DNA of 64,000 nucleotides from a virus: IMG/VR virus record IMGVR_UViG_3300031111_000001, positions 32,001 through 96,000 of that record. One strand, given 5' to 3'. Below are positions 1 to 64,000 of the stretch, piece after piece (position 1 is the first letter of the stretch; the number at the start of each line of letters is the position of its first letter). The notes beneath the pieces are model-generated. The model did not search any database, was not told the DNA's origin, and worked only from the letters and a program-made list of their open reading frames with translations. The position numbers and the translations under genes were made by a program.

Positions 1-7
1 TGCCACG

Positions 8-1438
8 GTGACTTCCGAGTACTATAGCATCCCGCCCTTCGTCACCGCCGTTGAACTTGAGGAGATCAACGACCTTGAGGAAGACAAAGTGGTGACCAGC
101 ATCGCTATTGATTGGCCTGACGCCACTATGCCGGAAGGCTCCTTGGCGAAGGTGGTCAGGTACGAGGTGTTGCATTCTCTGGACGGCTCGACATGGGAAG
201 TCCTGACCAGCGTGAAGGGATCACAGTACACCTACCGGAACGTGGCCCGGAGCGTGGACCACTACTTCCTGATCAAGCCGTACACCAACTACGACAAAAC
301 CAACGAGATTGAGGCCAGTCGCTACGCGACCAGCTTTAAGATCACGCCGACCGGACAGGTGCCCACTCCAGACGCTGTCGAGGGCTTCATGGCCTACCAG
401 AACGGCGATATGGTCAAGTTCCGATGGGACGAAGTTACGAACACGAAAATCAAGTACTACGAAATCCGAGAGGGCAAGTGGGCACTTGGTAAAATCGTGC
501 GTCGCATCAAGGGTGACGAAACTGCGGCTTTTGTCGGTGAATCGGGCAACGTGACCTACTTCATCAAGGCTGTGAACATCAACGGGGTTTACTCTACTGA
601 AGCTACTTCATTCACGGTTTCCATTTACGATGATGGCAACAGGAACATCATCTTCACCAAAAGCGATGCAGATGATGGCTGGGACGGTGTCAAAAACAAT
701 GTCCAAGCCTCTGCTGGCGGTGATTTGGAGCTTCCGAATGGAGAAGAAGAGGGATATTACATCTCTGGCTATATTGACCTGACGGAAGCAGTGAAGTGCG
801 TGAACTACGTTACTTACAATCTGGAAGCCGTTGTCGGCAACATGGATTCATGGAGTGACGCGGATTACGCATGGAACGACGCAGACGCTGAATGGTACGA
901 TATCACCGACACCGATGGGGTTGGAGTTGAGCATCATATCAGCCTCTTTACGGAGTTGAGCGACGAGTTCGTCGATGTGGTCCGGTTGGCTGACAAAACA
1001 GAATCTGTCAGAGGGACCGAAGCCACGACTGCGGAGGGTATTGAATATGCCTCCGGTACGTTCCACAACGGAGCCGTGCAGCAGCTTGGGGCCATGCTGG
1101 ACTACGATATCTCGTTTCCCGAAAACTATAGCTTCATGTTCCGGCTACGCCTGGGTAATGTTCAACCCGGCTACATCGCGCACCTGAAGTCTGACACTGC
1201 CACGATGACCATCATAATGGTCCGTGAGGGTGTCTTCTGGCTGCGCACGGAAGATCACCAGTACATTGAAGTGAGCCTGACAGTGGAAGCCGATGACAAC
1301 CTGCTCTTTGGCATCGCCAAGAACGGCACTGACTTCCTGTTCTTCATTGGCAATATGACCAAACAAACGGCAAGCCATACCCACGGCGCACTGGCTTTCG
1401 GCACGCCGGATGGGTTCGTTTTCGGCAACGCCGTATAA
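8..1438 (+). CDS. Tail/host-specificity protein with fibronectin-III-like repeats (probably 5'-truncated by window edge)
   Basis: Acidic beta-rich ORF with FN3-like motifs (VKFRWDEV..YYEIREG..YFIKAVN); first gene of a tail cluster. Confidence 0.65.
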   Translation: MTSEYYSIPPFVTAVELEEINDLEEDKVVTSIAIDWPDATMPEGSLAKVVRYEVLHSLDGSTWEVLTSVKGSQYTYRNVARSVDHYFLIKPYTNYDKTNEIEASRYATSFKITPTGQVPTPDAVEGFMAYQNGDMVKFRWDEVTNTKIKYYEIREGKWALGKIVRRIKGDETAAFVGESGNVTYFIKAVNINGVYSTEATSFTVSIYDDGNRNIIFTKSDADDGWDGVKNNVQASAGGDLELPNGEEEGYYISGYIDLTEAVKCVNYVTYNLEAVVGNMDSWSDADYAWNDADAEWYDITDTDGVGVEHHISLFTELSDEFVDVVRLADKTESVRGTEATTAEGIEYASGTFHNGAVQQLGAMLDYDISFPENYSFMFRLRLGNVQPGYIAHLKSDTATMTIIMVREGVFWLRTEDHQYIEVSLTVEADDNLLFGIAKNGTDFLFFIGNMTKQTASHTHGALAFGTPDGFVFGNAV

Positions 1439-1461
1439 CACACAGTCAAGTTCCCAACACC

Positions 1462-1499
1462 GAGGGGCATCCGTTTACGCGGGTGCCCCTCTTATATTT
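1462..1499 (+). terminator. Intrinsic terminator-like hairpin
   Basis: GAGGGGCATCCG-tttacg-CGGGTGCCCCTC followed by a T-rich tail. Confidence 0.6.
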
Positions 1500-1516
1500 C
1501 AAATGGAGATTGAGAC

Positions 1517-1966
1517 ATGATCAAGGAGACTTTGAAGCTCGACGGCATGATGCGTGCCATCCTCACCAAGGCTGACGGAACCACCGAGAAGTTCACGAAA
1601 CACAATTTGATTGTGGACGATGGCGTGGACCTGATCTGCGACTGCCTATCCAAAGGCACGGATCGCCCGGCTGTGGCTGATTACATCGCTGTGGGCACGG
1701 ACGACACTGCCGTGACCGCCGACGACACTGCCCTGGGTTCCGAACTGACCCGGCTCCAGGCCACCTACGGCCACGCCGCTGGAACCGCCAGCTTCACCCT
1801 GACGGCTACCTTCAATGCCGGTGTTGCCACCGGAGCTATCGTGGAAGCGGGCGTGATTAACGCCTCTTCAGGCGGCTCCATGCTTGACCGCGTGGTTTTC
1901 CCTGTCATCAACAAGGAAGCCAACGACGTTTTGACCGTGACTTTCACATTCACTCTGACCATTTAG
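1517..1966 (+). CDS. Virion structural (tail/baseplate-associated) protein
   Basis: NLIVD.G, YIAVGT..TA....DTAL, EAGVIN, FPVINK pattern typical of small phage tail proteins; GGAG RBS. Confidence 0.65.
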   Translation: MIKETLKLDGMMRAILTKADGTTEKFTKHNLIVDDGVDLICDCLSKGTDRPAVADYIAVGTDDTAVTADDTALGSELTRLQATYGHAAGTASFTLTATFNAGVATGAIVEAGVINASSGGSMLDRVVFPVINKEANDVLTVTFTFTLTI

Positions 1967-1978
1967 TGGGGTGATTTC

Positions 1979-2944
1979 ATGAGCGTGGACATTTCGTCCC
2001 GACTCATCAACCTCATTTGGAGCCACCCCGTCATTTGGGAAAATGCTACAATGACGTGGGCTGAAGCTGAAATCGAAGATCACCTTCTCAATGTTGGCGA
2101 AGCTATTCCCATCACAGACGCAAAAGCTGCGGAGATTGCCAAGGCGATCTCCCAGCAATTCTCTGCTGGGGATATGTTCGACCGCGTTGTGGTTGTAAGC
2201 CGTGGCTTCGGAGAAAGTCTTGCGTTGACCGGAGAGTACGCCAGAGCGTTTTTCAAGGCCATCGAGGATGATTTCGCGGCTGGAGGTGCAGTCACGAAGG
2301 CTGGTTCCAAGGCGTTGATAGAGTCGGCAACCGTTGCTGAGAATGAAACTGACCCAACCGATTACCGCCGACACTATTACGAGTCTTTTCAGGTTGCCGA
2401 CGCCATCGTCAAGCATTTGGAAAAGAGACGCACCCAAAACATTACCCTGGTTGACTCGTTTATCGGGCCGAACGTGCCGGGGGTCATCTCCGACGTTGCG
2501 ATCAAAAACACCATCGTCACCGAGGGACAAATCGATCCCATGGTAAACAAGGGATCGGCTTTTGGTTTTGGCGACTGGATTCCTTTTGTGGACGGTGAGT
2601 ACTACTACCGCGAAGCATTGTTCAAGATGACAATCAAGAACACAAAAACAGGCACCATCAATAGTGTCAAAATTCCAAGCCACAAGTTGACTTGCGATGT
2701 CTATGAGATCGTGGACAAAGGCAGTGGGGCAATCAGTAGTTCTAATGCTGATGGCACTGAAATCAGTTTCAACAAAACTTTTCGGCAAGCACCCATTGTT
2801 ACTCTGACGCTTTCTACAAGCCCGGATGGGTTTTGTGTGCCACAAATTGTTAGCGTTTCTAGCAGTTCTGTGACGGTTAAACTCGTAAAACCTGATGGCA
2901 CATTGGCTACCGGCGGCGTTATGTGGAACGCAGTTGGATTTTAA
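1979..2944 (+). CDS. Tail-associated protein with C-terminal lectin-like beta domain
   Basis: C-terminus ISFNKTFRQAPIVTLT...VMWNAVGF resembles the H-lectin-like ends of tail fibres; gene context. Confidence 0.55.
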   Translation: MSVDISSRLINLIWSHPVIWENATMTWAEAEIEDHLLNVGEAIPITDAKAAEIAKAISQQFSAGDMFDRVVVVSRGFGESLALTGEYARAFFKAIEDDFAAGGAVTKAGSKALIESATVAENETDPTDYRRHYYESFQVADAIVKHLEKRRTQNITLVDSFIGPNVPGVISDVAIKNTIVTEGQIDPMVNKGSAFGFGDWIPFVDGEYYYREALFKMTIKNTKTGTINSVKIPSHKLTCDVYEIVDKGSGAISSSNADGTEISFNKTFRQAPIVTLTLSTSPDGFCVPQIVSVSSSSVTVKLVKPDGTLATGGVMWNAVGF

Positions 2945-2965
2945 TTTCTGAGACAGGAGAACACA

Positions 2966-3502
2966 ATGGCTCAGGCCTATTACGATATTCCCAATACTGA
3001 GGCTTTGAAGGATTCGCATCCGAAAATTGTTGCGAATTTTGGAACCTTGCGGTCCAGCTTTGAGGGAGATGCTGCCCCGGATGATCCCGTTAAAGGTCAG
3101 CGGGCGTTCGTGAATGGTGTTTGGCAGACATGGGATGGCTCCGTATGGAAGACCGACCCCGAACTGCACAATCACGACGACAGATACTACACCGAGACAG
3201 AAACCGATACTCTGTTGGCCGACAAATCCAATACCGACCATACGCATGACGACAGATACTACACCGAGACAGAAACCGATGCTCTGTTGGCCGACAAATC
3301 CGACGATGGTCACGTTCACGATTCCCGATACTATACTGAATCAGAGGTTGACTCTGCTTTGGCCGGGAAGTCTGACACAACTCACGACCACGATACCCGG
3401 TACGCAGCCTCCTTCACCATTTCCAACGGGCAACTGACGCTGAAGGATGCGGACGGGAACGTATTGCAGGGGCCGGTGAACATCTATGCTCGATACGCAT
3501 AG
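2966..3502 (+). CDS. Tail fibre protein with HxHD(D/S)RYY repeats
   Basis: About 3.3 copies of a 25-aa repeat HxHDDRYYTETETDxLLADKS; AGGAG RBS. Confidence 0.7.
   Translation: MAQAYYDIPNTEALKDSHPKIVANFGTLRSSFEGDAAPDDPVKGQRAFVNGVWQTWDGSVWKTDPELHNHDDRYYTETETDTLLADKSNTDHTHDDRYYTETETDALLADKSDDGHVHDSRYYTESEVDSALAGKSDTTHDHDTRYAASFTISNGQLTLKDADGNVLQGPVNIYARYA
3167..3403 (+). repeat. 75-bp intragenic tandem repeat
   Basis: gacgacagatactacaccgagacagaaaccgat..ctctgttggccgacaaatcc occurs twice nearly identically, followed by diverged copies. Confidence 0.85.
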
Positions 3503-3511
3503 GAGGGCTGC

Positions 3512-4519
3512 ATGACTGACCTTTCTTCATTCAACGGGTCTGACATCACCTACAGCGCCGATATCAAGGCTCTCAACAATTTGGCCAACTCTAAATGTAG
3601 TGAAGCTGGTGTGACTGGCACCGGCCTTAACAACGCATATTTGGACGTTGGCGACATCATCTACGCTTCACATATCAACCAAATTATCAACGCCTATCGT
3701 CGTGCATGGGACGCATCAAGCAATGCACCCGGAACGAAACAAAGTGCTGTCTCTCAAAATGCCCTTATTGATAACGCTGTGTACTACCATATGTGGTACC
3801 AGTTGAACGATATGGAATTTGGTCTTCCGGTTGTTGAATCTGGGGCCAGCACTACGATTTATGTAATTGAACCAGCAAATGGGCTGTTGGGCACTGGTGG
3901 AAATCTTTCTACCACAAACCGGACCCTTCAGGACCACGGAGTTGCGTCGGTTTCTGATGGATATAGGGTTTACCCAGCAAACACGTATCTTTACAGCTAT
4001 ACGGCTAGAGTTGCCAATGCACTTGAGGGCGCAAGCAAGTGGTGCTACTTGACCCAGCTAAAAATCAACTCATCGTTCTCGAGTGGGCGCATGGTTGCCA
4101 CTTCGTTTTCCATTAGAAATAATCTTGGAAAGCCGCTGTCGATAAACTACACTTGTGGCACGGCGTATGGTGGAATTTTATATTCCATGATTAACTACAT
4201 GCCCAATCGTGATCCGTGCCAGACTTACACAAATATCGACACTGGCCGTTATTGGCCGGTTGGACAAGACCTTTGGCTTGCTGTTTGGTATGATGGAACC
4301 TCCGTCAAGATGGGCTGGAAAACTGGAGCCAAGCCAAAAGCGTGGGGTGACTTCCTTTCCGCAAATAGAAGGGACTCAGGTTGCAATCCTGGTGTTCTGA
4401 ACAATTTGGATTTCACAACCTCCGACAATATTCACGTTGCTAGTGCAAGCGGCACCGGATGTTCGGTTGGGGTCAAATCATACACTCTCGCTAAAAATGT
4501 GGATATCACAGGCTCATAA
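3512..4519 (+). CDS. Putative receptor-binding/tail fibre protein
   Basis: S/T/N/G/Y-rich ORF, visibly more AT-rich than neighbours, at the end of the tail module. Confidence 0.55.
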   Translation: MTDLSSFNGSDITYSADIKALNNLANSKCSEAGVTGTGLNNAYLDVGDIIYASHINQIINAYRRAWDASSNAPGTKQSAVSQNALIDNAVYYHMWYQLNDMEFGLPVVESGASTTIYVIEPANGLLGTGGNLSTTNRTLQDHGVASVSDGYRVYPANTYLYSYTARVANALEGASKWCYLTQLKINSSFSSGRMVATSFSIRNNLGKPLSINYTCGTAYGGILYSMINYMPNRDPCQTYTNIDTGRYWPVGQDLWLAVWYDGTSVKMGWKTGAKPKAWGDFLSANRRDSGCNPGVLNNLDFTTSDNIHVASASGTGCSVGVKSYTLAKNVDITGS

Positions 4520-4528
4520 GAGGCGACT

Positions 4529-4873
4529 ATGAACTTACAACTTCCAGATGGATGGACCCTCAAAGAGGACCAATACGGCAATGACGGCGTGTTTGCCCGC
4601 TGCTCCTTCAAGGACAAAACCATCACCATAACGGTTCCGTGGTATCTCCGACCGCTCAAGCGGTGGATTCTGCTTCACGAATTGGGTCACGCCAACGGAA
4701 TACCCCAGGACTGCTCCGACAAAACCTGCATCATGTACGGAACCCCCGGTAACGATGGGTGGCATGAGAAGGTGTCTGTTCTGGCCCGCCTGTGGGGCCG
4801 CGTGAAGCGGGGCGATTGGTTCTGCAAACGGTGCCGCAACTGCCTCCGGGCGTACAAAAAGTTCGGGGTGTAG
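4529..4873 (+). CDS. Small zincin-like metallopeptidase
   Basis: HELGHANG motif, then C....CIM and FCKRC (archaemetzincin-like pattern). Confidence 0.65.
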   Translation: MNLQLPDGWTLKEDQYGNDGVFARCSFKDKTITITVPWYLRPLKRWILLHELGHANGIPQDCSDKTCIMYGTPGNDGWHEKVSVLARLWGRVKRGDWFCKRCRNCLRAYKKFGV

Positions 4874-4922
4874 CCATCTACACAGGCTGGCCCATGTAAT
4901 AGGCTAAATCCCTAGACAAATT

Positions 4923-4956
4923 AAAGGGTCACCTTTCGGGGTGACCCTTTTCTTTT
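4923..4956 (+). terminator. Intrinsic terminator
   Basis: AAAGGGTCACCT-ttcg-GGGTGACCCTTT followed by TCTTTT. Confidence 0.75.
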
Positions 4957-4959
4957 GGA

Positions 4960-5334
4960 GTGAGAGACATGAAAAATTATTTTCCCGACAATGAGTTGCA
5001 GTGCCCATGCTGCGGAAAACTCAATTTTTCCAAAGATACCAAACTCAAACTGAATCTTGCCCGCGCTCTGGCCGGGATTCCGTTCATTCTCAATTCTGCG
5101 TGCCGCTGCAAAGCCCACAACACCGAGGTGGGCGGCAAAGAAAACTCCTCGCACCTTTGCGAAGGGCAGGAATGCACCGCCGTGGATATCAAAGCAACCA
5201 CTTCCAGACAACGCTATCTCATTCTCGCTGCCCTGATCGGGGCGGGGTTTAATCGCATCGGCATTGCGAAGACATTCGTCCACGCCGACGCAGACCCCAC
5301 CAAGGACGAGAAGGTGATTTGGCTTTACACGTAG
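4960..5334 (+). CDS. Endolysin, peptidase M15A family
   Basis: CPCCG, SACRCKAHNTEVGG..NSSHL..AVDI, RIGIAKTFVHAD motifs. Confidence 0.85.
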   Translation: MRDMKNYFPDNELQCPCCGKLNFSKDTKLKLNLARALAGIPFILNSACRCKAHNTEVGGKENSSHLCEGQECTAVDIKATTSRQRYLILAALIGAGFNRIGIAKTFVHADADPTKDEKVIWLYT

Positions 5335-5343
5335 GAGCGCAAT

Positions 5344-5850
5344 GTGACCGCCAGAAAAATCAACGAGCAACTGCGCCTCCGCAAGAAGCGTCTGGAGCGT
5401 GCCGGGTTGCTTCCTCACAATGAAACTTGGCTGGAGTTCTACAATCGGACCAATGGCACCGAGAAGATCGTCAACCCCGAGTTTACGGCCTGGACCACAA
5501 ACAACCCCGATGGCTGGACGGTTCCGTCTGAGAGTCATGACGAGGTTGATCCCGAGTTTTACATTTCTGAACACAACGGGAAAGCCAAGTTCGTCGCCAC
5601 GGACATCGGAGTTGCCTCGATGCATCAGGCGGACATCTTTGCCGCCGACAAAGAATATTCCGTGATCGTGGACGTGCGGACTATCACCGAGGACGGCGAG
5701 TTCCGCGTCTATTGCGGAGCCCTGCTGACCCAGATCACCGTGCCGGGCTACTACGTTTTCGACGTGAGCGGCCAGACCGGCAACTTTCAAATTCGAACTG
5801 AAGGACCGTGTGAGGTTGTGGTCGCCAAGGCCAGCGTCACCGAGTTCTAG
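5344..5850 (+). CDS. Hypothetical protein, possible carbohydrate-binding beta-sandwich
   Basis: IVNPEF..WT...PDGWT pattern reminiscent of CBM4/9-like domains; AGGAG RBS. Confidence 0.5.
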   Translation: MTARKINEQLRLRKKRLERAGLLPHNETWLEFYNRTNGTEKIVNPEFTAWTTNNPDGWTVPSESHDEVDPEFYISEHNGKAKFVATDIGVASMHQADIFAADKEYSVIVDVRTITEDGEFRVYCGALLTQITVPGYYVFDVSGQTGNFQIRTEGPCEVVVAKASVTEF

Positions 5851-5861
5851 GAGTATATCAA

Positions 5862-6419
5862 ATGTTTGGAATCGCAAGCATTGTGGGGCTTTTGGCCTCC
5901 AAAGGCATCGACATGCTGTCGGATTGTATCGGCAACGCCACCGAGAAGGGCGTCGAGGCGATCACCGACAAAGTCAAGGAAGTGACGGGCATCGACCTGT
6001 CCAACAAGGAAGAGGTTGCCAGTCTCACCCCGGAGCAGGCCCTGGAACTCAAGAAGTTTGAGACGCAGCACGCCGAGTTCTTGCTGGAAATGCGCGTCAA
6101 GGAGGCCAAGCTCTATCTGGAGGACCGGCAAGACGCCCGCGACATGCAGAAAACAGCCCTGAAGCAGGACGACAAGTTCTCCAAACGGTTTGTCCCGGTT
6201 TTGGGCGCGGCTGTGATCCTCGTCTGCCTGGGCTACGCCGTGGCGATCACTTTCATCCCCATCCCCGAGAACAACATCCGCTTCGCCGACACCACCCTTG
6301 GCTTCGCCTTGGGCACCGGCATCGCGACCATTCTGAACTTCTTCTTCGGAACCTCCCACAAGCGGGAGAGCGGCGAGATCGAAGCTGCCGTGGCGTCCAT
6401 CGCCCAGCAGAACAAATAG
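5862..6419 (+). CDS. Holin-like protein
   Basis: EDRQDARDMQ motif followed by two hydrophobic helices and ILNFFFGTS; adjacent to endolysin. Confidence 0.75.
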   Translation: MFGIASIVGLLASKGIDMLSDCIGNATEKGVEAITDKVKEVTGIDLSNKEEVASLTPEQALELKKFETQHAEFLLEMRVKEAKLYLEDRQDARDMQKTALKQDDKFSKRFVPVLGAAVILVCLGYAVAITFIPIPENNIRFADTTLGFALGTGIATILNFFFGTSHKRESGEIEAAVASIAQQNK

Positions 6420-6543
6420 CACATTCACAGACCGCTCTCACTCGCCCTCTGGGCGCGTTTAGCTCCGAATCCGACCTCCGGGTTGGGCCGGGTCCGCAAA
6501 ACGCCTCAGAGGGCGTTTTCTGTGGGGCGAACGAAGGACGACC

Positions 6544-7314
6544 ATGAATATTTCGCAATACAATTTCGACAAGGATATCCGGGTTATCAATATTGGCGAT
6601 GTACACCGGGGCGATCATTGCTGCGACACGGAACTGCTGTACAAGCACATCGACCTAATCGCCAAGGACGAGAACACATTTTGGTTGTCCACGGGCGACC
6701 TCCTAAACACCGCGACACGGGGCGGGAGACATGACAGCATCCACGGCAGCGACATTCTGGAGACGGAGTTCGACAACATTTGTGATGAACTGGCTCCGAT
6801 TGCTGACAAATGCTTGGGCGTCGTTTCCTCCAACCACCCTCACCGTGTCAAGAATCTCACCGGCCTCGATCTCGACAAGGTGATGTGCAAGCAGCTTGGG
6901 ATTCCCTACTTGGGGGACTTCGGCACGCTGAACGTCACTTGCGGGCGATGCAGCTATTTCATCGTCATGCACCACGGTTCGCCGGGTGGCGGCGGGCGCA
7001 TGAAGGGGGCCAAGATCAACGCCCTCGACGGCATGAGCGGCATCATCCAGGGGGCCGACATTTATCTGACCGGCCACACACATCAGTACATGACGCATAT
7101 CAACGAACGGTGCTTCGTGGACCGGAAGCGGAACATAGTGTCCTACCAGAAGGTCTACTTCAATACCTGTGCCCACTACCTGTCGTGGGACGACTCCTAC
7201 GCTCAGAGGTTGCGGCTTGGCCCGGCCCCCAAGGGCGCGACGGAGATCAAGCTGGGCGCATCCATGAACGGGCAGAACTCCAACAAGCGCGTGGAAATCA
7301 ACCTGCTCTCCTAA
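6544..7314 (+). CDS. Calcineurin-like metallophosphoesterase
   Basis: GDVH, TGDLL, SNH, HHG and GHTH motifs. Confidence 0.85.
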   Translation: MNISQYNFDKDIRVINIGDVHRGDHCCDTELLYKHIDLIAKDENTFWLSTGDLLNTATRGGRHDSIHGSDILETEFDNICDELAPIADKCLGVVSSNHPHRVKNLTGLDLDKVMCKQLGIPYLGDFGTLNVTCGRCSYFIVMHHGSPGGGGRMKGAKINALDGMSGIIQGADIYLTGHTHQYMTHINERCFVDRKRNIVSYQKVYFNTCAHYLSWDDSYAQRLRLGPAPKGATEIKLGASMNGQNSNKRVEINLLS

Positions 7315-7542
7315 TTTCCTGTCTCACTCCATGGGTGGGGTGGTCCTCTTCGGGGGATCGCCCCTATCCATCCTATCACTTCTGACACGGTTGGGGCCTC
7401 CAATCGTATCATCCTTCGGGTTTCTTCAACCCACCAAAGAAAAAAGTCATTTTTCCTACATAGGGTTTGCAAAGGGTTAAAATCTGAGCTTCAGAAACAA
7501 CAAAACCCCTTGCTTTCACAAGGGGTTACGCTTCCGAGTATT

Positions 7543-7585
7543 TCAGCTTGGGAAGCTGACACTCTACCAACTGAGTTACACCCGC
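7543..7585 (-). other. attP core candidate: 5' half of tRNA-Gly(CCC)
   Basis: Minus strand GCGGGTG-TA-ACTC-AGTTGGTA-GAGT-G-TCAGC-TTCCCAA-GCTGA gives acceptor 5' strand, D arm and anticodon arm; no T arm or 3' acceptor follows; ~195 bp upstream of integrase. Confidence 0.8.
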
Positions 7586-7663
7586 TCAGTCTCACCTTGT
7601 CCTTGAATTTCGGCTATTTAGCTTTCCATCCAAGGTTCACCGTTGCCGGTGGCTGTTCCTCTG

Positions 7664-7690
7664 AATCGGATCAAATCGGATCAAATCGGA
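7664..7690. repeat. Tandem 10-bp repeats, candidate integrase arm-type sites
   Basis: AATCGGATCA-AATCGGATCA-AATCGGA; a 1-mismatch copy AATCGTATCA lies at 7402-7411 on the other side of the tRNA fragment. Confidence 0.6.
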
Positions 7691-7712
7691 GGAACAGGGT
7701 TATAATTTCGGG

Positions 7713-7740
7713 TTGACATTTCCGCGTCAAGGGTTATTAC
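7713..7740 (+). promoter_or_regulatory. Putative sigma70 promoter of integrase
   Basis: TTGACA-N16-TATTAC, 40 bp before the integrase ATG. Confidence 0.45.
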
Positions 7741-7780
7741 GCAGTCAACCAGCCCGGAAACCGCGACCACGGAGGCTCAA

Positions 7781-9067
7781 ATGGCTGGACGACTCAAATT
7801 CAACCTGAACAGCTACCCTTGCGGGAAAACCGTCCTCGTCTACCCCGACCACAAGGAGTGGGCTGGGATTCGCATCAGAAGGACGCTCGACGGAAAGGAC
7901 GCAGCCTTCACGTTCACGTATAAAGACCACGCGAACAAAACCAAATCCGGGCACGCCGGTCTTCTCAGCGAGGGGGCAACCCCCACAAGTGCCCGCGACA
8001 GGAAGCGAGAGAAGGTAGCCCGGATCAAGCGAGAACGCAAGGGCCATCCTTTGATGCCTCCCACAAGCAAGGGGATGACGTTTAGCGAACTCTGGGCCGA
8101 ATATCAAGCCTCCAGGCCGACCAGAACCGTAAATCATGACGGCCAGTACTATGAAGGCTATCTTTTGCCGTGGTTTAAGAAGGATTTCAAGGTGGTTAAT
8201 TTCACCGCCCCTACTATCGAATCGTACAGCAAACACCTTGTGGATAACGATCCGATGGCCTTTCAGACCATGGAACACATCTTGAGTGCCCTGCATCGAA
8301 TCGTCCACTTCGGGGCCAACTTGGGCGCGATCCCAAGCCCGCCCGACAAAAAGTCGTACAAGGTTGAAGAGGCTATCGATAATGAGCGCGAGAGGTATCT
8401 CGATCCCGATAAGGAAGAAATCGATATTCTTTACGAGGGGATATGTGAGGCGACGGTTGGGGACTGGCTGTACCAGTTGGTCCGCACGTCGTTGGTGACG
8501 GGGATGCGGAAAGGCGAGTTGCTCATGATGATGCCCGACTGGATCGACTTCAAGGCCAACCGAATCGACATTCCCGCCTTTGATAGGTTCGGCAGGATCA
8601 CCAAGAACAAGAAGGGAAGGTTCACATTCTTCGACGATAAACAGGCGGTATTCCTTGAGGAACGAGCCCATACTAACCCTAGAGAGTTGATCTTCGCGAC
8701 CAAGACGGGGAACAGGATTTACCCGGCGAATGTGGACAGGGCCATGAACAAGGCAGCGTTCCTCTTCAACGAGGAATTGAAGGCCACCCTGGATGACGCT
8801 GAAGAGCAGTACAAAAAGAAGACCATCGACGCCTCGCGGCTTCGATTTGAGCGGGCCTACTACCGAAAGTGGGCCGTGGTATTTCACACCTTGAGGCACA
8901 CCTACGCGACCATTCAGGTGTCGAGTGGGGTGCCCATCGAAATGGTGGGAGCCACTATGGGGCATAGTAGCGAAAGGATCACGCGGCGGTATGGGAAGTT
9001 CATTCCCGGCAGCGTGCAGAAGTTCCAACTTGCCGGGCATGCCGCGCTCAAGCGGCACGGGCTATAA
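7781..9067 (+). CDS. int: Tyrosine recombinase / phage integrase
   Basis: TGMRKGELL (R), TKNK (K), FHTLRHTYAT (HxxR), MGHS, TRRY (Y) catalytic motifs; GGAGG RBS. Confidence 0.95.
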   Translation: MAGRLKFNLNSYPCGKTVLVYPDHKEWAGIRIRRTLDGKDAAFTFTYKDHANKTKSGHAGLLSEGATPTSARDRKREKVARIKRERKGHPLMPPTSKGMTFSELWAEYQASRPTRTVNHDGQYYEGYLLPWFKKDFKVVNFTAPTIESYSKHLVDNDPMAFQTMEHILSALHRIVHFGANLGAIPSPPDKKSYKVEEAIDNERERYLDPDKEEIDILYEGICEATVGDWLYQLVRTSLVTGMRKGELLMMMPDWIDFKANRIDIPAFDRFGRITKNKKGRFTFFDDKQAVFLEERAHTNPRELIFATKTGNRIYPANVDRAMNKAAFLFNEELKATLDDAEEQYKKKTIDASRLRFERAYYRKWAVVFHTLRHTYATIQVSSGVPIEMVGATMGHSSERITRRYGKFIPGSVQKFQLAGHAALKRHGL

Positions 9068-9245
9068 GAGGGTGCCCGTTCTTGAGGAATTTTTCGATGT
9101 CGTCGCGATGGTAGCGGATTGACCGGCCAGCGCGGCTGAACTCCGGGCCGATGCCATCGTGCCGCCAGCGGTACAAGGTGTCGGTCTTCAAACCCCAGAT
9201 CGCTTCCACCTCCTTGGGTGAGAAGTATTGCCTTTCAAAGACCAT
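9048..9245 (-). CDS. Excisionase-like HTH protein
   Basis: 65 aa with YFSPKEVEAIWGLKTDTLYRWR...GPEF...IRY pattern; convergent with integrase. Confidence 0.8.
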   Translation of the reverse strand: MVFERQYFSPKEVEAIWGLKTDTLYRWRHDGIGPEFSRAGRSIRYHRDDIEKFLKNGHPLIARAA

Positions 9246-9254
9246 AGTCCCTCC

Positions 9255-9286
9255 AAAAAGAGGGCAGGGATTTGACTCCCTGCCCT
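9255..9286 (-). terminator. Intrinsic terminator directly upstream of the xis RBS
   Basis: AGGGCAGGGA-gtcaaa-TCCCTGCCCT-CTTTTT on the minus strand. Confidence 0.7.
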
Positions 9287-9333
9287 ATTGCTATTTGTTT
9301 GATATCATTGAAGAAAATGTTTCACGGGAAACA

Positions 9334-9951
9334 TCAGGCGTCGAGGCCGAAAAGGTTGTAGAACAGGCTCAAGAACTTCTCGTAGCTCTGTTCCGGCGTC
9401 CACGGCTCGATGCAGAACTTCAGCGGGCGCAGCCCCCAGTCCTTGTAGTAAGGCCACTCCTTCCATCGCTCGTCCCTGAAGAAGCTCTTGGCCTCGGTGA
9501 GCAACATGGTCTTGTCCACCAAATCCACCCGGCTCCAGGGAGAACACTCGTCCTTCTTGTCGAAGAAGGGCAAGCCGAACCGCTGGGCGATACGATAGTG
9601 GATCATATCCTCCACGTTCTCGATGTGAGTCTCCATCGTCCAGGGCTGATGGCTGGGGTGTACCTTCATGCAGGTATGGGCCTTGATGGGAATCGGGATG
9701 TCGCCGATATACGCCTCGCTGGCGTCATGCATCAGTGCCCACTTCCGCAGCACGTCGTCATCTACGATCTGTTGGGCGCAGAGAATGGAATGCTGGGCGA
9801 CGGAGTAGAACTTCGGCACATGACCGCCGTACCGGCAAGTGTTCGCCAGAGAGCGGGCGATGTCCTTGATATTGATGTCTTCGGCGCGGGGGTCCAGAGG
9901 GTAGAAGTGGATGCCGCTCAAGGTGGTCTGGAATCGTCCGATACGCGACAT
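9334..9951 (-). CDS. HD-domain phosphohydrolase (YfdR/YfbR-like)
   Basis: DIARSLANTCRYGGH..FYSVAQHS, ALMHDASEAYIGDI; start re-assigned to ATG 9951 (ATGA overlap with upstream stop). Confidence 0.85.
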   Translation of the reverse strand: MSRIGRFQTTLSGIHFYPLDPRAEDINIKDIARSLANTCRYGGHVPKFYSVAQHSILCAQQIVDDDVLRKWALMHDASEAYIGDIPIPIKAHTCMKVHPSHQPWTMETHIENVEDMIHYRIAQRFGLPFFDKKDECSPWSRVDLVDKTMLLTEAKSFFRDERWKEWPYYKDWGLRPLKFCIEPWTPEQSYEKFLSLFYNLFGLDA

Positions 9952-10523
9952 CACGCAGCCTCCTTGAATCCGACACGCAGCATGGGGAGGATCATGTTCA
10001 CGATGAAGGCCTCGTATTCCTCCATGGATGCCCAGCCGTGGCCGTTGACCACCAGATTCGCGTCGTCGCGCATACTGGGGACTTCCGTCTCTGAGTTGTG
10101 GTTCGGAATCCACTCCAGGCCCAGATGTTCGGCCCGCGCCTTGCGGATGTTTTCCGGGGTGTCCACATAGACCACGCTGAAGCCAAGCTCCTTGACCTTG
10201 GTGAGTTCGTAGGTCCGCCGCACGTCGTCGCAGAGGACCATATCGTACATGTTGATCCACTCGTTGCCGTGAGAGGCTAGGGCGTCGGCCCGGAAAGACT
10301 TCTCGAAAGCGTTTACAAAAACCATTTCTCCGAAGTGACGCTTGGCGAGATCGCCGAAGTCCTGCATGAACGCACGGCACTTCGGCTGGCCCAGGCCGTT
10401 CTGGGCGTGGTAGATGGGGTCCGCGAACTTGATGACGCGGCTGTGCGGAACGTGCTTCCGCAACATGTTGGACAGCGTGGTCTTGCCAGAACACTGCTGC
10501 CCGATGATTGCAACCTTGATCAC
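9951..10523 (-). CDS. Deoxynucleoside monophosphate kinase-like protein
   Basis: Walker A GQQCSGKTT, FADPI, DDVR, HNSET motifs; start re-assigned to GTG 10523. Confidence 0.8.
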   Translation of the reverse strand: MIKVAIIGQQCSGKTTLSNMLRKHVPHSRVIKFADPIYHAQNGLGQPKCRAFMQDFGDLAKRHFGEMVFVNAFEKSFRADALASHGNEWINMYDMVLCDDVRRTYELTKVKELGFSVVYVDTPENIRKARAEHLGLEWIPNHNSETEVPSMRDDANLVVNGHGWASMEEYEAFIVNMILPMLRVGFKEAA

Positions 10524-10921
10524 GAAATAACTCCTAGTTTTTTCTGAATCTTCTTTTGGACTCTGTGGATCATTTTGAAGTACCCTCGAACCACAATGGT
10601 GGGCGGGGTGTTTGGGTCCATAGCCATGGACGAACAGATACCTGCTCCGTTGACCTCGCAGCACGCCGTGTAGATGACCTCCCGGTTCTCAAAGTCTGAA
10701 TGCTGCGTGATCTGAGCCGTGTTCAGGATTTCCTCTGCGCACGGGCGAGGGTCTAGCGGGACCGTCTCCATCCATGGAGTCGCAGGGTCATTCGGATCAC
10801 GCGGGAGCGGATCAGGCGGCATGAGGAGGTTCAGGATGCCCGGAATCCGAAGCCGCTCTCCATGGAGCGCGACAGCAATGAAGGCTTCTGCGAATTTGGC
10901 GTCGTCAGTCAGCAAGCACAT
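10520..10921 (-). CDS. Hypothetical protein
   Basis: ORF overlaps both neighbours in the operon. Confidence 0.6.
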   Translation of the reverse strand: MCLLTDDAKFAEAFIAVALHGERLRIPGILNLLMPPDPLPRDPNDPATPWMETVPLDPRPCAEEILNTAQITQHSDFENREVIYTACCEVNGAGICSSMAMDPNTPPTIVVRGYFKMIHRVQKKIQKKLGVIS

Positions 10922-11534
10922 CTTCGACCAGGGTTTTGGCCTCTTCCGGCAGCGCGTCGTAGACTTTGTAGGCCAATTCGCGAATCTCGAAATGGGCCTT
11001 GGGGGAGGTGCGCAGGAACAGGAAATTGCGCAGGGACCGGGCGTTGATGGTCCAGATCAGGTTGGTCTTGAAGGCTTCCGGCAGGGGGTATTTGAGTTTG
11101 TCGTTGGAGATGTCGGGGTGTTCCATCATGAGATCGATGACGTTTTGTAGGTTCTGAAGAACCACGACATTGACCCGTTCATCGCCGGTATCAACCACGA
11201 AATCGCTGATTTCGTTGACATTCGGCTTCAAAAGCCGTTTGAGGCAAAAACGAGTTGACTCAACACTCAAACTGGCTATACGGTGCCTCGCCAGTTCTTG
11301 GAGAATAGCCCTGGACATGCCGGTGATCTGGAAAGTGAAAACTGCATGTTCCAGGGTGGACGTATGTCCGAAACCGATGATCCGGTGGATCAAATCTTCG
11401 TCATTGGGTCCAATGGTTGTTTTTTTGCCATCGCTGCCAAGGACAGAGTCGAGCTTACCCTCGGACCTCCAACACTGCCTGATGGCCTTGATTGCGCCCA
11501 TGATGGGAGTGTGGGCGACCAATTCGACTTGCAT
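10905..11534 (-). CDS. thyX: FAD-dependent thymidylate synthase
   Basis: GHTSTLEH, ELARHRIASLSVESTRF (RHRx7S), NARSLRNFLFLR, AHFEIR; AGGAG RBS before ATG 11534. Confidence 0.95.
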   Translation of the reverse strand: MQVELVAHTPIMGAIKAIRQCWRSEGKLDSVLGSDGKKTTIGPNDEDLIHRIIGFGHTSTLEHAVFTFQITGMSRAILQELARHRIASLSVESTRFCLKRLLKPNVNEISDFVVDTGDERVNVVVLQNLQNVIDLMMEHPDISNDKLKYPLPEAFKTNLIWTINARSLRNFLFLRTSPKAHFEIRELAYKVYDALPEEAKTLVEDVLAD

Positions 11535-11653
11535 TTGACTCCTTCTGACGGCTGTATTGAACCGCCATGTGTTGTGATTTGAGCGGGGGGGGGGTGGCTG
11601 CTTGCCCATAGCGGGCTTGTGAATGTTTGCTCATAGCCTTGGGAGAACTTGAC

Positions 11654-12244
11654 ATGATGGATGCTCTTGGCATCCTTGGGAGTGGAGACGCACTGTTGAC
11701 TGCAATGCCGCTGTCTCACATTTCTAAGGTTCCGTTTCGGCCAGCACCGTTGTTTGACAGGGGATTGTTCTGGAACAACAAGCGGGTTACTATGTTCGCC
11801 GTACCCGTTGAAGAAGCCGCTTTGGTCTTGATGTTGCGAAACGATTTCTGGCGTCCGACGCTCGACGCAGACCCAGCGGAAAGCAAGGTGCTGGTCAACA
11901 ACTTCCTGCTGCATCAACTATCCAAATCGCCAGAGGCAATAGCCCCGTTTGGCATCTGTGGTTCGTGGCACACGCTTGACATGATGGGGCAGCACGAAAC
12001 GATAAAACTGTCTGACGGACAGGCATACTTGGGGGTGGCGCACGGGATGGCGAATTTCTACTATCCAGACTTCGCCAATAACCGCGTTTTTGTGTGTAGC
12101 GTGCCCCCTCACGGGCTTTTAGGGGAGAGGGCGATTGCAGGTGTGCAATCGCCCCCAGAAAGGCCCCTAGAGCCGCTGCGCGGCCTGGGCAGCAAGGGCA
12201 CTGCGCTCGGACTTGGTCATGTTCAGGATCGCCACGTTGGATAG
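11654..12244 (+). CDS. Hypothetical protein on the opposite strand to its neighbourhood
   Basis: Only long ORF filling the thyX-phoH gap; GGGAGA RBS 7 nt before ATG; 3' end overlaps phoH, so the end is uncertain. Confidence 0.45.
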   Translation: MMDALGILGSGDALLTAMPLSHISKVPFRPAPLFDRGLFWNNKRVTMFAVPVEEAALVLMLRNDFWRPTLDADPAESKVLVNNFLLHQLSKSPEAIAPFGICGSWHTLDMMGQHETIKLSDGQAYLGVAHGMANFYYPDFANNRVFVCSVPPHGLLGERAIAGVQSPPERPLEPLRGLGSKGTALGLGHVQDRHVG

Positions 12245-13504
12245 ACCCTGCATGCGCTCCATGGCGTGCGCCAGTCCGCAGTTGGATTTGGTCAAGTAGG
12301 GACTGTCGATCTGCTGAAGGTCGCCCAGCAGGATCAGTTTGGACGAGTTCCCGATCCGGGTGACCAGAGTCTTGATCTCCTTGGGGGTCAGGTTCTGGCA
12401 CTCGTCCACGACCACGATCCGATTCATCAGGGACCGGCCCCGGATGAAGCAGAGGGCGTCCACTTCGATCTGGCCTTTGTCCTTGAGGTCCATGACGGTG
12501 GCACTGTCGTGCTTCAGCAGGAACTCAAGGTTGTCCGTGAAGGGTTTCACCCAGGCTTCCATCTTCTCGTCGAGGTCGCCCGGCAGGAAGCCGATCCCGT
12601 TGCCCACGTCCATGACCACCTTGGTGATCATGATTCGGTCGATGTGGTGCCCGTTGAACTTCTTGGAATGGACCACATGCTCCAGGCCAGCGGCCATGGA
12701 CAACAGGGTCTTGCCGGTGCCCGCGATGCCGTTGCAGATCACGCATTCGATCTTCTCGTCCATCAGCACGTCGGCGAGGAACCGCTGTTCGGCGTTCCGG
12801 GGCTTGATGTGGAAGATGTCGTCCACCTTGCGGATGACCCGCATGTAGCCTTCAGAGAATCGACACAGAGCCGACTGCCCGTTCATCATGTTGCTCATGA
12901 TCTGGTAGCAGCCGTTCACGCGAGGGTTTTCCACCCCAATCTCGGCGGCGTCGAGCTTGCGAAGCTCGTACAACTTGTCGATCATGCCGGGGTCAGCATA
13001 AACGGCCTGGACGGACACGCCCTCGTCGATGTCTGCCTTGTCGGTGAAGTAGGGCTGGGCCACGATGCCCAGAGCGTCAGCCTTGCATCGCATGTTGATA
13101 TCGTTGGTGACGAGAATAATCTCATGGGGGCCGAAACACGCAGTGACGCCTTCGTTTTCGGCCCATTCCTTGAGCCGCCGGGCCACGCCGATGATGTAGT
13201 TGTCGTTGGACCGGCGCAGGGCTGCATGGCTGAACTCGATGTTGTCGGAGTAGACCCGCAAGGTGCCACCATTTTCCAGAACCACCCCCGGAGAAGCCAA
13301 GGCCGACTTGTCCATGTCGCGCAGTTCGTCGATCTTCCGGGCCACGGCGCGGGCGTTCGCGCCCAACTCGCCCGGCTCGTTCTTGAACTTGTCCAGTTCC
13401 TCCAGGGCGGTGAGCGGGATCACCACTTGGTTGTCGTCGAAGCTGGTGATGCTGTCGCAGTCGTGCAGCAGCACGTTGGTGTCCAGCACGAATATCTTAT
13501 TCAC
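12167..13504 (-). CDS. phoH: PIN-domain PhoH-like ATPase
   Basis: N-terminal VLDTNVLL PIN motif; GIAGTGKT, GFLPG, IRGRS, DECQN, LGDLQQID. Confidence 0.92.
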   Translation of the reverse strand: MNKIFVLDTNVLLHDCDSITSFDDNQVVIPLTALEELDKFKNEPGELGANARAVARKIDELRDMDKSALASPGVVLENGGTLRVYSDNIEFSHAALRRSNDNYIIGVARRLKEWAENEGVTACFGPHEIILVTNDINMRCKADALGIVAQPYFTDKADIDEGVSVQAVYADPGMIDKLYELRKLDAAEIGVENPRVNGCYQIMSNMMNGQSALCRFSEGYMRVIRKVDDIFHIKPRNAEQRFLADVLMDEKIECVICNGIAGTGKTLLSMAAGLEHVVHSKKFNGHHIDRIMITKVVMDVGNGIGFLPGDLDEKMEAWVKPFTDNLEFLLKHDSATVMDLKDKGQIEVDALCFIRGRSLMNRIVVVDECQNLTPKEIKTLVTRIGNSSKLILLGDLQQIDSPYLTKSNCGLAHAMERMQGLSNVAILNMTKSERSALAAQAAQRL

Positions 13505-14387
13505 TTGCCCTCGCTTTCAAGTTGAAGGGGAGTTTGTCACAGGTGAACCCTGCGGCCCCTGCATGCCCGCCACCGCCGTACTGCTTGGCGATCACGGACA
13601 CATCCACGTCGAGACGCTCGGTATACATGGAGACGTACCAGTGGCCGCTGGCCGTCCACGCGAAGGGCATGACGGCGTCGTATTCCTTCCAGTTGATCAT
13701 GGAGTCGAACAGCTTGCTCCCGCAGCCCTGCCGGTTCGCGGCAAGGAAGCGAAGGCCATGAAACTCCACAGAGAAGGCAGAGGATTTACAGGATCGCCTG
13801 AAGTCGTTCTCGATGTATTGCTGAACCGTCTCCCCCTGCCGGGTGATTTCTCCGACGTACCCACGGGAATGGAACCGTTCGCTGAAGAGAGTGGTCCACA
13901 TGAGCATCGCATTTTCATGCGCGGGATTCGTATCCTTGAGCCGCATACCGTACTGGAAGGGCAGGACCCGCCCATCAAAGGCATGATCCCACACGTCGTA
14001 TCGTCCCAGCAGGGTGACAGTGAGAGGCATGGGCAGGGGGTCGGAGGCGAAGAAGTATTCCCAGCAAAGCTCACAGGCAGCTTTGCCAAGCTCCCGCTTG
14101 CCCTCGATGAAGATGCCTTCGATGATCTCGTCGGCGCGGGCCTCCTCCATGGCCGTCTTGTGGTGGTCGATCCAGATCAGCCTGTTGCGCTTTGCCAGTC
14201 GGCGCATTTCATCCCATGGAGACAGGCTGAGATCGGCCATGATGACCTTCTCGCCCGGCGGCACCTTACTCCACGGGAATGGTTCGTTATAGTTGAAGGG
14301 GACCATTTTGCAGTCGGGGAACTTGTATTTGACCACGGCCCCAGAACAATGTCCGTCGAGATCGGCAGCGTGATAAAAGCACCACAT
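13497..14387 (-). CDS. DHH/DHHA1 phosphoesterase
   Basis: DLDG, IDHH, YDVW, GGGGHAGAAGF motifs. Confidence 0.9.
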   Translation of the reverse strand: MWCFYHAADLDGHCSGAVVKYKFPDCKMVPFNYNEPFPWSKVPPGEKVIMADLSLSPWDEMRRLAKRNRLIWIDHHKTAMEEARADEIIEGIFIEGKRELGKAACELCWEYFFASDPLPMPLTVTLLGRYDVWDHAFDGRVLPFQYGMRLKDTNPAHENAMLMWTTLFSERFHSRGYVGEITRQGETVQQYIENDFRRSCKSSAFSVEFHGLRFLAANRQGCGSKLFDSMINWKEYDAVMPFAWTASGHWYVSMYTERLDVDVSVIAKQYGGGGHAGAAGFTCDKLPFNLKARASE

Positions 14388-14388
14388 A

Positions 14389-14496
14389 CTACCACCCCAA
14401 GGCGGTACGAATTTTGACGATCTCGGCCTGGATTTCGTCGGACCACTCCACGCCGATGCAGATGCCCAGAATCAGGGCGAAGATGAACCAAGACAT
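14389..14496 (-). CDS. Small membrane peptide (35 aa)
   Basis: MSWFIFALILGICIGVEWSDEIQAEIVKIRTALGW with AAGGA RBS. Confidence 0.5.
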   Translation of the reverse strand: MSWFIFALILGICIGVEWSDEIQAEIVKIRTALGW

Positions 14497-14563
14497 GCTT
14501 TTTCCTTGTGGTATGGACGAAGAAAGGCGGGCCACCGCGAAGTAGCCCGCCTTGTGATGTTGG

Positions 14564-14698
14564 CTACACGCTCTTGAAGTCGGCAAACTTGCGGTCGGCA
14601 AGCTCCTGCTTCTTGCCCGCATTCCAGCGGGTGATCGGGCGGTAGTAGCCAACGATACGGGCCATGGTACAGGTCGTCTTGACCTTCGGTTGCGCCAT
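14564..14698 (-). CDS. Stand-alone glycyl-radical peptide of class III ribonucleotide reductase (44 aa; not in ORF track)
   Basis: MAQPKVKTTCTMARIVGYYRPITRWNAGKKQELADRKFADFKSV contains the NrdD C-terminal RxxGYYRP...WNxGKxQE..DR motif; GGAGG RBS. Confidence 0.9.
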   Translation of the reverse strand: MAQPKVKTTCTMARIVGYYRPITRWNAGKKQELADRKFADFKSV

Positions 14699-14700
14699 GG

Positions 14701-15273
14701 TCACACCTCCTTGTTCGGCTGAACCCATTTCACGGTCCAGCGATTCAGAAGATCACCGGAGAGCTTCTCCAGTGAGGCCCCGTAGTCGTCCTTGTATTTG
14801 GGGAAATCCACGATGCGGAGTTCGCGATATTTCGCGCTGGAGTAGTATTCCAGAGCGCATCGCAAGCGTCCGATGTATTCCTGTTCCGGCATGATGCTGA
14901 CCTCGCTGGTCGGCTTCAAAGACAGGATCACAGACTCAAAGGGATTTCGGATGTTCCTCGGTAGGACCAGTCCGTTGGATTGCAGTGCCAGTGGGCGTCC
15001 GAAGAAGAATCGAACGGCGTTGTGAAACTCCGGGTGGCATGTCGGTTCGCCCCCAGAGAGGACGATGCCGACCTTCTGCGTGTGAAACGCAAGCTGCATC
15101 CGGTTGAGGTGGTGCGCAATGTCCTTGAGGGAATAAACGGCCTCGCCGCGCACCACGATCTTGTTGTGGCAGAAACTGCAATTCAGGTTACATCCATTGA
15201 AGAACAGGGTCATTGCCAATTTGCCGGGGAAGTCGATCATGCCCGTGCAGAACCCGGTGAATGCCTCCATCAT
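14701..15273 (-). CDS. nrdG: Anaerobic RNR activating radical-SAM enzyme
   Basis: IDFPGKLA, GCNLNCSFCHN (CxxxCxxC), LSGGEPT. Confidence 0.9.
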   Translation of the reverse strand: MMEAFTGFCTGMIDFPGKLAMTLFFNGCNLNCSFCHNKIVVRGEAVYSLKDIAHHLNRMQLAFHTQKVGIVLSGGEPTCHPEFHNAVRFFFGRPLALQSNGLVLPRNIRNPFESVILSLKPTSEVSIMPEQEYIGRLRCALEYYSSAKYRELRIVDFPKYKDDYGASLEKLSGDLLNRWTVKWVQPNKEV

Positions 15274-15494
15274 GGAACCCTCCGATCTACCTGATCGATC
15301 AGCTTGGATAGCATTTCGACCATCATGTTCCTGATCCGCTCTTTTGTGTGCTGCCTAATGTATTGGCGTTGGGCGGCAGAGCAGAGTAGATCGGTGTTCA
15401 ATGGAGAAAACCGCACTCGCTCTTGAAGAGCCAAAAGTTGCTCACGAAGGGCGAATGCTGCCAATTGACGGGCAGTCATCGCTGCCCGGCTCAT
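15270..15494 (-). CDS. Hypothetical protein
   Basis: Translationally coupled to HU and nrdG. Confidence 0.55.
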   Translation of the reverse strand: MSRAAMTARQLAAFALREQLLALQERVRFSPLNTDLLCSAAQRQYIRQHTKERIRNMMVEMLSKLIDQVDRRVP

Positions 15495-15769
15495 TAGGCG
15501 TTCAGGGAGGCCTTGAAGGTGCCGCTGACCGTAAACTTCACGGACTTGGTGGCCGGGATCAGAATCTTCTCGCCGGTCTTGGGATTGCGGCCATCACGCG
15601 GGGCACGCTCCACGGGCACCAGCTTGCCGAAGCCGCTGATGGCAACGGTGTCGCCACCGGCCAGCACGTCCTTGATCTCGCCGAAGATCAGGTCCACGGT
15701 GGCCTCGGTCTTGGCTTTGGACAGGCCCAGCTTGGGAGCGATCTGCTCCACGAACTCCATACGATTCAT
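15494..15769 (-). CDS. HU family DNA-binding protein
   Basis: ISGFGK...RAPRDGRNPKTGEKILIPA. Confidence 0.95.
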   Translation of the reverse strand: MNRMEFVEQIAPKLGLSKAKTEATVDLIFGEIKDVLAGGDTVAISGFGKLVPVERAPRDGRNPKTGEKILIPATKSVKFTVSGTFKASLNA

Positions 15770-15806
15770 TGTTGCTCCTTGTTCTTGTATTGCGAAGGGT
15801 TAGAGG

Positions 15807-17648
15807 TTATCCCTCGACCAGTTCGGGATGCTCTTTGCGCAGAGCTTCGATCTGTTCGGGGGTATGTTCGTTCGGGCACGCTTCGTGAATGCCCTGGACC
15901 GGCCCACAGATGGGGCACATTGAGTAGGTCACGTTCAGCCCGAAATAGGGCAGATTGGTGTCGCAGATCATCCGCACCAGAGCCTCGGCGTCCTTCTCGT
16001 CGATCTCATGATCGAGATAGAAGTGCTGGACCGTGCCCCCGGATGGGATCACCTGAAGCTGCGTTTGGGTGGCGAAGACCAGATCAAGCTGATCCTGCAT
16101 GTCAGCCGGGACAAAATGGCTGTTCGTGAAGTACGGCCTGACCTTCAGCCCCTGATGCTCGATGTCGGGGAAGCTCTTGAGAGCCTTCTTTGCCAGCTTG
16201 TAGGACGCGCTTTCGGCAGGGGTGGCCTCAAGATTGAAGAGCGTCCCTGTCTCGTTGATGAAGCGATCCACGTTGGATTTCATGCGATGCAGGACGCCCT
16301 TGGCAAACTCCAGGCCTTCCGGCGAGGCAAAGCCGAAGCTGTCGTTGGTCGCGATGCAAGTGGCCTCCCAGAGGCCCACAAAGCCGATGGTCGTAAAGAA
16401 CGTGTCGAAACGGCGCGGCAGGTTTGCCATGCACATGGGGAAAAACCCCTTGTCGTAAAACTCGTTCACGACCTTGCGCTTCCATAGTTCCTCGTCCTTG
16501 ATCAATTCCATCCAGCGGTCCAGTTCCTCCCAGAAGCTCAAGTCGTTCGCCTTGCAGTGCTGGGCGAGGTACGGGAGGGAGATTGTGACAACCTGAAGGG
16601 AGCCAGTGCTGTCTCCAGCACCAAACAACCCGCCCGTATGGGAACGGAGGTCGTTCAGGTCGAGAGACAGGCGGCAGCACATGCTGCGCACGTCTCTGGG
16701 ATCAAGCCGCTTGTCGCCGGAAGTCACGCCGTTTATGAAGTTCTGAAAGAACGGCGTGCCGTATTTCGCGGTAAGTCTCCAGACCCTGGACCTGATATGG
16801 TCGATTTCAGGATCGTCGAGGAAGTCTTCCGTGACGTTGATGGTCAGGACAGGGAACGTAAAGCCCTTGCCGGTATAGTCGCCCTCGATGAAGATATCCA
16901 AGATCGTGGCACACACAAGCTGCTGCCAGTGTTCCAATTCCCCGTAGGTGCTGTTTTTCACCTTGATTCCGTCTTCGTGATACGAATAGAAATCGTCGAG
17001 GGATTTGCTGCCGATGCTGGCGCGTTGATCTCTCATATCTTCCGGGCACTTCATCGCCAACGTGATGTTGGTGAAGGGTGTCTGACCGCCGTAGCGGTTG
17101 GTCTGGTTCAAATGGAAGATCAACTCTTGGATGCTTTGTCGCACCTCCTCCCGCGTTTGCTGGAAGGCGATCTGGCGCGGCACCCCTTGCTTCTTCTTGT
17201 CGAGGTAGAACTTGTATGCGTAGGCCCCAAGGTACACGTCGATGTCGTTGAATGCGATGGCCCCAGCCACTTCGTTGCACACGGAGCCGATGGTGTTCAC
17301 CATGTGGTTGATGACCGTGCGGAAGTGTTTTGGGGGACCAGACGGCACGGGGCCTGTGTTCATGCCGTTGTTGATCAGCATCGCCATTGATAGGCCGATG
17401 CAGTAAGGGGTCAGGTAGCCCAGTGACAGATCGTGGATATGACAGCCACCAGCCTTGTGGAGGTCCACAAGTTCCCCAAACTCTTCTTCAAGTCGTTTCA
17501 GGTTGTCCCGGTTGAGACAAACCCCGCCAACTGTGAAGAGCAAACCGTTTGGTGTGACTCCCATGTTGGCGTTTTCGTTGTTGTAGTCGCCGCCCGCCAC
17601 GTAATCATCAATGATCGTGTCTATGCGGACGCGAACCTCCTTGGTCAT
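15807..17648 (-). CDS. nrdD: Class III (anaerobic) ribonucleotide reductase catalytic barrel, lacking the glycyl-radical tail
   Basis: NENAN, HIHDL..PYC, FTFPV, RSMCCRL, NLEATPAES, YFTNS, GGTV.H, CPICG; ends without an RxxGY motif. Confidence 0.92.
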   Translation of the reverse strand: MTKEVRVRIDTIIDDYVAGGDYNNENANMGVTPNGLLFTVGGVCLNRDNLKRLEEEFGELVDLHKAGGCHIHDLSLGYLTPYCIGLSMAMLINNGMNTGPVPSGPPKHFRTVINHMVNTIGSVCNEVAGAIAFNDIDVYLGAYAYKFYLDKKKQGVPRQIAFQQTREEVRQSIQELIFHLNQTNRYGGQTPFTNITLAMKCPEDMRDQRASIGSKSLDDFYSYHEDGIKVKNSTYGELEHWQQLVCATILDIFIEGDYTGKGFTFPVLTINVTEDFLDDPEIDHIRSRVWRLTAKYGTPFFQNFINGVTSGDKRLDPRDVRSMCCRLSLDLNDLRSHTGGLFGAGDSTGSLQVVTISLPYLAQHCKANDLSFWEELDRWMELIKDEELWKRKVVNEFYDKGFFPMCMANLPRRFDTFFTTIGFVGLWEATCIATNDSFGFASPEGLEFAKGVLHRMKSNVDRFINETGTLFNLEATPAESASYKLAKKALKSFPDIEHQGLKVRPYFTNSHFVPADMQDQLDLVFATQTQLQVIPSGGTVQHFYLDHEIDEKDAEALVRMICDTNLPYFGLNVTYSMCPICGPVQGIHEACPNEHTPEQIEALRKEHPELVEG

Positions 17649-17723
17649 TCGGAGATCACTCCTTTGTTGAGCAGTTAATCCTCAAGCCTTAACCGGATGA
17701 TACTTGTCGATTGTACTTGATGA

Positions 17724-18257
17724 TTACTGCCCGGAGTGACCGAAGCCGCCTTCCCCGCGTTCGGAGTCGGCCAATTCGTTTGCCACCACGAACTTCAGAT
17801 TACGATTGATGACGGGCTTGATGACGCCCTGCGCGATCCTGTCGCCCTTTTTGATGATCAAGGGCATGTTCATTGTCACGATGCCCAGGTCAGCCATGTT
17901 CGTGACGTGGCCGTCGATATCCACCTCGATAGTGTCCTTGCCTTCGTACTGGGCATTCATCAGGCAATGGACGATTATGTTCAGTGGGCCTCGGTAGCCT
18001 TCGTCCACGGTGCCGGGCGAGTTCTTGATGATGTAGGGGGTTTCGAGGGCCATGCCGCTACGCGGACGGACCTGCATTTCGGTGTTTGGGGGAAGTTCCA
18101 TCGAGAGCCCGGTCTGAATCACGACAGTTTCGCCGGGCAGGACGATCACATCCTCGATGGTGTAAAAGTCAAAACCAGCATCGCCTGCTTTGGCGATGGT
18201 TGGGATAACGGCGTCAGGATGCCGTTTTCTCCACTTCACAGTCTGCAATCGCTGCAC
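17724..18257 (-). CDS. dut: Trimeric dUTPase
   Basis: DAGFD, PRSG, GTVDEGYRG, GDRIAQ, RGEGGFGHSG. Confidence 0.95.
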   Translation of the reverse strand: MQRLQTVKWRKRHPDAVIPTIAKAGDAGFDFYTIEDVIVLPGETVVIQTGLSMELPPNTEMQVRPRSGMALETPYIIKNSPGTVDEGYRGPLNIIVHCLMNAQYEGKDTIEVDIDGHVTNMADLGIVTMNMPLIIKKGDRIAQGVIKPVINRNLKFVVANELADSERGEGGFGHSGQ

Positions 18258-18477
18258 CTCCGGTGATAATGGTTTGGAGTTGGGCCTTCACGTTGGCCGC
18301 AGCCGTGATCTCGGCGACGATGGCGTTGTTGCGTTGCTTCAGGGTGTCGATCTTGGTGTTGTTGGTGGTCTTCTCGCCCTGGAGCAGCTTGGTCCCTTCG
18401 TCGAGCTTCGCAACCATGGTCTTGAACTGCCCGATGACTCCACGAATCTTCTTGAAACCCTTGTCTTTGTTGAACAT
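18214..18477 (-). CDS. Hypothetical coiled-coil protein
   Basis: GGAG RBS, heptad-like pattern, position within operon. Confidence 0.6.
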   Translation of the reverse strand: MFNKDKGFKKIRGVIGQFKTMVAKLDEGTKLLQGEKTTNNTKIDTLKQRNNAIVAEITAAANVKAQLQTIITGGAAIADCEVEKTAS

Positions 18478-18488
18478 GTTGTACTCCG

Positions 18489-19112
18489 CTAGGGGGTCTG
18501 GACGGCCATGGTATTGTCGCCAGTCCCACGGTAAGCCGTGGTGTAAGCCGACATGGTTGCGCCGGAAGCGATCAGGCCACTGCTGCTGCGGTCAAAGGAC
18601 GCGCACTTGGAAGCGTTCAGGCCCAGCTTCGCGCCCTCGGCCTTCCCGTCGATCCCGGCAGCGAGGAAGATGAAGTCCCAATTGTACTTCTCCTTCTGGT
18701 GCCGGACCATCTCGTTGATGATGGTCGCGCCGTACTCGCGAGACTGATTCTCATGGCCGTCCGTGAGGACCACGAACAGGACGCGGGCGGGCCGCTCGTC
18801 TTCGGGCAAAGCGTTCAGTTCGTTGCCCACCCTGGTGATCGTGATGCCAACGGCGTCCAGCAGGGCGGTCATGCCACGGGGCTGGTACGTCTCGCCCAGG
18901 ATCAGGTCGGGGCAGTCCTTGATGGGCTTACGGGTGTAGATCACCTCCACCACATCATCGAACTGCGTGAGGGACAGTTCGGCCTCGTCGGGGCCGGTGC
19001 GCTGTTCGTCGAGGAAACGGTTGAACATCCCCACGGCCTCCGGGGCAATGCTGCCCATGGAGCCAGAACGGTCCAGAATCACGTTGATCAGAGTCATGTC
19101 TTTCATGGTCAA
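18489..19112 (-). CDS. vWA domain protein
   Basis: LDRSGSM MIDAS, GMTALLDAVG, LTDGHENQSREY, WDFIFL. Confidence 0.88.
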   Translation of the reverse strand: MTMKDMTLINVILDRSGSMGSIAPEAVGMFNRFLDEQRTGPDEAELSLTQFDDVVEVIYTRKPIKDCPDLILGETYQPRGMTALLDAVGITITRVGNELNALPEDERPARVLFVVLTDGHENQSREYGATIINEMVRHQKEKYNWDFIFLAAGIDGKAEGAKLGLNASKCASFDRSSSGLIASGATMSAYTTAYRGTGDNTMAVQTP

Positions 19113-20500
19113 TTGTCCATCCAGTTGTACTTGTTATTCATGATGGCCTTGAGCATGACGTTGGTGGGCGTCAGGCTTTCCAGACCCGCTTCCATGATCG
19201 CCTTCATCACCGCCGGGGAGTACCCGCTGACGAGGGCAGCACCAGACTGATGCTGGCGCACGGGACAGTTGCCGGGCCGGGCGTTCAGGTTCCAAAACAC
19301 GACGTTCGGAAGCTCGTAGCCGTACCGGGTAAACTCGGCAGTAGCGTTGGTGAAAAGGTGGTTGCTGCCCGTGACACAGGAATCGAACTCCATGTCGGAG
19401 AAGATGATCAGCGTCCTGGGCATGTCCTCGGCGGGCACCTTATTCCCGACGGCCACCTTGAGGATTTCTCCCATGGCCTTCTCGATGTTGGTGTTCATGC
19501 CCCAATGGGCACGCTCCAGATTCGCCTTTTTGGCAATGATGTCTCGACCATGCAGGGTGTGGAACTGCGGATTCTTAGAAAAGGTCAAGACCAAGTCCTT
19601 GAAGGCCCCGGTCTGCCGGGTGGCGATGAACAACCCCATGGCAACAGAAACGTCGAGGGCAGAGAGATTGGGAGAAATCTGCGCCCACATGGACCCGGAG
19701 ACATCAACCATCGGCAGCACGCCGTTCAGGTTGGCCGGGAACGGAATGGCATCCCACTGCGCCTGGACGGCCTTCCGCTGCGTGCCCTTCAGCACGTCGT
19801 GGGGGAAGATTGCACTGGCGTTGATCTTGGCCTCGCCCTTCTCCAGAGCGTTCAGGTACGCACCGTAGCGGTCACCGCAGTTGCGGGTGAACGCCTTCTG
19901 GTAACGGGCCGACGCGACGGACGGAACGTGGTTGAACTCGATCTTGTCCCACTCCCCGGCGCACATCTTCTGCTCGACGGTGTTGGACAGGCCCACCAGC
20001 AGCTTGCGATACTGCTTGGGGGCCAGACCCATGAACTCGCGCAGGGCCACGGCATTGTCGCCCTTGCGGGGCATCCATTTGGCACACAGGCCGTCACCGG
20101 CTTCCAGTGCCTCGGCGATGAAGGGGAAGATGTCGTGTTCGCGCAGTTCGTCGTCCCCGAAGTGCAGGAGGTCATCCCAACGGCCCACGACGGGCACCAG
20201 CGGGATCAGTTTTTCGACCACTTCGGGCCGCTCATGGCAGAGCGTGTCCATCAGGTTGCGGAAGGTCTGGCGCTCACCGGCACCACCACGGCAGTCTCGC
20301 GCCCAGAGCAGGGTGCGGATGGCCTTGTCCTCGTCCGCGACAAAAGCGTCCCAAAAGGGATCGGAAACGTCCTTGCCACGGCTGGCCCCGATCATGAAGA
20401 ACAGATCGACAAGCGGGTTCAGGGTGGTGGAGAACGCCTCCATTCCGTTGGCAGTGTGGGAGTCACGGATGTTGTTGACGCCATTGACAAACTGGTTCAT
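19109..20500 (-). CDS. DUF2828-family protein (helical domain plus vWA; TROVE/Ro60-like by inference)
   Basis: TANG, LVDLFF, WARDCRGGAGER, GRWDDL, AKWMPR, VPSVA, VDVSGSM, WGMNTN, FSDMEFD, VFWNL, LVSGYS. Confidence 0.85.
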   Translation of the reverse strand: MNQFVNGVNNIRDSHTANGMEAFSTTLNPLVDLFFMIGASRGKDVSDPFWDAFVADEDKAIRTLLWARDCRGGAGERQTFRNLMDTLCHERPEVVEKLIPLVPVVGRWDDLLHFGDDELREHDIFPFIAEALEAGDGLCAKWMPRKGDNAVALREFMGLAPKQYRKLLVGLSNTVEQKMCAGEWDKIEFNHVPSVASARYQKAFTRNCGDRYGAYLNALEKGEAKINASAIFPHDVLKGTQRKAVQAQWDAIPFPANLNGVLPMVDVSGSMWAQISPNLSALDVSVAMGLFIATRQTGAFKDLVLTFSKNPQFHTLHGRDIIAKKANLERAHWGMNTNIEKAMGEILKVAVGNKVPAEDMPRTLIIFSDMEFDSCVTGSNHLFTNATAEFTRYGYELPNVVFWNLNARPGNCPVRQHQSGAALVSGYSPAVMKAIMEAGLESLTPTNVMLKAIMNNKYNWMDN

Positions 20501-20545
20501 CTTGTTTTCCTTTTCAATGGAGGTTGTAATTGCTGAAATGAACCA
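20493..20545 (-). promoter_or_regulatory. Motif unit 0: stem-loop enclosing the RBS and start codon of the DUF2828 gene
   Basis: TGGTTCAT-TTCAGCAA-...AAGGA...-ATGAACCA-GT; the 3' arm of the 8-bp stem is the first 8 nt of the CDS. Confidence 0.75.
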
Positions 20546-20562
20546 TAGACAGTGGACAATAC

Positions 20563-20705
20563 AGAGTGGTGGGTTTGCATACGCGCTCTACCAGACTAAG
20601 CTACATCCCCCTGGCCCGAAGGCTTTAGTGTCGGGAGACGACAGGATTTGAACCTGCGACCTCGTCCTTCATATGGATTGCGGTTTTAGTTGCTGAAACC
20701 ACTCT
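20563..20705 (-). ncRNA. Y-RNA-like unit 1 with permuted tRNA core
   Basis: AGAGTGGT-TTCAGCAA...T arm GCAGG-TTCAAAT-CCTGT, acceptor CGTCTCC/GGGGATG, TA, D arm GCTT-AGTCTGGTA-GAGC...ACCACTCT-GT. Confidence 0.8.
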
Positions 20706-20714
20706 AAAAGAAGC

Positions 20715-20773
20715 GGGATGGATAACTTGAATGAATCCATTTCATTTTGTTGTTTGATTGCTGAAACCATCCC
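20715..20773 (-). ncRNA. Short motif unit 2
   Basis: GGGATGG-T-TTCAGCAA...CCATCCC-GC. Confidence 0.7.
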
Positions 20774-20781
20774 AAACAATA

Positions 20782-20961
20782 CGGAGTGGGTTCTGTAATG
20801 CCCCTAGTGTATGGGGCCTCACCAGTGGCATCGGATGTGCCTTACAGTACGGCAAGCGAACTGGTGCCGGATTCCCACCGGATGCTCAGATTGCATTATG
20901 GATTTCAGTTCTCAAGAGACGTTGTTCCCGTGTTTTCTTGTAGAAGACTGAACCCACTCCG
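20782..20961 (-). ncRNA. Y-RNA-like unit 3 with divergent permuted tRNA core
   Basis: 12-bp closing stem CGGAGTGGGTTC/GAACCCACTCCG; T-loop-like CCGG-TGGGAAT-CCGG, 7-bp stem CACCAGT/ACTGGTG, 2-nt linker, hairpin GCCCC-ATACACTA-GGGGC. Confidence 0.65.
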
Positions 20962-20969
20962 AAAGAAAC

Positions 20970-21099
20970 GGAGTACAGTTTTTGCATTACAAAGGTTCTA
21001 CCAGTTGAACTACCTCCCGGTACTGTGGTTGGTCGGGAGGGGTGGACTTGAACCACCAACCGTTTGTTCCTATTGCGTTTGGCTTGCTGCATGTACTCC
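20970..21099 (-). ncRNA. Y-RNA-like unit 4 with permuted tRNA core
   Basis: GGAGTACA-TGCAGCAA...GGTGG-TTCAAGT-CCACC, CCTCCCG-ACCA..CGGGAGG, TA, GTTC-AACTGGTA-GAAC...TGTACTCC-GT. Confidence 0.82.
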
Positions 21100-21109
21100 A
21101 AAAATTTGT

Positions 21110-21183
21110 CGAGAGGTGCCGGAATTGAACCGACGTTGCCGGGTAAGGCCGCCCAGTATCCTCGCCAACTGGATGAACCTCTC
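21110..21183 (-). tRNA. Non-canonical tRNA / tRNA-like RNA (8-nt anticodon loop, identity undetermined)
   Basis: Acceptor GAGAGGT/ACCTCTC, D arm ATCC..GGAT, anticodon stem CTGGG/CCCGG with loop CGGCCTTA, T arm GTCGG-TTCAATT-CCGGC; 3' end G-ACA instead of CCA. Confidence 0.7.
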
Positions 21184-21188
21184 GATTC

Positions 21189-21264
21189 TGGGGAGATCGG
21201 GCAGAATCGAACTTCCACTCCACGGGTCACAACCGTGTGCTTTGACCATTAAGCTACGAACTCC
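21189..21264 (-). tRNA. tRNA-His(GUG)
   Basis: Cloverleaf with anticodon loop TTGTGAC, G-1:C73 pair and encoded CCA; one mismatch each in acceptor and T stems. Confidence 0.9.
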
Positions 21265-21286
21265 ATAACGATCCCCCAAAAAAAAC

Positions 21287-21350
21287 AGGATGGGCTACTT
21301 GTCAGGTGGTTAGACCAGAGTTTTTCGCATTTGTTTGCTGAATCCATCCT
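21287..21350 (-). ncRNA. Short motif unit 5
   Basis: AGGATGG-A-TTCAGCAA...CCATCCT-GT. Confidence 0.7.
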
Positions 21351-21358
21351 AGCGATAC

Positions 21359-21414
21359 AGAGTGCTTACGTTTTTGCTTAACAGGCAATTGTTTTTGGTT
21401 GCTGAATGCACTCT
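21359..21414 (-). ncRNA. Short motif unit 6
   Basis: AGAGTGC-A-TTCAGCAA...GCACTCT-GT. Confidence 0.7.
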
Positions 21415-21696
21415 TAAAGATTCGCGGCCATACATCCAGTGGTTCGCGATACCACTACATCATGATGCAGGGAGGGTCCGTTTCCATCACCGTTGTGTCA
21501 CCGGGGCTCTACGGTGCGAGTGGGTGAACTATTCGCACCGTACCGCAAAAGTGGTGCGGCTTGCCTACCGCACTTGCCGGGGCTTAAACCGGATCAGGAT
21601 AATCGGGAGCAGATCGGCCACATGCGCGGGCCATAGCGTTCAGCTTTCAACTTCCTTTTGCTGCTCAACCGATTTTCGTTTACTCCTTTCATCGAG

Positions 21697-21726
21697 TTAG
21701 TCGTACCGACGCCCGTGTCTGGATGA
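21697..21726 (-). promoter_or_regulatory. Phage-type (ECF-like) promoter motif, copy upstream of the RNA array
   Basis: TCATCC-AGACACG(N17 spacer)-CGACTAA; 30-mer identical to 25072-25101. Confidence 0.75.
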
Positions 21727-22017
21727 ATGATTTTCGAAGTTTTTGAATATTTTTGAATAAAATTTAGCTGCCAAATTTGCTTTGCATTACCGCAAGAGCG
21801 GCAATAAAGAAAATCATACCAATGAAGAATATCGGAGCAGAGCCTCCAGGGATCACCAATTCGGTTCCGCAATCAATTAAAATACTATACATTTGGCTTC
21901 CTTGTTGTCTTAGTAGGCTGGCGATCTACCACAAGGAGTTGGAACCATAATTCCAACCCCTTGGGGTGGCCGGGAATATCCCGTCCCGGCCAATCGGGCT
22001 TCGGAGGAGGGTGTGGG

Positions 22018-23265
22018 CTACTTGCCCACGGTGGGGTCCAGGGCGAGTTTCTTCGCCATGTCCACCTGAATCATGTTCAGGATGCCCATGATCTCGCTGT
22101 CGGAGCCGGTGCCACCGTTGGCACCACCGGACACGATCACGGTGTCGGGCACCTGACGCTTGGCGATGGCTCCAGCCATGTTCGCATAGACGCGCTCGTA
22201 GGTCGCCAGCTTCTTGTCGAGGGCACCGTCAGCGGCGATCCGCATCTTTGCGGCCTGGGCATCACCCTCGGCACGCAGAATGGTGGCCTTTTTGTACTCT
22301 TCAGCGGCCTGACGATCCAGCTTGGCGACTTCCAGTTCCTGCGCGGCCTTGGTTTCGGCGACTTCCTTGGCCTGTTCGGCCTCGGTCACCTTCTGGGCCT
22401 TGATGACCTTCTGCGCCCACTCGGCCTTGGCCGCATCGGCAGCACCCTGACGCTCGGTGGTCAGCTTATCCTGCTCGGCCTTCTTGGCATTGGCGATGGC
22501 GGTCTGCACGTCCATGGTGATCTTGCGCTGCTGCTCGATCTGGGCCTGGACCTTGTCGTCGTACCGGATGTCGTTCACTGCGAAGTTGTAGAAAGTGATG
22601 CCAAACGCGGCGATAGGCGACTCTTCCTGACGCTTCCAGCCGCCGGGGGACTTGGGATCGGCGATGCGTTCCGTCAGGGTGACGGTCTTCGTCTCGCCGG
22701 TCAGTTCGTCCGTGATCTTCGTGTCACGGGTGGTGGTCGCATAGATGCCGAACTTGGCCTGATCCTCGATGAAGTTTACCAGTTGGCTGCGCTTCTCGGC
22801 GTAGGACTCGCGAGACGACACCAGCGGGCCGGATGCGAAGATCGCCTTGCGCACGACGGTGCGGATCAGGTTGTCCTCGATACCGGGCATGGAGCGGTAC
22901 TTTTCGTGCAGCTTCAGCATGTTGACGGGGTCAACGGGCAGATCGTAGCGCACGGAGCCGCTGACCATGGCCGTACCGGCATCGTTGAAGGTGATCTTCA
23001 GGGACTGGTCGGCGGTGCCGCCCTCGTCGGTCTGGGACGAGAACCAAAGCTGGTTCGACTTGGTGTAGTAGGTCAGGTCACCGAAAAGCTGGGCCTTGGG
23101 GCCAGCGGTAACCCATGGCGTCAGTTCGCCCGTGGTGATGGCCTGCTTGACACAGATGTTTCCGGCAGGGACATTCTCGATCAGGGAGCCGCCCATGGCG
23201 ACGACCACGACCAGAATGATGCCGAACACAGCGGCCATCACACCCTTCTTGGGGGTGAATTTCAT
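22018..23265 (-). CDS. SPFH/band-7 (prohibitin-like) membrane protein
   Basis: N-terminal TM helix, ITFNDAGTA, A/E/K-rich coiled coil, RAEGDAQA. Confidence 0.8.
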   Translation of the reverse strand: MKFTPKKGVMAAVFGIILVVVVAMGGSLIENVPAGNICVKQAITTGELTPWVTAGPKAQLFGDLTYYTKSNQLWFSSQTDEGGTADQSLKITFNDAGTAMVSGSVRYDLPVDPVNMLKLHEKYRSMPGIEDNLIRTVVRKAIFASGPLVSSRESYAEKRSQLVNFIEDQAKFGIYATTTRDTKITDELTGETKTVTLTERIADPKSPGGWKRQEESPIAAFGITFYNFAVNDIRYDDKVQAQIEQQRKITMDVQTAIANAKKAEQDKLTTERQGAADAAKAEWAQKVIKAQKVTEAEQAKEVAETKAAQELEVAKLDRQAAEEYKKATILRAEGDAQAAKMRIAADGALDKKLATYERVYANMAGAIAKRQVPDTVIVSGGANGGTGSDSEIMGILNMIQVDMAKKLALDPTVGK

Positions 23266-23319
23266 ACAGTTGTTCTCCTTGATGGTTGTTGAGGCGAAGG
23301 TGTTGTGGCTGTCGGGCCA

Positions 23320-23613
23320 CTAGGTGATCTTGGTGATCTTCTTCTTGGCGTCGGCCAGGGTGTCGCTGATGCTCTCGGTAACCTCTTCGGCGAGGTCTTC
23401 GGCACGGTCCTTGACGGCGTCCACGGTGTTCTTGAGCTTTTTCTGCACGTCGATCTCGGACAGCGCGATCTCGGCCTCCCGTGCCAGCTTGTTGGACTTG
23501 CTGAACAGCGGAAACAAGGCCTCACCCTTGATCATGGGCAGAGCGATCTGAGTGACGAAGAAGATCGCAAGCAGGGCGAGGCCCGCCAGCATGAAGATGT
23601 AGTACATCTTCAC
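23320..23613 (-). CDS. Small membrane-anchored protein
   Basis: N-terminal hydrophobic helix and charged tail. Confidence 0.65.
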   Translation of the reverse strand: MKMYYIFMLAGLALLAIFFVTQIALPMIKGEALFPLFSKSNKLAREAEIALSEIDVQKKLKNTVDAVKDRAEDLAEEVTESISDTLADAKKKITKIT

Positions 23614-23789
23614 TCTCCTTTGTTTTTGGGTTTGCGGAAAATCCAGAACAGAAGGCCCGGAATGGCGAACGCCATATAGAGAGTGCAGACCTTGTAGTGC
23701 TGGACCTGATACTCGGCCATTAGATCGGGGTTGAAGACGCCGAAGACAATCAGCAGCAGCCCCACGAAGAGATAGAGAATGACCGGCAT
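23610..23789 (-). CDS. Small 2-TM protein (59 aa; not in ORF track)
   Basis: MPVILYLFVGLLLIVFGVFNPDLMAEYQVQHYKVCTLYMAFAIPGLLFWIFRKPKNKGE; GTGA overlap with next gene. Confidence 0.6.
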   Translation of the reverse strand: MPVILYLFVGLLLIVFGVFNPDLMAEYQVQHYKVCTLYMAFAIPGLLFWIFRKPKNKGE

Positions 23790-23876
23790 GGCCTAGCCCC
23801 CTTTCTGGCGATTGATTGCAGGTTGAAGGATCATTCAGGCCTTTCCGCTGCGAAGGTGTTGTGTATTTCCTGCGCT

Positions 23877-24398
23877 TTAGCCAAACGAAACCACCAGTTC
23901 ATGCTCCTTGAGCGCATGGTAGGAGGCTACGGCGTCAGCGATGTGTTCAAAGCGATTCTTGAACTTCGGCCATTGGAAATCGGGGTAAAGGGCGCGGACA
24001 GCGTCCATCATCTGGTCCTTCTCAGCACCGCGAAGGCCAGTTAGAGCTTTCTTTCCGGCCAAAGGGGTAGACCATGCGTGTTTGATCTCCCGCATGGAGA
24101 CGACCACGGCCACTACAGCGGTTGCCATCGCCATCTGGGTGGCCGCACTGGCTGATTGCGCACCGCCCGTTGGGAGTTCCCCGATGATTGCCTGGGGTTT
24201 GTACTTGTTGATGACCTCGATCAGCCCGGCGGCAAGCCCCTGCGATCTACGGACATTGTCATCGGCGACTCGAAACTTGCTCTTGGAAAGCCCAAGCTCG
24301 TTCTTCTTCGTCTTGATGCACCCGCAGTCAATGGGCTTGCCGCCGTCGAAGGCACACCATCCCGTGTTGGCGAAACCAACGTCCAGGGCGATCAGCAT
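23877..24398 (-). CDS. ruvC: RuvC-like Holliday junction resolvase
   Basis: IALDVGFANTGW, IIGE, KKALTG..AEKDQM, EHIADAVA; start re-assigned to ATG 24398. Confidence 0.8.
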   Translation of the reverse strand: MLIALDVGFANTGWCAFDGGKPIDCGCIKTKKNELGLSKSKFRVADDNVRRSQGLAAGLIEVINKYKPQAIIGELPTGGAQSASAATQMAMATAVVAVVVSMREIKHAWSTPLAGKKALTGLRGAEKDQMMDAVRALYPDFQWPKFKNRFEHIADAVASYHALKEHELVVSFG

Positions 24399-25018
24399 TC
24401 CTTGCGGTTGGCCGGGAGCATGCAGAGCAGCTTGATCTTCTCGGCGTCGAGGACTTTGCCGCTCTCGACGCTGTACCACTCGTTGCAGAGGATGCAGCGG
24501 GCACCCGTGCCATCGGCGACGAGCTTGCCGCCACAGGGGCAGAGCTTCATGAGGTGGCCGTACATGCCCTGAAGGATGGAGTTGGTGATGTCCTGGGAGC
24601 CATAGGCAAACGGCTTGTCCTCGACGATCTCGCCGTCATCCTCCAGGCCCGGATGAACCTTGTCCTTGTAGCACTCGCCGTCGATCTCGCAGGCGGTGCC
24701 CTGATCGACGACGCCACGGCACAGACACTCGCCGTCGTCGCACGCGGAACAGTCCACTTCGACGTTCTCGATCTCGCAGACCTCGTCCTTCATGAGGGTT
24801 TCGGTGGCTTCGTGGCTGGACGGGGACAGGATAAAGTTGCCCTTGTCGTAGTTGATCATGAGGCCGCGAACATCGTCCAGCAGGGACTCGTTGATGACCA
24901 TGGGCCTGCCGGTGCGTTTCTTGTAAAGGCTGGCGAGAGCGGCCAGCAGTGCCACCTCCAGGGTGAGTTCCTTTCCGTTCACGACGACCTTGTCGCCGTA
25001 GATCGCTTCGATCTGCAT
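24392..25018 (-). CDS. Hypothetical acidic, Cys-rich protein
   Basis: AGGAG RBS; several Cys pairs (CSAC, CPCG, CILC). Confidence 0.7.
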   Translation of the reverse strand: MQIEAIYGDKVVVNGKELTLEVALLAALASLYKKRTGRPMVINESLLDDVRGLMINYDKGNFILSPSSHEATETLMKDEVCEIENVEVDCSACDDGECLCRGVVDQGTACEIDGECYKDKVHPGLEDDGEIVEDKPFAYGSQDITNSILQGMYGHLMKLCPCGGKLVADGTGARCILCNEWYSVESGKVLDAEKIKLLCMLPANRKEC

Positions 25019-25071
25019 CGTGTCTCCTTGAATGTTGTTGTGCTGCGAAGTGTTTCAGTCTGCTCGTCGGA

Positions 25072-25101
25072 TTAGTCGTACCGACGCCCGTGTCTGGATG
25101 A
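25072..25101 (-). promoter_or_regulatory. Phage-type (ECF-like) promoter motif
   Basis: TCATCC-N17-CGACTAA, intergenic. Confidence 0.75.
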
Positions 25102-25143
25102 ATATTTCAGAAGAAATTTTAATTTTTCTTCTAGTGACCTGGA

Positions 25144-27039
25144 CTAATAGGAAAAAGTTCCTCGCCGTCCAGTTTTAGAAACGGTCAAAATGTCGCCCAC
25201 AAGGCTCTTGAAATGGGACTGGTGGGTGATCAGGAAGACGTGGGGGATTTCCTTCGTGATCCTGAAGCAGAGGTCCATGACCGGCTCCGCAGAGCCTGAG
25301 TCCAGGCTTTCAAAAACCTCGTCGAGGAAAATGAAGTTCAAAGAACTCGCGGCCATAGACCGCACCAGCGCATTGAAAGACACCGCCAGGGCAAGGTTGA
25401 TTTTCTGCCTCTCGCCGCCAGAACTCCCGACAAACGATGACGCGCCATGCTCGTTTTTGACCTCGATATCGAATTTCTCGCGCACTTCACCGGACTTGAG
25501 TTTCTTCAGCGTGGACACCGTAATCTCGATGTCGTCCAATAACATGGCGTTATCGTAAATGATTCTATTCAACTCCGGGGTCACGGAGTCGAACACGTAG
25601 GATTTCAATCCGCCGTTCCCGAAGGTGGCCTCCAGCATGTTGACTAGGGCCATCCGTTCTTCCAGCGGAGAGAGCAGGGCGTTGTGTTCGGACAGCTTGG
25701 ATCGGGCAGCGTCTAAATTCGCCTTCTGAGCGTCTCTAATGGGGCGATGCGGACACGACTCCGTTTCAATGGCTTGGAGCCGTCTACGGGCCTCTGAGAG
25801 CCTCTGGGAGGCATATTGAAGGTCAGACTCCAACTGCTGTCGGCGGGCCACGTCGGCACCGTTCTGAATCACCTGCTCACGGGCCTGGGCTGCTTCGGCG
25901 GCTCTGGCGGCAAGCTGCTCTCTGAGGTTGGTGAGATTCGCAACAGATGTCGCGACGGTAGCCGTCTCGATGTCAAGCGCAGCTACTTCGGCCTCCAGCT
26001 TGTCGGACTCGTCCTGAAGCCTCTTGAGCATGGCCGCGATGTCCTGCGGGCCGAATGCGCGACCACATGCTTCGCACTTCGCGCCGTCGTTGGTGAGCGT
26101 CGAAGCCGTCTCGGCCACCTTGCGCTGTCTGGTCAGAACGCCTTCCTGCTTGAGGGTCAGGGCGTATTGTTCCTGAGACACCCGCTCGATCTTGGCGTTA
26201 AGCTGCTGGGCCAAATCATTGAACTTCGACACGGTTGCGTCGGCGACAGCAAGGTTCTGCCGGTACTGCTCGACATTCGCCGGGCACTGATCCAGGGCTT
26301 CCTTGGCTCGGCGCTCCTCAAGCTCCAGTCGGCCCTTGTCGCTATTCGCCTCCAGCACCCTGGAGCCGAAGTCCGTTTGCCAGACGGCCATGGCCCGTTC
26401 AGCGGCCTCCAGGCTCTGCTCGGCGTTGGTGATCTCGTATTCCGTGATTACCCTTATGGTGTCCCTTATCCGGGTGATCTCGGCCTCCAGACGCTTCTGT
26501 TCGGCCTTGATCTTGGCATGATCCTCGGAGAAGAACGTCAGGCCCAGAGCCTCCTCAAAAACCGTTTTGAACTCCTTGTCTGTGGACGCGGCAAACGCCT
26601 TCACGTCGCCCTGGCCGAAGTGGGCCACCTTGGAGAACGTGCCCTCGGACATGCCCACGATCTGTTCGATCATGATCTGCGTGTCGAAGGACGTGCCCTT
26701 GGTGATCTCCTGCCCGGCCTTCCAGATACGCAGGGAGTTCTTCAGCTTGGCGTCCTTCCGGGTACGGATGATCACCACGTCGTCGAAGTGAAACTCCACC
26801 CGGCAGTCCTTGTCGGCCTCCTCGTTCACTACGGCATCACCCTTCAGGCCGCGCTTCGTGGTCCCCCACAGCGCCCAATGGATCGCCTCGTAGATGGTTG
26901 ATTTCGAGGCACCGTTGGAAATAGAGGTCGGGCTGGAGTTGTTGATGCCCTCGATCAAGACCAGACCCGGCTTTGTAAAGGTAAGTTCCCCTTTGCCGAT
27001 GCCCATGAAGTTCTGTATTTTGAGTAGTTTGGCGATCAC
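25144..27039 (-). CDS. sbcC: SbcC/Rad50-like recombination ATPase
   Basis: IQNFMGI, SNGASKST, coiled coil with CEACG hook, SSGGERQ, FLDEVF, LITH. Confidence 0.9.
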   Translation of the reverse strand: MIAKLLKIQNFMGIGKGELTFTKPGLVLIEGINNSSPTSISNGASKSTIYEAIHWALWGTTKRGLKGDAVVNEEADKDCRVEFHFDDVVIIRTRKDAKLKNSLRIWKAGQEITKGTSFDTQIMIEQIVGMSEGTFSKVAHFGQGDVKAFAASTDKEFKTVFEEALGLTFFSEDHAKIKAEQKRLEAEITRIRDTIRVITEYEITNAEQSLEAAERAMAVWQTDFGSRVLEANSDKGRLELEERRAKEALDQCPANVEQYRQNLAVADATVSKFNDLAQQLNAKIERVSQEQYALTLKQEGVLTRQRKVAETASTLTNDGAKCEACGRAFGPQDIAAMLKRLQDESDKLEAEVAALDIETATVATSVANLTNLREQLAARAAEAAQAREQVIQNGADVARRQQLESDLQYASQRLSEARRRLQAIETESCPHRPIRDAQKANLDAARSKLSEHNALLSPLEERMALVNMLEATFGNGGLKSYVFDSVTPELNRIIYDNAMLLDDIEITVSTLKKLKSGEVREKFDIEVKNEHGASSFVGSSGGERQKINLALAVSFNALVRSMAASSLNFIFLDEVFESLDSGSAEPVMDLCFRITKEIPHVFLITHQSHFKSLVGDILTVSKTGRRGTFSY

Positions 27040-27278
27040 AAAGTCACCCTGATCACCGGCACCCAAATGTTGCGAACCCATTCGGCGGCGCGACCATCAG
27101 CCCCATTGACCAGCAGGAACTGTGTATCGGTCTTAGAGACGCCCAGGACTTTCTCCAATTGGTCATCGTTGATACAGACGGCATCCTTGATACAAAACGC
27201 CTTCCGTGCCAAAACAGCCTCCTTGTAGGACGGGGCGATGATAATGGTTCGTTTTTCGGGATTGATCATATACTCCAC
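27036..27278 (-). CDS. Hypothetical protein
   Basis: Coupled within operon. Confidence 0.6.
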   Translation of the reverse strand: MEYMINPEKRTIIIAPSYKEAVLARKAFCIKDAVCINDDQLEKVLGVSKTDTQFLLVNGADGRAAEWVRNIWVPVIRVTL

Positions 27279-27727
27279 CAGTCTTTCTGGACGTTCTTCA
27301 TGCGGGCTGCGCCAAGTCCGCGATCCACAAACAGGTTCCCACCGTAGTCGTGAGCTACAACCTTGCCATTAAGCAACCCGAAGTTTTGGTACTTGAGATC
27401 GGTGAAGAAGTTAGGGAGCTTCTTCGGGGCCATATCTGGTGGCAGAGGATGTGTCCGATGCTGGATCAGCACTTGTGCGCAGGGCGAAACAGCAACGCAG
27501 GGGGCGAACCACTGCGCCCACTTCGTGTACTGGACCTGATCCCATACATCCCATTCAATCGCGTTTTGGAATCGGTTATGGGAACTGAACTCAATCTTCA
27601 CAACGAGGTTCTTGGGATCAAGCGCGTACTCATAGACGTGTCGGAAGCAGCCACCCCCGATGAAACACCCCACGAACATTCGCAGGGCGTCATCGAGGCA
27701 GACTTTGGGTTCGTCGAGGATGTACAT
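27266..27727 (-). CDS. Minimal protein-kinase-like protein
   Basis: IGGGCFRHVY glycine loop, VVKIE lysine, DLKYQNFG catalytic loop, HDYG (DFG-like). Confidence 0.65.
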   Translation of the reverse strand: MYILDEPKVCLDDALRMFVGCFIGGGCFRHVYEYALDPKNLVVKIEFSSHNRFQNAIEWDVWDQVQYTKWAQWFAPCVAVSPCAQVLIQHRTHPLPPDMAPKKLPNFFTDLKYQNFGLLNGKVVAHDYGGNLFVDRGLGAARMKNVQKDWWSI

Positions 27728-27951
27728 CACCCGCTCCCAAGAGCCGCGCACGTACCACCAACAAAAATCCCCAGCGGTAATGCAGCCACGATGGCTCCCC
27801 AGCCGAACTGGTGCCCCATGATGGCCGACATCAACCCGCCGATCACTGGCGTGAAAATCAACGTGAGTACCAGTGCCACGATCATGAACGATCCAGAAGG
27901 CGGATCGATGGGAATATCGCCTTCGGGGCTAATGAAAATAGGAACAAACAT
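27727..27951 (-). CDS. Small membrane protein
   Basis: Two hydrophobic segments. Confidence 0.6.
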   Translation of the reverse strand: MFVPIFISPEGDIPIDPPSGSFMIVALVLTLIFTPVIGGLMSAIMGHQFGWGAIVAALPLGIFVGGTCAALGSG

Positions 27952-27953
27952 GG

Positions 27954-29327
27954 CTACTCCCTGTCCAGTTTCAGCACCCGGAACGTGGGGAACTGCAAGG
28001 CCCAGACGCCGTCCTCGTTAGGCTCGTCGGAGAAGGTCTGGAACTGGATTTCGGCCAGCAACCCCTTCAGGCGGTCCCGGTTGGCGTACATCCAGTCACG
28101 GGTGGGTTTTTCCTGCCAGCCCCAATCCCCGCCGTCCCAATCGAGCTTCTGGGCGATCTTATTGCCGTCACGGTCCAGGCTGAACTCGGAAAACCCGGAG
28201 CCGCACTCGCACCGCACGAAGCGCTCCTCATATTGTCCATCGACCTTCCACTTCACCGTGCCGCTGATGACGATGGTGCCGCACGTATTCGCGAAGCGAC
28301 CATCAGGTTCGCCAAGCTGCACCTCTTCAATGATGAAGTCGGCTTCGTGGAAAGGCTTGTACTTGAGAAGCTGGTTGCTGCGCTTCCACTCGTAGGGAAT
28401 ATCCGGGTGGCGCAACATCAAGCCTTCGAAACCTTCCTTGTACATCGCCAGCATGAAGTCTTCGATCAACTGCGGCTTATTGACCACTTTGAAGTACTCC
28501 AGCGGGCGCAGGTACTCGTACTTGCTCCAGTCGATTTCGCGGAGCTTGTTGATCATGTCGTCGGTGGTTTTGATCTCGTCGCCACCAATGGCGAAGACAT
28601 TGAAGAAGATTTTCTTCTTGTTTTTCTCGGAGACGTTGCGATTGCCGCGCACGAAGCTCTGGATGCGCTGGAACGGAATCTGACGGTTGAAGAGTTCGCC
28701 GTCGATGAACTGGAGGTCGTATTCGGCTGCAAGAGCGGCCAATTCGGACACGACGTGACCAAAACCGAAGAAAGGATGGCCCTCACGGGAGCGGATGACG
28801 TTGACGCCCTCCAGCACTTCGCCGTCGATGTCCCAATAGCCGCGCAGGCCGTTCAGTTTACGGCTACACCACCAGTGGTCCACGCCCTTGTACTTCTTTT
28901 CGGAATCGTACTTGTTGGCGAGTTGGACGGTGAAGATCGGGATGAAACCATGCCCCAGAACGGTGTTGACCAGCTTCGCGCCGATGCCAACCTTGAGGTC
29001 TTTCTTGATGATTCTGGAAAATACGTCCTGTGCAATGCCGTTGCATTGGCCCAAGAACCTTTTGACAGCGTCCTTGGCGTTGTTGCCGGTGAGCTTTCGG
29101 GTGGTAAGCTGGTAGAAAAGCTGGCAGAAGTCCTGATAGGCTTGGTCGAATGTTAAACCACCCAGCGCGGGAGGATCGACTTTCGGCAGCTTCTTCATAA
29201 AGGTCGGCGTGAACGGGTTCAGGGCCATGACCAACGCGCTATGCACGCGAGGAGAGGCCGACCTGATCAGATCGGCCTTGGCGTTGGTGCCGGGGGTGGA
29301 AGTGGCTTCGACTAGGAATCGCTCCAT
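27954..29327 (-). CDS. ATP-dependent DNA ligase
   Basis: SRKLNGLR (KxxG), IDGEL, FEGLMLR, LLKYK, CGSGFS, LQFPTF; start re-assigned to ATG 29327. Confidence 0.92.
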   Translation of the reverse strand: MERFLVEATSTPGTNAKADLIRSASPRVHSALVMALNPFTPTFMKKLPKVDPPALGGLTFDQAYQDFCQLFYQLTTRKLTGNNAKDAVKRFLGQCNGIAQDVFSRIIKKDLKVGIGAKLVNTVLGHGFIPIFTVQLANKYDSEKKYKGVDHWWCSRKLNGLRGYWDIDGEVLEGVNVIRSREGHPFFGFGHVVSELAALAAEYDLQFIDGELFNRQIPFQRIQSFVRGNRNVSEKNKKKIFFNVFAIGGDEIKTTDDMINKLREIDWSKYEYLRPLEYFKVVNKPQLIEDFMLAMYKEGFEGLMLRHPDIPYEWKRSNQLLKYKPFHEADFIIEEVQLGEPDGRFANTCGTIVISGTVKWKVDGQYEERFVRCECGSGFSEFSLDRDGNKIAQKLDWDGGDWGWQEKPTRDWMYANRDRLKGLLAEIQFQTFSDEPNEDGVWALQFPTFRVLKLDRE

Positions 29328-29329
29328 CG

Positions 29330-29482
29330 CTACTTCACCTCGGTGTTCTGGAAGCAAAAGTTGCAGCGGACAACCCGCGTGCCCCACCACTCGATAACCT
29401 CCCAGACTGTGCTGGGGTGGGTGGTTCCGCAGTGCGGGCACTTGAAGACTTTCTTTTTGTCGAAGGTTTTCTCAAAGGGCAT
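29330..29482 (-). CDS. Small Zn-ribbon protein (50 aa; not in ORF track)
   Basis: MPFEKTFDKKKVFKCPHCG...VRCNFCFQNTEVK; TAATG coupling to upstream gene. Confidence 0.6.
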   Translation of the reverse strand: MPFEKTFDKKKVFKCPHCGTTHPSTVWEVIEWWGTRVVRCNFCFQNTEVK

Positions 29483-30537
29483 TATACTTTTTCTCCACAT
29501 AGTTCGTTGTACATGGACAGCAGTTCCCTTTTGTGAGGGACAAGATCGGGCTTCATGTCGATGTATTCCCCAAGCATTTGTGTCGGGGTACTCAGGCCAA
29601 TGGTTTGTGAGTGCGCTGTTGCGAACTCTTTTTCGTACCTAATGGCGAAGCCTGGACAGTTGTTCTGCTGGCAATATTCCTTGATCTTTTCCGATAGCCG
29701 CTTATTTTTGATCTTCCATGTCGTGAATATATTCTCGACAGTGACGTTCCGCATTTCCTTGACGTTCGACACGGACACAGTCTGGAAGGAGGGATGTGAT
29801 TCGATTTTGTGATGCAGCAGTTGGTCGTCGTCCGTCAGGACGTAACAAAACCGGGTACTCCCGGCATCGCCGAAGTTGTGCTGCACCAACGCTCCAGGGC
29901 TGAAGACCTTAGAGTGCGTGGGGTTTATCATCGGGTAGTGATAGTGCCCGGCAATCACCCAAGCATTAGTCACTGACTCCAAATAGGAGGCGGTGAGTTT
30001 GGTTTCCGGCATGTTGCCGTGGGGCCTGAAGTCATCCACGCCCTGGTGGATCAGAATGATCCGTGGGTTGCCTTTGGCGATCCGCTCGTACTCGCGCCGG
30101 AAGTCATCCAGATCGTGACAGTAGGGGATGGCAGCAATCTTGCCGATGCTGGTATCCAGGGCCACGGGCTCCATAACGATATGGATACGGAATTGACCGC
30201 GTCCGAAACCATCAAGCATGTCCAGACTGGACACGTCGTAGTTGTAGTTTTCCAGGTCATGGTTGCCGACAGAAATGATAGGCTCCATTCCGTGGTCCAT
30301 GGCGTAGATTAAACAACGCTTGACGACTTTACCGACTGAAGGACGAATATGAGCGCGTGTGTGAAACACATCGCCGGGAATCAATAAATAATTGCAGTTG
30401 TGATTTGCGCCAAATCGCACGGCTTCTCGAAAGGCTGCTTCGATAAGAAGGAGGCGAGAAGGGAACCCTCCCGCCTCCATTTTTGAGAACGCCTTGAAAC
30501 CGTGGAAATGCGGATCACTAAGAACCAGTGCTGGCAT
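29482..30537 (-). CDS. sbcD: SbcD/Mre11-like nuclease
   Basis: SDPH, GDVFH, GNHD, IHQG, AGHYH, PGA..Q.NFGD. Confidence 0.9.
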   Translation of the reverse strand: MPALVLSDPHFHGFKAFSKMEAGGFPSRLLLIEAAFREAVRFGANHNCNYLLIPGDVFHTRAHIRPSVGKVVKRCLIYAMDHGMEPIISVGNHDLENYNYDVSSLDMLDGFGRGQFRIHIVMEPVALDTSIGKIAAIPYCHDLDDFRREYERIAKGNPRIILIHQGVDDFRPHGNMPETKLTASYLESVTNAWVIAGHYHYPMINPTHSKVFSPGALVQHNFGDAGSTRFCYVLTDDDQLLHHKIESHPSFQTVSVSNVKEMRNVTVENIFTTWKIKNKRLSEKIKEYCQQNNCPGFAIRYEKEFATAHSQTIGLSTPTQMLGEYIDMKPDLVPHKRELLSMYNELCGEKV

Positions 30538-31522
30538 CGTCGTCCTTGAACGACTCAGCGATGAACTTCTGGTACTCCTCCGGGTTACTTTGGAATAGTT
30601 CGGTCAAGTCCTTTGCGCGGTACTTTTTCCCGTCCCACTCCAACCATCCCTGCGAGTCACCCAGCAACCCAAGCTCGTTGGCGAATTTGAGGTGGGAGCC
30701 GATGAAATCGATCCCCGTCTCAAACAGGTTGATGTACTCGCCCGTGACCAGCGGCGGTGCGGTCTTGTTCTTCTTGCCCAGCGCCCGAATGATTTCCCCG
30801 AAAGCGTTTTCGCTTCCTTTGAGGGTTTTGATCTTGGTAAGCTGGATACGCACGGATGCGTAGAACTTGGTCGCGTTGCCACCGGGAGTCTTCGTCTTGT
30901 CGCCCATCATCTGGCCCACGTTGTCGCGAGTCTGGTTCAGCAGGATCAACGTGACGTTCATCTTGTTGATCATGCTGGCGAGTTTGGGCAGGGCCGAAGA
31001 CATGACGGTGGGAAGATTGATGCGTGTGTTCATCTTCTCTTCCCCGAAGGCGGTTTCCTGCTGGCTCTTGGTGACCATCGCCGCCACAGAGTCCACCACG
31101 ATGGTGATGTGGCGCTGGGAATCACTGTTACGCACGATGTTGATGATCTTCTCGATCAGGGCGAAGCTCTCTTCCGCAGTCGTTGGCTGCTTGTACAGCC
31201 ACTTGTTCGGATCGTCGTCCAGACCAAATTGCTTGGCCCGGCTCAGAGAGAAGCTGTGTTCATGATCGAGGAAGACGCAGAAGCCACCAACACGCTGGGT
31301 TTCAACCATCGCAACGGTGGCGATGGCCGTCTTACCGCAGGACTCCTTTCCGTAAATCTCGGTGATGCGCCCCACAGGGAACCCACCGTGATATCTGCCG
31401 GAAAGCACTTTGTTCAGTTGGACAAGGCCAGTGGAGAGCCACTGGTTCACGTCCTGATTATCGTCGCTGAGTCCGCATTCCTTTTGGATTTCATCCACAA
31501 GACTCATGGGTTTCTTAGCCAC
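30518..31522 (-). CDS. recA: RecA/UvsX-like recombinase
   Basis: STG, GRITEIYGKESCGKT, VVDSVA, NQTR, PGGNATKFYASVRI, KNKTAPP. Confidence 0.93.
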   Translation of the reverse strand: MAKKPMSLVDEIQKECGLSDDNQDVNQWLSTGLVQLNKVLSGRYHGGFPVGRITEIYGKESCGKTAIATVAMVETQRVGGFCVFLDHEHSFSLSRAKQFGLDDDPNKWLYKQPTTAEESFALIEKIINIVRNSDSQRHITIVVDSVAAMVTKSQQETAFGEEKMNTRINLPTVMSSALPKLASMINKMNVTLILLNQTRDNVGQMMGDKTKTPGGNATKFYASVRIQLTKIKTLKGSENAFGEIIRALGKKNKTAPPLVTGEYINLFETGIDFIGSHLKFANELGLLGDSQGWLEWDGKKYRAKDLTELFQSNPEEYQKFIAESFKDDDASTGS

Positions 31523-31584
31523 TATGGCCTCCTAATGGGGGCCGCAGAGCGGGGGCCTTGCGGCCCCCTTTCAGATTGCTCTGG

Positions 31585-32589
31585 TTACTCCTGACAGGCA
31601 CCCAGAATGGATGCCTCAAGGTCGGTGTCAGCCGGGGTGGACGCCACGGGAGGCGCGGCGTCAGGGGCCGGGGCGGGAACGCCATAGCCCGGAGGCAGTT
31701 CGCCCAACTGACTGGAGGCGGGAGCCGCCGGGGCGGCAGGAGTCGCATCGTAGGTCGTCGGGGCCTGGGCAGGGGCCGCAGCAGGAGCAGCGGCAGGGGC
31801 AGCAGTGCCGGGAGCGGCGTTCTGTTTGCCGCCCCGGCGGGCCTCGATGTTCCGGTTCATGATCTCGATGGTTTCCAGAGCGGCCATGTGTTGGTCGTAG
31901 AGCTTGCGAATCGGCTCCATGTCGCCACCGGGGCCAGCCATGAACTGGCCCTTGGTCAGGACCGGCTCAAAGTAGGTGATGCCGCCGTTCTTCTTCATGA
32001 CGCTGGAAACGTCGATGGAGAGCATGTAGGGCTGCACCGGCTGGGGGCCGTTGGCGGTCTGGATGGAGAAGAACGAGCGATCACGCAGCATATCGAAGAA
32101 CGGCTTGTAGCCGCTGCGCTTGGCGTAGTGAATGCACTGGACGTGTTCGCCGTCCTCGGTGATAGCGATGCAGAAGATGACCATCTGCGCGTTGCAGCGA
32201 GGGTTGGCGGTTTCGGCACGGTGAGGGCAGGTCTTGCCGCACTTGTAGCCGTAGTTCACGCCGAAGGCACCCTCGGAGAAGTCCTTGAACAGGACGCAGG
32301 AGCAGTTCTTCTTCTGGTCGGACGGGTGGTACAGGCTGTAGCTGTGACGCAGCGCAAGAATGATGATGGACTTCACGGCCTTGCCTTCGTCCACGATGTT
32401 CTGCTGCTGGTCCTTCTTCATGCCCACAATCCACGTTCCGGGGCGGTGGGAGATACCCAACTCGTTCTGGTTGATTCGCAACTGCGGAATGGATGCACGC
32501 TGCTCCACTCCGGTATCGCTCTGCGCGGCCATCTTGTTCAGTTCGGCCACCATGGCAGCGTCAACGGTGGCGGGGACGTTGGTCGTCAT
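31585..32589 (-). CDS. Putative single-stranded DNA-binding protein
   Basis: Beta-rich core, P/A-rich linker, acidic-hydrophobic C-terminus; lies next to recA. Confidence 0.55.
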   Translation of the reverse strand: MTTNVPATVDAAMVAELNKMAAQSDTGVEQRASIPQLRINQNELGISHRPGTWIVGMKKDQQQNIVDEGKAVKSIIILALRHSYSLYHPSDQKKNCSCVLFKDFSEGAFGVNYGYKCGKTCPHRAETANPRCNAQMVIFCIAITEDGEHVQCIHYAKRSGYKPFFDMLRDRSFFSIQTANGPQPVQPYMLSIDVSSVMKKNGGITYFEPVLTKGQFMAGPGGDMEPIRKLYDQHMAALETIEIMNRNIEARRGGKQNAAPGTAAPAAAPAAAPAQAPTTYDATPAAPAAPASSQLGELPPGYGVPAPAPDAAPPVASTPADTDLEASILGACQE

Positions 32590-32640
32590 TAAATACTCCT
32601 TTGGTTCTGGAATCTTCTTTTGGATTCTGGGTTTTTGGTT

Positions 32641-33093
32641 CTAGTCGAGCAGTTGGTCGAGGGCGAAAAGGCCGTTCACCACTTCGTTGCGAGGGCAATC
32701 GCCAAACTCACGGCCCTGCGGGCCAAGCTGGTCATGAAGGCCGAAAGCCTGGACCAGGGCGCGACAAAGGTTGGACTTCTGCGGTGTGAACAGGATCAGA
32801 ATGCTGCCGTCGCGCTTCTTCATGAAGAAGGCGGTCAGCCTCTTGCGGTTGATCAGGTCCACCAGTTCGGTGCCGGAATAGACCAGCCGAAACTCCGGGG
32901 GACGGAGGGGCTGATTCTCGCGGGCGTCGTACCAAGTGGCGGTCATGGAACCGCTGGTAGCGAGACAACGATCTCCGACGAAGACCATGCGGAGGCCCAT
33001 CTTTTGGCGTTCGGCTCCAAACAGGTTGCGGAGGTGAATGTTCCCGTTGAATTCGTGCTGGTTGGAGGGGTTAATAGCCGACCGGCGATTCAC
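32641..33093 (-). CDS. Hypothetical protein
   Basis: Best ORF in the gap, same strand as operon. Confidence 0.5.
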   Translation of the reverse strand: MNRRSAINPSNQHEFNGNIHLRNLFGAERQKMGLRMVFVGDRCLATSGSMTATWYDARENQPLRPPEFRLVYSGTELVDLINRKRLTAFFMKKRDGSILILFTPQKSNLCRALVQAFGLHDQLGPQGREFGDCPRNEVVNGLFALDQLLD

Positions 33094-33187
33094 CTCACTC
33101 CAACGACGTTCTTCGCCACAATTCCGTCGATTTGTCGCTCGATCAGTACTTGGTAAAAAGACTTTTGACTCATTGTACTCTCTGGTT

Positions 33188-33610
33188 TTACACCGGAGCA
33201 GCGGGATAGGCCGTTTGCAACGACCTCTGCTCGGCGCGTTGGTTGTAGGACAGTGCGACCAGCAAATCCTTCCGGGCGTAGTACGTGTCCCTTAATGCTT
33301 TCATTCGTCCCAATTGGGCCTTGGCGTTGACTACGTTTTGCTGGGCTTGCTGGTATTCCGGGTCAAGTTTCATATGCTGATCAATCAGCTTTTCGGTGAT
33401 CTTGACCCCCTCTGCCTCAAGTCGCTGTCGGACCCGGATCGCGACAGCGGCCTCCACGCGCCCAAGGACATCCTTGTGCGCCTCGACCAGAGCCTCCGCT
33501 TGTGCGTAAAGCTCTGCGATGTAAAGGAATTTTGCGGACTGATCTGCGACCTCGTCGTCGATCCTCAAGCGATCAACACCAGCGGAGGCCCGCAGTTCGT
33601 CAATGTTCAT
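33188..33610 (-). CDS. UvsY-like recombination mediator
   Basis: Helical protein with KITEKLID..MKLDPEY...RKDLLV pattern; near recA and ssb. Confidence 0.6.
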   Translation of the reverse strand: MNIDELRASAGVDRLRIDDEVADQSAKFLYIAELYAQAEALVEAHKDVLGRVEAAVAIRVRQRLEAEGVKITEKLIDQHMKLDPEYQQAQQNVVNAKAQLGRMKALRDTYYARKDLLVALSYNQRAEQRSLQTAYPAAPV

Positions 33611-33623
33611 CCCGTTCGTCCTC

Positions 33624-33653
33624 TTAGTCGTTTGGTCACCCGTGTCTGGATGA
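33624..33653 (-). promoter_or_regulatory. Phage-type (ECF-like) promoter motif
   Basis: TCATCC-AGACACG..-CGACTAA with 17-nt spacer, right after the dnaE stop. Confidence 0.75.
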
Positions 33654-36600
33654 CTATTTCTTGAGGTTGAAGATTTTTTTCAGAATCTCCAAAGTTTCCA
33701 TGTATTTCTCGTTGGGGCCAGCGTTGAACTTGGCGTTCTGCGGCGAGTAGGTGAACAGCACGTAGCAATCCAACTCCTCGTTGAAGATGCACCTGTTCGC
33801 CATATCCCCAATCTTCGCGGAATCCGCGCCCAGAACCTTTTGGAACTGTGCGGAAGAACACACGATCAGCTTGGGCTGGACGGCTTTGATTTCGGCCTTC
33901 AAGAAGACCTCTGGGCACCTCTCGCAACACTCCTTCGGGGCGTTGTTGATCAGCCCGAAGTTGCACTTGAGCGGGGAGGTGTAGTAGACCTTCGTGGTCT
34001 TGATTCCGATGTAGTCGAGGCACTCCAGCAACCACCTCGTCACCTTGGACGAGAAGTGGGCCGTCTCATGCTGGGTGGGGTTGTTGATCCACATGATGGC
34101 CGGTTTGTAGGCTGTCACGGGCATCAAGGGTGTCAGTTGGGAGTGCTGGGCAGCGCAGTTTGTGATCCCGTCCACAATCCCCTGGATCATCCCCTTGTCC
34201 ACCGGGGGACGCTTTTCGTTGATCTCAAACTGCGGAAGCGTCTCAAAAAGCGAGAGCAGCTTCTTCAGGTTCAAGATGCGCCGGTCGTCGTCGATCTCGT
34301 ACTCACCCAGGCTGTGGAAGGCGTCGGCCATAAAAAGGGCCTCACGGACGCGCTTGTTGCACTGCCGCTTGGTGATGCGATCCTCAAAATCCTTCGTGCT
34401 GAGAAAAACACCACCCTTGTCACGGACTTCTATGATGTGTTCCACGGCCTTGGTGCCCACACCCTTGATGCAAGACAAGGGGGCGATGATCTCGCCATTG
34501 TCGATAATGTAGTCATCGCCAGCGGATCGGTTGATGTCAGGGAACTGCACGGGAATCCCCATGCGCTTGCATTCCTTAATGTAAACCGGCAAGTTGTCCC
34601 TTTTGGTCGTTTTGGACAATAGAGCGCACATGTACTCCACCGGATAGTGGAGCTTCAGATACATGCTCCACGCGCTCAGATGTGTGTAGCAACAGGCGTG
34701 CGACTTGTTGAAGGAATAGTTGGCAAAGGACACCATCTTACCGAAAGTATCCTCGGCAACCTCTTTGTTGATCCCGTTGGAAACGCAGCCGGTGACAAAG
34801 TGTTCCTTGTGCTTGTTGAACTCGTCCGCACCCAGCTTTTTGCCCACGATCTTGCGCATCTTGTCGGCTTCGGCGAAGGTGAATCCGCCCATATCAACGA
34901 AGATTCGCATCATCTGCTCCTGATAAATCAGGACGCCCTTGGTGGGCTTCAGGATGGCCTCGATCTCCGCGCAGGAATATGTCTCGTAATCGTCCCCACG
35001 GGCGATCCGGGCATACCGCTCAGTCTCACCAGACTCCAAAGAGCCGGGCCGGTTCAGTGCGGTTATGTCAGTGACCTCGTTGAAGTTCTGCGCGTTGATG
35101 GCCTTGAGCCACCGCCTGGACGAATCGGACTCAAACTGGAAGATGCCGATGGAATCTCCCTCGGAGAATGCCTTCATGACCTTCTCGTCGTTCAGGGGCA
35201 GCTTGGTGAACTCGATGTCCACCCCGTGGCCGTCCTTGATCAGCTTCGCGGTATGGTTCAGCACAGAGAGCGTACCCAGTCCCAAAAGGTCCATCTTGAT
35301 CAACCCAAAGGGCTTCTCACACGTTCTCTTGTCCCAGCAGATGGCCTCCGTATCCTCCTTGTGAACGATGGCCGCACAGTCGATCAGAGGCCGCTTGGCG
35401 ACGATCAGACCAGCCGCATGCACGCCCATCTGGCGAATCCTGCCATTCAGCTTCAGGGCCTGTTCCACGATGATCGGGTAGTCCTGTTTGAACTGGATCA
35501 GTTCAGGGATGTGGTCGAACGCTTCGGCGTCCGTGTAGGTGCCCACAACCTTGCCGGAATCGTCCTTGAGAGTGCCTGCTTCGATCAGCTTGGACAGCTT
35601 GTTGACCTTGTCCAGCGGAATGCCAGACAGCCTGGACACGTCTCGGAAAGCCGACTTCGCCTTCAGGTAGGAGAACGTCGAGATCGAAGCCGTCTTGTCG
35701 TGACCGTACTTGCCGCGCACGTACTCAAACACCTCGGCCCGCCGATCATCTTGGAAGTCGATGTCGATGTCGGGGTAGTCGATGCGCTCCGGGTTCAGGA
35801 ACCGCTCAAAGTACAGTTCGAATTCCAGCGGATCGACTTGCGTGATGTCGAGCAGATAGCAGACCAGAGAGCCGCAGGACGAACCACGGGCGGGGCCAAC
35901 CATGATCCCTTGTTCGCGGGACCAGCGGATCACATCCTCCACAACGAGGAAGTACGTGGTGAAGTCTTTGCCCTTGATGACCTCGATCTCGTAGAGCAGC
36001 CTCTTCTGGTACTCGGCGTGGCGTTCGGCGGGAATCACCCCGGCGATCTTGCGTCTCCACCCCTCCATCAGCTTCTGGCCGAAGATTTTCTCGTCGGCTT
36101 CCACGTAGGGACTGGGCAGTTCGATGGGGAAGTCGGGCATTTCCACGGCCCAGCACTTCTGGGCGACCTCCACGGTATTCTTCATGGCAGTCATCCAGAC
36201 CTCGTCGGGCATGTAGCCCAAGGCCCGGAAGTCAGCCGCCATTTCGGCGATGGACTTCATGTAGAAGGTGGTGCCCATGCGCCACCGCTTGGGATCGTTG
36301 ATGCTCCGATTGGACTGGATCGCCAGTAGAATATCGTGCGTCTGGGCGTCCTCGGCGCGGGCATAGTGGGCGTCGTTGGTGGCGACCAGCTTGGTGCCAT
36401 ACTGCTGCGAAAGGGCCATGGCCCGCTCGTTGACGATCCGCTGAAGGTCACCACGGCCCCCACGGTCATCGATGATGACGTGGGGCATGACTTCCATGTA
36501 GAGGTCTTCGCCATACGCCTGATGGAGCATGGCGAAGATGTCCATGAAGTCGTCGCGGATCAGCGGGCCGATGCAGCATGCCGTGGTGACCACGCAGTCC

Positions 36601-36962
36601 TTGAAGTGCTTGATCTGATCAATGGTCAGGCGGGGCCGGTAGTAAAACTGCCGGTTCGCGATGGTCAGATGCTTCATGATGGACTGAACACCGCTCCAGT
36701 TCTTCGCGAGAACATTCAGGTGGATGCGCTTCTCGCCCTTCTGGCCCTCTTTCGTTTCGGCGCAATAGAACTCGCAGCCGATGATGGGCTTCATGCCACG
36801 CGCCCTGGCCTTGCTGTAGAACTCGGGCAGACCAGAAATACAGGCATGATCCGTCATGGCGACGGTGTTCACGCCCAACTCCTGTGCCCTGTCCAGCATC
36901 TCGTCGATCTTCATCAAGCCGTCGAGGGCGCTGTATTCTGTGTGATTGTGTAAATGGATCAT
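33654..36962 (-). CDS. dnaE: DNA polymerase III alpha subunit with C-terminal UDG-like domain
   Basis: PHP HLHNHTEYSALDG, TNDAHY, GPARGS, FERFLNPER, PDIDIDF, KMDLLGL, YQEQ, YSFNKSHA; last ~170 aa resemble family-4 UDG. Confidence 0.95.
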   Translation of the reverse strand: MIHLHNHTEYSALDGLMKIDEMLDRAQELGVNTVAMTDHACISGLPEFYSKARARGMKPIIGCEFYCAETKEGQKGEKRIHLNVLAKNWSGVQSIMKHLTIANRQFYYRPRLTIDQIKHFKDCVVTTACCIGPLIRDDFMDIFAMLHQAYGEDLYMEVMPHVIIDDRGGRGDLQRIVNERAMALSQQYGTKLVATNDAHYARAEDAQTHDILLAIQSNRSINDPKRWRMGTTFYMKSIAEMAADFRALGYMPDEVWMTAMKNTVEVAQKCWAVEMPDFPIELPSPYVEADEKIFGQKLMEGWRRKIAGVIPAERHAEYQKRLLYEIEVIKGKDFTTYFLVVEDVIRWSREQGIMVGPARGSSCGSLVCYLLDITQVDPLEFELYFERFLNPERIDYPDIDIDFQDDRRAEVFEYVRGKYGHDKTASISTFSYLKAKSAFRDVSRLSGIPLDKVNKLSKLIEAGTLKDDSGKVVGTYTDAEAFDHIPELIQFKQDYPIIVEQALKLNGRIRQMGVHAAGLIVAKRPLIDCAAIVHKEDTEAICWDKRTCEKPFGLIKMDLLGLGTLSVLNHTAKLIKDGHGVDIEFTKLPLNDEKVMKAFSEGDSIGIFQFESDSSRRWLKAINAQNFNEVTDITALNRPGSLESGETERYARIARGDDYETYSCAEIEAILKPTKGVLIYQEQMMRIFVDMGGFTFAEADKMRKIVGKKLGADEFNKHKEHFVTGCVSNGINKEVAEDTFGKMVSFANYSFNKSHACCYTHLSAWSMYLKLHYPVEYMCALLSKTTKRDNLPVYIKECKRMGIPVQFPDINRSAGDDYIIDNGEIIAPLSCIKGVGTKAVEHIIEVRDKGGVFLSTKDFEDRITKRQCNKRVREALFMADAFHSLGEYEIDDDRRILNLKKLLSLFETLPQFEINEKRPPVDKGMIQGIVDGITNCAAQHSQLTPLMPVTAYKPAIMWINNPTQHETAHFSSKVTRWLLECLDYIGIKTTKVYYTSPLKCNFGLINNAPKECCERCPEVFLKAEIKAVQPKLIVCSSAQFQKVLGADSAKIGDMANRCIFNEELDCYVLFTYSPQNAKFNAGPNEKYMETLEILKKIFNLKK

Positions 36963-36995
36963 ATACTTGTTGTCCTTCAGGGACGCGCTTGGAAG

Positions 36996-37418
36996 CTACT
37001 CAAACAGCAAGTAGTCGTTCTGCCGAAGCAGTTCTTCAAACTTGTCGAGTAGGTCTTCGACGTGTCTTTCAGCTTGGCGAATGCCGGTTATTTGTTCAGA
37101 GGGGACGTTCTTGTTGAACAGCCGCGCAGCATGGTTTTTGAGTCCCTGTGCGGCGGCGATAATGATTTTTTGTTCGTTCTGAGTGAACGTGCGAAGCATC
37201 CGCTCAATATCCATGATGGCGATCAGAGGCTCCTCAAAAGAGGGGCAGGCGAGGCACATGCAGACGCCTTGCGCGTCAAACACGCTTGTCTCGCCCCAGC
37301 GAAAACGACCACCACGGATGGCGTCACGTTCATCGAAATAGAACTTGATGCAACTTTCGGCACTAGAGAAGCGGATTTCTTCGATAACGAAAGTGTTAAA
37401 TGCCTGTTCTTGCGACAT
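36996..37418 (-). CDS. Hypothetical protein
   Basis: Coupled downstream of helicase. Confidence 0.65.
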   Translation of the reverse strand: MSQEQAFNTFVIEEIRFSSAESCIKFYFDERDAIRGGRFRWGETSVFDAQGVCMCLACPSFEEPLIAIMDIERMLRTFTQNEQKIIIAAAQGLKNHAARLFNKNVPSEQITGIRQAERHVEDLLDKFEELLRQNDYLLFE

Positions 37419-37419
37419 G

Positions 37420-38826
37420 CTATATGATCCTAAAACCCTCCTCTTGTTGAACGAGTCTGTACCTACGCATAGAATGCTCTTCTAACTTGTGATGAAACCT
37501 GTCGATGAAATCGATTATGACGCAGTAGTTCTGTTCCTCCTTTGGCCGCATGGCGCGACCTGTCCGTTGGAAAAGCGCTGGTGCAGATTTGGTCCCTCCA
37601 GCCAGCACGACTGCCCCAATACAATCTGTGTCTACACCTTCGTCAAAGATGTTGGTGCAGATGATACAGTCCCTTTTGCCACTCGCTAAAGCAGCAATTG
37701 CTTCTTCTCGCTCACCTGTGTTGTCTTCTCCATCGACATATTGAGCATTCACTCCTGCGTCTGTGAACATTTCCAGCAGTGTCCTGCCGTGTTCTTTTTC
37801 GACGACGATCACAAGAGCTTTTTTGCCCATTCCAATGAGCGTTTTTGTTTGGTCAATGATCACGCGGTTGCGGTATGCATTCCCGATGATGCCCTGCTCG
37901 TAAATGTCTCTCCAGTTGCGCAGTCGCTTCAGGCTTTTCGGCTCGTCAATGTAGTAGAATTTGAATAGCGGACGGGCGAGATACCCACGCTCGATCAATT
38001 CTGTGGCCGTGACCTTCGCGATGATGGGGCCAGTAATGCCCTCCAGCATCAGGTTGGCTTCCTGATCATCATGCATGAACGGCGTAGCCGTGAGGCCAAA
38101 GCGGAAGTGCGCATTGTGGCATGCGTTGGCGGCACGCCAAAAGTAGGACGCACCAGCCCGGTGCGCCTCGTCGATGAAGAGGCATTGATACTTGGCAAGC
38201 TCGTCGTTGATCTGCCTTGCCTTTTTTGGGTTTTTGCCCATTCGCTGGATGGTTTGAACCATTGCGAAAGTGATCTTGCCCGGCTCATAAACACCGTCGC
38301 CAATCAGACCAAACTGGTCGGCGAACTCCGGTAGCCGGGAAAGATACCTGCGATGCGACTGGCGCATCAGGTTGACCCTGTGCGTCAAAAAGATCGTGGG
38401 CACCCCTAGAGCCTTTGTAGCGGCTGCGGAAACCTCCGTCTTCCCCGATCCAGTAGCAAGATGAACGATCCCTCGCTTCTGTTCCAGCATGTCTTGCAGG
38501 GTTTTCTCTTGATAATCCCGCAAGGTGGTGCCGTGCAGCGTATGGTCGCCAAGCCGTCCAACCGGGTTATTGCGCTCGTCTGCGATCTCGTACTGGACAT
38601 TCGCAGCATGGAGCGCGGCCACAACTCTGGGAGTAAAGCCAGTAAGGAAGTGGAAATTCTGGGTGTTGTAGTAGGATTGGATGCCGTCCCATTGGATACC
38701 TCGCTTCCGGGCTATGTGTTCGGCTCCCTTCACTTTGTACGACAGTGTCTCGTACAAAATCTTCTGGGCTTCCCAGTCTTCCCCCACAACCCGCGTGAAA
38801 ATGTCTCCGACTACGAGTCGAATCAT
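37420..38826 (-). CDS. SF2 DEAH-box helicase (UvsW-like)
   Basis: LRDYQ, ATGSGKT, IDEAH, GLTATP, EGVD, QRTGRAMR. Confidence 0.92.
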   Translation of the reverse strand: MIRLVVGDIFTRVVGEDWEAQKILYETLSYKVKGAEHIARKRGIQWDGIQSYYNTQNFHFLTGFTPRVVAALHAANVQYEIADERNNPVGRLGDHTLHGTTLRDYQEKTLQDMLEQKRGIVHLATGSGKTEVSAAATKALGVPTIFLTHRVNLMRQSHRRYLSRLPEFADQFGLIGDGVYEPGKITFAMVQTIQRMGKNPKKARQINDELAKYQCLFIDEAHRAGASYFWRAANACHNAHFRFGLTATPFMHDDQEANLMLEGITGPIIAKVTATELIERGYLARPLFKFYYIDEPKSLKRLRNWRDIYEQGIIGNAYRNRVIIDQTKTLIGMGKKALVIVVEKEHGRTLLEMFTDAGVNAQYVDGEDNTGEREEAIAALASGKRDCIICTNIFDEGVDTDCIGAVVLAGGTKSAPALFQRTGRAMRPKEEQNYCVIIDFIDRFHHKLEEHSMRRYRLVQQEEGFRII

Positions 38827-38887
38827 TCTGGGGTGGACCTCCTCGTCCTGCGACGAGCGAGATTCAGCGGCGGGTGCTGTCGTAGAG

Positions 38888-38917
38888 TTAGTCGGTCTGG
38901 GCTACGTGTCTGGATGA
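38888..38917 (-). promoter_or_regulatory. Phage-type promoter motif (leftward)
   Basis: TCATCC-AGACACG..-CGACTAA with 17-nt spacer. Confidence 0.75.
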
Positions 38918-39110
38918 ATTTTTTTTCTGGCTATCAACGCGCATGCGCGATCTTACAGTCTTATATAAATATATATTATATATATAATTATTAAGAATAT
39001 AAGAACTCTTAGTCTCTGTTCAAAACTGCTTCGCAGTTTTTCGCGACGAGACTAAACGTGCGCTGGGGCGCTCGATTTTTGGCCGCGCAAAAACTTTTTT
39101 CGAGAAATTT
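38918..39110. other. Putative replication origin / DNA unwinding element
   Basis: 34-nt pure A/T run (38961-38994) in a GC-rich genome, at the strand switch between two helicase operons. Confidence 0.6.
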
Positions 39111-39140
39111 TCATCCAGACACGGGACTCGCTTCGTCCAA
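39111..39140 (+). promoter_or_regulatory. Phage-type promoter motif (rightward)
   Basis: TCATCC-AGACACG..-CGTCCAA with 17-nt spacer. Confidence 0.72.
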
Positions 39141-39169
39141 TCAGACGAACACACCAGCAAGGAGCGAGT

Positions 39170-39802
39170 ATGGATGAACGCATGCTGTACGAGAAAAAGT
39201 GGCATGATTATAGACTTTTATCACCAGAGGGCGCGAACTTCGTGTTTTTACAGGAGTTTATCGCAGCCTACAGGGCCTACTCCGAGATTCGAAGGGGCAC
39301 CAGCTACATCAACCCCCTGAGTTACAAGCGAAAAAAGAAAGACCCAGAGACAGGAAAGCCGAAAACCACCAGCGTTTCTGTGCCGGTGGCAGAGGCCCCG
39401 TACCGCTGGCCGAGTTGGAAGGTGTTGGTCGAGCTTCGCCAGTGGGCCGACAGCCGGGGCATGAAGTACGACAACTTCTGGGCCTGGGCGTTCAAGGCGA
39501 CCATCGAGTGCCGCCACAGGTTTTTTGCCATCAACTACTGCAAAAGCAAGTGCGTACTGGGTAAAATTGCGGAATACGCCAAAGAATCCAAACTGATCCC
39601 TCTGTCGAAGCTGCCTCTCTTCAAACCCGAGAACTACCGGGGCTTTGAGGCACAGAACGACTATTATTGGTACATCGTGTCCAGCGTGCGCGAGAAATAT
39701 CTTGGCGAATACGTCGAGAAGCTCCGTACCGCAGCAGAAGATGGCCTGATCAGTTGGGATTTCTTGCAAACCTTTACCAAGGAGTTCAAGGAAAAAGTAT
39801 GA
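39170..39802 (+). CDS. Hypothetical basic protein (candidate initiator/helicase loader)
   Basis: First gene after putative origin, ATGA-coupled to DnaB; AGGAG RBS. Confidence 0.65.
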   Translation: MDERMLYEKKWHDYRLLSPEGANFVFLQEFIAAYRAYSEIRRGTSYINPLSYKRKKKDPETGKPKTTSVSVPVAEAPYRWPSWKVLVELRQWADSRGMKYDNFWAWAFKATIECRHRFFAINYCKSKCVLGKIAEYAKESKLIPLSKLPLFKPENYRGFEAQNDYYWYIVSSVREKYLGEYVEKLRTAAEDGLISWDFLQTFTKEFKEKV

Positions 39803-41106
39803 ATCAGCAGTTTGAGGAGAAGGTGTTGGCCTGTTTCTTGCGCTTGAAGGAGTTCACGGCCATCACCGCACCGTTCCTGCAACCATCACTCTTCACCGAT
39901 ACGGTATTTCACAATCTCTACAAAATTGCTCACAACTTCTGGACGCTTTACGACGCCCAGCTTACAGAAGCTGGATTTTCCAAGGCGATGTCCAATCTTT
40001 TGGAAAGAAAGGTCATCGATAAGACGGAAGTCGGGGCCTACGTCGCCCGGTACAAACGTCTGCTCCAGGCTGATGTGAGTGACCACAAGTTCGTTATGGA
40101 CGAATTGACGAACTTCGTGCGGCACCAGCGCACCAAGGCTCTGATTGAGAAGACCGTCAAGGAGTACCTGCCAAAGGGCAGGATCGACAACTTTCTTGCG
40201 GACGCCGAGGGCATTCGGGCAATCAGCGGCATTGGCCGTGTAGACGACGTGAGCTATTGGGCTGAAGAGCGGATCAAGCAGAGGTTTGAGAGGCGTGAGA
40301 GGGAAAAGATCGAGTGCATCCGTGGAATCACCACGGGCATCAAGCGGCTCGACGATGCCCTCCATAAGAGTGGCTGGTTGAAGCGAGAACTGTACGCAGT
40401 TCTTGGTGATTCCAAAGCCGGTAAGACACAGTTCCTGCTGTGGTGCGCGAATGCCGCAGCGTGGGCTGGATACCGCGTCGGGTACTGGACTTTTGAGACA
40501 TCCACGGAGGTGCTTGAAGACCGCCTGGATGCCTTGAACGTCAACGTCCCGATCAGAAATGTCACCTCTCAGAACAAGGCCATCATCGACAAGATGATGG
40601 CGAACAGACCCACCGGGAACATTCACTTCTTCGAATATCCCACGAAAACCTGTACCCCGGCGAACATTCGCAACGACCTGCATCGCATGGCCGTGGCCGG
40701 GACTCCCATTCAGTTCGGCATCTTCGACTACCTCGACATCTCTAAGTCCGAACGCAGGTATGACAGCAAGTGGGACGAGCAGGTTGCCGTTTTTGAGGAC
40801 ACTAGAGCAATTCTAGGCCGTCCTGAGAAAGGGGGTTTTGATATCCCCGGTCTGACCGGCATTCAGGTTGGTCAGAAAGGCAGTGGAAAACAGATCGTCA
40901 GTGCGTCAGACGGCGCAGGGGCTTATGAGAAAATTGCCGTGGTGGATGGCGCATTGACCATCAGCGGCACAGAAGAGGACCGCAGAAATAACGAATTGTA
41001 CATCAATTTGAGCCGGTTCCGTAACGCCCCGCCAATCACGCTAAAGATCAAAACCGATTATGAACGCGGACGCTTCTACAAAGAGTTCGTACAAACAGCA
41101 ATTTAG
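39799..41106 (+). CDS. dnaB: DnaB-like replicative helicase
   Basis: ITTGIKRLD, GDSKAGKT, TFET, FDYLD, SRFRN; start re-assigned to ATG 39799. Confidence 0.85.
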   Translation: MNQQFEEKVLACFLRLKEFTAITAPFLQPSLFTDTVFHNLYKIAHNFWTLYDAQLTEAGFSKAMSNLLERKVIDKTEVGAYVARYKRLLQADVSDHKFVMDELTNFVRHQRTKALIEKTVKEYLPKGRIDNFLADAEGIRAISGIGRVDDVSYWAEERIKQRFERREREKIECIRGITTGIKRLDDALHKSGWLKRELYAVLGDSKAGKTQFLLWCANAAAWAGYRVGYWTFETSTEVLEDRLDALNVNVPIRNVTSQNKAIIDKMMANRPTGNIHFFEYPTKTCTPANIRNDLHRMAVAGTPIQFGIFDYLDISKSERRYDSKWDEQVAVFEDTRAILGRPEKGGFDIPGLTGIQVGQKGSGKQIVSASDGAGAYEKIAVVDGALTISGTEEDRRNNELYINLSRFRNAPPITLKIKTDYERGRFYKEFVQTAI

Positions 41107-41109
41107 GGG

Positions 41110-41143
41110 TTGACAGAGTAGGAATTTTCGCTTACCTTCGCAA
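41110..41143 (+). promoter_or_regulatory. sigma70-like promoter overlapped by CCTTCGCAA box
   Basis: TTGACA-N17-TACCTT. Confidence 0.55.
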
Positions 41144-41239
41144 TCATTCAACGGCAACCACCTTTGGGCGGGGCCGTCTTCGTTTGGCCGAAGTGTAGCG
41201 ATTTTTAATTACCAGCGCAACCAAAACAAGGAGAAGCAT

Positions 41240-42646
41240 GTGAGTATTATCACCTTCAATTACAACGGAAATCGCATCCGGGGGATCGAGCAGGACCACA
41301 AGGTCGGATTTTCCATGCGTGACATCATCCGTGCCCATGGCCTGGACCTGAAGGCCGACGGTATGCGGATAGCAGCGGCTCTGAACCAGTGCCCCGATAA
41401 GGGCGGTTCTTTCACCATGTCTCGCTCCAATTGCCCGGAACTGTTCGACAACGTCGGCAGGCGCGGCGGTACGCAGCGCAAGATGTTGACCCTGGAGTCC
41501 ATGAATATCCTCGCCAAGGCCAAGACGCCCTACGGCAGGGCCATCAAAGCCATGCTCCCGTGGGCCGAGCGGTACTCCGTACTCACCCACGGCCAGCCCG
41601 TTTTCAAGACCGGCCCGACCACCACAGCCAAGAAGACCGGCAAGGCCGTGCCCTTCACGGCCAAGGGTGAGATCATCCCGGCCAACGCCGCCGATCTGGT
41701 CACCATCGTGGACGGCAAGCCCATGACCACCTCTCTGATCGTGGCCGAGAAGTTCGGGAAGGACCACAAGACTGTGCTGCGTAATGTGCAACTGTGCGAA
41801 TGTTCTGAGCAATTCGCCCAGCACAATTTTGTGCCCGGCTCATATTTGGATAAGAACAGCCAGTCCCGCAAGATGACCCTCATGACCCGCGACGGCTTCA
41901 CCTTCCTCGCCATGGGCTTCACCGGCAAGAAGGCTGCGAAGTTCAAGGAGGACTACATCGCCGCCTTCAACATGATGGAGCAGCGCCTCATGAGCCAGAC
42001 CACGGCCCCGGCCACCCTGGACATGACCACCATGATCCCTGCGCTCACCAATGCCATCGCCCCTGTGATTGCCAACACCATGGCCGACGCCATCGCCAAG
42101 CGTGAGGACAGCCTGGGCCGTCGCATGGACGAGATCAACCGGCTGAACCGCGAAGCCGCCCAAAACGATCTCGCCCGGCTGGGCAACCACTTCAGTGCGC
42201 TGGGCGTCAAGCTGGACCAGACCACGGCTGACCACGCGAACCTCAAACGGGAAATGACCTTGGCCCTTCAGACCATGGCCGAGCGCGAGAAGATTCGCCG
42301 GGCCACCGAGATCAAGCGGACCAATCGGCTCCGGTTCACCAACGCCGTGGTCGCCGCCGCCACCCGTGACGGGGCCAACCCGCAGGACTACTACAACAAG
42401 GTCTACGACACCATGGAGGCCCGTGGGTACATCAATCTCAGCGGCAGACCCCGCAAGATGCCCAAGGTGGAGTTCGTCGAAATGTGGGGCATGCTTCCCA
42501 AGGCGTTCGCCGTCATGGCCGAACTGCTCTACGGCGACGAGGCGTTCGACGTGCTGATCACCAATACCTACGACATGCCGCCGAACGCCCCCACGGCCCA
42601 GGCCACCACTCCCGGTGCCATCGCCAGCGGCACGCTGATCAACTAG
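41240..42646 (+). CDS. Rha-family/antirepressor-like regulator
   Basis: BRO-N-like start (FNYNGNRIR); Rha domain TTSLIVAEKFGKDHKTVLR...TRDGFTFLAMGFTGKKAAKFKEDYIAAFN. Confidence 0.88.
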   Translation: MSIITFNYNGNRIRGIEQDHKVGFSMRDIIRAHGLDLKADGMRIAAALNQCPDKGGSFTMSRSNCPELFDNVGRRGGTQRKMLTLESMNILAKAKTPYGRAIKAMLPWAERYSVLTHGQPVFKTGPTTTAKKTGKAVPFTAKGEIIPANAADLVTIVDGKPMTTSLIVAEKFGKDHKTVLRNVQLCECSEQFAQHNFVPGSYLDKNSQSRKMTLMTRDGFTFLAMGFTGKKAAKFKEDYIAAFNMMEQRLMSQTTAPATLDMTTMIPALTNAIAPVIANTMADAIAKREDSLGRRMDEINRLNREAAQNDLARLGNHFSALGVKLDQTTADHANLKREMTLALQTMAEREKIRRATEIKRTNRLRFTNAVVAAATRDGANPQDYYNKVYDTMEARGYINLSGRPRKMPKVEFVEMWGMLPKAFAVMAELLYGDEAFDVLITNTYDMPPNAPTAQATTPGAIASGTLIN

Positions 42647-42735
42647 GGGCATTTTTGCGCCCAAAGCGGAGGTGGGTTCGCTCACCTCCGCAACCAAAAT
42701 CCTTCGCAACACAAACAATTAACAAGGAGAATTTT

Positions 42736-42969
42736 ATGGCCTCTTCCAGTGGCGGCATGGGCCTTTGCAGCGTCCTGCTTGTCGTCTTCATCGTCCTCAA
42801 ACTGGTCGGCGTGATCGCGTGGTCGTGGTGGCTGGTTCTGACCCCTCTGTGGGTTGGCATCGCCCTGTGGATCATCATCATCATTATCGCCCTCCTGTTC
42901 ACCAACAAGATCAAGAAGCACGGCAAGAGCCTCTTCGACGAGTTCGACAAGGCGGTGAGCCGTGGCTGA
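42736..42969 (+). CDS. Small phage membrane protein
   Basis: FIVLKLVGVIAWSWWLVLTPLW motif; AGGAG RBS. Confidence 0.8.
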   Translation: MASSSGGMGLCSVLLVVFIVLKLVGVIAWSWWLVLTPLWVGIALWIIIIIIALLFTNKIKKHGKSLFDEFDKAVSRG

Positions 42970-44065
42970 ACTGATCGTGGAGGTCGTCGCCATCGACGAC
43001 ATCAAGGAGCATCCGAACGCTGACCGCCTGGAACTGGCCGAGGTCAAGGGCTGGCAATGCGTCGTCGGCAAGGGTCAGTTCAAGCCCGGCGACTACGCCG
43101 TCTACCTGCCTATCGACTCGATCCTGCCGGATGATTTGGAGCAGAGGCTGTTTCCGCCCGACGCCAAGGTGAAGCTGAAGAAGTCCCGCATCCGCACGGC
43201 GAAAATCCGTGGCGCGATCTCACAGGGCATGCTGGTCGATCTGGAAGTGTGCGGCCTGGACCCGGCCCAGTGGAAGCCCGGCATGTCCGTCATGGAGAAG
43301 CTGGGCGTCACGAAGTACGAGCCGCCGACGAAGGACGCGCCGGGCTACGTGAAGGCCATCGAAGGCAACCGGAAGGGCTTCCGCAACCCGAACCCCTTCT
43401 TCGCCAAGTACACGGACATGCAGCACCTCCAGAACCGGCCCAGAGCCATCGCCCCGGCAGAGGACGTGATGATCACCGAGAAGATTCACGGCACGTCCTT
43501 CCGCTGCGGCTGGGTGGAGGGCTACCCGGTTACCCTCTGGCAGAAGATCAAGGACTTCTTCGGAATCCTGGGTCACCAGTTCGTGGTCGGCTCCCGCAAC
43601 TGCGAGATCACGGCCCGGAGCAAGACCTTCTACGGCGACGATGTCTACTCCAAGATCGCCAAGCGGTACATGCTCAAGGAACTGCTGGGTATGGGCGTCG
43701 TGATCTACGGCGAAATCTACGGTGACGGCATCCAGAAGGGCTACTGCTACGGCATGCTGGGGGACATCGACCTCGTCGTCTACGAGGTCAAGGTCCGCGA
43801 CAAGTGGATGAACCCCGACGAGGCACGCGAGTTCTGCGAACTGTACGGCCTCCCGTTCGTCCCGGTCCTGTACCGTGGCCCGCTGGGCGAAACCGACATC
43901 AAGGAGCATATGGGTGGCCCGTCCGTGCTGAATCCGGTCCAGAAGGTTCGCGAGGGCTGCGTGGTTCGCTCCATCACCAACGACAAATGCTACGCGGGGC
44001 GCACGGTCTTCAAGTGCATCAACCCCGAGTACCTGCTGTCCAAGAACAACACTGACTGGCACTAA
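42962..44065 (+). CDS. ATP-dependent RNA ligase (Rnl2/DRB0094-like) with N-terminal OB domain
   Basis: HPNADRLELA, TEKIHGT (KxHG), VGSRN, YGEIYG.GIQ, REGCVV, FKCIN..YL. Confidence 0.88.
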   Translation: MAELIVEVVAIDDIKEHPNADRLELAEVKGWQCVVGKGQFKPGDYAVYLPIDSILPDDLEQRLFPPDAKVKLKKSRIRTAKIRGAISQGMLVDLEVCGLDPAQWKPGMSVMEKLGVTKYEPPTKDAPGYVKAIEGNRKGFRNPNPFFAKYTDMQHLQNRPRAIAPAEDVMITEKIHGTSFRCGWVEGYPVTLWQKIKDFFGILGHQFVVGSRNCEITARSKTFYGDDVYSKIAKRYMLKELLGMGVVIYGEIYGDGIQKGYCYGMLGDIDLVVYEVKVRDKWMNPDEAREFCELYGLPFVPVLYRGPLGETDIKEHMGGPSVLNPVQKVREGCVVRSITNDKCYAGRTVFKCINPEYLLSKNNTDWH

Positions 44066-44078
44066 GCCGAGGAATATC

Positions 44079-44372
44079 ATGAAGATCACCCCGAGCAGCA
44101 AGAGTGACCTGTGTCGCAAGGAACTGAAACATCTGGAGCCTTTGGCGACCTTCGTCAGGGAGTACCACGATCTGGACGCCATCCTGAAGGGCACCTACGG
44201 GAAGCGGTTCTCCGTCTATATGGTCCTGCCGCCGTCCACCTACACGGCGGCGTCCGTCAAGTTCGGCAGCGTCATGTGCATCAACCTGCGCACCGGCAAG
44301 CTGGCGAACATCGGCGATCAGACCGCCGTCAACCCCGTGGTTTGCGAGTTGCTCTTCAACAAGGTGTTCTAG
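44079..44372 (+). CDS. Hypothetical protein
   Basis: GAGG RBS, operon position. Confidence 0.65.
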   Translation: MKITPSSKSDLCRKELKHLEPLATFVREYHDLDAILKGTYGKRFSVYMVLPPSTYTAASVKFGSVMCINLRTGKLANIGDQTAVNPVVCELLFNKVF

Positions 44373-44502
44373 TGGTCATCTTCCCATGGGCGCACATGCT
44401 TCTGAAACGCTGCATGTGCGCCCATACTTACCAGCGGCGGTACGACAGACAAAACCCAGAATACATTTACGAACAATGCACGAAATGTGGGAGAAAACGA
44501 TA

Positions 44503-45684
44503 ATGGACCCGAGGCTCAAGCTCACCATCCCCGCCCATGAGATCGAGAGTGAGGCATGGGATCAGATTAAGGCGATCCTTGCCCTGCCGTGCCTGAACAC
44601 CATGGCCGTCATGCCTGATGCCCATTCCGGTTATGATTGCCCCATCGGCGGGGTGGTCCTGCTGCACGACTATGTTTCCCCCGGCTTTGTGGGATTCGAT
44701 CAGGGCTGCGGCATGACCCACGTCAACACGCACCGTCAGGTCGAGGAAATCTGCCCCGAGGGCATGCGCCAGTGCATCTTTGACATGCTGGTGAGCACGA
44801 TCCCCACCGGATTCGCCATGCATGGCACGAAGAACCTCTACGCCCGCTTCGGCCCGAAGCCGTTCAAAACCGCCGGGAAGGGTGGCCTGTGGGTGCAGCG
44901 CATCCATGAGAAAGAGGCCAAGCAGTTCGGCACGCTGGGCGGCGGGAACCACTTCCTTGAGGTCGGCGTCAACGACTTCGGCGAGGTCGGCGTGACCATC
45001 CACAGCGGCTCCAGAAAGCCCGGCTGGCTGGTCGGCAAGCACTACATGGACCTCGCCAAGGCCGAAGGGGAGCAGTACGGCAAGCTCCACCTGTTCCCCA
45101 TCAAGTCCGAGCAGGGGCAGGCGTTCCTGCATGACATGGCGTGGTCCCTGAACTACGCCCTCGCGAACCGGAAGGTCATGATGGCGACGGCCCTGCGCGT
45201 GCTGGGTTTCAGCCCCGCCGAGGTGGCTGAGTTCATCGAGGGCGGCGACATGATCAACGAGAACCACAACCATGCCGAGTACTACGTTTGGAAGTACCCC
45301 GAGGAACCGGGTGGGCGCATGGTGGCTCACCAGATGGTCCTGCACCGCAAGGGTGCGACTCCCGCCGAACTGAACCAGTACGGCGTGATCCCTGCCAACC
45401 AGCGGGACGGCGTCTGGATCACCCGTGGCCTGGGTAACAAGGATTTCCTTGAGTCGGCCTCGCACGGTGCTGGGCGCACCATGTCTCGCACCGCCGCGAA
45501 GAAGACCCTGGACCCGGAAGAGTTCAGGCAACAGATGCTGGGCATCGTTGCCCGCACCGACCTGGGCGTCCTTGACGAGGCCCCCGGCGCGTACAAGGAC
45601 ATTCGCGACGTTCTGAATGCACAGGATGGCATTCTGGTGGACGTGGTGGACCACTTCAAACCTCTGATCGTTTTGAAAGGATAG
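44503..45684 (+). CDS. rtcB: RtcB RNA 3'-phosphate/5'-OH ligase
   Basis: MPDAH.G..CPIG, VGFDQGCG, GTLGGGNHFLE, HSGSR, HNHA, HRKGAT, SHGAGR, DEAPGAYK; start re-assigned to ATG 44503. Confidence 0.95.
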   Translation: MDPRLKLTIPAHEIESEAWDQIKAILALPCLNTMAVMPDAHSGYDCPIGGVVLLHDYVSPGFVGFDQGCGMTHVNTHRQVEEICPEGMRQCIFDMLVSTIPTGFAMHGTKNLYARFGPKPFKTAGKGGLWVQRIHEKEAKQFGTLGGGNHFLEVGVNDFGEVGVTIHSGSRKPGWLVGKHYMDLAKAEGEQYGKLHLFPIKSEQGQAFLHDMAWSLNYALANRKVMMATALRVLGFSPAEVAEFIEGGDMINENHNHAEYYVWKYPEEPGGRMVAHQMVLHRKGATPAELNQYGVIPANQRDGVWITRGLGNKDFLESASHGAGRTMSRTAAKKTLDPEEFRQQMLGIVARTDLGVLDEAPGAYKDIRDVLNAQDGILVDVVDHFKPLIVLKG

Positions 45685-45687
45685 GCC

Positions 45688-45909
45688 ATGGAAATCGAAC
45701 TGAACTGGAACAAAATTCCCTTTGGTATCCGGCTGATCATCATCGGCATCATCGCGTTTTTGATCGGCCTGTGGACCCTGATCCCTGTTTGTAGCTGGCT
45801 TGGCGGAACCATCTTCGCGTGGCCCATGTACAGCACTGCTGGAGTGGTGCTGGTCGGTTCTGTGATCACTACCATCGTCGGCGCGGCTCACTTCATGGAT
45901 AATCTCTAG
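45688..45909 (+). CDS. Small membrane protein
   Basis: Two hydrophobic helices. Confidence 0.65.
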   Translation: MEIELNWNKIPFGIRLIIIGIIAFLIGLWTLIPVCSWLGGTIFAWPMYSTAGVVLVGSVITTIVGAAHFMDNL

Positions 45910-45918
45910 GAGTCCAAT

Positions 45919-46098
45919 ATGAAAATCAACAAGCTCTTTGCCAGCGGTCTGGGCTGCATGTTTGGCGGCATCTGGACGTTCGGCTTTGTCACCCACATCA
46001 CTGGCTCCGGTTCCCTGATGATCGCGTCCCTTGCCACTGCCGCCGTATTGGTGATTATGGGTGTCAAGTTGGTGCAGAAATCAAACATTTTCAAGTAG
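45919..46098 (+). CDS. Small membrane protein (59 aa; not in ORF track)
   Basis: AGGAG RBS; MKINKLFASGLGCMFGGIWTFGFV... Confidence 0.6.
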   Translation: MKINKLFASGLGCMFGGIWTFGFVTHITGSGSLMIASLATAAVLVIMGVKLVQKSNIFK

Positions 46099-46105
46099 AT
46101 TTCGC

Positions 46106-46142
46106 TTGACATTTGTGAAGGAAAATACTATTACCTTCGCAA
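46106..46142 (+). promoter_or_regulatory. sigma70-like promoter plus CCTTCGCAA box
   Basis: TTGACA-N17-TATTAC. Confidence 0.6.
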
Positions 46143-46163
46143 CGCAATCAAAACGGAGATCAC

Positions 46164-47540
46164 ATGAATCTGAGCAACCAAAGACACGTCGCCGGGCACC
46201 TGATAGCGATTCTGAAAGCCGCCGGTCATGACGCCTACATTGTTGGCGGGGCCGTCAGGGACAAGCTCCAGGGCAAGCTCCCCGAGGACGTGGATGTCGC
46301 CACCAGCGCAACACCGGAACAGGTCCAATATGCCTTGGGACAGTTTTTTATCGATACCAAGGTGGTGGGAGAATCCTTCGGGGTGGTTTTGGCTTCCGGC
46401 ATCGAGATCGCCACGTTCCGTAGGGATATCCACAACGGCATCGGCGACAAGAATTGCACCGTGGAGTACGCCAAAACCATCGAAGAAGACCTTTCCCGGC
46501 GCGACTTCACGATCAACGCCATGGCCCTGGACCCGACGAGAAATGAGATCATCGATCCCTTCTGTGGATGGGACGACCTGAACCGCAAGACTCTGCGCTT
46601 TGTCGGTGAGCCGAGCGATAGGATTCTGGAAGACCCCAACAGGATGATCCGCGCTGCTCGTATGATGGCAAAGCTGGGGATGAAGTCTGGCATTTGCCCG
46701 GCAACCCTGAAGGCTATCGTGGAGCATCGTGATTTGGTCCGCACGCACGTTGCCCCGGAGCGCATCCGGTTGGAGATCATGAAGGCTATGAAGCTGGAGC
46801 GGCCCAGCTTGTTCTGGTGGTGGTTACGGGCCTTCGGGATTCTGGAGATTATCCTGCCCGAACTGGACGACCTCTGGGACTGGCCCGGCGGCAAGCATCA
46901 CAAAGAGACTGTCTGGGAACACTCCATGCTGGTGGGAGACGCCATTAGCCCGAAGTTTCCGTTGGTGCGTCTCGCCGGATACCTGCACGACATCGGGAAG
47001 GCTCCCTGTTGGTGCCCCGTGGATGGAAATTTCCTTGGGCATCAGGTGGCCGGAAGCAAGATGGCCGAGGACCGGCTGCTGGAACTGAAGTTCTCCCTGC
47101 GCGAGACGGAGCGCGTCGTCACCCTGATCAGGATGCACATGCGGTCCATCTTCCAGTCTGGCCCCAAGGCCATCCGGCGGCTGCTGGTGGACCTCCAGAA
47201 CGGTCACGTCAGCTACTGCGAGTTCGTCCGTCTGGTCATCGCTGATCACAACGGGAACCTGGGCCAAACGCCGTACAGCTTCAGGGAGATCAAGAAAATC
47301 ATCTTGGCCCTGGAAGCGGAGCAGATCAACTTCTTCGCCGCGAACCGGCCCAGCGACCTGAAGATCAACGGCAACGACGTGATGAAGACCCTGGACCTCA
47401 GGCCCGGCCCGCAGGTTGGCATGGTTCTGCGGAAGCTGTTCGGCTACGTGGACGAAGACCCAGAGCGCAACGAGCGTGGGCACTTGATGTCTGTGTTGAG
47501 CGAGTGGAACTATCCCTACGACTATCTGGAGGCTGCGTAA
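46164..47540 (+). CDS. cca: CCA-adding tRNA nucleotidyltransferase with HD domain
   Basis: VGGAVRD..DVDVAT, EIATFR, DLSRRDFTINAMA, EDPNRMIRAAR, ERIRLE, LHDIGK. Confidence 0.92.
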   Translation: MNLSNQRHVAGHLIAILKAAGHDAYIVGGAVRDKLQGKLPEDVDVATSATPEQVQYALGQFFIDTKVVGESFGVVLASGIEIATFRRDIHNGIGDKNCTVEYAKTIEEDLSRRDFTINAMALDPTRNEIIDPFCGWDDLNRKTLRFVGEPSDRILEDPNRMIRAARMMAKLGMKSGICPATLKAIVEHRDLVRTHVAPERIRLEIMKAMKLERPSLFWWWLRAFGILEIILPELDDLWDWPGGKHHKETVWEHSMLVGDAISPKFPLVRLAGYLHDIGKAPCWCPVDGNFLGHQVAGSKMAEDRLLELKFSLRETERVVTLIRMHMRSIFQSGPKAIRRLLVDLQNGHVSYCEFVRLVIADHNGNLGQTPYSFREIKKIILALEAEQINFFAANRPSDLKINGNDVMKTLDLRPGPQVGMVLRKLFGYVDEDPERNERGHLMSVLSEWNYPYDYLEAA

Positions 47541-48037
47541 TGCCTAGCATCACCAAAGACACCGCTCGTCAGTTGGGTTTGGCATCGCTCATGCTTATGG
47601 CCGGGGCATTCGCCTTCATCTTCTTGATGGCTTCGATGCAGAACCACATTGCTGCCGCAGCGTCCAAATCCATGACCCACATGGAAGAGCGCATCGATGA
47701 CATGCGGCTGGAGTTCGTGCGGAAGATCGACAAGATCATGGCAGCGGAAAAGGGTGTCGCTACGGTTACGTGCTACACAGCCAGCCGGGACGAATGCGAT
47801 AGCACCCCGGACATCGGGGCCATCAACCGCAAAGTCATCCCCGGCAGAACCGTGGCAGTGTCGAGGGACTACACCAAGTACCTTGGAAAGAAAATCTACA
47901 TCGAAGGCATTGGTGAGCGCGTGGTCGAAGACCTCATGAACGCCCGGTACAAGAACCGCGTGGATGTGCTGGTGATCACCAAGAGCGAAGCCTACAAATT
48001 TGGTGTGCAAAAAAGGATGATAGCGTTCTATGATTAG
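47540..48037 (+). CDS. Membrane-anchored 3D-domain protein
   Basis: N-terminal TM helix; VTCYT, VAVSRD, VEDLM, RVDV, AYKFG. Confidence 0.8.
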   Translation: MPSITKDTARQLGLASLMLMAGAFAFIFLMASMQNHIAAAASKSMTHMEERIDDMRLEFVRKIDKIMAAEKGVATVTCYTASRDECDSTPDIGAINRKVIPGRTVAVSRDYTKYLGKKIYIEGIGERVVEDLMNARYKNRVDVLVITKSEAYKFGVQKRMIAFYD

Positions 48038-48251
48038 CAACAAAAACATCGCAAATGTCATCGCGTACCTTGAGGGCATCATCGACGAAGGACGCCCCAA
48101 GGACAAGTACGGCGAGGTTTTCGACTACGTCGGAAGCCATGTTGATGACGCCTACACTCTGGGCCGGGACGATGGAGCGAAGCATGGTGCGTGCGCCGTC
48201 GCGGAAACTGTCTTCGAAATGCTCAACCTTAACCCCAAGGAAATCAAATAA
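48030..48251 (+). CDS. Hypothetical protein
   Basis: Coupled ORF. Confidence 0.6.
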   Translation: MISNKNIANVIAYLEGIIDEGRPKDKYGEVFDYVGSHVDDAYTLGRDDGAKHGACAVAETVFEMLNLNPKEIK

Positions 48252-48517
48252 TGAAAACCAGAGTACAGGTGGCTATTTTTCAAGGAACATACAAGAGTTT
48301 GGAAGTCGTCATGAACAACAAACTCCACCAGCTTTCCATGGATAACACGGCGATCATCGACATCAAGGTGACCCGTGCCAACGACAGCTATGTCTTGGGC
48401 GTCATCACCTACACCGAGAAGCTGGCCGAGGCTGATCCCGAGATCCTGCGGCTGGTGCGCGACGTACAGAATTTTGACGAGGAGGCCGACGATGGCGAGT
48501 ATCGCGAAGCGGCTTAA
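48251..48517 (+). CDS. Hypothetical protein
   Basis: TAATG coupling. Confidence 0.6.
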   Translation: MKTRVQVAIFQGTYKSLEVVMNNKLHQLSMDNTAIIDIKVTRANDSYVLGVITYTEKLAEADPEILRLVRDVQNFDEEADDGEYREAA

Positions 48518-49382
48518 AAGCCTGGAACTGGTCCCCGGAATGCCGCACTTCGTGCCCGACAACGTCCAGTACGAGGTGATCGTCGGTAGCATGGCCTACG
48601 GCGTCAGCACCGACACTTCCGACATGGACGTGTACGGCTTCTGCGTCCCGCCCCGGCACATCGTTTTCCCGCATGAGAACGGCGTGATCCACGGCTTTGA
48701 CGAACAGGTCCAAGGCTTCGCCCAGTATATGCAGCACGGGATCATCGACAAGGACGCCCGGAAGGAATACGACCTGACGATCTTCAATATCGTCAAGTAC
48801 TTCAAGCTGTGCATGCAGAACAACCCCAACATGATCGACAGCCTGTTCGTGCCGCAGACGTGCGTCCTGCACGCCACCCGCGTGGGCCAGATGGTCCGTG
48901 AGCAGCGCAAGCTGTTCCTCCACAAGGGCGCGTGGCATCGCTTCAAGGGGTACGCCTTCAGCCAGATGAAGAAGATGAAGACGAAGAATCCCGAGGGCAA
49001 GCGCAAGGCCATGGTGGAGGAGTTCGGCTACGACGTGAAGTTCGCCTACCACGTCGTGCGGCTCCTGAACGAGGTCGAGCAAATCCTCACAGAACACGAC
49101 ATCGACCTCCAGCGCAACCGGGAGCAGTTGAAGAGCATCCGGCGCGGCGAGTGGAAGCTGGAAGACATCGAGCGCCACTTCGCCGACAAGGAACTGGAGC
49201 TTGAGAAAATGTACCTCGCGTCCACGCTCCAGTACGGCCCCGACGTGGACAAGCTCAAGCAACTGCTGATCGACTGCTTGGAGCAGCACTACGGATCGCT
49301 GGGGAACGCAGTGGTGGTCCCTGGCCGGGACGGGATGATCTTGAACGATCTTGAGGCTCTTTTGCGGCGTTACCGCAGCTAA
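48492..49382 (+). CDS. Nucleotidyltransferase (YcgL/RlaP-like)
   Basis: GSMAYG....SDMDVYG, NPNMID.L, GYDVKFAYHVVRLL; GGAGG RBS before ATG 48492. Confidence 0.85.
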   Translation: MASIAKRLKSLELVPGMPHFVPDNVQYEVIVGSMAYGVSTDTSDMDVYGFCVPPRHIVFPHENGVIHGFDEQVQGFAQYMQHGIIDKDARKEYDLTIFNIVKYFKLCMQNNPNMIDSLFVPQTCVLHATRVGQMVREQRKLFLHKGAWHRFKGYAFSQMKKMKTKNPEGKRKAMVEEFGYDVKFAYHVVRLLNEVEQILTEHDIDLQRNREQLKSIRRGEWKLEDIERHFADKELELEKMYLASTLQYGPDVDKLKQLLIDCLEQHYGSLGNAVVVPGRDGMILNDLEALLRRYRS

Positions 49383-49411
49383 TTTTACTTACCTTCGCAA
49401 TAGGAATCAAC

Positions 49412-49879
49412 ATGTTCATCGAGCGGTTTGAACAGGCCCCCATCGCGGAACTGGCCCGCATGTATTGTGGCGTCTACAACGACGAGTTCTGGGGAGCCAA
49501 CTGGAGCCTCGACGCCGCCCAGGCCCGGCTCATGAGCCTTCGCGGCAAGGGGCACACCGGCTACGTGGCGTGCATGGACGGCCCACAGGTCAACCTGAAC
49601 ACCAAAGCGCCGTGGCAAACCATCGGCATGGTCGTCGGCGTTCAGGAGTACTGGCACTTTGGGGCCTTCTTCATCATCAAGGACTTCTGTGTGGCGAAGC
49701 AGTGGCAGCGCATGGGAGTGGGCAAGAAGCTCATGGAAGCACTGCTGAACACGCTCAAAAACACCAACGTCAACAAGGTGTGCGTCATGACGAGGGGTGG
49801 CTCCGACTGCATCGATTTCTACAAGAAGCACGGACTCCATACCATCAACTCCATGCACTTCATGGGCTGCGATCTGTAG
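49412..49879 (+). CDS. GNAT acetyltransferase
   Basis: FCVAKQWQRMGVGKKLM, FYKKHG. Confidence 0.88.
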   Translation: MFIERFEQAPIAELARMYCGVYNDEFWGANWSLDAAQARLMSLRGKGHTGYVACMDGPQVNLNTKAPWQTIGMVVGVQEYWHFGAFFIIKDFCVAKQWQRMGVGKKLMEALLNTLKNTNVNKVCVMTRGGSDCIDFYKKHGLHTINSMHFMGCDL

Positions 49880-49887
49880 GAGATCAA

Positions 49888-50244
49888 ATGCAAAATCATA
49901 TCAATGCTCTGGCCGACATGATTGGCAAGAATGTGTTCTTGGTGGACACAACCACGCCCGACATCATTATGGGCATCTTAAACAGTATCACCATCGACGG
50001 TGGAGATGGCGTGTCGGTGATGATCAACGTCGATGGAGACGACTGGCAGGCAGGTGCCGATGGGGTTTTCGGTTCGTTTGACGCGGCCCGCAAGGCGTTG
50101 TCCGACCACTACCGCGAAATGGCCGAAGCCGCCGAAGGGCTGGAAAACCGCTTCGTTGCCCCCGAGGTTACCGGCGAGGAAGAGGCCCAGCAAGAAGACG
50201 ACCTGGAGGACGCCCTGTTGGGTGCCGTGAAGGACGACGAATGA
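49888..50244 (+). CDS. Hypothetical acidic protein
   Basis: AGGAG RBS before ATG 49888. Confidence 0.65.
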   Translation: MQNHINALADMIGKNVFLVDTTTPDIIMGILNSITIDGGDGVSVMINVDGDDWQAGADGVFGSFDAARKALSDHYREMAEAAEGLENRFVAPEVTGEEEAQQEDDLEDALLGAVKDDE

Positions 50245-50798
50245 TCGTTGTAAACCTCTACGGAGGCCCTAGTGCCGGGAAAAGTACCGTCGCCCTGGGC
50301 CTGACCCATCTACTGAAGATGGAACACCTTGAGGCCGAGTTTGCAAACGAATACGCCAAGGCTCTGACTTTGGAGGGCCGGGCAAACATTCTCAAAAGGG
50401 ACCAACTGTACATCTTCGCCAAACAGCATCGGAAGCTCCAGCGGTTAGAGGAAGCCGGTTGCCGAATCGCCGTGACCGATTGCCCGCTATTGCTGTGCTG
50501 CGTCTACTTTGGCCCTGGCAACCGATACCCGAGGAGTGCTTTCAATTCTTTGGTGATTGGTACTCACGACACCTACGAGAACTGGAACTTCTTTTTGAAG
50601 CGTGACCCGCAGAACCCCTACCAGCAATTTGGACGCTCACAGAGCCTGGAAGAAGCAGAGGCACTGGATAGTATGATCCGCTCTACTCTGCGACGAATGC
50701 GTGTTGGGTACGATGTGTTGGTGGGGGATGAAGAAGCAGTTCCGACAATCTTCAACGCGGTAATGAGCCGCATCGAACACAACAAGGAAGTAGCATGA
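50241..50798 (+). CDS. P-loop kinase (NadR/AAA_28-like)
   Basis: NLYGGPSAGKST, EYAK, VTDCPLL, GRSQ. Confidence 0.8.
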   Translation: MIVVNLYGGPSAGKSTVALGLTHLLKMEHLEAEFANEYAKALTLEGRANILKRDQLYIFAKQHRKLQRLEEAGCRIAVTDCPLLLCCVYFGPGNRYPRSAFNSLVIGTHDTYENWNFFLKRDPQNPYQQFGRSQSLEEAEALDSMIRSTLRRMRVGYDVLVGDEEAVPTIFNAVMSRIEHNKEVA

Positions 50799-51037
50799 GC
50801 GAACCCATCAAAGACAAGGCCGGAAACGAACTGAACGTGGGCGATCTGATCGCGTCTGCCGTGTGCGTCTACCAGAATTGCGCCCTGCGTATTGGCAAGA
50901 TCATTCGGTTCACCAAGACCGGCTTGATCACGATCACCAAGGAGAAGGACAGCATGCAGATGTGGGACTCCAAGGACTACTGCACCGTCCGTCCCGGCAA
51001 CAGCATCCTGCTTGCAGAGGCTGCAAATGTCCTGTGA
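50795..51037 (+). CDS. Hypothetical protein
   Basis: KDKAGNELNVGD start common in small phage SH3-like proteins. Confidence 0.6.
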   Translation: MSEPIKDKAGNELNVGDLIASAVCVYQNCALRIGKIIRFTKTGLITITKEKDSMQMWDSKDYCTVRPGNSILLAEAANVL

Positions 51038-52097
51038 GGTTTTTTTCGACCTGAACAACCTCGCGCACCGGGTCTTCTTCGGCATGAAGGAGATCAAGGC
51101 GCAGGGGCCGTATCCTGAATATGCGCTGTGGCACTACATTATGTACACGCAGATCAACGACTTCCTCTCGACGGTGCCCGGCGATCTGTCCAAGGTGATC
51201 CTGGCCGTGGACGACCAGAGGAACTGGCGCAAGCTGATCTACCCGCCGTACAAGGCCGACAGGGCCGGGAAGCGTGCCGCCCAGGCAGAGCGCGATGTCA
51301 AGGCCGGGAAGCAGCCCGTGGACATGGAGAAGTTCTATGCGGAATACGAGAAGTTCATCGTGTACGCCCAGACATACCTCCCGTTCCACACCCTGCGCCA
51401 GAGATTTGCCGAGGCTGACGACATCATCGGCATCCTGGCCTTGCGGAACTCCGACACAGACCCTGGATGTACGTCGATTATCGTCAGCGCGGACGAGGAT
51501 TATCTCCAGTGCTTCCGTAGCAGGAAGATGGGCCGTGGCCCCGTGTTGATCTTCGATCCCCTGAAGCGGCAGTACCGGGAGTGCGAGAACACCGAGCGGT
51601 TCCTTGAGGAGCGGTTCCTCATGGGCCAGAAGAAGGATAATATCTTCAACTGCCTGACACCCTCGACGTGGGATAAGATGTCCGAGCGGAAGGGTAGCAG
51701 GAAGCCCGCCTTCGGCGCGACGGCTGCTGAAAAGGCCCTGGCTGGCGCTCACCGGCTGCTCTGTCCGACGCACGATCCCAAGAACAGACGTGAACTGGTG
51801 TCCGAGTTCATGGACAAAAAGGCAGCGGTCAAAATCAAGCGCGACAAAGAAACCGGCAAGATGGTGAAGCCCAACTTCTACCGGGGGTGGCGGCACCGCG
51901 TCAGACGCAACCGGCGTCTGATCGATCTTCGCCAGATTCCGCAGCCTCTGGTTGACGCGGTTCTGGCCCAGGATGCCGCCTATGCCGTACCCGGCCCGGA
52001 AATGCTGGAGGCGTACTTCGCCGCCTACAATTGGCCTTCTATTATCCCGCAACTTCAAACCATCCAGCAGCGTTACGCTGGACTTTACAGGAGCTAA
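51027..52097 (+). CDS. 5'-3' exonuclease / RNase H (FEN-like)
   Basis: DLNN, NWRKLIYPPYKADR, EADDIIG, SADED, DNI, RNRRLIDL. Confidence 0.88.
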   Translation: MSCEVFFDLNNLAHRVFFGMKEIKAQGPYPEYALWHYIMYTQINDFLSTVPGDLSKVILAVDDQRNWRKLIYPPYKADRAGKRAAQAERDVKAGKQPVDMEKFYAEYEKFIVYAQTYLPFHTLRQRFAEADDIIGILALRNSDTDPGCTSIIVSADEDYLQCFRSRKMGRGPVLIFDPLKRQYRECENTERFLEERFLMGQKKDNIFNCLTPSTWDKMSERKGSRKPAFGATAAEKALAGAHRLLCPTHDPKNRRELVSEFMDKKAAVKIKRDKETGKMVKPNFYRGWRHRVRRNRRLIDLRQIPQPLVDAVLAQDAAYAVPGPEMLEAYFAAYNWPSIIPQLQTIQQRYAGLYRS

Positions 52098-52098
52098 C

Positions 52099-52395
52099 AT
52101 GGACCGTGAACAGTGTCGCAAAGAAGTGAGGGATGTCTGTGACAACCTCCACAAGGAAATCTGGACTTTTGGCCTTCAGCTTTCGGGCTGGATTTTTTGC
52201 ATCATCATGGCAATCATCACGCTGATCACCGGCAAGTTCCTGCTGACTGTGGGTTTCGTTCTGGTCTGGATCATGTGGACTGTCAGCCTGAAGAAGTCCC
52301 TCACCGAACTGGCCGCGATCCCTGGCTGCAACAGGGACGGACGGCCCCGTTTCCTCTCCGGGGGTGATTCCACCTCCGGGGGTGGTTTCGCATAA
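52099..52395 (+). CDS. Small membrane protein
   Basis: AGGAG RBS; two TM helices. Confidence 0.65.
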   Translation: MDREQCRKEVRDVCDNLHKEIWTFGLQLSGWIFCIIMAIITLITGKFLLTVGFVLVWIMWTVSLKKSLTELAAIPGCNRDGRPRFLSGGDSTSGGGFA

Positions 52396-52412
52396 GGGAG
52401 GGTGGTGCCCTT

Positions 52413-53384
52413 ATGAGTGAATTCGTCGATTACCTCGACGAGAACTTCGGAATCCGCACGGTGGCCGGGGGTAAGCAAGTTCAGCTTACCTCCGGGCCGT
52501 GCCCTTTCTGCGGCGAGGATAGGCGCGATCTTCGGGTCTATTATGATCCGAGGTGTGAGGATATCCGTGCCCGGAGGGGGTTTTGCCACCATTGTGATGC
52601 CGGGTTTTCCGCAGTCGAGTTTGTGGCTGCTTTTGAGCAGTGTTCCATCAGGGAGGCCATCGCCATCCTTGGCGGGAACGAGGATGGCTTCAAACGCTCT
52701 CAGGAGGCCCAGGACGGCTCCGAAGAGTCTAAGATGATCTATCCCCCGCTTTTAGAAGTAGAAGCCGTCCCAGAGGCTCTGGAGTACTGCGAGAGTCGTG
52801 GAATCACCAGAGAGATCATCCGGCAGCAGGGCATCTACTTCGCGGAGCAAAATACACTGCGTCCTGACGGGAGGATAATGTGGTCGGCCAACCGGCTGAT
52901 CTTTGTGATTTATGACCGGGCTGGGCAGCCCGTGGCTTGGCAGGGCCGGGATATCACCGGCTTGGCAAGACAGAAGTATCTCTTTCCAGATGGCTTCAAG
53001 AAGGCCGAGTATCTCTACAATATCCATCGGATAAAAAATCGACCAGAATATTTAATACTCGCCGAAGGCGTGATGGACTCCATTGGATGGATTCGGGCGG
53101 AATTGGATTCAGTTGTTTCCACGTTTGGAAAAACCATTTCTGGGGAGCAACGAAGGATTCTTGCGGAAGTAGCACCCAAGCGTCTCTATGTGGCCTGGGA
53201 CAGTGACGCCCACTGGAGCAAATATGAACTGGTCGAGTCTGTGCGCCACCTCTACGAGGACATCAGGATCATCGACCTGCATGATCAGGATGCAGACGAA
53301 CTGACCAGAGAACAATTAAATACGGCCCTGCACGATGCAAAGCCGTATTCATGGGAAGATAAGGTGTTGGGCCAGTTGGCCTAG
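52413..53384 (+). CDS. dnaG: DNA primase (Zn finger plus TOPRIM)
   Basis: CPFC..CHHC, SRGI, QGR, KYL, AEGVMD, WDSD. Confidence 0.88.
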   Translation: MSEFVDYLDENFGIRTVAGGKQVQLTSGPCPFCGEDRRDLRVYYDPRCEDIRARRGFCHHCDAGFSAVEFVAAFEQCSIREAIAILGGNEDGFKRSQEAQDGSEESKMIYPPLLEVEAVPEALEYCESRGITREIIRQQGIYFAEQNTLRPDGRIMWSANRLIFVIYDRAGQPVAWQGRDITGLARQKYLFPDGFKKAEYLYNIHRIKNRPEYLILAEGVMDSIGWIRAELDSVVSTFGKTISGEQRRILAEVAPKRLYVAWDSDAHWSKYELVESVRHLYEDIRIIDLHDQDADELTREQLNTALHDAKPYSWEDKVLGQLA

Positions 53385-53851
53385 CAGCCCTTCGTGGACA
53401 TCTTCAGTACCACGTCGAACAGGCCTTCAGTGTCCATGCGCTCCATCTTGTTGCCGAGGGCCTGTTCGACTTCGTCGATCATGGCTTCGGACCCCATGGG
53501 GCGCATGAGGCGCACATTGTACCACACATCGGGGTACAGTAGGGCTGTCGCCAGCATCAGGAAGTAGCCGGTGTGCAACTGATAATGCTGGGCGAACTTC
53601 TCCATTTCGTAGTTCGGAATCTTTACGGTTCCGCGCTCGACGCTGGAGATAAAAGACGGGTAGTCGTAGCCCATCTTTTTGGTCATTTGCCGCTGTGATA
53701 GCCCGGCAGGACCGCCGATGCGTTCACGACGTGCCGACAAGGCTGCACCAAGGGCGACCATGTTGTTTTCCACGATCTGCCGCAACTTCTTCTTGTCGTG
53801 CAAGATGTCGCGTTTCACGCTCATTTGGTTGGCTTGTTTCTTGGTGGTCAT
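53381..53851 (-). CDS. XRE-family HTH regulator (candidate immunity repressor)
   Basis: GLSQRQMTKKMGY...FISSVERG; isolated minus-strand two-gene unit. Confidence 0.75.
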   Translation of the reverse strand: MTTKKQANQMSVKRDILHDKKKLRQIVENNMVALGAALSARRERIGGPAGLSQRQMTKKMGYDYPSFISSVERGTVKIPNYEMEKFAQHYQLHTGYFLMLATALLYPDVWYNVRLMRPMGSEAMIDEVEQALGNKMERMDTEGLFDVVLKMSTKGC

Positions 53852-54276
53852 GACTTTTTGTCCTTGTTTTGTTCGCGAAGTTTTTTCCTGCGCTCCTTGC
53901 GGCAATCTGCACATTCTATGATTCGTTTTTTCTTGTGCTTGTTCTTCATTTGGAATGTGCGCGTTTCAAAGATGGTGCCGCAGTCGCATCGGACCTCTAC
54001 CTTCCGGTCCCCAAGGTAGCGGAGGACTGTTAGTCTTCCGTACCGCTCTCCTTGGTTGACGCTAGGAGCAAGCCCCTTACCATCGGGGGCGAGGTTGTCA
54101 GTGAAGCGGCCAGTCTTGCATCCACAACTGGATACATTGCCTTGCTTCACATCTTCAGCGGCGACTATGAATACGTTGCCACAAGAGCAGCGGAACTGTC
54201 CTATGGTTTCGTTTTGCATGACCTCAAGGGTCAAGTCGCCATGTTGTTCGCCTATTTTCATTGCTTTTCCTTTCAT
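53848..54276 (-). CDS. Cys-rich protein with two G-L-T-V..C-x-C-G modules
   Basis: IGEQHGDLTL..FRCSCG..SCGC and GERYGRLTVL..RCDCG..CADC. Confidence 0.65.
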   Translation of the reverse strand: MKGKAMKIGEQHGDLTLEVMQNETIGQFRCSCGNVFIVAAEDVKQGNVSSCGCKTGRFTDNLAPDGKGLAPSVNQGERYGRLTVLRYLGDRKVEVRCDCGTIFETRTFQMKNKHKKKRIIECADCRKERRKKLREQNKDKKS

Positions 54277-54308
54277 TAAGTACTTACATACATTTGTCGT
54301 TCGATGTG

Positions 54309-54342
54309 AGTAAGCAATAGCTTACTTCGGAATTTGTGTCAA
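54309..54342 (-). promoter_or_regulatory. Leftward sigma70 promoter with palindrome over the -10 box
   Basis: TTGACA-N17-TATTGC; inverted repeat AGTAAGC-aata-GCTTACT at 54309-54326. Confidence 0.6.
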
Positions 54343-54459
54343 TGTGTTTTTTGAACTTTTCTTACGGTTCACCGAAATTTTTTCCAATAAGGGTTTCTAC
54401 AGATTGCGGGGAGACAACCCTGAAATCTTAGAAATTTTTATCGGAGGCCCAAAAAGACA

Positions 54460-54502
54460 TTGACATCTTCCGGGGTGTAGCGTAGTCATATCACCTTCGC
54501 AA
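54460..54502 (+). promoter_or_regulatory. Rightward sigma70 promoter plus CCTTCGCAA box
   Basis: TTGACA-N17-TAGTCA. Confidence 0.55.
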
Positions 54503-54516
54503 TCACAGGAGTGGGC

Positions 54517-56445
54517 ATGAGTTTGGTTCTTGGTCTTGCACGGAAGCAGGCCCTCATAAATATTACACAAGTTCTGTCGGAAACCGAAAACCTTCAGGTG
54601 ACCTTCTCTGGAGGGGACGCCTACACGGACGGCAAGCGCATCAATATCCCCGCCATGCCCGACGAGGCATGGTCCGATCTGGGGCTTTTTGTGCGGGCCA
54701 GAGGGTATTCTTATCATGAAGTGGGACACTGTCTATACACTGATTTTGATGTGTTTGATCGCCTACAGGGGACAGACTTGTTCGACATCGTGAACCTCTT
54801 TGAGGACATCCGCATTGAGCGGTCGATGGCCCAGCGATACCGGGGCGCAGCCGAATCCATGGAAGAGTTAATCAACCAGCTATATCCTCAATTGGATCAA
54901 GAGTCCATTTGGACCGCAGTTGGGGTTGAGGGGCGGCGTCAGGTCTGCGGCTATGACATTGACGCACTCAGCTACAAGCAAGCCCTGGAGGATATCGCGC
55001 CGGGGTTGATTGCCGAAATTGGAGGGCTTGATAGCACGGAGGACGCGCTTCGCCTAGCAAAAAAGTATAAGGACTTGTTCAAAAATCCCCCGCAGTCAGG
55101 TTCCAAACAACAGGGAACCCCCAGCGCTTCCAGTGGTAACGGGCAAGGGGCCGAAGCGCAAGACGCCGAAGCCAGCGGCAATACAGACCCAAATGGTAGG
55201 AAAAGTCAAGCCCAAAAAGCCGCCGAATCTCAGCAAGGCGATGGAAAAGACCAGAAGGGCAGTGCGGACAAACAAGGCGACAAAAAAGCGGAGGCCAAGC
55301 CCGGCCAGGGTGACAGCCAAGGGAAAGACGGCCAGGACCAATCCAAGGGCCAGGACGCGGACAAACAGGGCAAGGGCCAGCAGTCCTGCCAAGGGAAAGA
55401 CGGCAATCAGTCCTGTGGCAAAGACCAAACCGAATCCAAGGACGAACCCGGCAAGCGCGGGGCCGAACCAGAGTTCAACGAGTGGTGCGGGAGCTTCAGT
55501 GGCGGCGTGAAAAACGACAACAACGCCGTCCAGATCGCTGCCGAGCAGATCGCCGAAGCCGCCCGGATTGCCCGTGCCGCTGGGGAATACATCGTCTATT
55601 CTGAGGGATATGATAGGGTGGAATTGGTCAAGGAAGGCCCAACCATCCTTTTCGACGAACTGAAGGATGCCCTTGGCCCGCTGAACGTCCACCGCCAGAG
55701 AATCGTCAATCTCTTCCAGACGAAGACGGCGGCGCGCTGGCGACAAAACATCCCCGCCGGAAGAGTCAATTCCAGACGGCTGGCAGGGCTGCGCACCGGC
55801 AACCTGAACGTCTTCAAAACGAAGGTGAAATCGGACGAGATCGACACTGCCGTGACCTTCCTGATCGACTGTTCCGGCTCAATGCAAGGGGCCAAGGTGT
55901 ACCGGGCCATGCAAGCGGCGGTCTTCTTTTTGGAAACGCTGGCATATTCTAAGGTGTCTTGTGAGGTGCTGGGATATACCACATTGGGCCTTAGAATCCC
56001 AGGCGCACCGGCAACACTTGGTGGCGGCATGGACTACGCCCGGCTAGAGTGCCTGCGGCATTACATCTTCAAGAACTTTGACGAGCCGTACAGTGGCACT
56101 GTGCGGAGACGCCTTGCGGGCTACCAGCACATGAGAATGGGCCGGAACGGTGACGTTTGCTCCATAAGGTGGGCCTTGTCGCGCCTTGCTCCCCGCAAAG
56201 AACACCGCAAGGTATTGGTGGTTCTCTGTGACGGATTGCCGAATGTGGCCGGAAACCGAGCAACACAGTACGATACGCTTAAAAAGATGAACAAGGAGGT
56301 TCATGAAAGATCGGGAATAGAGCTTGTTGGCATCGGTATAGGCAAAGACATCAGTCAGTTCTACCCGAACTGCATCAACATCAAGAACAATGACAACATT
56401 GCGGAGGTCATTATGGGCCAAATCCGCAGGATACTTGCGGTCTAA
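54517..56445 (+). CDS. CobT-like protein (HExxH domain, low-complexity linker, vWA)
   Basis: AYTDG..INIP, HEVGH, FEDIRIE, Q/G/K/D-rich linker, LIDCSGSM, LCDG.P, GIGI. Confidence 0.85.
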   Translation: MSLVLGLARKQALINITQVLSETENLQVTFSGGDAYTDGKRINIPAMPDEAWSDLGLFVRARGYSYHEVGHCLYTDFDVFDRLQGTDLFDIVNLFEDIRIERSMAQRYRGAAESMEELINQLYPQLDQESIWTAVGVEGRRQVCGYDIDALSYKQALEDIAPGLIAEIGGLDSTEDALRLAKKYKDLFKNPPQSGSKQQGTPSASSGNGQGAEAQDAEASGNTDPNGRKSQAQKAAESQQGDGKDQKGSADKQGDKKAEAKPGQGDSQGKDGQDQSKGQDADKQGKGQQSCQGKDGNQSCGKDQTESKDEPGKRGAEPEFNEWCGSFSGGVKNDNNAVQIAAEQIAEAARIARAAGEYIVYSEGYDRVELVKEGPTILFDELKDALGPLNVHRQRIVNLFQTKTAARWRQNIPAGRVNSRRLAGLRTGNLNVFKTKVKSDEIDTAVTFLIDCSGSMQGAKVYRAMQAAVFFLETLAYSKVSCEVLGYTTLGLRIPGAPATLGGGMDYARLECLRHYIFKNFDEPYSGTVRRRLAGYQHMRMGRNGDVCSIRWALSRLAPRKEHRKVLVVLCDGLPNVAGNRATQYDTLKKMNKEVHERSGIELVGIGIGKDISQFYPNCINIKNNDNIAEVIMGQIRRILAV

Positions 56446-56493
56446 GTGTAGTAAAACCGAACCACCATCGCAATCATTTTTCGGAGTACAACA

Positions 56494-57645
56494 ATGGATA
56501 CGAAACGGATCAGGGAGGTCATTGAAAGTTCGCCTCAGTTCAATGGCCCGGAGGTCGTCTGCAAGGTCTGCGGGTTCAGCGGGCCGACGATCCTCCAGCA
56601 TCTGCTTAACAATCATTGCGGGACACGACTGGAAGACTATGTCGAGCGGTTCCCGTCCGCGCCGCTGGCGACGGCAGAGGGCCGCAAGCAAATTACGGCC
56701 CTGCTGGACAAGATTGAGCGAGGCCAGCGCAGCTACAAAATCAAGGACACCTTTGGCTGCGATATCTGCACCACCGGCACCGTGAAGACCGCCATGGGCC
56801 GCATCAAGCCGTGCAAGGCAACCCCGGCGCTGCTGCCGTACTACAAGTTCCGGCCCGACCTCTTGAAGGTGGTTTTGTTCGCCCTGGAGGAACCCCGCCA
56901 GAACCTCTATTTGTACGGCCCGAGTGGCGGCGGCAAGACCTCCGTGGTCGAACAAGTTTGTGCCCGGCTGAACCGTGGCGTGGTCCGCGTGAACCACGAT
57001 TCAGATATTGGCCGCGCCGAGATTGTGGGCCAGTGGGTTCTGACCGGCAAGGACTCCATGAGCTTCGCCGAAGGGCTGCTGCCTATCGCCATGCGCAGCG
57101 GCTACGTCTACATCGCCGACGAGTTCGACGTGGTGGACCCGGCTATCGCCATGCTCTATCAGGCCGTCCTTGAAGGAAAGCCCTTGACCATTCTGGAAAC
57201 TGCCGAGGTCATCGAGCCGCACCCTGAGTTCCGCTTCATCGCCACCGGCAACACCGCCGGGGCGGGGGACTTGACCGGGCTGCACCACGGCACCCGGCCC
57301 ATGAACGAGGCCACCATGCAGCGGTTCACGCTTTTTGAGTGCGTGGACTATCCGACTGCCGTGGAAGAGTGCGACATTCTGGAAGGGGTCTGTGGGATGA
57401 ATGATCCCACCTTGCGCCAGAAGATGGTCGAAGTCGGTAATTTGATCCGCAAAGCCTACAAAGAAGACAAGATCAGCGTCACGTTCTCCACGCGCATCCT
57501 GATCAACGTCGCTGACAAGCTGTTGGCCTTTGGTTCTTTGCGTCGGGCATACGAGCTTGCTTTGCTCAACCGCCTGAACGCCGTGGACGCCAAGACTGTG
57601 GAAGAAGCCATTAACGCTGTATGGGGGAGCGAAGCCAATGCCTAA
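56494..57645 (+). CDS. CobS/MoxR-like AAA+ ATPase with N-terminal C2H2 finger
   Basis: CKVC..HLLNNH; GPSGGGKT, ADEFD, HPEFRFIATGNT, QRF, STR. Confidence 0.88.
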   Translation: MDTKRIREVIESSPQFNGPEVVCKVCGFSGPTILQHLLNNHCGTRLEDYVERFPSAPLATAEGRKQITALLDKIERGQRSYKIKDTFGCDICTTGTVKTAMGRIKPCKATPALLPYYKFRPDLLKVVLFALEEPRQNLYLYGPSGGGKTSVVEQVCARLNRGVVRVNHDSDIGRAEIVGQWVLTGKDSMSFAEGLLPIAMRSGYVYIADEFDVVDPAIAMLYQAVLEGKPLTILETAEVIEPHPEFRFIATGNTAGAGDLTGLHHGTRPMNEATMQRFTLFECVDYPTAVEECDILEGVCGMNDPTLRQKMVEVGNLIRKAYKEDKISVTFSTRILINVADKLLAFGSLRRAYELALLNRLNAVDAKTVEEAINAVWGSEANA

Positions 57646-58300
57646 GAACTGCACCATGATCAAAGACATGCCTGATACCGAAGTTCTGACTCTGGTAAAA
57701 CGCTATGCCAGATACCACCACAACACCCACAGCAACTATCTTGGCCGTATGCAGTATGACGATCTGCTTTCCTACATGCTGGAGGCTGTGTTCATGCTCT
57801 CCAAGAAGTATATGGAGGAGAACGAGGAGTTGCCCAATAAGAGCTTCATCGTGTCGGCTTTGAGCTACAGGGTTATTGATTTGGTGCGCGAGTACATCAA
57901 GCAGGACCGCCGGGAGTCTTTCGCCTGCGAGATTTACGTTGGCACCGACGATCCCGAGATTATCTACGGCCTGATCGAGTGTGATCTCGACAGCAATATC
58001 CGGCTTATGGAACTGCTGCGGCATTTTGAAGGGCGCGAACTGCTGATCGTCAAGGAGATTTTGGCCCCCTCCGAGGCCGTGGCAGACTATTACGAGGCAT
58101 ATATGGCAAAGTTCCCGTCTTGTGACAGGGACGGCCTGGGCACCACTGACAGGGCCTTCAGGCACGCCTTGGGGGCCGTGTATGGGATCACGAAGAACGA
58201 GTTCTATTACGCCAAGAAAGGGATCAGGGAGAAGCTGCTGGCCCTACAAAGGGCCGACGAGCTTCCCAAAGACACACGGCGGTACACCCCGGCGGCGTAA
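57638..58300 (+). CDS. Putative sigma70/ECF-like sigma factor
   Basis: Region-2-like YDDLLSYMLEAVF..SFIVSALSYRVIDLVR; region-4-like RELLIV..LGAVYGITKNEFYYAKKGIREKL. Confidence 0.6.
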   Translation: MPKNCTMIKDMPDTEVLTLVKRYARYHHNTHSNYLGRMQYDDLLSYMLEAVFMLSKKYMEENEELPNKSFIVSALSYRVIDLVREYIKQDRRESFACEIYVGTDDPEIIYGLIECDLDSNIRLMELLRHFEGRELLIVKEILAPSEAVADYYEAYMAKFPSCDRDGLGTTDRAFRHALGAVYGITKNEFYYAKKGIREKLLALQRADELPKDTRRYTPAA

Positions 58301-58323
58301 TTTCGAAAACTTGAAAAAAGTGC

Positions 58324-58367
58324 TTGACATTTTTGGCGGGCTTGTGTAGAACCTTTCCTAACGCAAC
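58324..58367 (+). promoter_or_regulatory. Early sigma70 promoter
   Basis: TTGACA-N17-TAGAAC followed by AACGCAAC. Confidence 0.7.
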
Positions 58368-58405
58368 CGGGGATCAACCCCGACACCCAAACCAAGGAGA
58401 ATTCC

Positions 58406-59230
58406 ATGCACAGCCATCACGCCTACCGCAACCGCCCCGAGATCGCCCTGGACCGCATCGCCATGAACCCGGCCTTCACCGCCGTGGCCCCGCACGCCAG
58501 CCGATCCGAGAAGTATCAGATGATCCCTACCATCGAGGTGGTCGAAGAAATGGTCAACAAGGGCTTCAAGCCCGTGGACGTTCAGGTCAGCGGCGTGCGC
58601 GACGTGGCCCGCCGTGGCTACCAGAAGCACATGGTCCGCTTCCGCAACCCGAACCTGACCACGGGCGAAGAGGAACTGGACGTGGTCCTGATCAACAGCC
58701 ATGACGGCACCACGGCCTACAAGGTCATGGCCGGTATCTACCGGCTGGTGTGCAGCAACGGCCTGATGGTCGGCACCGACATCTGCGGCTTCTCCGTCAA
58801 GCACATGGGCTTCAATCCGCAGGACGTGATCGACGCCAGCTTCAAGGTCGTCGATCAGGCCGAGGGCATCATGGCCCACGTCGCAGAATTCAAGGCCATC
58901 GAACTGGCCCCCGAAGAGCGTCTGGCTCTGGGCACCGCCGCCGGGCAGCTTCTGTACCCCGACAACACCCGGCCCGACGCCCGTCAGTTGACCTACAGCC
59001 ACCGCAACGTGGATCAGGACCACCTCTGGGGCGCGTACAACGCCATTCAGGAGAACTGGTCGAAGGGCCGCACCAACTACCGGGGCGGAAATGGCCGCTA
59101 CCGCAAGAACCGCGCCCCCAAGGCCATCGACAAGCAGACCGGCCTGAACGCCGCCCTGTGGACCCTGACCCAGCGCATGGCCGACATCAAGACCGGACGC
59201 CCGGTCCAGGCCGTCGAAACGGCGGCGTAG
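58406..59230 (+). CDS. DUF932-family phage/plasmid protein
   Basis: SRSEKYQMIPT, YQKHMVRFR, LINSHDGT, GIYRLVCSNGL, LWGAYNAIQEN, LNAALW. Confidence 0.88.
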   Translation: MHSHHAYRNRPEIALDRIAMNPAFTAVAPHASRSEKYQMIPTIEVVEEMVNKGFKPVDVQVSGVRDVARRGYQKHMVRFRNPNLTTGEEELDVVLINSHDGTTAYKVMAGIYRLVCSNGLMVGTDICGFSVKHMGFNPQDVIDASFKVVDQAEGIMAHVAEFKAIELAPEERLALGTAAGQLLYPDNTRPDARQLTYSHRNVDQDHLWGAYNAIQENWSKGRTNYRGGNGRYRKNRAPKAIDKQTGLNAALWTLTQRMADIKTGRPVQAVETAA

Positions 59231-59514
59231 GGCTCTTTATCGGGGCGAGGAGTGTTCCTCGCCCCATCCCACAACAAGGAGCAGAGTAATGAGGTAGTGC
59301 TAATCCCTAACATCCATCCATCAGACACCCAATCAAGGTTTCATCCAGCAAAGGCCCGCTGAAACAACCACCAGTCGCCATAATGCAAGAGGTCTTAATG
59401 CATCCACCTTAGATACTTCGAATTTTTACTGAAAAGGAAAACAAAATACACCATGGCCCCGGAACGCCTGGATTGTTCCGGGGCCAACTTCACAAACAAA
59501 AAGTAAGAAACTGC

Positions 59515-59558
59515 TTGACATTTCTTCCGGGTTCTTGTAGAACATATCTCAACGCAAC
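59515..59558 (+). promoter_or_regulatory. Early sigma70 promoter
   Basis: TTGACA-N17-TAGAAC followed by AACGCAAC. Confidence 0.7.
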
Positions 59559-59582
59559 GAGAACCCAAACGAGGAAAACACC

Positions 59583-60067
59583 ATGGCCGTCTACGAAAAC
59601 GAACTGGAGTTCCCTGGATGAATACCATGATACCCTTCCGGGGCGAACTCAGCGCCCTGCGCAACAACGACGCGAAGAGCCTGGAGTACTACCAGTCCAT
59701 GCGGGCAACAATCCACGAAGCCATGGCCTATGATGTCCAGTTGTTCGACTGGTTCGACGAAGAGGACGAGGCCATCGAGATCGCCCGGCAGTGGCTGGCC
59801 CTGCGCCCCGGTGAGACTGGCCCGATCTTCTGGGAAATATGGACCGATGGCGAAGAGGGCGCTTGTTTTTGGGAAGTGTACGTGTCGCAGGAGAAGGCCA
59901 TCATCGCCCGTGACGAGGCCATCGCCGAGGATATTGCCAAGGGCTACAGATGGCCCTACGCACGGGTCATCCGTGCCCTCAAGGCCGACGACAAGGGGCG
60001 GCTGGCGTCCAGGGATGGCTGCTTCCACCCCTGCATCCGGCCTTGGGAATACTGGGCCTGGGACTAG
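59583..60067 (+). pseudogene. Early gene apparently carrying two single-C insertions near its 5' end (or sequencing errors)
   Basis: GAGGA RBS then MAVYENELEF; removing one C from each of TTCCCTG and ACCCTTC gives MAVYENELEFLDEYHDTFRGELSALRNND..., in frame to 60067. Confidence 0.55.
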
Positions 60068-60076
60068 GAGAACGAC

Positions 60077-60382
60077 ATGAGAGCGCACATCCGAATCGAG
60101 TACGAAATCTGGGACGGTTCCCCGGAGTCCACCGAGGCCGTCAAGAAGCTCACCGGCTTCCAGACCGAGAACGTGGGCGGGACCATTCTGGTGGCCTGGG
60201 CCGACGATCCGAACCACGACGGCATCCGGGCCGTCTACGGGGACGCCATCGTCAAGCTGCCCAACGGCGAGATCACGGTCTTCGACAGCGAGTCTGACGT
60301 GGTCGCCGACCTCGAAATGAGGGCCAGCCGTGGCTTGCACCGGCTGATTCCAAACTCCATCGAAGGGACTTGCCAGAGATAA
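60077..60382 (+). CDS. Hypothetical protein
   Basis: AGGAG RBS; phage-like codon usage. Confidence 0.7.
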   Translation: MRAHIRIEYEIWDGSPESTEAVKKLTGFQTENVGGTILVAWADDPNHDGIRAVYGDAIVKLPNGEITVFDSESDVVADLEMRASRGLHRLIPNSIEGTCQR

Positions 60383-60473
60383 ATTTCACCTCGTCTCCGA
60401 GGGGTTACGGGTAAGTTGCGTAGGGTGGGCCGGGTTGTCTGGCCCACCCGCTCCCGTTCAAAAAGGAAAGGGT

Positions 60474-60749
60474 ATGCCGGATATCGAAATTGTTGATCAA
60501 CAAGGGAACGTGCTGGGGACCATGCCAGTCAAGCTGGGGATGATCACCATGCACGGCAAGGTGTCTAGTATCTCCAACTCCGGGCAGTCATTTTGGGTTG
60601 GCCGGGAGCGCGGGAAGTATCGCTGCGGGGTGAATGTCGGCGGCACACTTGCTGATGGTGGAGGAGGGCTGACGTGTATTTCGCCGACTGAGGCCAAACG
60701 CTGGGGCTGGAAACAAGGAGCGAATCATGGACAACTGGCTGGAGCTTGA
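60474..60749 (+). CDS. Hypothetical protein
   Basis: AAGGA RBS before MPDIEIVDQ. Confidence 0.5.
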   Translation: MPDIEIVDQQGNVLGTMPVKLGMITMHGKVSSISNSGQSFWVGRERGKYRCGVNVGGTLADGGGGLTCISPTEAKRWGWKQGANHGQLAGA

Positions 60750-60873
60750 AATCATTGAACTGGTCAACAAGGCAGAGGATCAGGGCATGTCGTGGGACGA
60801 CATCATAGCCCAGGTCGAAATGGCTTTCGAGTACGCCCGGCTGCGCGAGAGGGAAGTTTCGAAAAGAGAGTAA
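60727..60873 (+). CDS. Small hypothetical protein (48 aa; not in ORF track)
   Basis: AAGGAG RBS; MDNWLELEIIELVNKAEDQGMSWDDIIAQVEMAFEYARLREREVSKRE. Confidence 0.6.
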   Translation: MDNWLELEIIELVNKAEDQGMSWDDIIAQVEMAFEYARLREREVSKRE

Positions 60874-60880
60874 AAACTAC

Positions 60881-60923
60881 TTGACATTTCCACCGGGCTG
60901 GGGCATAAAGGGTTCAACGCAAC
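60881..60923 (+). promoter_or_regulatory. Early sigma70 promoter
   Basis: TTGACA-N17-CATAAA followed by AACGCAAC. Confidence 0.65.
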
Positions 60924-60950
60924 GACGAACCCCAACCCCGGAGAAAAGAC

Positions 60951-61283
60951 ATGACGAAGATTTACGCTGCCAGCAAGACCGAGTTCGGACACACCTCCAC
61001 CCATGAATACTACTATCAGGACGGCGCGGCCCATTGGGTCAACAACAACGCTCCGGTGCCCATGGATGTGGCGGCTGACTACGAAATCAAAATCGACGCC
61101 GAACGCCAACAAGCCGCCATCGACGCGCACACTGCCGCCTTCTTGGCCGAGTACAGAAAGAACAGGGCCAACATGACCGACGAGCAGCGGGCCGAGGAGC
61201 AGTTTGAAGCCCGTGCCGCCTTTGGTCCCAACACTGACGTGGTCAATATTGTGACCGGCGAAAAGTTCAACACGGGCAAGTAA
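60951..61283 (+). CDS. Hypothetical protein
   Basis: GGAG RBS; FEARAAFGP..VVNIVTG motif. Confidence 0.75.
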   Translation: MTKIYAASKTEFGHTSTHEYYYQDGAAHWVNNNAPVPMDVAADYEIKIDAERQQAAIDAHTAAFLAEYRKNRANMTDEQRAEEQFEARAAFGPNTDVVNIVTGEKFNTGK

Positions 61284-61287
61284 GGGC

Positions 61288-61316
61288 TTGACAGCCCGGC
61301 GCAAATCGGGCATAAG
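61288..61316 (+). promoter_or_regulatory. Early sigma70 promoter
   Basis: TTGACA-N17-CATAAG. Confidence 0.6.
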
Positions 61317-61423
61317 GATTTTTCACACACCGGGAGCTTCCCTGCGGGGAGGCTCCCCTTGCGTTGCCCGATATGTACGAACTTTTGCTTATCATCGCAA
61401 TCAGTTTCAAACAAGGAGTGAAC

Positions 61424-61699
61424 ATGCCCCGAACCCCCAACGTCGAAATTGCCCAAGAGGTGCTTGACCACCTGACCGCCCACCATTGGGAAATCGGCAT
61501 CGCCCTGGCCGAGGAGGGCAAGCGCGGCTGCTTTGGCAAGGCGTACTCCGACACCGCCCAGTGCCACGGCTGCGAACATCACGACGAATGCAAGGCCACA
61601 TTCGACGCGAGGCCAATCTTGAACGAAACCGAGGCCATTATCCAGATTAAGGAGGACATTGAGCGTGCCACCCGGAACAAAGAAGAAGGGGAAGCCTAA
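61424..61699 (+). CDS. Hypothetical Cys-containing protein
   Basis: AAGGAG RBS; GCFGK..CHGC..EC. Confidence 0.65.
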   Translation: MPRTPNVEIAQEVLDHLTAHHWEIGIALAEEGKRGCFGKAYSDTAQCHGCEHHDECKATFDARPILNETEAIIQIKEDIERATRNKEEGEA

Positions 61700-61958
61700 G
61701 AAATCCGCTGACGGCGAACTTTGGTTCAGTTGTTTTTCTGCCAAATTCGACAGTAAGTGCCCGGATTGTGGAAAGAAATTACCGGAAGGAACTATGGTCT
61801 GGGGACATAAGTCTGATGACGCCAATTGGTACGTCGTTTGTGAAGATTGCTACATGAAAAACTACAAAGGCAAGTCGGTCGTAACCAAGAAGACCAGCAA
61901 CAACACCAGAGAAAACAACGCCTTGGAGGCAATCAAGCTGAAAGCAAAGTGGGCGTAG
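61659..61958 (+). CDS. Zn-finger hypothetical protein
   Basis: AKFDSKCPDCG...VCEDC. Confidence 0.6.
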   Translation: MSVPPGTKKKGKPKKSADGELWFSCFSAKFDSKCPDCGKKLPEGTMVWGHKSDDANWYVVCEDCYMKNYKGKSVVTKKTSNNTRENNALEAIKLKAKWA

Positions 61959-61986
61959 AAAAGATTCACAATGGTGAATTTTCTGC

Positions 61987-62015
61987 TTGACAAACACGCC
62001 TGAATGTGAGAGAAC
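61987..62015 (+). promoter_or_regulatory. Early sigma70-like promoter
   Basis: TTGACA-N17-GAGAAC. Confidence 0.55.
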
Positions 62016-62125
62016 ATATTCACGACGACGGGGAAGACACAACGGGACGACGAGTCCCGCTTTTTACCCCCCGAATGTATGAAGAAAATTTACCTTCGCA
62101 ACACCTTCAGACAAGGAGCTTCGAC

Positions 62126-62491
62126 ATGCTGAACCGCACCCGCTTCAACCGTTCCACCCGCCGTGAACTGGCCTTCCGCACCATGCGTGGCGTGAACCCC
62201 AGAGGCCCCGAAGTTTCCCGTGCCAAGCTGGAAGGCTTCCTGCGCGAACAGGGCCAGGGCGGCAAGGTCTTCTCCGTGTCCTTCTGCAAGCTCAATGGCC
62301 AACCCCGTGACATGGTCTGCCGCCTGGGCGTCAAGAAGGGCGTCAAGAATCCCGGCCAGCGTTCCACCGCCGAGCAGGACTGCCTGCCCTACATCACGGT
62401 CTTCGACATGCAGTGCGGCGGTTTCCGCAACATCAACCTGTCCACCATCTACGGCATCCGCGCCGGGGGCCAGGACTTCTCCGTCTGCTAG
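62126..62491 (+). CDS. SH3/WYL-like beta-barrel protein
   Basis: FSVSFCKLNGQPRDMVCRLGV..VFDM..GFRNIN; AAGGAG RBS. Confidence 0.7.
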   Translation: MLNRTRFNRSTRRELAFRTMRGVNPRGPEVSRAKLEGFLREQGQGGKVFSVSFCKLNGQPRDMVCRLGVKKGVKNPGQRSTAEQDCLPYITVFDMQCGGFRNINLSTIYGIRAGGQDFSVC

Positions 62492-62570
62492 ATCGTTTCA
62501 TTCCTTCCTTCGCAACTGGCCCCGTCCTGCGAACGGACGGGGCCAAAACCTACCACACTATGGGAGCCAC

Positions 62571-62741
62571 ATGGAAACGACCGCCAACTGCGATGGCAAA
62601 AACATCTTCGAAGTCCTTCAGGACATGGGTAACGCCGTGGAAGACGCGAGGGATAGTCTGCTCGTCGGCGTCACCCCAAAAGAGGCCGTGGCCGCACTGG
62701 TGAACCTGATCCAGCAGGGGCTGATGCCGTTGATCAAGTGA
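62571..62741 (+). CDS. Small hypothetical protein
   Basis: GGGAG RBS; METTANCDGKNIFEVLQ... Confidence 0.55.
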   Translation: METTANCDGKNIFEVLQDMGNAVEDARDSLLVGVTPKEAVAALVNLIQQGLMPLIK

Positions 62742-62799
62742 TCCAGAAAGCGCCCCTCTTGGCTTGGGGAGGTCTGAGACGGGGCAGGGTATCAAAGGA

Positions 62800-62840
62800 A
62801 CAGAAAAGGCCCTCAGAATTGATCTGAGGGCCTTTTCTGT
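62800..62840. terminator. Bidirectional intrinsic terminator
   Basis: Perfect 18-bp inverted repeat ACAGAAAAGGCCCTCAGA-attga-TCTGAGGGCCTTTTCTGT between convergent genes. Confidence 0.85.
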
Positions 62841-62858
62841 GGGTCTGAATAAATGGGT

Positions 62859-63368
62859 CTAGTCCTCTTTCGGCTTAGTGTACCCGCCCGCCTTTTTGCG
62901 GCAGATCGAGCAGAGGCCATCGGGCCTTGGCTTGTAGACCCGGCGGTCGCAGCCTTCGTTCGTGCAAAACACTGGCGGCGTCGGTTCTTTGCGGGGGACT
63001 GGAGAGTCGCCCTTGGGTGGTCTGCCGATTTTTGGCTTGTACTCCTTGAGCCAGTTCGGATGGATCAGACGGACCCGGCCTTTGAGGACCGACTTGATCT
63101 TGCCCTGGCTGGTCAGCCAGCGCAGGTAGGCCACAGTGCTATCCATCTGCTCCGCAGCATCGCGCAGCGTCAAATATGTGTCGGGCATGTAGGGGTACTG
63201 CGGCAGCGGCCCACACGCATTGGGCCAGCGTTTGTCCACGTCCTCGCGCACTACAAGACGGATGCCCTGGTGCGTCTCCATGCGGACTTTGTTGTTCTCG
63301 ACAGCCCGCCACACGGAGGATAGCGAGGTGCCGGTGTAGTCCACCGCTTCTTTGATGGTCAGTAGCAT
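62859..63368 (-). CDS. Tandem excisionase-type HTH protein with C-terminal Cys motif
   Basis: LLTIKEAVDYTGTSLSSVWRAV and YLTLRDAAEQMDSTVAYLRWL; IGRPPK; CTNEGC..LCSIC. Confidence 0.75.
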   Translation of the reverse strand: MLLTIKEAVDYTGTSLSSVWRAVENNKVRMETHQGIRLVVREDVDKRWPNACGPLPQYPYMPDTYLTLRDAAEQMDSTVAYLRWLTSQGKIKSVLKGRVRLIHPNWLKEYKPKIGRPPKGDSPVPRKEPTPPVFCTNEGCDRRVYKPRPDGLCSICRKKAGGYTKPKED

Positions 63369-63442
63369 TGAGGCTCCTCTGAAATGTTTGCAAACCACTT
63401 AACCTTTTTGACGGTTGCCGTCAAGAACTTTCTGGAGAGATT

Positions 63443-63694
63443 ATGAGCGAAAAAGTAGTAAACCCTGAGCCGGAACCCATCAGGCACCCGCACAATTTCT
63501 TGCGCACAACCATTGTTTGGACCGTGCCCTTGCGCGGCGAGGACCATACCGACAAGCTGCGCGACGTGGCCCAGGCCGAGGCCGAGCGCCTGCGCGAGGG
63601 TATCCCGCAACAGACTGACCAGGGCGATAGCGCGGAGGTATTGAAGGTGGAGTTGATCTCCACGGACGGCAGAACCGTCTTGGCTGAATATTGA
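63443..63694 (+). CDS. Hypothetical protein
   Basis: GGAG RBS. Confidence 0.6.
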   Translation: MSEKVVNPEPEPIRHPHNFLRTTIVWTVPLRGEDHTDKLRDVAQAEAERLREGIPQQTDQGDSAEVLKVELISTDGRTVLAEY

Positions 63695-63823
63695 TTATGA
63701 TCCCGGTGCCGGAAGGTGCCGGGATTTTATTTTGGAAAAGTTAAAAAAGTGGTTGACTTTCTTCTCGACCCGTGAGAGGTTGTTTTCACGCAACAGAGCA
63801 ACACCAACTACGGAGACACCGAA

Positions 63824-64000
63824 ATGGCGACCTACACGATTACCTTCAAAAATACCAGCGCGACCTTCTTGTTGGTCGGCGACTACCATCAGGTCATCAG
63901 TGAACACGAAGACAAGAAAGATGCCCTGGACGCTCTGGAGAGCTTCACGCTCGTCGAAATGGAGCAGGGCAAGTGGGGCATTGTTCAAGTGGTTGAGCCC
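63824..64000 (+). CDS. Hypothetical protein (runs off window)
   Basis: TTGACT promoter at 63753, GGAG RBS, MATYTITFKNTS... Confidence 0.6.
   Translation, partial: MATYTITFKNTSATFLLVGDYHQVISEHEDKKDALDALESFTLVEMEQGKWGIVQVVEP

Follow-up and report, generated by a model that had tools for sequence, protein, structure and literature searches.

The window, by which we mean the whole 64,000-nucleotide stretch of phage DNA that was analysed, carries a gene cluster for an oxygen-sensitive class III ribonucleotide reductase (RNR) in which the NrdD sequence is distributed over two open reading frames (ORFs). In the direction of transcription, the features of the cluster are as follows:

17724..18257, (-), dUTPase, directly upstream of nrdD (PF00692, E 4.4e-21)
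15807..17648, (-), nrdD body: class III RNR barrel, zinc ribbon and short C-terminal helix, 613 aa (PF13597)
15494..15769, (-), HU-family DNA-binding protein (PF00216, E 2.2e-28, positions 1-90/90)
15270..15494, (-), 74-aa ORF with no Pfam, NCBIfam or PHROG match
14701..15273, (-), nrdG-like radical SAM activase, 190 aa (PF04055, E 2.9e-10)
14706..14710, (-), GGAGG, tail-ORF ribosome-binding site within the 3' end of nrdG (read from the sequence)
14564..14698, (-), putative glycyl-radical subunit of 44 aa, corresponding to the C-terminal loop of NrdD (PF13597 tail match)
14524..14553, (-), GC-rich hairpin of 13 bp (RNA folding)

The five genes from nrdD through the tail ORF are packed on one strand. 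The start of the 74-aa ORF overlaps the stop of the HU gene and its stop overlaps the start of nrdG, and the tail ORF is preceded by GGAGG, 7 nt and then ATG, with the TGA of nrdG (14701-14703) lying 2 nt ahead of this ATG. Judged by these signals, the tail ORF is translationally coupled to the nrdG stop. The length of 44 aa is counted from the ATG after GGAGG; an upstream in-frame ATG at 14728 would yield 54 aa. The hairpin begins 10 nt past the tail stop (-25.6 kcal/mol, z -4.5, none of 200 shuffles equally stable) and is likely to mark the end of the operon; its T-run is weak and a consensus terminator scan did not list it. The activase scores fall short of the curated NrdG cut-offs, the best NCBIfam match being TIGR02495 NrdG2 (E 3.9e-17, 62 bits, under the cut-off of 131).

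Profile searches revealed that the two ORFs are complementary. The body covers model positions 1-534 of 562 in PF13597 (NRDD; E 3.5e-120, 402.8 bits) and the 44-aa ORF covers positions 534-560 (E 2.4e-7), so that body and peptide abut exactly on the model, with the cut just past the zinc ribbon. The body also scores 336.4 bits against TIGR02487 (cut-off 326.35), in which the peptide occupies positions 553-579 of 581, and 500.9 against the narrower model NF006126, below its cut-off of 548. The putative zinc-binding segment of the body contains Cys-x-x-Cys followed nine residues later by Cys-x-x-x-His, the second and fourth positions varying between Cys and His in relatives, and the chain ends 23 residues beyond the second of these motifs, without the radical-glycine motif that is found on the separate 44-aa ORF. 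The sequence-only reading had placed an NrdD lacking RxxGY at 15807-17648 and a tail bearing the class III radical-glycine motif at 14564-14698; the coordinates and features all hold, and the profile search that it proposed matches both parts to NrdD. A search of the PDB sequences with the peptide by phmmer gave no match, and neither did PHROGs.

The barrel is nonetheless intact. C83 and the finger-loop residues C324/C325 are invariant in an alignment of 26 clade sequences and are equated with the catalytic residues of solved enzymes by alignment only. The AF2 model of the body (pLDDT 86.5, pTM 0.86) adopts a class III RNR fold, with an extra short helix at its end (residues 597-606), and in a Foldseek search with this model the top 35 ranks among the matches listed were all class III RNRs (E ~1e-24 to 3e-19, TM 0.63-0.73). 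Elsewhere in the complete 114.6-kb phage genome, no second NRDD match was found; the genome also yielded no class I or class II RNR large subunit, and no glycyl-radical domain of pyruvate formate-lyase (PFL) type (PF01228), which is absent from the 44-aa peptide as well. From its predicted genes, class III is the only RNR of this phage, so the barrel would be useless without the peptide.

The distance from the body stop to the tail start is 1108 nt. One alternative is that the two parts end up in one chain after all by RNA splicing, protein trans-splicing or recoding. There is precedent in the group I intron of T4 nrdD and in inteins among relatives of the window barrel. Nevertheless, three protein genes in conserved frames, the required activase among them, fill the 1.1 kb separating the parts, Rfam at E up to 1 showed no family match and no intron in the region, Pfam showed no intein domain on either ORF, and 44 aa are too short for a split-intein half plus the tail. 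Joining into one chain is thus extremely improbable. The statement in the sequence-only reading that a frameshift cannot explain the arrangement likewise stands, as the tail has a reading frame and a ribosome-binding site to itself and is separated from the body by the HU gene, a hypothetical gene and nrdG.

Related phage loci were IMG/VR loci found through alignment. None of the 26 nearest barrel homologues in the tree (47-68% identical) carries the glycine motif, and their chains all stop at the same point. The closest barrel homologues, P0003-P0006, are 63-70% identical. In all eight readable loci of the clade (L003-L009, L029 and L043; barrels 46-52% identical), a distinct ORF downstream of nrdG and in the same orientation encodes the tail, and the start of this ORF overlaps or nearly abuts the stop codon upstream. 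The order body, nrdG, tail is found in the window and in every related IMG/VR phage locus that could be read, and the gene after the barrel in each of these related loci is 36-45% identical to the activase of the window; the distant phage locus L041 alone shows body, tail, nrdG. Alignment with six phage relatives revealed nine invariant tail positions including the radical glycine, those named being G17, Y18, N26, G28, K29, E32, D35 and R36. Among the loci read, the HU gene between barrel and nrdG occurs in the window phage only and is absent in L003, L005, L007, L009, L029 and L043. In these same six loci, ORFs that, as read from their ends, share the C-terminal motif of the window dUTPase adjoin or sit inside the nrd cluster, and by this neighbourhood the dUTPase belongs to a conserved nucleotide-metabolism module.

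Neither blastn of the region against GenBank phages nor a single-sequence scan of viral contigs gave a relative, and the peptide, compared with phages by tblastn, had two weak matches, beside ordinary NrdD genes. A word-indexed search with the 44-aa peptide returned only itself, which is a limit of sensitivity, since a profile search without a word index found thousands. In that search with the tail profile against 1.84 billion representatives, 142 of the best 150 matches were free-standing proteins of 120 aa or less, and the close free-standing homologues of the peptide measure 39-50 aa in the protein library. The longer matches comprised C-terminal NrdD fragments, a tail-glutaredoxin fusion, and tails attached to DUF669, a peptidoglycan-binding domain or a topoisomerase fragment, and no NrdG-tail fusion was among them; where the attached domain is unrelated, two genes may have been merged in gene calling.

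Many bacteria have a comparable split. The sister order barrel, tail, nrdG was found in 67 of the 76 bacterial loci examined, among them loci of Pseudomonas, Stutzerimonas and Thiobacillus, a proportion that overstates the general frequency because the loci were picked by similarity to tail-less proteins. The two-gene NrdD is exemplified by Stutzerimonas stutzeri (WP_103456385.1), Thiobacillus denitrificans (WP_018077921.1), Ottowia, Microbulbifer and candidate phyla, and RefSeq already annotates the bacterial small ORFs. The suspicion voiced from the sequence alone, that the split might not be unique, has therefore been borne out in the phage clade and in bacteria. On the barrel tree, the label 'tail-less' needs one change once P0014 and P0025 are set aside; both had been called fused by a regular expression and are false positives, with a similar motif within the zinc ribbon. 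The tree is unrooted, and the change may have run from split to fused or the reverse.

These comparisons also bear on decay, in which nrdD would have been broken by rearrangement and the small ORF would be an unused leftover. Gene fragments are common among phage genomes, and a fragmented nrdD has been reported in Aeromonas phage phiAS4 (Dwivedi et al. 2013). Against this, the same break and a complete, motif-perfect tail are kept across barrels of 46-52% identity and across bacterial phyla, the ribosome-binding sites and the start/stop coupling are retained, and none of the three ORFs for barrel, NrdG and tail is disrupted. Decay is accordingly very improbable, and by its conservation the split of NrdD is not an accident.

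We propose that the locus probably encodes an obligate two-subunit class III ribonucleotide reductase. In this enzyme, the ten-stranded barrel would come from the 613-aa protein, along with the finger-loop cysteines and the predicted zinc ribbon, and the 44-aa peptide would supply a beta-hairpin and the loop bearing the radical glycine G17. The peptide is predicted to bind the body non-covalently and to bring the glycine loop close to the finger-loop cysteine, in the position that the covalent C-terminus takes up in a one-piece NrdD. NrdG would generate the radical on the peptide using SAM, and the activase and its substrate would be made together, given the tight packing of the five genes on one strand and the translational coupling of the peptide to NrdG. 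With the glycine loop missing from the barrel and no second NrdD in the genome, the peptide would be an obligate subunit and not a spare. The gene was probably already split, in the bacterial manner and with the order barrel, tail, nrdG, when it entered the phage lineage, and the order would later have changed to barrel, nrdG, tail. What the locus and its relatives show is that the two ORFs are complementary and conserved, in which order the genes lie and which signals point to coupling; from this we infer that the two parts assemble, that the radical forms on the free peptide and that the complex is active.

It has also been considered that the peptide is an exchangeable spare part, that is, a diffusible GrcA-like cofactor that is swapped after O2 cleavage at the glycine and may also restore the O2-truncated NrdD of the host. 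Oxygen cuts glycyl-radical enzymes at the radical glycine, and GrcA thereby rescues PFL (PMC8683613, PMC13450708); replacing a detached piece of 44 aa costs little, the peptide is translationally coupled to the activase, and free-standing tails are very numerous. With no glycine on the body and no other NrdD encoded, there is nothing for which the peptide could be spare, a search for HU homologues gave no hint of the host, and no oxidative-stress genes were found linked to the cluster. The analogy to GrcA drawn in the sequence-only reading, a spare for an enzyme with its own glycine, does not carry over to a body that lacks the glycine loop, and the spare-part role is distinctly unlikely. As a side remark, such a role would add to that of the obligate subunit and does not replace it. 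In the form of an exchangeable radical cofactor, NrdG would activate the free peptide with no flip-out of a domain, and the peptide would dock in the body, be discarded and replaced after O2 cleavage, and might re-arm the O2-truncated NrdD of the host; this proposition is rather unlikely. If it is true, the phage and many bacteria with split NrdD would possess a class III RNR tolerant to oxygen damage, the spare-part principle would reach past the formate lyases, and a minimal peptide would be at hand for studies of glycyl-radical installation.

In the textbook view, a glycyl-radical enzyme is one chain, and its C-terminal domain has to swing out to reach the activase. Under the obligate two-subunit reading, a radical loop of 44 residues would be a minimal natural substrate of NrdG, useful for EPR, structures and kinetics, and the split would allow a direct test of whether detachment of the loop helps activation or repair after exposure to oxygen. 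A phage with the anaerobic RNR as its only predicted RNR retains the design in two pieces and has the peptide linked to the gene of the activase. For annotation, the large ORF alone would not be the complete enzyme, either in this phage clade or in many bacteria, Pseudomonas among them, and the small tail ORF is easily missed or uninformatively named. No description of a barrel/tail split of NrdD was found in the searchable literature, most subscription journals lying outside its reach.

Among known systems, the window proteins resemble the one-piece NrdD with NrdG, exemplified by Thermotoga maritima (4COI/4U3E), phage T4 (1H78/1HK8), Prevotella copri (8P2S) and S. thermophilus (9D3X), in fold (with the TM range given above), family model, finger-loop cysteines, predicted zinc ribbon, radical-glycine motif and an adjacent radical SAM activase. 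They differ in that the last ~28 model positions with the radical glycine form a separate polypeptide in the window phage, whose body has the terminal helix and no ATP-cone. The autonomous spare parts of PFL, GrcA/YfiD of E. coli and Y06I (vs.6) of phage T4, the latter a phage-borne precedent, share with the peptide a small free-standing protein in which the glycyl-radical loop is the sole recognisable feature and which is presumably activated by a radical SAM enzyme. However, GrcA belongs to PF01228 and the window peptide matches the tail of PF13597, and the enzyme for which GrcA stands in possesses a glycine itself. According to a 2026 review, formate lyases are the only enzymes with known spare parts (PMC13450708).

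RNRs in pieces without splicing have been described in class II for NrdJa/NrdJb of Pseudomonas aeruginosa (PMC4520616) and in class I for NrdA-a/NrdA-b of Aeromonas phage Aeh1 (as cited in PMC3653736). In both, the catalytic subunit is divided over two genes and assembles non-covalently, but the break points differ from that of the window phage and the radical-storing residue is not on the small piece. A further likeness is to the bacterial two-gene NrdD, in which the break also falls after the zinc ribbon, an ORF of 49-68 aa with the glycine motif has its own ribosome-binding site, and nrdG lies in the cluster. There the bodies mostly carry the ATP-cone that the phage body lacks, the tail comes directly after the barrel (gap 14-500 nt) and nrdG is last, whereas in the phage clade the tail is coupled to the gene upstream and nrdG intervenes between body and tail, together with HU and the 74-aa ORF in the window phage.

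Comparison with NrdD profiles, as the sequence-only reading had proposed, showed that the two pieces fit end to end. The 613-aa NrdD body matches positions 1–534 of the 562 positions of PF13597 (Pfam NRDD; E 3.5e-120) and the small ORF positions 534–560 (E 2.4e-7), while on NCBIfam TIGR02487 (581 positions) the ranges are 1–545 and 553–579. Body and small ORF thus complement each other exactly on the family model. The body stops 23 residues past the second zinc-ligand motif, and no radical-glycine motif is present near its end. Re-examination of the ORFs, the GGAGG and these matches upheld the coordinates and description in that reading, including a body without the glycine motif and a missing tail encoded as a separate ORF with its own GGAGG, after HU, a 74-aa ORF and nrdG. 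The minus-strand genes of the nrd region are densely packed in the window:

17724–18257, minus strand, dUTPase
15807–17648, minus strand, NrdD body, 613 aa
15494–15769, minus strand, HU
15270–15494, minus strand, 74-aa ORF without family match
14701–15273, minus strand, radical SAM protein (nrdG product), 190 aa
14564 (end) to 14698 (preferred ATG), minus strand, small tail ORF, 44 aa

HU and the 74-aa ORF, with overlapping stop and start codons, occupy the position between nrdD and nrdG only in the window phage among the related phage loci read. The ATG at 14698, lying 7 nt past GGAGG (14706–14710) and 2 nt past the nrdG stop codon, was chosen as the tail start and gives 44 aa, within the length range of homologous peptides. 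Folding predicts a 13-bp hairpin 3′ of the tail stop codon (−25.6 kcal/mol, z −4.5). A 35-codon ORF without family match (14389–14496, minus strand), hydrophobic in its N-terminal half, starts 28 nt past the hairpin. Directly downstream of the cluster lies a DHH/DHHA1 phosphoesterase-like protein (13497–14387, minus strand), and its stop is overlapped by the start of a PIN-PhoH fusion (12167–13504, minus strand). In the related phage locus L029, the tail ORF is likewise followed by a long ORF (5952–7229) that shares the C-terminal motif of the window PhoH. The sole tRNA in the 64-kb window is tRNA-His (GTG; 21189–21263, minus strand).

A rival reading has the pieces joined after all, by intron splicing or through an intein. 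Against such joining, an Rfam search of 14200–18000 at E up to 1 gave no match, group I and II introns included, no intein domain was found on body or tail, and three genes, the activase gene among them, take up the 1.1 kb between the pieces. Split phage nrdD genes in the literature are due to introns, inteins or fragmentation and do not have this barrel/tail arrangement (PMC3653736).

The source record is a 114,562-bp virus with direct terminal repeats, rated complete. Its NRDD matches are the body and the small ORF only, and no class I or II RNR large subunit was found in this genome; the split NrdD is therefore the phage's only RNR. Alignment and model suggest a fully functional body. C83 and the finger-loop pair C324/C325 are invariant in the clade alignment. 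The AlphaFold model is confident (pLDDT 86.5, pTM 0.86) and uncertain mainly at residues 325–345, the finger loop, which packs against the glycine loop in one-piece enzymes. Foldseek ranks 1–35 are all class III RNRs (TM 0.63–0.73). The model ends in the zinc-ribbon strands (568–585) followed by an extra short helix (597–606).

All 26 clade members in the tree (47–68% identical to the window barrel, about 600–640 aa, no ATP-cone) share this stopping point and lack the glycine motif; two sequences that seemed to differ were rejected as exceptions, the regex having matched falsely inside the zinc ribbon. An alignment-based IMG/VR scan gave 48 loci, over whose six-frame ORFs the tail HMM was run. 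Throughout the close clade (L003/4, L005/6, L007/8, L009, L029 and L043; barrels 46–52% identical to the window's) the tail has a small ORF of its own, downstream and on the same strand, while it is fused in more distant phage NrdDs (32–36% identical). The close-clade order is always body, nrdG, tail, with a dUTPase-like ORF preceding the tail in L007 and L009. Tail start codon and upstream stop codon share nucleotides or lie almost next to each other (TTGA in L003, ATGA in L029, a few-nt gap in L005), usually with a purine-rich site on the 5′ side of the start. Seven tails are 43–57% identical to the window's, and M1, G17, Y18, N26, G28, K29, E32, D35 and R36 are invariant. With break point, small ORF, motif and coupling all kept over this much divergence, the split is not accidental, and purifying selection on a two-gene enzyme is indicated.

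In a distant phage locus (L041, 8007–10645; body 30% identical) NrdD is split too, in the bacterial order body, tail, nrdG, and its divergent tail has Lys-Pro-Ile before Gly-Tyr in place of the usual Arg-x-x. Clade bodies often carry one or two large insertions of 150–600 aa (L007:7941–10322, L009:2911–5211, L029:1299–4940, L043:8001–10829; library homologues P0022, P0024, P0027, P0030), and precomputed annotation places intein and HNH domains (PF14890, PF13392) in several of the library homologues; the gene that is naturally split at its tail is thus also one that inteins have invaded repeatedly.

The hunch that a detached NrdD tail is not unique proved right, in the clade and well beyond it. 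The tail is likewise missing from many cellular NrdDs among the homologues listed. When one genome per species was scanned with an alignment of these tail-less proteins, 80 loci came up, 76 of them assessable; the tail is a separate ORF 14–500 nt past the body, followed by nrdG, in 67 and fused in 9; the way in which the sample was drawn favours split forms. Among the loci with a detached tail are Stutzerimonas stutzeri, Pseudomonas brassicacearum, Thiobacillus denitrificans, Microbulbifer, Ottowia, Roseateles and candidate-phyla bacteria. Seven junctions were read, in six named isolates and a Moraniibacteriota MAG; at each of them the small ORF begins with a start codon of its own, mostly with a purine-rich site ahead. 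RefSeq already lists tail products of 49–68 aa, mostly named like the entire enzyme or as "oxidoreductase"; Pseudomonas and Stutzerimonas loci (L122:8061–8213, L130:8015–8173) and other bacterial loci bear such labels. Studies of nrdD in these two genera may miss a third gene of the nrdDG cluster.

Searched against 1.84 billion cluster representatives, the phage-tail profile matched 5076 proteins at an E cut-off of 0.001 and 563 at 1e-10; of the 150 best matches, 142 are at most 120 aa, and several of these (39–50 aa) resemble the window peptide along the peptide's entire length. Three small free-standing tails (P0180, P0182, P0187) contain two tandem copies of the glycine motif, in near-exact internal repeats that could be assembly artefacts or real duplications. 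P0306 (146 aa) has an NrdD zinc ribbon and tail fused to a glutaredoxin/thioredoxin-like domain, and P0194 (112 aa), a phage DUF669 domain joined to a tail, may be a merged gene call. In an unrooted FastTree tree of 69 bodies a well-supported branch sets the fused sequences apart from the rest, so that a single change of state is enough. Phage and bacterial splits may share a common origin, and the change may have run in either direction.

An obligate two-subunit class III RNR is the best-supported reading and a probable one. On this reading the peptide would bind the body non-covalently, bringing G17 next to the finger-loop cysteine, and its radical would be installed by NrdG. Translation of the peptide would be coupled to nrdG, or to whichever gene precedes it, so that activase and substrate are co-produced. 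It is established that the radical domain of a glycyl-radical enzyme has to come out of the barrel before the activase can act on it, and that O2 breaks the chain at the radical glycine. A detached loop might ease both activation and replacement, as the sequence-only reading had imagined with its replaceable peptide; this added function is plausible, if rather unlikely.

Class III RNR, NrdG, split RNRs of classes I and II and PFL spare parts are already known. No description of a class III RNR with its radical loop as a separate gene was found in the full-text literature, most subscription journals lying outside the search; small tail ORFs are nonetheless present in public annotation. The likeness to GrcA, the autonomous spare part for PFL, does not hold in the strict sense, the body having no glycine of its own. 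Nor is the tail peptide homologous to GrcA: no PFL-type glycyl-radical domain (PF01228) was found on the peptide or elsewhere in the 114,562-bp genome. To these systems the window adds a clade of phages in which nrdG stands between body and tail, joined there in the window phage by two extra genes.

What the first reader, a model, noticed from the sequence alone, without database searches (positions are those of the whole stretch)
20493..20545. The same RNA motif sequesters the start codon of the DUF2828 gene (autoregulation)
Seen: the last unit reads TGGTTCAT-TTCAGCAA-TTACAACCTCCATTGAAAAGGAAAACAAG-ATGAACCA-GT. Its 3' arm is the ATG plus the next 5 nt of the CDS, the RBS sits in the loop, and the conserved GT after the stem is supplied by coding sequence. 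Inference: free protein binds its own mRNA leader through the same handle and blocks translation, matching protein level to the RNA units. This is the strongest internal evidence that the motif's partner is this protein.
Basis: partly seen in the sequence, partly recalled or inferred. Interest (0 to 1): 0.85.

Follow-up and report, generated by a model that had tools for sequence, protein, structure and literature searches.

The report
RNA handle covering Ro60-like gene's start
In this marine-sediment phage, the message for a Ro60-shaped RNA-binding protein folds its own start codon into a copy of the short "handle" carried by the small RNAs encoded just upstream, so the protein probably senses and limits its own synthesis, although no binding has been shown.

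Summary
On the minus strand, 20545-20493 forms an 8-bp stem (10 bp in the energy minimum). Its 5' arm is followed by UU and CAGCAA. The Shine-Dalgarno (SD) sequence lies in the 29-nt loop. The 3' arm is the AUG plus 5 nt of the DUF2828 gene, and the GU tail comes from codons 3-4.

A covariance model trained only on units from other genomes finds four hits in the whole 114.5-kb phage. All four lie in this array, and this unit scores best (E 8e-10).

The protein model matches Ro60 structures over its full length. In 200 homologous loci, 172 model hits lie on the gene's strand and none on the other.

- In at least 47 of 117 non-redundant loci, a handle ends 10-40 nt before the ATG, right against the SD.
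- Overlap with the ATG is rare. Besides this phage, one locus abuts the ATG and one encloses the SD and ATG.
- No close relatives exist, so covariation cannot be tested here. No RNA data exist, and binding is untested.

The most likely role is a translational operator that mimics the partner RNA (about 45%). I found neither the RNA family nor this operator in Rfam or the papers searched. Earlier notes of this scan report leader handles next to this gene family in other genomes.

The parts
20538..20545 (-). U7 5' arm (UGGUUCAU)
   Evidence: Perfect complement of 20493-20500. Paired in the MFE and centroid structures.
20530..20537 (-). Spacer UU plus the conserved CAGCAA motif
   Evidence: Exact TTCAGCAA. 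Aligned to the invariant CAGCAA columns of model R1.
20501..20529 (-). A-rich 29-nt loop holding the Shine-Dalgarno AAGGA (20508-20512)
   Evidence: Read directly from the sequence. Mean pairing probability of -16..-4 is 0.25.
20493..20500 (-). U7 3' arm: start codon AUG plus the next 5 nt (codons 1-3) of the DUF2828 gene
   Evidence: The start is supported by aligned homologue starts.
20491..20492 (-). GU tail of the handle, supplied by the third base of codon 3 and the first base of codon 4
   Evidence: A G tail follows 270 of 468 candidate units on the gene strand, against 19 of 196 on the other strand.
19109..20500 (-). DUF2828/DUF7788 gene, 463 aa, Ro60-like ring plus vWA fold
   Evidence: Pfam. 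PHROG 850 'RNA-binding protein'. Model pLDDT 90.3. The 12 best PDB fold matches are all Ro60 or TROVE-domain entries.
20563..20705 (-). U6: handle unit with a tRNA-like (YrlA-type) cargo, ending 62 nt before the ATG
   Evidence: Rfam YrlA 29 bits, E 0.001, below the gathering score.
20715..20773 (-). U5: cargo-less handle unit
   Evidence: R1 37.1 bits, E 4e-8.
20783..20960 (-). U4: variant unit with an 11-bp closing stem and UUCAGUCUU in place of CAGCAA
   Evidence: Fold -65.5 kcal/mol, z = -4.1.
20970..21099 (-). U3: handle unit (UGCAGCAA) with a tRNA-like cargo ending in an internal CCA
   Evidence: Rfam YrlA 28.9 bits, E 0.0011.
21287..21350 (-). U2: cargo-less handle unit
   Evidence: R1 36 bits, E 8e-8.
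21359..21414 (-). U1: cargo-less handle unit
   Evidence: R1 38.2 bits. Rfam Dicty_Class_I_RNA 25.2 bits, below the gathering score.
21189..21263 (-). tRNA-His inside the array
   Evidence: ARAGORN. Rfam tRNA 55 bits.
21714..21726 (-). Phage-specific 13-mer, promoter-like, upstream of the array. Probable start of the transcription unit that runs through U1-U7 into the gene (inferred).
   Evidence: Five exact copies in the window. No terminator-like site lies on the minus strand between it and the gene.

Best explanation
U7 is a cargo-less copy of the handle shared by the phage's small RNAs: a closing stem, unpaired CAGCAA and a 3' GU. It is built into the translation start region of the gene for the Ro60-like DUF2828 protein.

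Proposed mechanism (inferred): the array and the gene are transcribed together. Free protein binds the handle formed by the leader and codons 1-3. This clamps the AUG into the stem and covers the SD in the loop, so the 30S subunit cannot start. When U1-U6 are abundant they soak up the protein, and the 8-10 bp stem alone is weak enough to be opened. Protein output then follows the pool of partner RNAs.

Shown: the structure, family membership, the Ro60 fold, and the recurrence of handles at this gene's start region in other phages. Inferred: binding, repression and titration.
For: - Family membership. A model trained only on foreign units (A2, R1) ranks U7 first of four hits in the window and in the complete genome, at 42.9 bits and E 8e-10. 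Its UGG...CCA|GU closure recurs in 10 other units.
- Geometry. The AUG lies in the 3' arm, the SD in the loop, and the GU tail comes from coding sequence. The stem holds in a longer context. P(AUG paired) is 0.99 while the SD is mostly open.
- Protein. The top 12 fold matches are Ro60 or TROVE-domain entries over the full length, E 1e-10 to 6e-5, TM 0.45-0.62.
- Link between RNA and gene. 172 R1 hits lie on the gene strand and 0 on the other in 200 loci.
- Position. In at least 47 of 117 loci a unit ends 10-40 nt before the ATG, and in 37 of these the SD starts 1-6 nt after the arm.
- Mini-handles. Units of 40 nt or less are at the leader in 9 of 47 cases against 4 of 217 elsewhere, Fisher p = 4e-5, not corrected for relatedness.
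- Units that cannot be cut out without destroying the message. L189 abuts the AUG with the SD in its loop. L114 encloses SD and AUG with its 3' arm in codons 10-12, E 2.5e-4.
- Synonymous choices. L165 encodes the same MNQF start with AAU CAA and keeps a separate upstream handle. Here AAC CAG gives a G-C pair and the G tail. This is weak evidence, because GC content could explain it too.
Against: - There are no binding, expression or end-mapping data. Only the source DNA run holds the sequence.
- No relative is closer than 54% identity, so U7 has no covariation support.
- Overlap with the AUG is rare among about 159 loci, and relaxed scans for spanning stems are at background.
- Units in arrays sit only about 9-12 nt apart, so a handle close to an SD in other phages could partly reflect dense packing.
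- The fold z-score is only -2.1, and four other start regions in the genome show equal AUG pairing.
- The A-rich leader itself adds to the model score.
Confidence: 0.45

Rival explanations
1. Processing competition. U7 is one more small-RNA gene that overlaps the gene's start. Maturation of the unit (cleavage or trimming at the handle ends) destroys the message, and only unprocessed read-through transcripts are translated. Output is then set by RNA processing, not by feedback from the protein.
For: U7 scores like the free-standing cargo-less units U1, U2 and U5. The array is densely packed, with typical gaps of 9-12 nt. No promoter-like site or room for one lies between U6 and U7. In other loci, cutting after the handle would leave the SD at the very 5' end of the message.
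Against: An RNA whose loop is an SD and whose arm is the AUG of its partner's gene is an odd coincidence for a plain small-RNA gene. Mini-handles without cargo concentrate at the leader. Three lineages use coding or SD sequence as part of the unit.
Confidence: 0.22
2. Positive cis role. The handle recruits the new protein to its own message. This could protect the processed 5' end from decay, or let the protein load onto RNA where it is made, and so would raise expression rather than lower it.
For: In most relatives the handle lies 5' of the SD, where it would be the 5'-terminal stem of the processed message. From general knowledge, 5' stem-loops stabilise bacterial mRNAs.
Against: Here the AUG itself is paired in the handle. 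A bound ring protein the size of Ro60 would be expected to block rather than help initiation.
Confidence: 0.13
3. Protein-independent attenuator or decaying relic. The hairpin only damps translation constitutively, or it is what remains of an upstream unit after a deletion and has no function.
For: The loop holds CAACCU, which matches the 3' arms of leader handles in relatives (L003, L005, L008, L165). This suggests a rearranged ancestor. The stem is modest, at -10.4 kcal/mol. No relatives exist to show that it is conserved.
Against: All handle features are intact at once: a perfect 8-bp stem, exact TTCAGCAA, correct spacing and the GU tail. It is the best model score in the genome. A relic would be expected to have lost some of them.
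Confidence: 0.15

Closest known systems
Ro60 (Rsr/TROVE) with Y RNAs: bacterial and mycobacteriophage YrlA/YrlB (Chen et al. 2014, PMC4201824; Rfam RF02553) and Thermus phage phiLo Ro60 with Yrl1/Yrl2 (PMC12135203)
   Same: A ring-plus-vWA protein fold. Small RNAs are encoded beside the gene on the same strand. Some carry tRNA-like modules: U3 and U6 hit YrlA at E 0.001. A terminal stem is the presumed protein-binding site.
   Different: The protein hits Pfam DUF2828/DUF7788, with no TROVE match reported among the Pfam hits, and is 12-17% identical to solved Ro60s. The stem carries an unpaired CAGCAA and a 3' G(U) rather than the Y-RNA helix. YrlA scores stay far below the gathering score (29 against 69). 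I found no report of a Ro60 gene whose start codon lies in a Y-RNA-like handle.
Translational operators that mimic the protein's main RNA target: MS2/R17 coat protein on the replicase start hairpin, E. coli ribosomal-protein operators, ThrRS on thrS, T4 RegA and gp32, U1A on its own pre-mRNA (from general knowledge, not tested here)
   Same: A copy of the protein's RNA target sits on the SD or AUG of its own message. As in the MS2 replicase operator, the start codon is part of the hairpin. The expected logic is titration by the real target.
   Different: Binding and repression are not shown here. The protein family and its RNA target are themselves uncharacterised. Part of the operator arm is coding sequence.
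Class I RNAs of dictyostelid amoebae (Kjellin et al. 2021, PMC7919456; Rfam RF01414)
   Same: A short stem joins the 5' and 3' ends. A conserved unpaired motif ending in CAGCAA follows the 5' arm. The 3' end is CUGU. The rest is variable and A-rich, and the length is 42-65 nt. U1 and L018:889-943 hit RF01414.
   Different: Scores of 25-29 bits are below the gathering score of 41.5, and U7 gives no hit. Class I RNAs are reported as unique to Dictyostelia and bind the RRM protein Rnp1A. No link to a DUF2828 protein is published, and I did not test one.

Membership tests
CAGCAA-handle RNAs that accompany DUF2828 genes (not in Rfam; defined here by model R1) | Closing stem of 6-8 bp joining the ends of the unit | tested here: met
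   8 perfect pairs, 10 in the MFE. The stem covaries in the family, though on units that were picked for pairing.
CAGCAA-handle RNAs that accompany DUF2828 genes (not in Rfam; defined here by model R1) | Spacer of 1-4 nt, then unpaired C(A/C/G)GCAA after the 5' arm, and G(U/A) after the 3' arm | tested here: met
   UU + CAGCAA and GU.
CAGCAA-handle RNAs that accompany DUF2828 genes (not in Rfam; defined here by model R1) | Significant score against a model that does not include this genome | tested here: met
   42.9 bits, E 7.7e-10, top hit of the window and of the genome.
CAGCAA-handle RNAs that accompany DUF2828 genes (not in Rfam; defined here by model R1) | Same strand as, and next to, a DUF2828 gene | tested here: met
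   It overlaps the gene's start. Across loci, 172 hits lie on the gene strand and 0 on the other.
YrlA, Rfam RF02553 | Score at or above the gathering score of 69 bits, with a tRNA-like domain plus the Rsr-binding stem | tested here: not met
   U7 gives no hit. U3 and U6 reach 29 bits.
Dicty_Class_I_RNA, Rfam RF01414 | Score at or above the gathering score of 41.5 bits | tested here: not met
   U7 gives no hit. U1 reaches 25.2 bits and L018:889-943 reaches 28.6 bits.
Ro60/TROVE proteins | HEAT-repeat ring closed by a vWA domain | tested here: met
   Model pLDDT 90.3, pTM 0.88. Ro60 chains from phage phiLo, Xenopus, Deinococcus and human are ranks 1-13, aligned over about 500 columns.
Ro60/TROVE proteins | Sequence match to the Pfam TROVE domain or to a solved Ro60 | tested here: not met
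   Pfam gives DUF7788 and DUF2828 only. phmmer against PDB sequences finds nothing relevant.
Ro60/TROVE proteins | Binds the stem of its neighbouring small RNAs | not testable with these tools
   No tool here predicts RNA-protein complexes, and no RNA data exist.
Autoregulatory translational operator by target mimicry | The leader element resembles the protein's main RNA target and overlaps the SD or AUG | tested here: met
Autoregulatory translational operator by target mimicry | The protein binds the leader and represses its own translation | not testable with these tools
   Needs binding, toeprint and reporter assays.

The most novel reading that the evidence does not exclude
Placing a partner-RNA handle on the translation start is a general feedback device of a widespread, unpublished Ro60-like particle made of DUF2828 protein and CAGCAA-handle RNAs. 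It appears in three geometries: against the SD, over the AUG as here, and around both. These handles share their architecture with the unexplained Class I RNAs of social amoebae. The 53-nt element here would then be a natural minimal binding site that defines what this protein family recognises.
Probability: 0.3. Interest if true: 0.75.

Novelty: new variant of a known kind. Interest (0 to 1): 0.6.

Why it matters
DUF2828 proteins occur in at least 710 deposited phage genomes, including Felix O1-like, T4-like, jumbo, Listeria P100-like, Staphylococcus and mycobacterial phages. The five papers that mention DUF2828 say nothing about its function.

If the protein binds this 53-nt leader, the element gives three things. 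It is a minimal, cargo-free RNA ligand for binding and structural work. It is a simple reporter assay for the protein-RNA pairing that so far rests on co-occurrence. And it would be, as far as I found, the first case of a Ro60-type protein controlling its own translation through a mimic of its Y-like RNA.

It also shows that the handle, and not the tRNA-like cargo, is the part the protein gene keeps next to itself.

Tried and rejected
- Close relatives for covariation. blastn of the array against deposited phages found nothing.
- Expression. No RNA holder is listed; only the probable source DNA run, a marine sediment metagenome, holds the stretch.
- Relaxed scans for stems that span or end on the ATG. 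They gave 7 of 117 and 9 of 159 loci, against 0-4 and 1-19 at control offsets, which is background.
- L025 looked like a spanning case. Its true start is a downstream ATG behind an ordinary leader handle. L176 was resolved the same way.
- A possible extra unit at about 21676-21608 was rejected. There CAGCAA lies inside a predicted stem, and the 284-nt stretch folds no better than shuffles, z = -0.44.
- NCBIfam gave no hit, and a PDB sequence search gave nothing relevant.
- The downstream vWA gene is not a conserved partner: 2 of 117 loci.
- AUG sequestration is not exceptional on energy alone. It ranks 5th of 75, and the total energy is weaker than the genome mean.
- Pair counts on A2 are partly circular, because the units were chosen for pairing.

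Full report
**What is there.** The window lies in a complete 114.5-kb phage genome with direct terminal repeats, from a marine sediment metagenome. The ORF at 19109-20500 (minus strand, 463 aa) matches Pfam DUF7788 (E 1e-45) and DUF2828 (E 2e-23), and PHROG 850 'RNA-binding protein'. Upstream on the same strand lies an array of units. Each has a 7-8 nt 5' arm, a 2-3 nt spacer, CAGCAA, a variable inner part, the complementary 3' arm and then G(U):
- U1 21414-21359
- U2 21350-21287
- U3 21099-20970
- U5 20773-20715
- U6 20705-20563
- U7 20545-20493

U4 (20960-20783) is a variant without CAGCAA. A tRNA-His and a tRNA-like element sit between U2 and U3.

**The observation.** Its 8-nt 5' arm is followed by UU and CAGCAA. 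A 29-nt A-rich loop holds the SD AAGGA, 7 nt before the AUG. The 3' arm is the AUG plus the next five bases, and the GU tail comes from codons 3-4. RNAfold keeps the stem in 57-nt and 93-nt contexts and extends it to 10 bp, at -10.4 kcal/mol and z = -2.1. ATG 20500 is the real start. It is the first start of the ORF, the starts of 80 homologues fall within about +/-5 codons of it (+/-2 for most), and residues 4, 7, 16 and 18 are conserved in the family.

**Is U7 a family member or a chance hairpin?** I collected handle units from homologous loci with a pairing script. I aligned 27 short units, none from this genome (A2), and built covariance model R1 from them. R1 finds four hits in the 64-kb window and the same four in the whole genome, all in the array. 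U7 is the best at 42.9 bits and E 7.7e-10, ahead of U1, U5 and U2. Its unusual closure, UGG...CCA followed by GU, is a recurrent minor variant seen in 10 other units. Exact TTCAGCAA occurs 7 times in the window, 5 of them in this 900-nt stretch and all on the minus strand.

**The partner.** An AlphaFold model built on 54 homologues has pLDDT 90.3 and pTM 0.88. Its twelve best PDB fold matches are all Ro60 or TROVE-domain entries: phage phiLo, Xenopus, Deinococcus Rsr and human. They align over about 500 columns with E from 1e-10 to 6e-5, TM 0.45-0.62 and 12-17% identity. Plain vWA domains follow. Sequence searches do not reach TROVE.

The RNA family travels with the gene. In 200 homologous loci from viral, metagenome and genome collections, R1 gives 78 + 94 = 172 hits at E <= 0.01 and 0.05, all on the gene's strand and none on the other. 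With the script, 270 of 468 candidate units on the gene strand end in G, against 19 of 196 on the opposite strand. U3 and U6 carry tRNA-like modules that hit Rfam YrlA at E 0.001, far below the gathering score.

**Do homologues put a handle on their start region?** Mostly they put it beside the start, not on it.
- Of 117 non-redundant loci, 71 have a unit within 400 nt upstream. In 47 of these the last unit ends 10-40 nt before the ATG, and in 37 the SD-like run begins 1-6 nt after the 3' arm. This is a lower bound. Several MAG loci show the same ...CCUG-SD arrangement with CAGCAU or CAGCAC cores that my script missed.
- Units of 40 nt or less, which are handle-only, sit at the leader in 9 of 47 cases against 4 of 217 elsewhere. 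The odds ratio is 12.6 and p = 4e-5, not corrected for relatedness.
- Two other loci use the start region itself. In L189 the fourth unit of an array has the SD in its loop and ends GUU directly before the AUG (R1 30.3 bits). In L114 the 5' arm and CAGCAA precede the SD, and the 3' arm lies in codons 10-12, so SD and AUG sit in the loop (22.4 bits, E 2.5e-4 in that search).
- Overlap of the AUG by the 3' arm was found only here. Looser scans for it are at background.

**Caveats.**
- Units in arrays are typically 9-12 nt apart, so nearness to an SD could partly reflect packing. That argument does not cover U7, L189 or L114, which cannot be cut out without destroying the message.
- On energy alone the hairpin is ordinary. 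P(AUG paired) is 0.99 with the SD mostly open, but this ranks 5th of 75 start regions, and the total energy is weaker than the genome mean.
- There are no RNA data.

**Mechanism.** A phage-specific 13-mer with five exact copies lies at 21714-21726. No terminator-like site follows it on the minus strand, and there is no room for a promoter between U6 and U7. The array and the gene are therefore probably one transcript (inferred).

The best-supported reading (about 45%) is a translational operator that works by mimicry. Free Ro60-like protein binds the handle made of leader plus codons 1-3 and blocks initiation, and U1-U6 compete for the protein. The rivals are:
- competition between unit processing and translation (about 22%);
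- a positive cis role in stability or assembly (about 13%);
- a protein-independent attenuator or a relic (about 15%).

Two details hint at how U7 arose. Its loop holds CAACCU, which matches the 3' arms of leader handles in relatives. And L165 encodes the same MNQF start with AAU CAA behind a separate handle, whereas here AAC CAG supplies a G-C pair and the G tail. Both are weak, after-the-fact observations.

**Comparison with what is known.** The system works like Ro60 with Y RNAs (PMC4201824, PMC12135203). It fails the sequence-based membership tests for TROVE and YrlA. The handle has the architecture of Dictyostelium Class I RNAs: a 6-bp terminal stem, a motif ending in CAGCAA, and a CUGU 3' end (PMC7919456). 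However, it scores only 25-29 bits against RF01414, whose gathering score is 41.5.

The proposed control resembles classical operators such as the MS2 coat protein on the replicase start hairpin, ribosomal proteins on their own messages, or U1A on its own pre-mRNA (general knowledge). The five papers that mention DUF2828 say nothing about its function. A 2025 study of a P100-like Listeria phage proposed that abundant transcripts upstream of its Rsr-like gene might be Y RNAs (PMC12282133). R1 finds two units at the matching place in the related phage LMTA-148.

**Earlier notes of this scan.** They report the same protein-RNA pairing in many other genomes, and leader handles next to the gene in several. 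I treated them as leads and retested the claims here.

**Verdict.** This is a new variant of a known kind of control, attached to an RNA-protein family that I found in neither Rfam nor the literature searched.

Noticed in passing
L114:2471-2539: A handle that encloses the whole start region. The 5' arm and CAGCAA come right after the previous ORF's stop, then SD and AUG, and the 3' arm plus G lies in codons 10-12 of the DUF2828 gene. R1 scores it 22.4 bits, E 2.5e-4. No relatives were available to test conservation.
   Followed up: partly
L189:1736-2000: Four tandem units directly upstream of the gene on a 178-kb contig binned as Cellvibrionaceae. The last has the SD in its loop and ends GUU immediately before the AUG.
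   Followed up: partly
window 20563-20705 and 20970-21099 (-): U6 and U3 carry tRNA-like modules in permuted order (T arm, 3' acceptor strand, linker, 5' acceptor strand, D arm). They hit Rfam YrlA at 29 bits, E 0.001. U3 has an internal CCA after its acceptor strand.
   Followed up: partly
window 21110-21184 (-): A tRNA-shaped element next to tRNA-His that ARAGORN does not call. Its only Rfam match is a weak tRNA-Sec hit (19.8 bits, E 0.86).
   Followed up: no
window 20783-20960 (-): U4 has an 11-bp closing stem and a GU tail but UUCAGUCUU in place of CAGCAA. It folds far better than shuffles (z = -4.1). R1 does not find it.
   Followed up: partly
window 21714-21726, 25089-25101, 33641-33653, 38905-38917 (-) and 39111-39123 (+): Five exact copies of one 13-mer at gene boundaries. 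This is probably a phage-specific promoter element, and one copy heads the RNA array.
   Followed up: partly
window 21417-21700 (-): About 280 nt of GC-rich non-coding sequence between the promoter-like motif and U1. It has no Rfam match and no unusual fold (z = -0.44). Its role is unknown.
   Followed up: partly
L162:2161-2221 and 2251-2311 (Listeria phage LMTA-148): Two R1 hits (E 3e-7 and 1e-5) lie between gp066 and the DUF2828 gene. This is the region type where a 2025 paper on a P100-like phage reports very abundant unexplained transcripts upstream of its Rsr-like gene (PMC12282133). RtcB-type ligase genes lie downstream.
   Followed up: partly
L161:3715-3786 and 3882-3944 (Escherichia phage adrianh, Felixounavirus): Two weak R1 hits (E about 0.001-0.002) between tRNA genes just downstream of the DUF2828 gene. 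This lineage has a sigma-70-like promoter and no leader handle.
   Followed up: no
window 18489-19112 (-): A 207-aa vWA-domain gene starts within 5 nt of the DUF2828 stop, so any control of DUF2828 translation could pass on to it. It accompanies the gene in only 2 of 117 loci.
   Followed up: yes
window 7533-7585 (-): A 53-nt Rfam tRNA match just above the gathering score (30.8 bits) that ARAGORN does not call.
   Followed up: no

What the first reader, a model, noticed from the sequence alone, without database searches (positions are those of the whole stretch)
20563..21099. Three circularly permuted tRNA cores (T arm, acceptor stem, D arm) with the motif stem replacing the anticodon arm
Seen: unit 1 (20563-20705) and unit 4 (20970-21099) contain a canonical T arm (GGTTCAA), then the 3' acceptor strand, a linker, the 5' acceptor strand, TA and a canonical D arm (TGGTAGA). 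The order is permuted relative to tRNA and there is no anticodon loop. Unit 3 keeps the same geometry with divergent sequence (T-loop-like TGGGAAT hairpin, 7-bp stem, 2-nt linker, D-like hairpin). Established: this topology is described for bacterial YrlA-type Y RNAs that mimic tRNA. Inference: anticodon-less tRNA mimics that could be decoys for host tRNA-targeting defence nucleases or adaptors for tRNA-binding enzymes. Standard tRNA finders would likely miss them.
Basis: partly seen in the sequence, partly recalled or inferred. Interest (0 to 1): 0.85.

Follow-up and report, generated by a model that had tools for sequence, protein, structure and literature searches.

The report
Phage Y-like RNAs that mimic tRNA
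Two small RNA genes in this phage fold like a tRNA cut open at the anticodon loop and closed at the acceptor end. They sit in an array of related RNAs just upstream of a gene for a Ro60-shaped protein, so they are most likely that protein's Y-RNA-like partners, in a branch of the Ro60/Y RNA system I found in no paper or Rfam family.

Summary
Partly confirmed. All features lie on the minus strand. Units 1 (20563-20705) and 4 (20970-21099) are real circularly permuted tRNA bodies: anticodon-stem strand, variable region, T arm, closed acceptor stem, U8-A9, D arm, then the other anticodon-stem strand. After in-silico re-permutation ARAGORN calls both as tRNAs. A covariance model built only from other phages finds them as the two best hits in the 64-kb window (89.5 and 59 bits). 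Unit 3 has the geometry but no family support (4.8 bits, no relatives).

The anticodon stem is kept. Only the loop is replaced, by an internal loop carrying (U)UNCAGCAA and a covarying closing stem.

The gene downstream (19109-20500, Pfam DUF2828+DUF7788) has the Ro60 fold (Foldseek E 8e-10). The same handle RNAs flank its homologues in 60 of 80 viral contigs. They also occur in Felixounavirus, a mycobacteriophage, and Listeria, Bacillus and Campylobacter phages.

The topology matches YrlA, but the Rfam score is 29 bits against a cut-off of 69, the GNCGAA motif is absent, and the protein does not hit Pfam TROVE. I class it as a new variant of the Ro60/Y RNA kind.

The function is inferred: tethering tRNA-handling or repair enzymes. 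This scan has already noted the system on other DNA, in at least 264 genomes.

The parts
20563..20705 (-). Unit 1: Y-like RNA with handle (AGAGUGG / CCACUCU plus UUUCAGCAA) and a permuted tRNA body. It has G15:C48, an 8-bp acceptor stem including a G-1:C73-type pair, and a 21-nt linker containing a UUCG hairpin.
   Evidence: anatomy; ARAGORN after re-permutation; R1, 68.6 bits; leave-out R2, 59 bits, E 1.3e-8; Rfam YrlA, 29 bits; Levitt pair.
20970..21099 (-). Unit 4: Y-like RNA with handle (GGAGUACA / UGUACUCC plus AUGCAGCAA) and a permuted tRNA body. It has A15:U48, a perfect 7-bp acceptor stem C1-G72, and an encoded A73-CCA (21033-21030) followed by a 10-nt linker.
   Evidence: 76-nt tRNA including ACCA after re-permutation; 98.1 bits; R2, 89.5 bits, E 3.5e-14; YrlA, 28.9 bits; NCCA subclass in relatives.
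20783..20960 (-). Unit 3: 178-nt RNA closed by an 11-bp stem (GGAGUGGGUUC / GAACCCACUCC). The motif is degenerate (UUCAGUCU). Inside are a T-loop-like hairpin (20881-20867), a 7-bp stem (20866-20860 with 20826-20820) and a hairpin (20817-20800). Its tRNA likeness is unproven.
   Evidence: fold; R1, 4.8 bits; no relatives; coordinates.
20715..20773 (-). Unit 2: short handle-only RNA (GGGAUGG / CCAUCCC plus UUUCAGCAA).
   Evidence: 33.2 bits, handle only.
21359..21414 (-). Unit A: short handle-only RNA (AGAGUGC / GCACUCU plus AUUCAGCAA, 3' CUGU).
   Evidence: 29.1 bits; Rfam Dicty_Class_I_RNA, 25.2 bits, below the cut-off of 41.5.
21287..21350 (-). Unit B: short handle-only RNA (AGGAUGG / CCAUCCU plus AUUCAGCAA), followed by a U run.
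   Evidence: 24 bits.
21189..21263 (-). Canonical tRNA-His (GUG) inside the array.
   Evidence: 55 bits.
21110..21183 (-). tRNA-shaped RNA with four paired stems but an 8-nt anticodon loop. ARAGORN does not call it.
   Evidence: (tRNA-Sec model, 19.8 bits only).
20493..20545 (-). Handle copy in the mRNA leader: UGGUUCAU plus UUCAGCAA pairs with AUGAACCA, which includes the start codon of the Ro60-like gene.
   Evidence: 30.3 bits; 29.4 bits.
19109..20500 (-). Ro60-like protein, 463 aa: helical repeat ring plus a vWA domain with an invariant DxSGS (MIDAS-type) motif. Pfam DUF2828 + DUF7788, PHROG 850.
18489..19112 (-). Small vWA-domain protein directly downstream. It is not conserved next to the homologues (1 of 83 loci).

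Best explanation
Units 1 and 4 are genes for Y-RNA-like noncoding RNAs.

Each has a handle: a closing stem that joins the 5' and 3' ends, with a single-stranded (U)UNCAGCAA just after the 5' strand. I infer that this handle is the binding site for the Ro60-shaped DUF2828 protein encoded immediately downstream.

Each also has a cargo: a tRNA body with the anticodon loop removed and the acceptor end closed, which folds into the tRNA L-shape.

By analogy with Ro60/YrlA, the tRNA-like module would tether the ring protein to enzymes that recognise the tRNA elbow or acceptor end. Candidates are RNase P, the CCA-adding enzyme, modification enzymes, PNPase-type exonucleases, and the phage's own RtcB, RNA ligase and CCA enzyme. 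The particle would then handle damaged or misfolded RNA, probably tRNA, during infection, most likely as counter-defence.

Unit 4, with its encoded ACCA and linker, is probably cut in the acceptor loop by RNase P and trimmed, giving a two-piece RNA.

Shown here: the structures, their conservation and covariation, the linkage to the gene, and the protein fold. Inferred: protein-RNA binding, processing and function.
For: - Anatomy and tRNA likeness.
- Family membership without circularity: leave-out model R2 scores 89.5 and 59 bits, and the only other hits in 64 kb are three handle units of the same array.
- Covariation: 17 of 22 pairs are compensatory in 19 sequences. Over 68 distinct sequences, 95.8% of cells are paired against 37-47% for slid controls, and 21 of 22 pairs show double changes (the alignment was fitted to the model).
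- Tertiary fold: G15 goes with C48 in 10 of 11 units and A15 with U48 in 19 of 27 (Fisher p 1.4e-6, not corrected for relatedness). U8-A9 is present in 33 of 42, A14 in 39 of 42 and GG in the D loop in 38 of 42.
- Linkage: 140 handle units lie on the protein's strand against 8 on the other strand over 669 kb. 81 lie within 1 kb upstream and 31 just downstream, in 60 of 80 loci. All 79 R1 hits are on the protein's strand.
- Breadth: a mycobacteriophage (69 bits), a Felixounavirus (62.6 bits) and a Bacillus phage (53.4 bits) carry tRNA-like units. Listeria and Campylobacter phages carry handle units.
- Protein: AF2 pLDDT 85. The top Foldseek hits are all Ro60 (phage phiLo 9kop, Rsr 2nvo, Xenopus 1yvp; E 8e-10 to 1e-6; TM 0.55-0.64).
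- Context: RNA ligase, RtcB and a CCA-adding enzyme are encoded at 42962-47540.
- Literature: YrlA is modified by tRNA enzymes, cut by RNase P and CCA-tailed (PMC4201824). phiLo Ro60 binds upstream Y-like RNAs and host PNPase (PMC12135203). Bas63 gp130, which is Ro60-like, counters the ppl defence (bioRxiv 10.1101/2024.10.10.617714).
Against: - There are no expression, binding or processing data for this uncultured phage.
- The Rfam YrlA score is far below its cut-off and the Ro60-contact motif GNCGAA/CGAA is absent, so binding to the handle is an analogy.
- Many relatives (the Listeria and Campylobacter phage loci) carry handle RNAs with no tRNA-like cargo near the gene, so the tRNA module is optional rather than essential to the particle.
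- The covariation counts come partly from a model-fitted alignment and from related sequences.
- The RNA repair genes lie 22 kb away, not in the same operon.
Confidence: 0.65

Rival explanations
1. Decoys. The tRNA-shaped modules soak up host defence nucleases that attack tRNA, or other tRNA-binding toxins, and so protect real tRNAs. The Ro60-like ring would only stabilise them or play no part.
For: The tRNA core is faithful, with tertiary-pair covariation. The phage also carries tRNA repair genes. A homologous protein counters a defence system in Bas63 (bioRxiv 10.1101/2024.10.10.617714).
Against: There is no anticodon loop, which is the target of the classical anticodon nucleases. The acceptor end is closed in unit 1. 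Only two copies exist, so competing with the cellular tRNA pool would need very high expression. The conserved handle and the gene linkage are unexplained by a pure decoy.
Confidence: 0.12
2. Cis-acting parts of a polycistronic transcript. The units would be processing or stability punctuation and autoregulatory operators for the DUF2828 mRNA and the neighbouring tRNAs, not free-standing RNAs.
For: No sigma-70-type promoter lies inside the array. A seventh handle copy sits in the mRNA leader and pairs with the start codon. Short units abut the ribosome binding site in many relatives.
Against: In other phages the units lie downstream of the gene or between tRNA genes. Elaborate cargo with tRNA tertiary signatures is not needed for punctuation. 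The leader copy is equally well explained as feedback by the same protein.
Confidence: 0.1
3. A two-piece, chargeable tRNA-like RNA. After RNase P cleavage and trimming, unit 4 exposes an ACCA end and is aminoacylated or used as a substrate or primer, in a role independent of Ro60-type surveillance.
For: Unit 4 has an encoded A73-CCA right after a perfect 7-bp acceptor strand. At least 5, and by eye about 9-11, of the 17 relatives with long acceptor loops have NCCA at exactly that place, while short-loop relatives are capped by GNRA or UUCG tetraloops. M. smegmatis YrlA is cut by RNase P and CCA-tailed (PMC4201824). The phage encodes a CCA-adding enzyme.
Against: There is no anticodon for synthetases that need one. 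Unit 1 and most relatives have closed acceptor hairpins. Processing is compatible with the main explanation rather than a rival to it.
Confidence: 0.06
4. Remnants of decayed tandem tRNA genes (the T arm of one, the D arm of the next), or true permuted tRNA genes that mature into ordinary tRNAs.
For: The array lies in a tRNA region. Tandem tRNAs do give false hits to such models (L082 6294-6403 and L083 127-181; a caveat also raised in PMC4201824).
Against: The two acceptor strands of each unit pair with each other. The closing stem, acceptor hairpin and Levitt pair covary across distant phages. No 7-nt anticodon loop or splicing motif exists at the junction. Leave-out model hits have E down to 3.5e-14.
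Confidence: 0.03

Closest known systems
YrlA, the tRNA-like Y RNA of bacterial and mycobacteriophage Ro60 (Rsr) (Rfam RF02553; Chen et al. 2014, PMC4201824)
   Same: - Order of elements: 5' protein-binding motif, variable region, T arm, closed acceptor-like stem-loop, D arm, 3' end pairing with the 5' end.
- Conserved tRNA nucleotides and a covarying 15:48 Levitt pair.
- Encoded next to, and on the same strand as, a Ro60-fold protein gene, with several Y RNAs per locus.
- Signs of RNase P/CCA processing in some members.
   Different: - Scores 29 bits against a cut-off of 69; relatives score 27-40 bits.
- The 5' motif is (U)UNC(A/C)GCAA in an internal loop next to a covarying 6-11-bp stem with conserved AG..CU(G) ends, not GNCGAA.
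- The partner protein is Pfam DUF2828/DUF7788, not TROVE.
- In this family the cargo is interchangeable: permuted tRNA body, non-permuted tRNA body, T arm only, or plain hairpins.
Thermus phage phiLo Ro60 with Yrl1/Yrl2 (PMC12135203; PDB 9KOP, 9L5Y)
   Same: A phage-encoded Ro60-fold protein of about 460 aa, the best structural match to the window's protein. It has two Y-like RNAs just upstream of its gene, each with a 5'-3' stem flanking an internal bulge that carries the contact motif. Binding to host PNPase has been shown.
   Different: phiLo Ro60 is a TROVE-domain protein (17% identity; profile match only at the MIDAS stretch, E 4.5e-4). Its RNAs carry CGAA, and no tRNA-like domain is reported for them.
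Bas63 gp130 (Felixounavirus), a Ro60-like counter-defence protein (bioRxiv 10.1101/2024.10.10.617714)
   Same: The window's protein has homologues throughout the Felixounavirus genus (38-39% identity over 96% of its length), upstream of the tRNA block, which is where that preprint places gp130. The authors guessed that some annotated tRNAs might be Y RNAs.
   Different: I did not check Bas63 itself. That Bas63 is a Felixounavirus is from my own knowledge. In Salmonella phage Mushroom the Y-like units are not the annotated tRNAs. They lie in the gaps between them (L082 5216-5282, 5380-5442, 5838-5905, 5925-6049).
Class I RNAs of dictyostelid amoebae (Rfam RF01414; PMC7919456)
   Same: A short covarying stem joins the ends, the 5' G is conserved, a single-stranded motif ending in CAGCAA sits right after the 5' strand, the 3' end reads CUGU, and the interior is variable. 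Unit A of this array aligns end to end with the Rfam model.
   Different: The score is below the Rfam cut-off (25.2 against 41.5 bits) and only the short unit A matches. Units 1 and 4 carry tRNA bodies, which Class I RNAs lack. The known Class I partner is an RRM protein. The resemblance is a lead, not membership.
Circularly permuted tRNA genes (Cyanidioschyzon type) and two-piece tmRNA
   Same: The 3' half is encoded upstream of the 5' half. The acceptor strands are joined by a linker that may be excised.
   Different: There is no anticodon loop, no bulge-helix-bulge junction and no coding tag. The products cannot decode.

Membership tests
YrlA (Rfam RF02553) | Reaches the Rfam gathering score (69 bits) | tested here: not met
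   Unit 1 scores 29.0 bits and unit 4 scores 28.9 bits. Homologous units in relatives score 26.7-40.1 bits.
YrlA (Rfam RF02553) | T arm, then acceptor-like stem-loop, then D arm, with tRNA-invariant nucleotides | tested here: met
   Present: UUCRANU T loop, G53-C61, U8-A9, A14, G18G19, A21.
YrlA (Rfam RF02553) | Compensatory Levitt pair 15:48 | tested here: met
   Unit 1 has G15:C48 and unit 4 has A15:U48. Across the family: 10 of 11 and 19 of 27, p 1.4e-6.
YrlA (Rfam RF02553) | GNCGAAN0-1G motif near the 5' end | tested here: not met
   There is no CGAA in the 5' parts of unit 1 or unit 4. UUUCAGCAA and AUGCAGCAA stand there instead.
YrlA (Rfam RF02553) | Encoded within 4 kb of a Ro60 orthologue, on the same strand | tested here: inconclusive
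   The units lie 63-600 nt upstream on the same strand as a Ro60-fold protein, but that protein is not a Pfam TROVE protein.
YrlA (Rfam RF02553) | Bound by Rsr/Ro60 and carries pseudouridine-55 and dihydrouridine | not testable with these tools
   Needs immunoprecipitation and modification mapping.
Ro60/TROVE proteins (partner protein) | Pfam TROVE domain match | tested here: not met
   Only DUF7788 (1.3e-45) and DUF2828 (2.1e-23) match at E <= 0.01. phmmer against the PDB finds no Ro60. The profile finds phiLo Ro60 only at E 4.5e-4, over 43 residues.
Ro60/TROVE proteins (partner protein) | Helical-repeat ring plus C-terminal vWA domain with a MIDAS motif | tested here: met
   AF2 model pLDDT 85, pTM 0.84. 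The top 12 listed Foldseek hits (ranks 1-13) are all Ro60 over the full length. D266, S268, G269 and S270 are invariant in 32 homologues.
CAGCAA-handle RNAs next to DUF2828 genes (provisional family of this scan, unpublished) | Closing stem with C(A/C)GCAA 1-4 nt after its 5' strand, on the strand of a DUF2828 gene and beside it | tested here: met
   Units 1, 2, 4, A, B and the leader meet it. Unit 3 does not (it has CAGUCU)..
Permuted tRNA genes that mature into tRNAs | Anticodon loop and a splice or circularisation junction at the transcript ends | tested here: not met
   The ends form the handle. No 7-nt anticodon loop is present.
Dictyostelid Class I RNA (RF01414) | Reaches the Rfam gathering score (41.5 bits) | tested here: not met
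   Unit A scores 25.2 bits, E 0.053 in a 1.5-kb search. There is no hit on units 1 or 4, and none at E <= 1 in 8 related loci.

The most novel reading that the evidence does not exclude
The tRNA-shaped units are the effector arms of a widespread, undescribed ribonucleoprotein. The particle would be a DUF2828 ring protein (about 710 phage records, in phages of Proteobacteria, Actinobacteria, Firmicutes and Campylobacter) bound to interchangeable RNAs through one CAGCAA handle. This is the same handle design as the unexplained Class I RNAs of social amoebae. The tRNA mimics would bring tRNA repair or processing enzymes (RtcB, RNA ligase, CCA enzyme, RNase P, PNPase) to the ring to undo host attacks on tRNA.
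Probability: 0.3. Interest if true: 0.85.

Novelty: new variant of a known kind. Interest (0 to 1): 0.66.

Why it matters
Ro60 and its Y RNAs are an RNA-surveillance particle found from bacteria to humans, and tRNA mimicry by bacterial Y RNAs is still unexplained.

This case shows the same design (ring protein, handle, tRNA-shaped arm) in a much larger and sequence-divergent protein family. That family, DUF2828, is annotated only as "RNA-binding" or hypothetical in hundreds of phage genomes, including well-studied model phages (Felixounavirus, Listeria P100-like phages, mycobacteriophages).

It gives concrete, unannotated RNA genes to test. It explains "gaps" and "pseudo-tRNAs" in phage tRNA clusters. 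It also links them to a protein already shown to counter a bacterial defence system.

The split between acceptor loops closed by tetraloops and loops that start with NCCA plus a linker gives a direct handle on whether these RNAs are cut by RNase P.

Tried and rejected
- ARAGORN and Rfam at gathering thresholds see only tRNA-His in the array. No Rfam family other than sub-threshold YrlA explains units 1 and 4.
- Sequence searches of the protein against the PDB gave nothing useful. Only the fold search did.
- Unit 3: nhmmer and short-word blastn against 83 related loci found no relative, and R1 gives 4.8 bits. I could neither confirm nor exclude a tRNA-like fold.
- Decayed tandem tRNAs: rejected, because the acceptor strands of one unit pair with each other and covary. 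Two genuine tandem-tRNA false positives were recognised and excluded because they lack a handle.
- True permuted tRNA genes: rejected, because there is no anticodon loop.
- Conserved neighbours: the small vWA gene and the SPFH gene are not generally linked to the homologues.
- Sigma-70 promoters and terminators are not enriched in the array.
- Strict handle matches elsewhere in the window (for example 7007-7223) lie inside an ORF and look like chance.
- The first call to the search for related loci (19) and one script (22) failed for technical reasons and were repeated.
- I did not check whether dictyostelids encode a DUF2828 protein, and I did not search bacterial genomes.
Full report
WHAT IS THERE

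The window is part of a complete 114.6-kb viral record with direct terminal repeats. It encodes phage replication and nucleotide-metabolism genes (NrdD, dUTPase, SbcC, RuvC). Everything in the finding lies on the minus strand.

Read 5' to 3' on that strand, the 920 bases upstream of ORF 20500-19109 hold:
- unit A (21414-21359)
- unit B (21350-21287)
- tRNA-His (21263-21189)
- a tRNA-shaped RNA with an 8-nt anticodon loop (21183-21110)
- unit 4 (21099-20970)
- unit 3 (20960-20783)
- unit 2 (20773-20715)
- unit 1 (20705-20563)
- a last handle copy in the mRNA leader (20545-20493)

Every unit is closed by a stem that joins its ends. In all but unit 3, the 5' strand of that stem is followed after 1-3 nt by CAGCAA (five exact TTCAGCAA copies within 900 bases, plus AUGCAGCAA in unit 4).

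CHECK OF THE OBSERVATION

Units 1 and 4 contain a complete tRNA body in permuted order. The order is: 3' strand of the anticodon stem, variable region, T arm, acceptor 3' strand, linker, acceptor 5' strand, U8-A9, D arm, 5' strand of the anticodon stem.

The minimum-free-energy folds show the four helices. ARAGORN finds nothing in the native units. It calls both as tRNAs once the two halves are swapped and any 7-nt loop is put between the anticodon-stem strands.

The anticodon stem is kept (6 bp in unit 1, 5 bp in unit 4). Only the loop is replaced, by an A-rich internal loop with the CAGCAA motif and the closing stem.

Unit 4 has a perfect 7-bp acceptor stem followed by an encoded ACCA and a 10-nt linker. 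Unit 1 has an 8-bp stem (a G-1:C73-type extra pair) and a 21-nt linker with a UUCG hairpin.

Unit 3 has the claimed geometry: a hairpin with the 7-nt loop UGGGAAU, an abutting 7-bp stem, a 2-nt linker, and a second hairpin. But it has none of the tRNA signature nucleotides and a degenerate motif. It has no relatives in the related loci, scores 4.8 bits with the family model, and folds only modestly better than shuffles (z -2.1). I count two confirmed tRNA cores, not three.

MORE THAN CHANCE, AND NOT DECAYED tRNA GENES

Homologues of the downstream protein were fetched from 80 viral contigs (41-49% identity) and from named phages.

A simple search for "stem, 1-4 nt, C(A/C)GCAA, partner strand" found 140 units on the protein's strand and 8 on the other strand over 669 kb. 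Of these, 81 lay within 1 kb upstream and 31 just downstream of the gene, in 60 of 80 loci.

Nineteen units with a T arm followed by a D arm were aligned. RNAalifold gave the closing stem, T arm, acceptor hairpin and D arm, with compensatory changes in 17 of 22 pairs.

Model R1 built from them found 79 matches, all on the protein's strand. On 68 distinct sequences, 95.8% of cells pair, against 37-47% when partners are slid, and 21 of 22 pairs show double changes. The caveat is that this alignment was fitted to the model.

To avoid circularity I built R2 from 22 units of other phages only. In the 64-kb window it finds unit 4 (89.5 bits, E 3.5e-14) and unit 1 (59 bits, E 1.3e-8) as the top hits. 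The only other hits are the leader copy, unit A and unit B.

The tRNA tertiary signature is present too. G15 goes with C48 in 10 of 11 units and A15 with U48 in 19 of 27 (Fisher p 1.4e-6, not corrected for relatedness). The window's two units show one state each. U8-A9, A14 and the D-loop GG are nearly universal.

Both are contradicted by these data.

THE PARTNER PROTEIN

ORF 20500-19109 (463 aa) matches Pfam DUF7788 and DUF2828 and PHROG 850 "RNA-binding protein", but not TROVE. Sequence searches against the PDB find no Ro60. A profile of 32 homologues touches phiLo Ro60 only over the MIDAS stretch (E 4.5e-4).

The AlphaFold model (pLDDT 85, pTM 0.84) has a helical-repeat N-terminal part and a vWA domain. 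Its top 12 listed Foldseek PDB matches (ranks 1-13) are all Ro60 over the full length: Thermus phage phiLo, Deinococcus Rsr, and Xenopus and human Ro60 (E 8e-10 to 8e-5; TM 0.55-0.64 for ten of the twelve chains, 0.36 for 2nvo and 9nen). The DxSGS motif is invariant.

So this is a Ro60-fold protein from a family that sequence methods do not join to TROVE. It has homologues in 710 phage records.

BREADTH OF THE RNA FAMILY

- Mycobacteriophage AvadaKedavra has three units just downstream of its "Ro-like RNA binding protein". The middle one is a permuted tRNA body (69 bits).
- Salmonella phage Mushroom (Felixounavirus) has four units in the gaps between annotated tRNA genes, one with a permuted tRNA body (62.6 bits). 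The locus is conserved in about 250 records.
- Bacillus phage MrDarsey has at least five units, one of them tRNA-like (53.4 bits).
- Listeria phage LMTA-148 has three units and Campylobacter phage F361 has two, directly upstream of the gene and without tRNA cargo.

Cargo varies within the family: permuted tRNA bodies, non-permuted ones (L009 3597-3689, L060 2005-2102), a T arm alone, or plain hairpins.

Among tRNA-like units, the acceptor loop takes one of two forms. It is either a GNRA or UUCG tetraloop on an 8-bp stem, or a long linker that begins with NCCA right after a 7-nt 3' strand, as in unit 4. A strict count gives 5 of the second form; by eye about 9-11 of the 17 long loops have it.

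HOW IT MOST LIKELY WORKS

By position, strand, copy number, architecture and protein fold, this is a Ro60/Y RNA-type system. The handle corresponds to the Ro60-binding stem and internal loop. The tRNA body corresponds to the YrlA effector module.

Three published results frame the analogy:
- YrlA is modified by TruB and DusA, cut by RNase P and CCA-tailed (PMC4201824).
- phiLo Ro60 binds two upstream Y-like RNAs and host PNPase (PMC12135203).
- In Bas63 a Ro60-like protein placed upstream of the tRNA block counters the ppl defence, and its authors guessed at Y RNAs among the tRNAs.

This phage also encodes an RNA ligase, RtcB and a CCA-adding enzyme at 42962-47540. That parallels the bacterial rsr-yrlA-rtcBA arrangement.

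My best reading is that the protein binds the handle, and that the tRNA-shaped arm engages enzymes that recognise the tRNA elbow or acceptor end. The particle would then deal with damaged or misfolded RNA during infection. Unit 4 is probably processed in its acceptor loop.

The leader copy, whose 3' strand contains the start codon, suggests feedback on the protein's own translation.

Binding, processing and function are all inferences. A pure decoy role is less likely because there is no anticodon loop and the handle would be left unexplained.

COMPARISON AND NOVELTY

The topology and tertiary signatures are those of YrlA, but membership fails on three tested features: the Rfam score (29 against 69 bits), the GNCGAA motif, and a TROVE partner.

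I found no paper that links DUF2828 to Y RNAs and no Rfam family for the handle.

The handle resembles dictyostelid Class I RNAs (PMC7919456). Unit A aligns end to end with that Rfam model at 25.2 bits. This is below the cut-off, so I treat it as a lead only.

Earlier notes of this scan describe the same system in this genome and in at least 264 others. I re-derived the main points independently here. What this report adds:
- the re-permutation test
- the leave-out model
- the Levitt-pair covariation
- the tetraloop versus NCCA-linker dichotomy
- the negative result for unit 3

VERDICT

This is a real, conserved, structured feature: a new variant of the Ro60/Y RNA kind. Two of the three claimed tRNA cores are confirmed, and the function is still to be shown.

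Noticed in passing
window 20493-20545 (-): A seventh handle copy forms the mRNA leader of the Ro60-like gene. UGGUUCAU plus UUCAGCAA pairs with AUGAACCA, which includes the start codon. Both RNA models hit it (30.3 and 29.4 bits). Short units also end about 20 nt before the start codon in many relatives (for example L017, L019, L023, L012). This suggests translational feedback.
   Followed up: partly
window 21110-21183 (-): A tRNA-shaped RNA between tRNA-His and unit 4. All four stems pair, the T loop is UUCAAUU and the D loop has GG, but the anticodon loop has 8 nt (CGGCCUUA). ARAGORN does not call it, and the best Rfam hit is tRNA-Sec at 19.8 bits.
   Followed up: partly
window 42962-47540 (+): An RNA repair cluster: RNA ligase with OB fold (42962-44065), RtcB (44386-45684) and a CCA-adding enzyme with an HD domain (46164-47540).
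   Followed up: partly
window 7533-7585 (-): A truncated tRNA-like piece: acceptor 5' strand, D arm, and an anticodon arm with loop UUCCCAA. It has no T arm and is followed by a strong hairpin plus a U run (about 7525-7495). Rfam tRNA scores it 30.8 bits.
   Followed up: no
window 22018-23265 (-) and L084 1007-1903: An SPFH/Band-7 protein gene lies just upstream of the RNA array. A band-7-like gene also lies about 1 kb upstream of the Ro-like gene in mycobacteriophage AvadaKedavra. tblastn found no such neighbour in the 80 viral contigs.
   Followed up: partly
L082 5216-5282, 5380-5442, 5838-5905, 5925-6049 (Salmonella phage Mushroom): Four unannotated handle RNAs sit in the gaps of the Felixounavirus tRNA cluster, downstream of the Ro60-like gene. 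The last one carries a permuted tRNA body. The region is conserved in about 250 phage records, where it is unannotated or called hypothetical protein.
   Followed up: partly
L009 3597-3689; L060 2005-2102: Handle units whose cargo is a tRNA body in normal order (D arm, anticodon arm with a 7-nt loop, T arm), with the handle taking the place of the acceptor stem. This is the opposite permutation to units 1 and 4.
   Followed up: no
L021, L024, L028, L034, L029 versus L049, L060, L008, L026 (acceptor loops): Two forms of the closed acceptor end occur in relatives: 8-bp stems capped by GNRA or UUCG tetraloops, and 7-bp stems followed by NCCA and a 10-50-nt linker.
   Followed up: partly
L089 6852-8062 (Listeria phage LMTA-148): RtcB, annotated in two pieces, lies 1.3 kb downstream of the DUF2828 gene. 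This is a closer linkage of the Ro60-like protein to RNA repair than in the window.
   Followed up: no
L082: The annotation table lists the tRNAs of this reversed locus on the minus strand, while ARAGORN finds them on the plus strand of the locus. The strand column seems not to have been flipped.
   Followed up: yes
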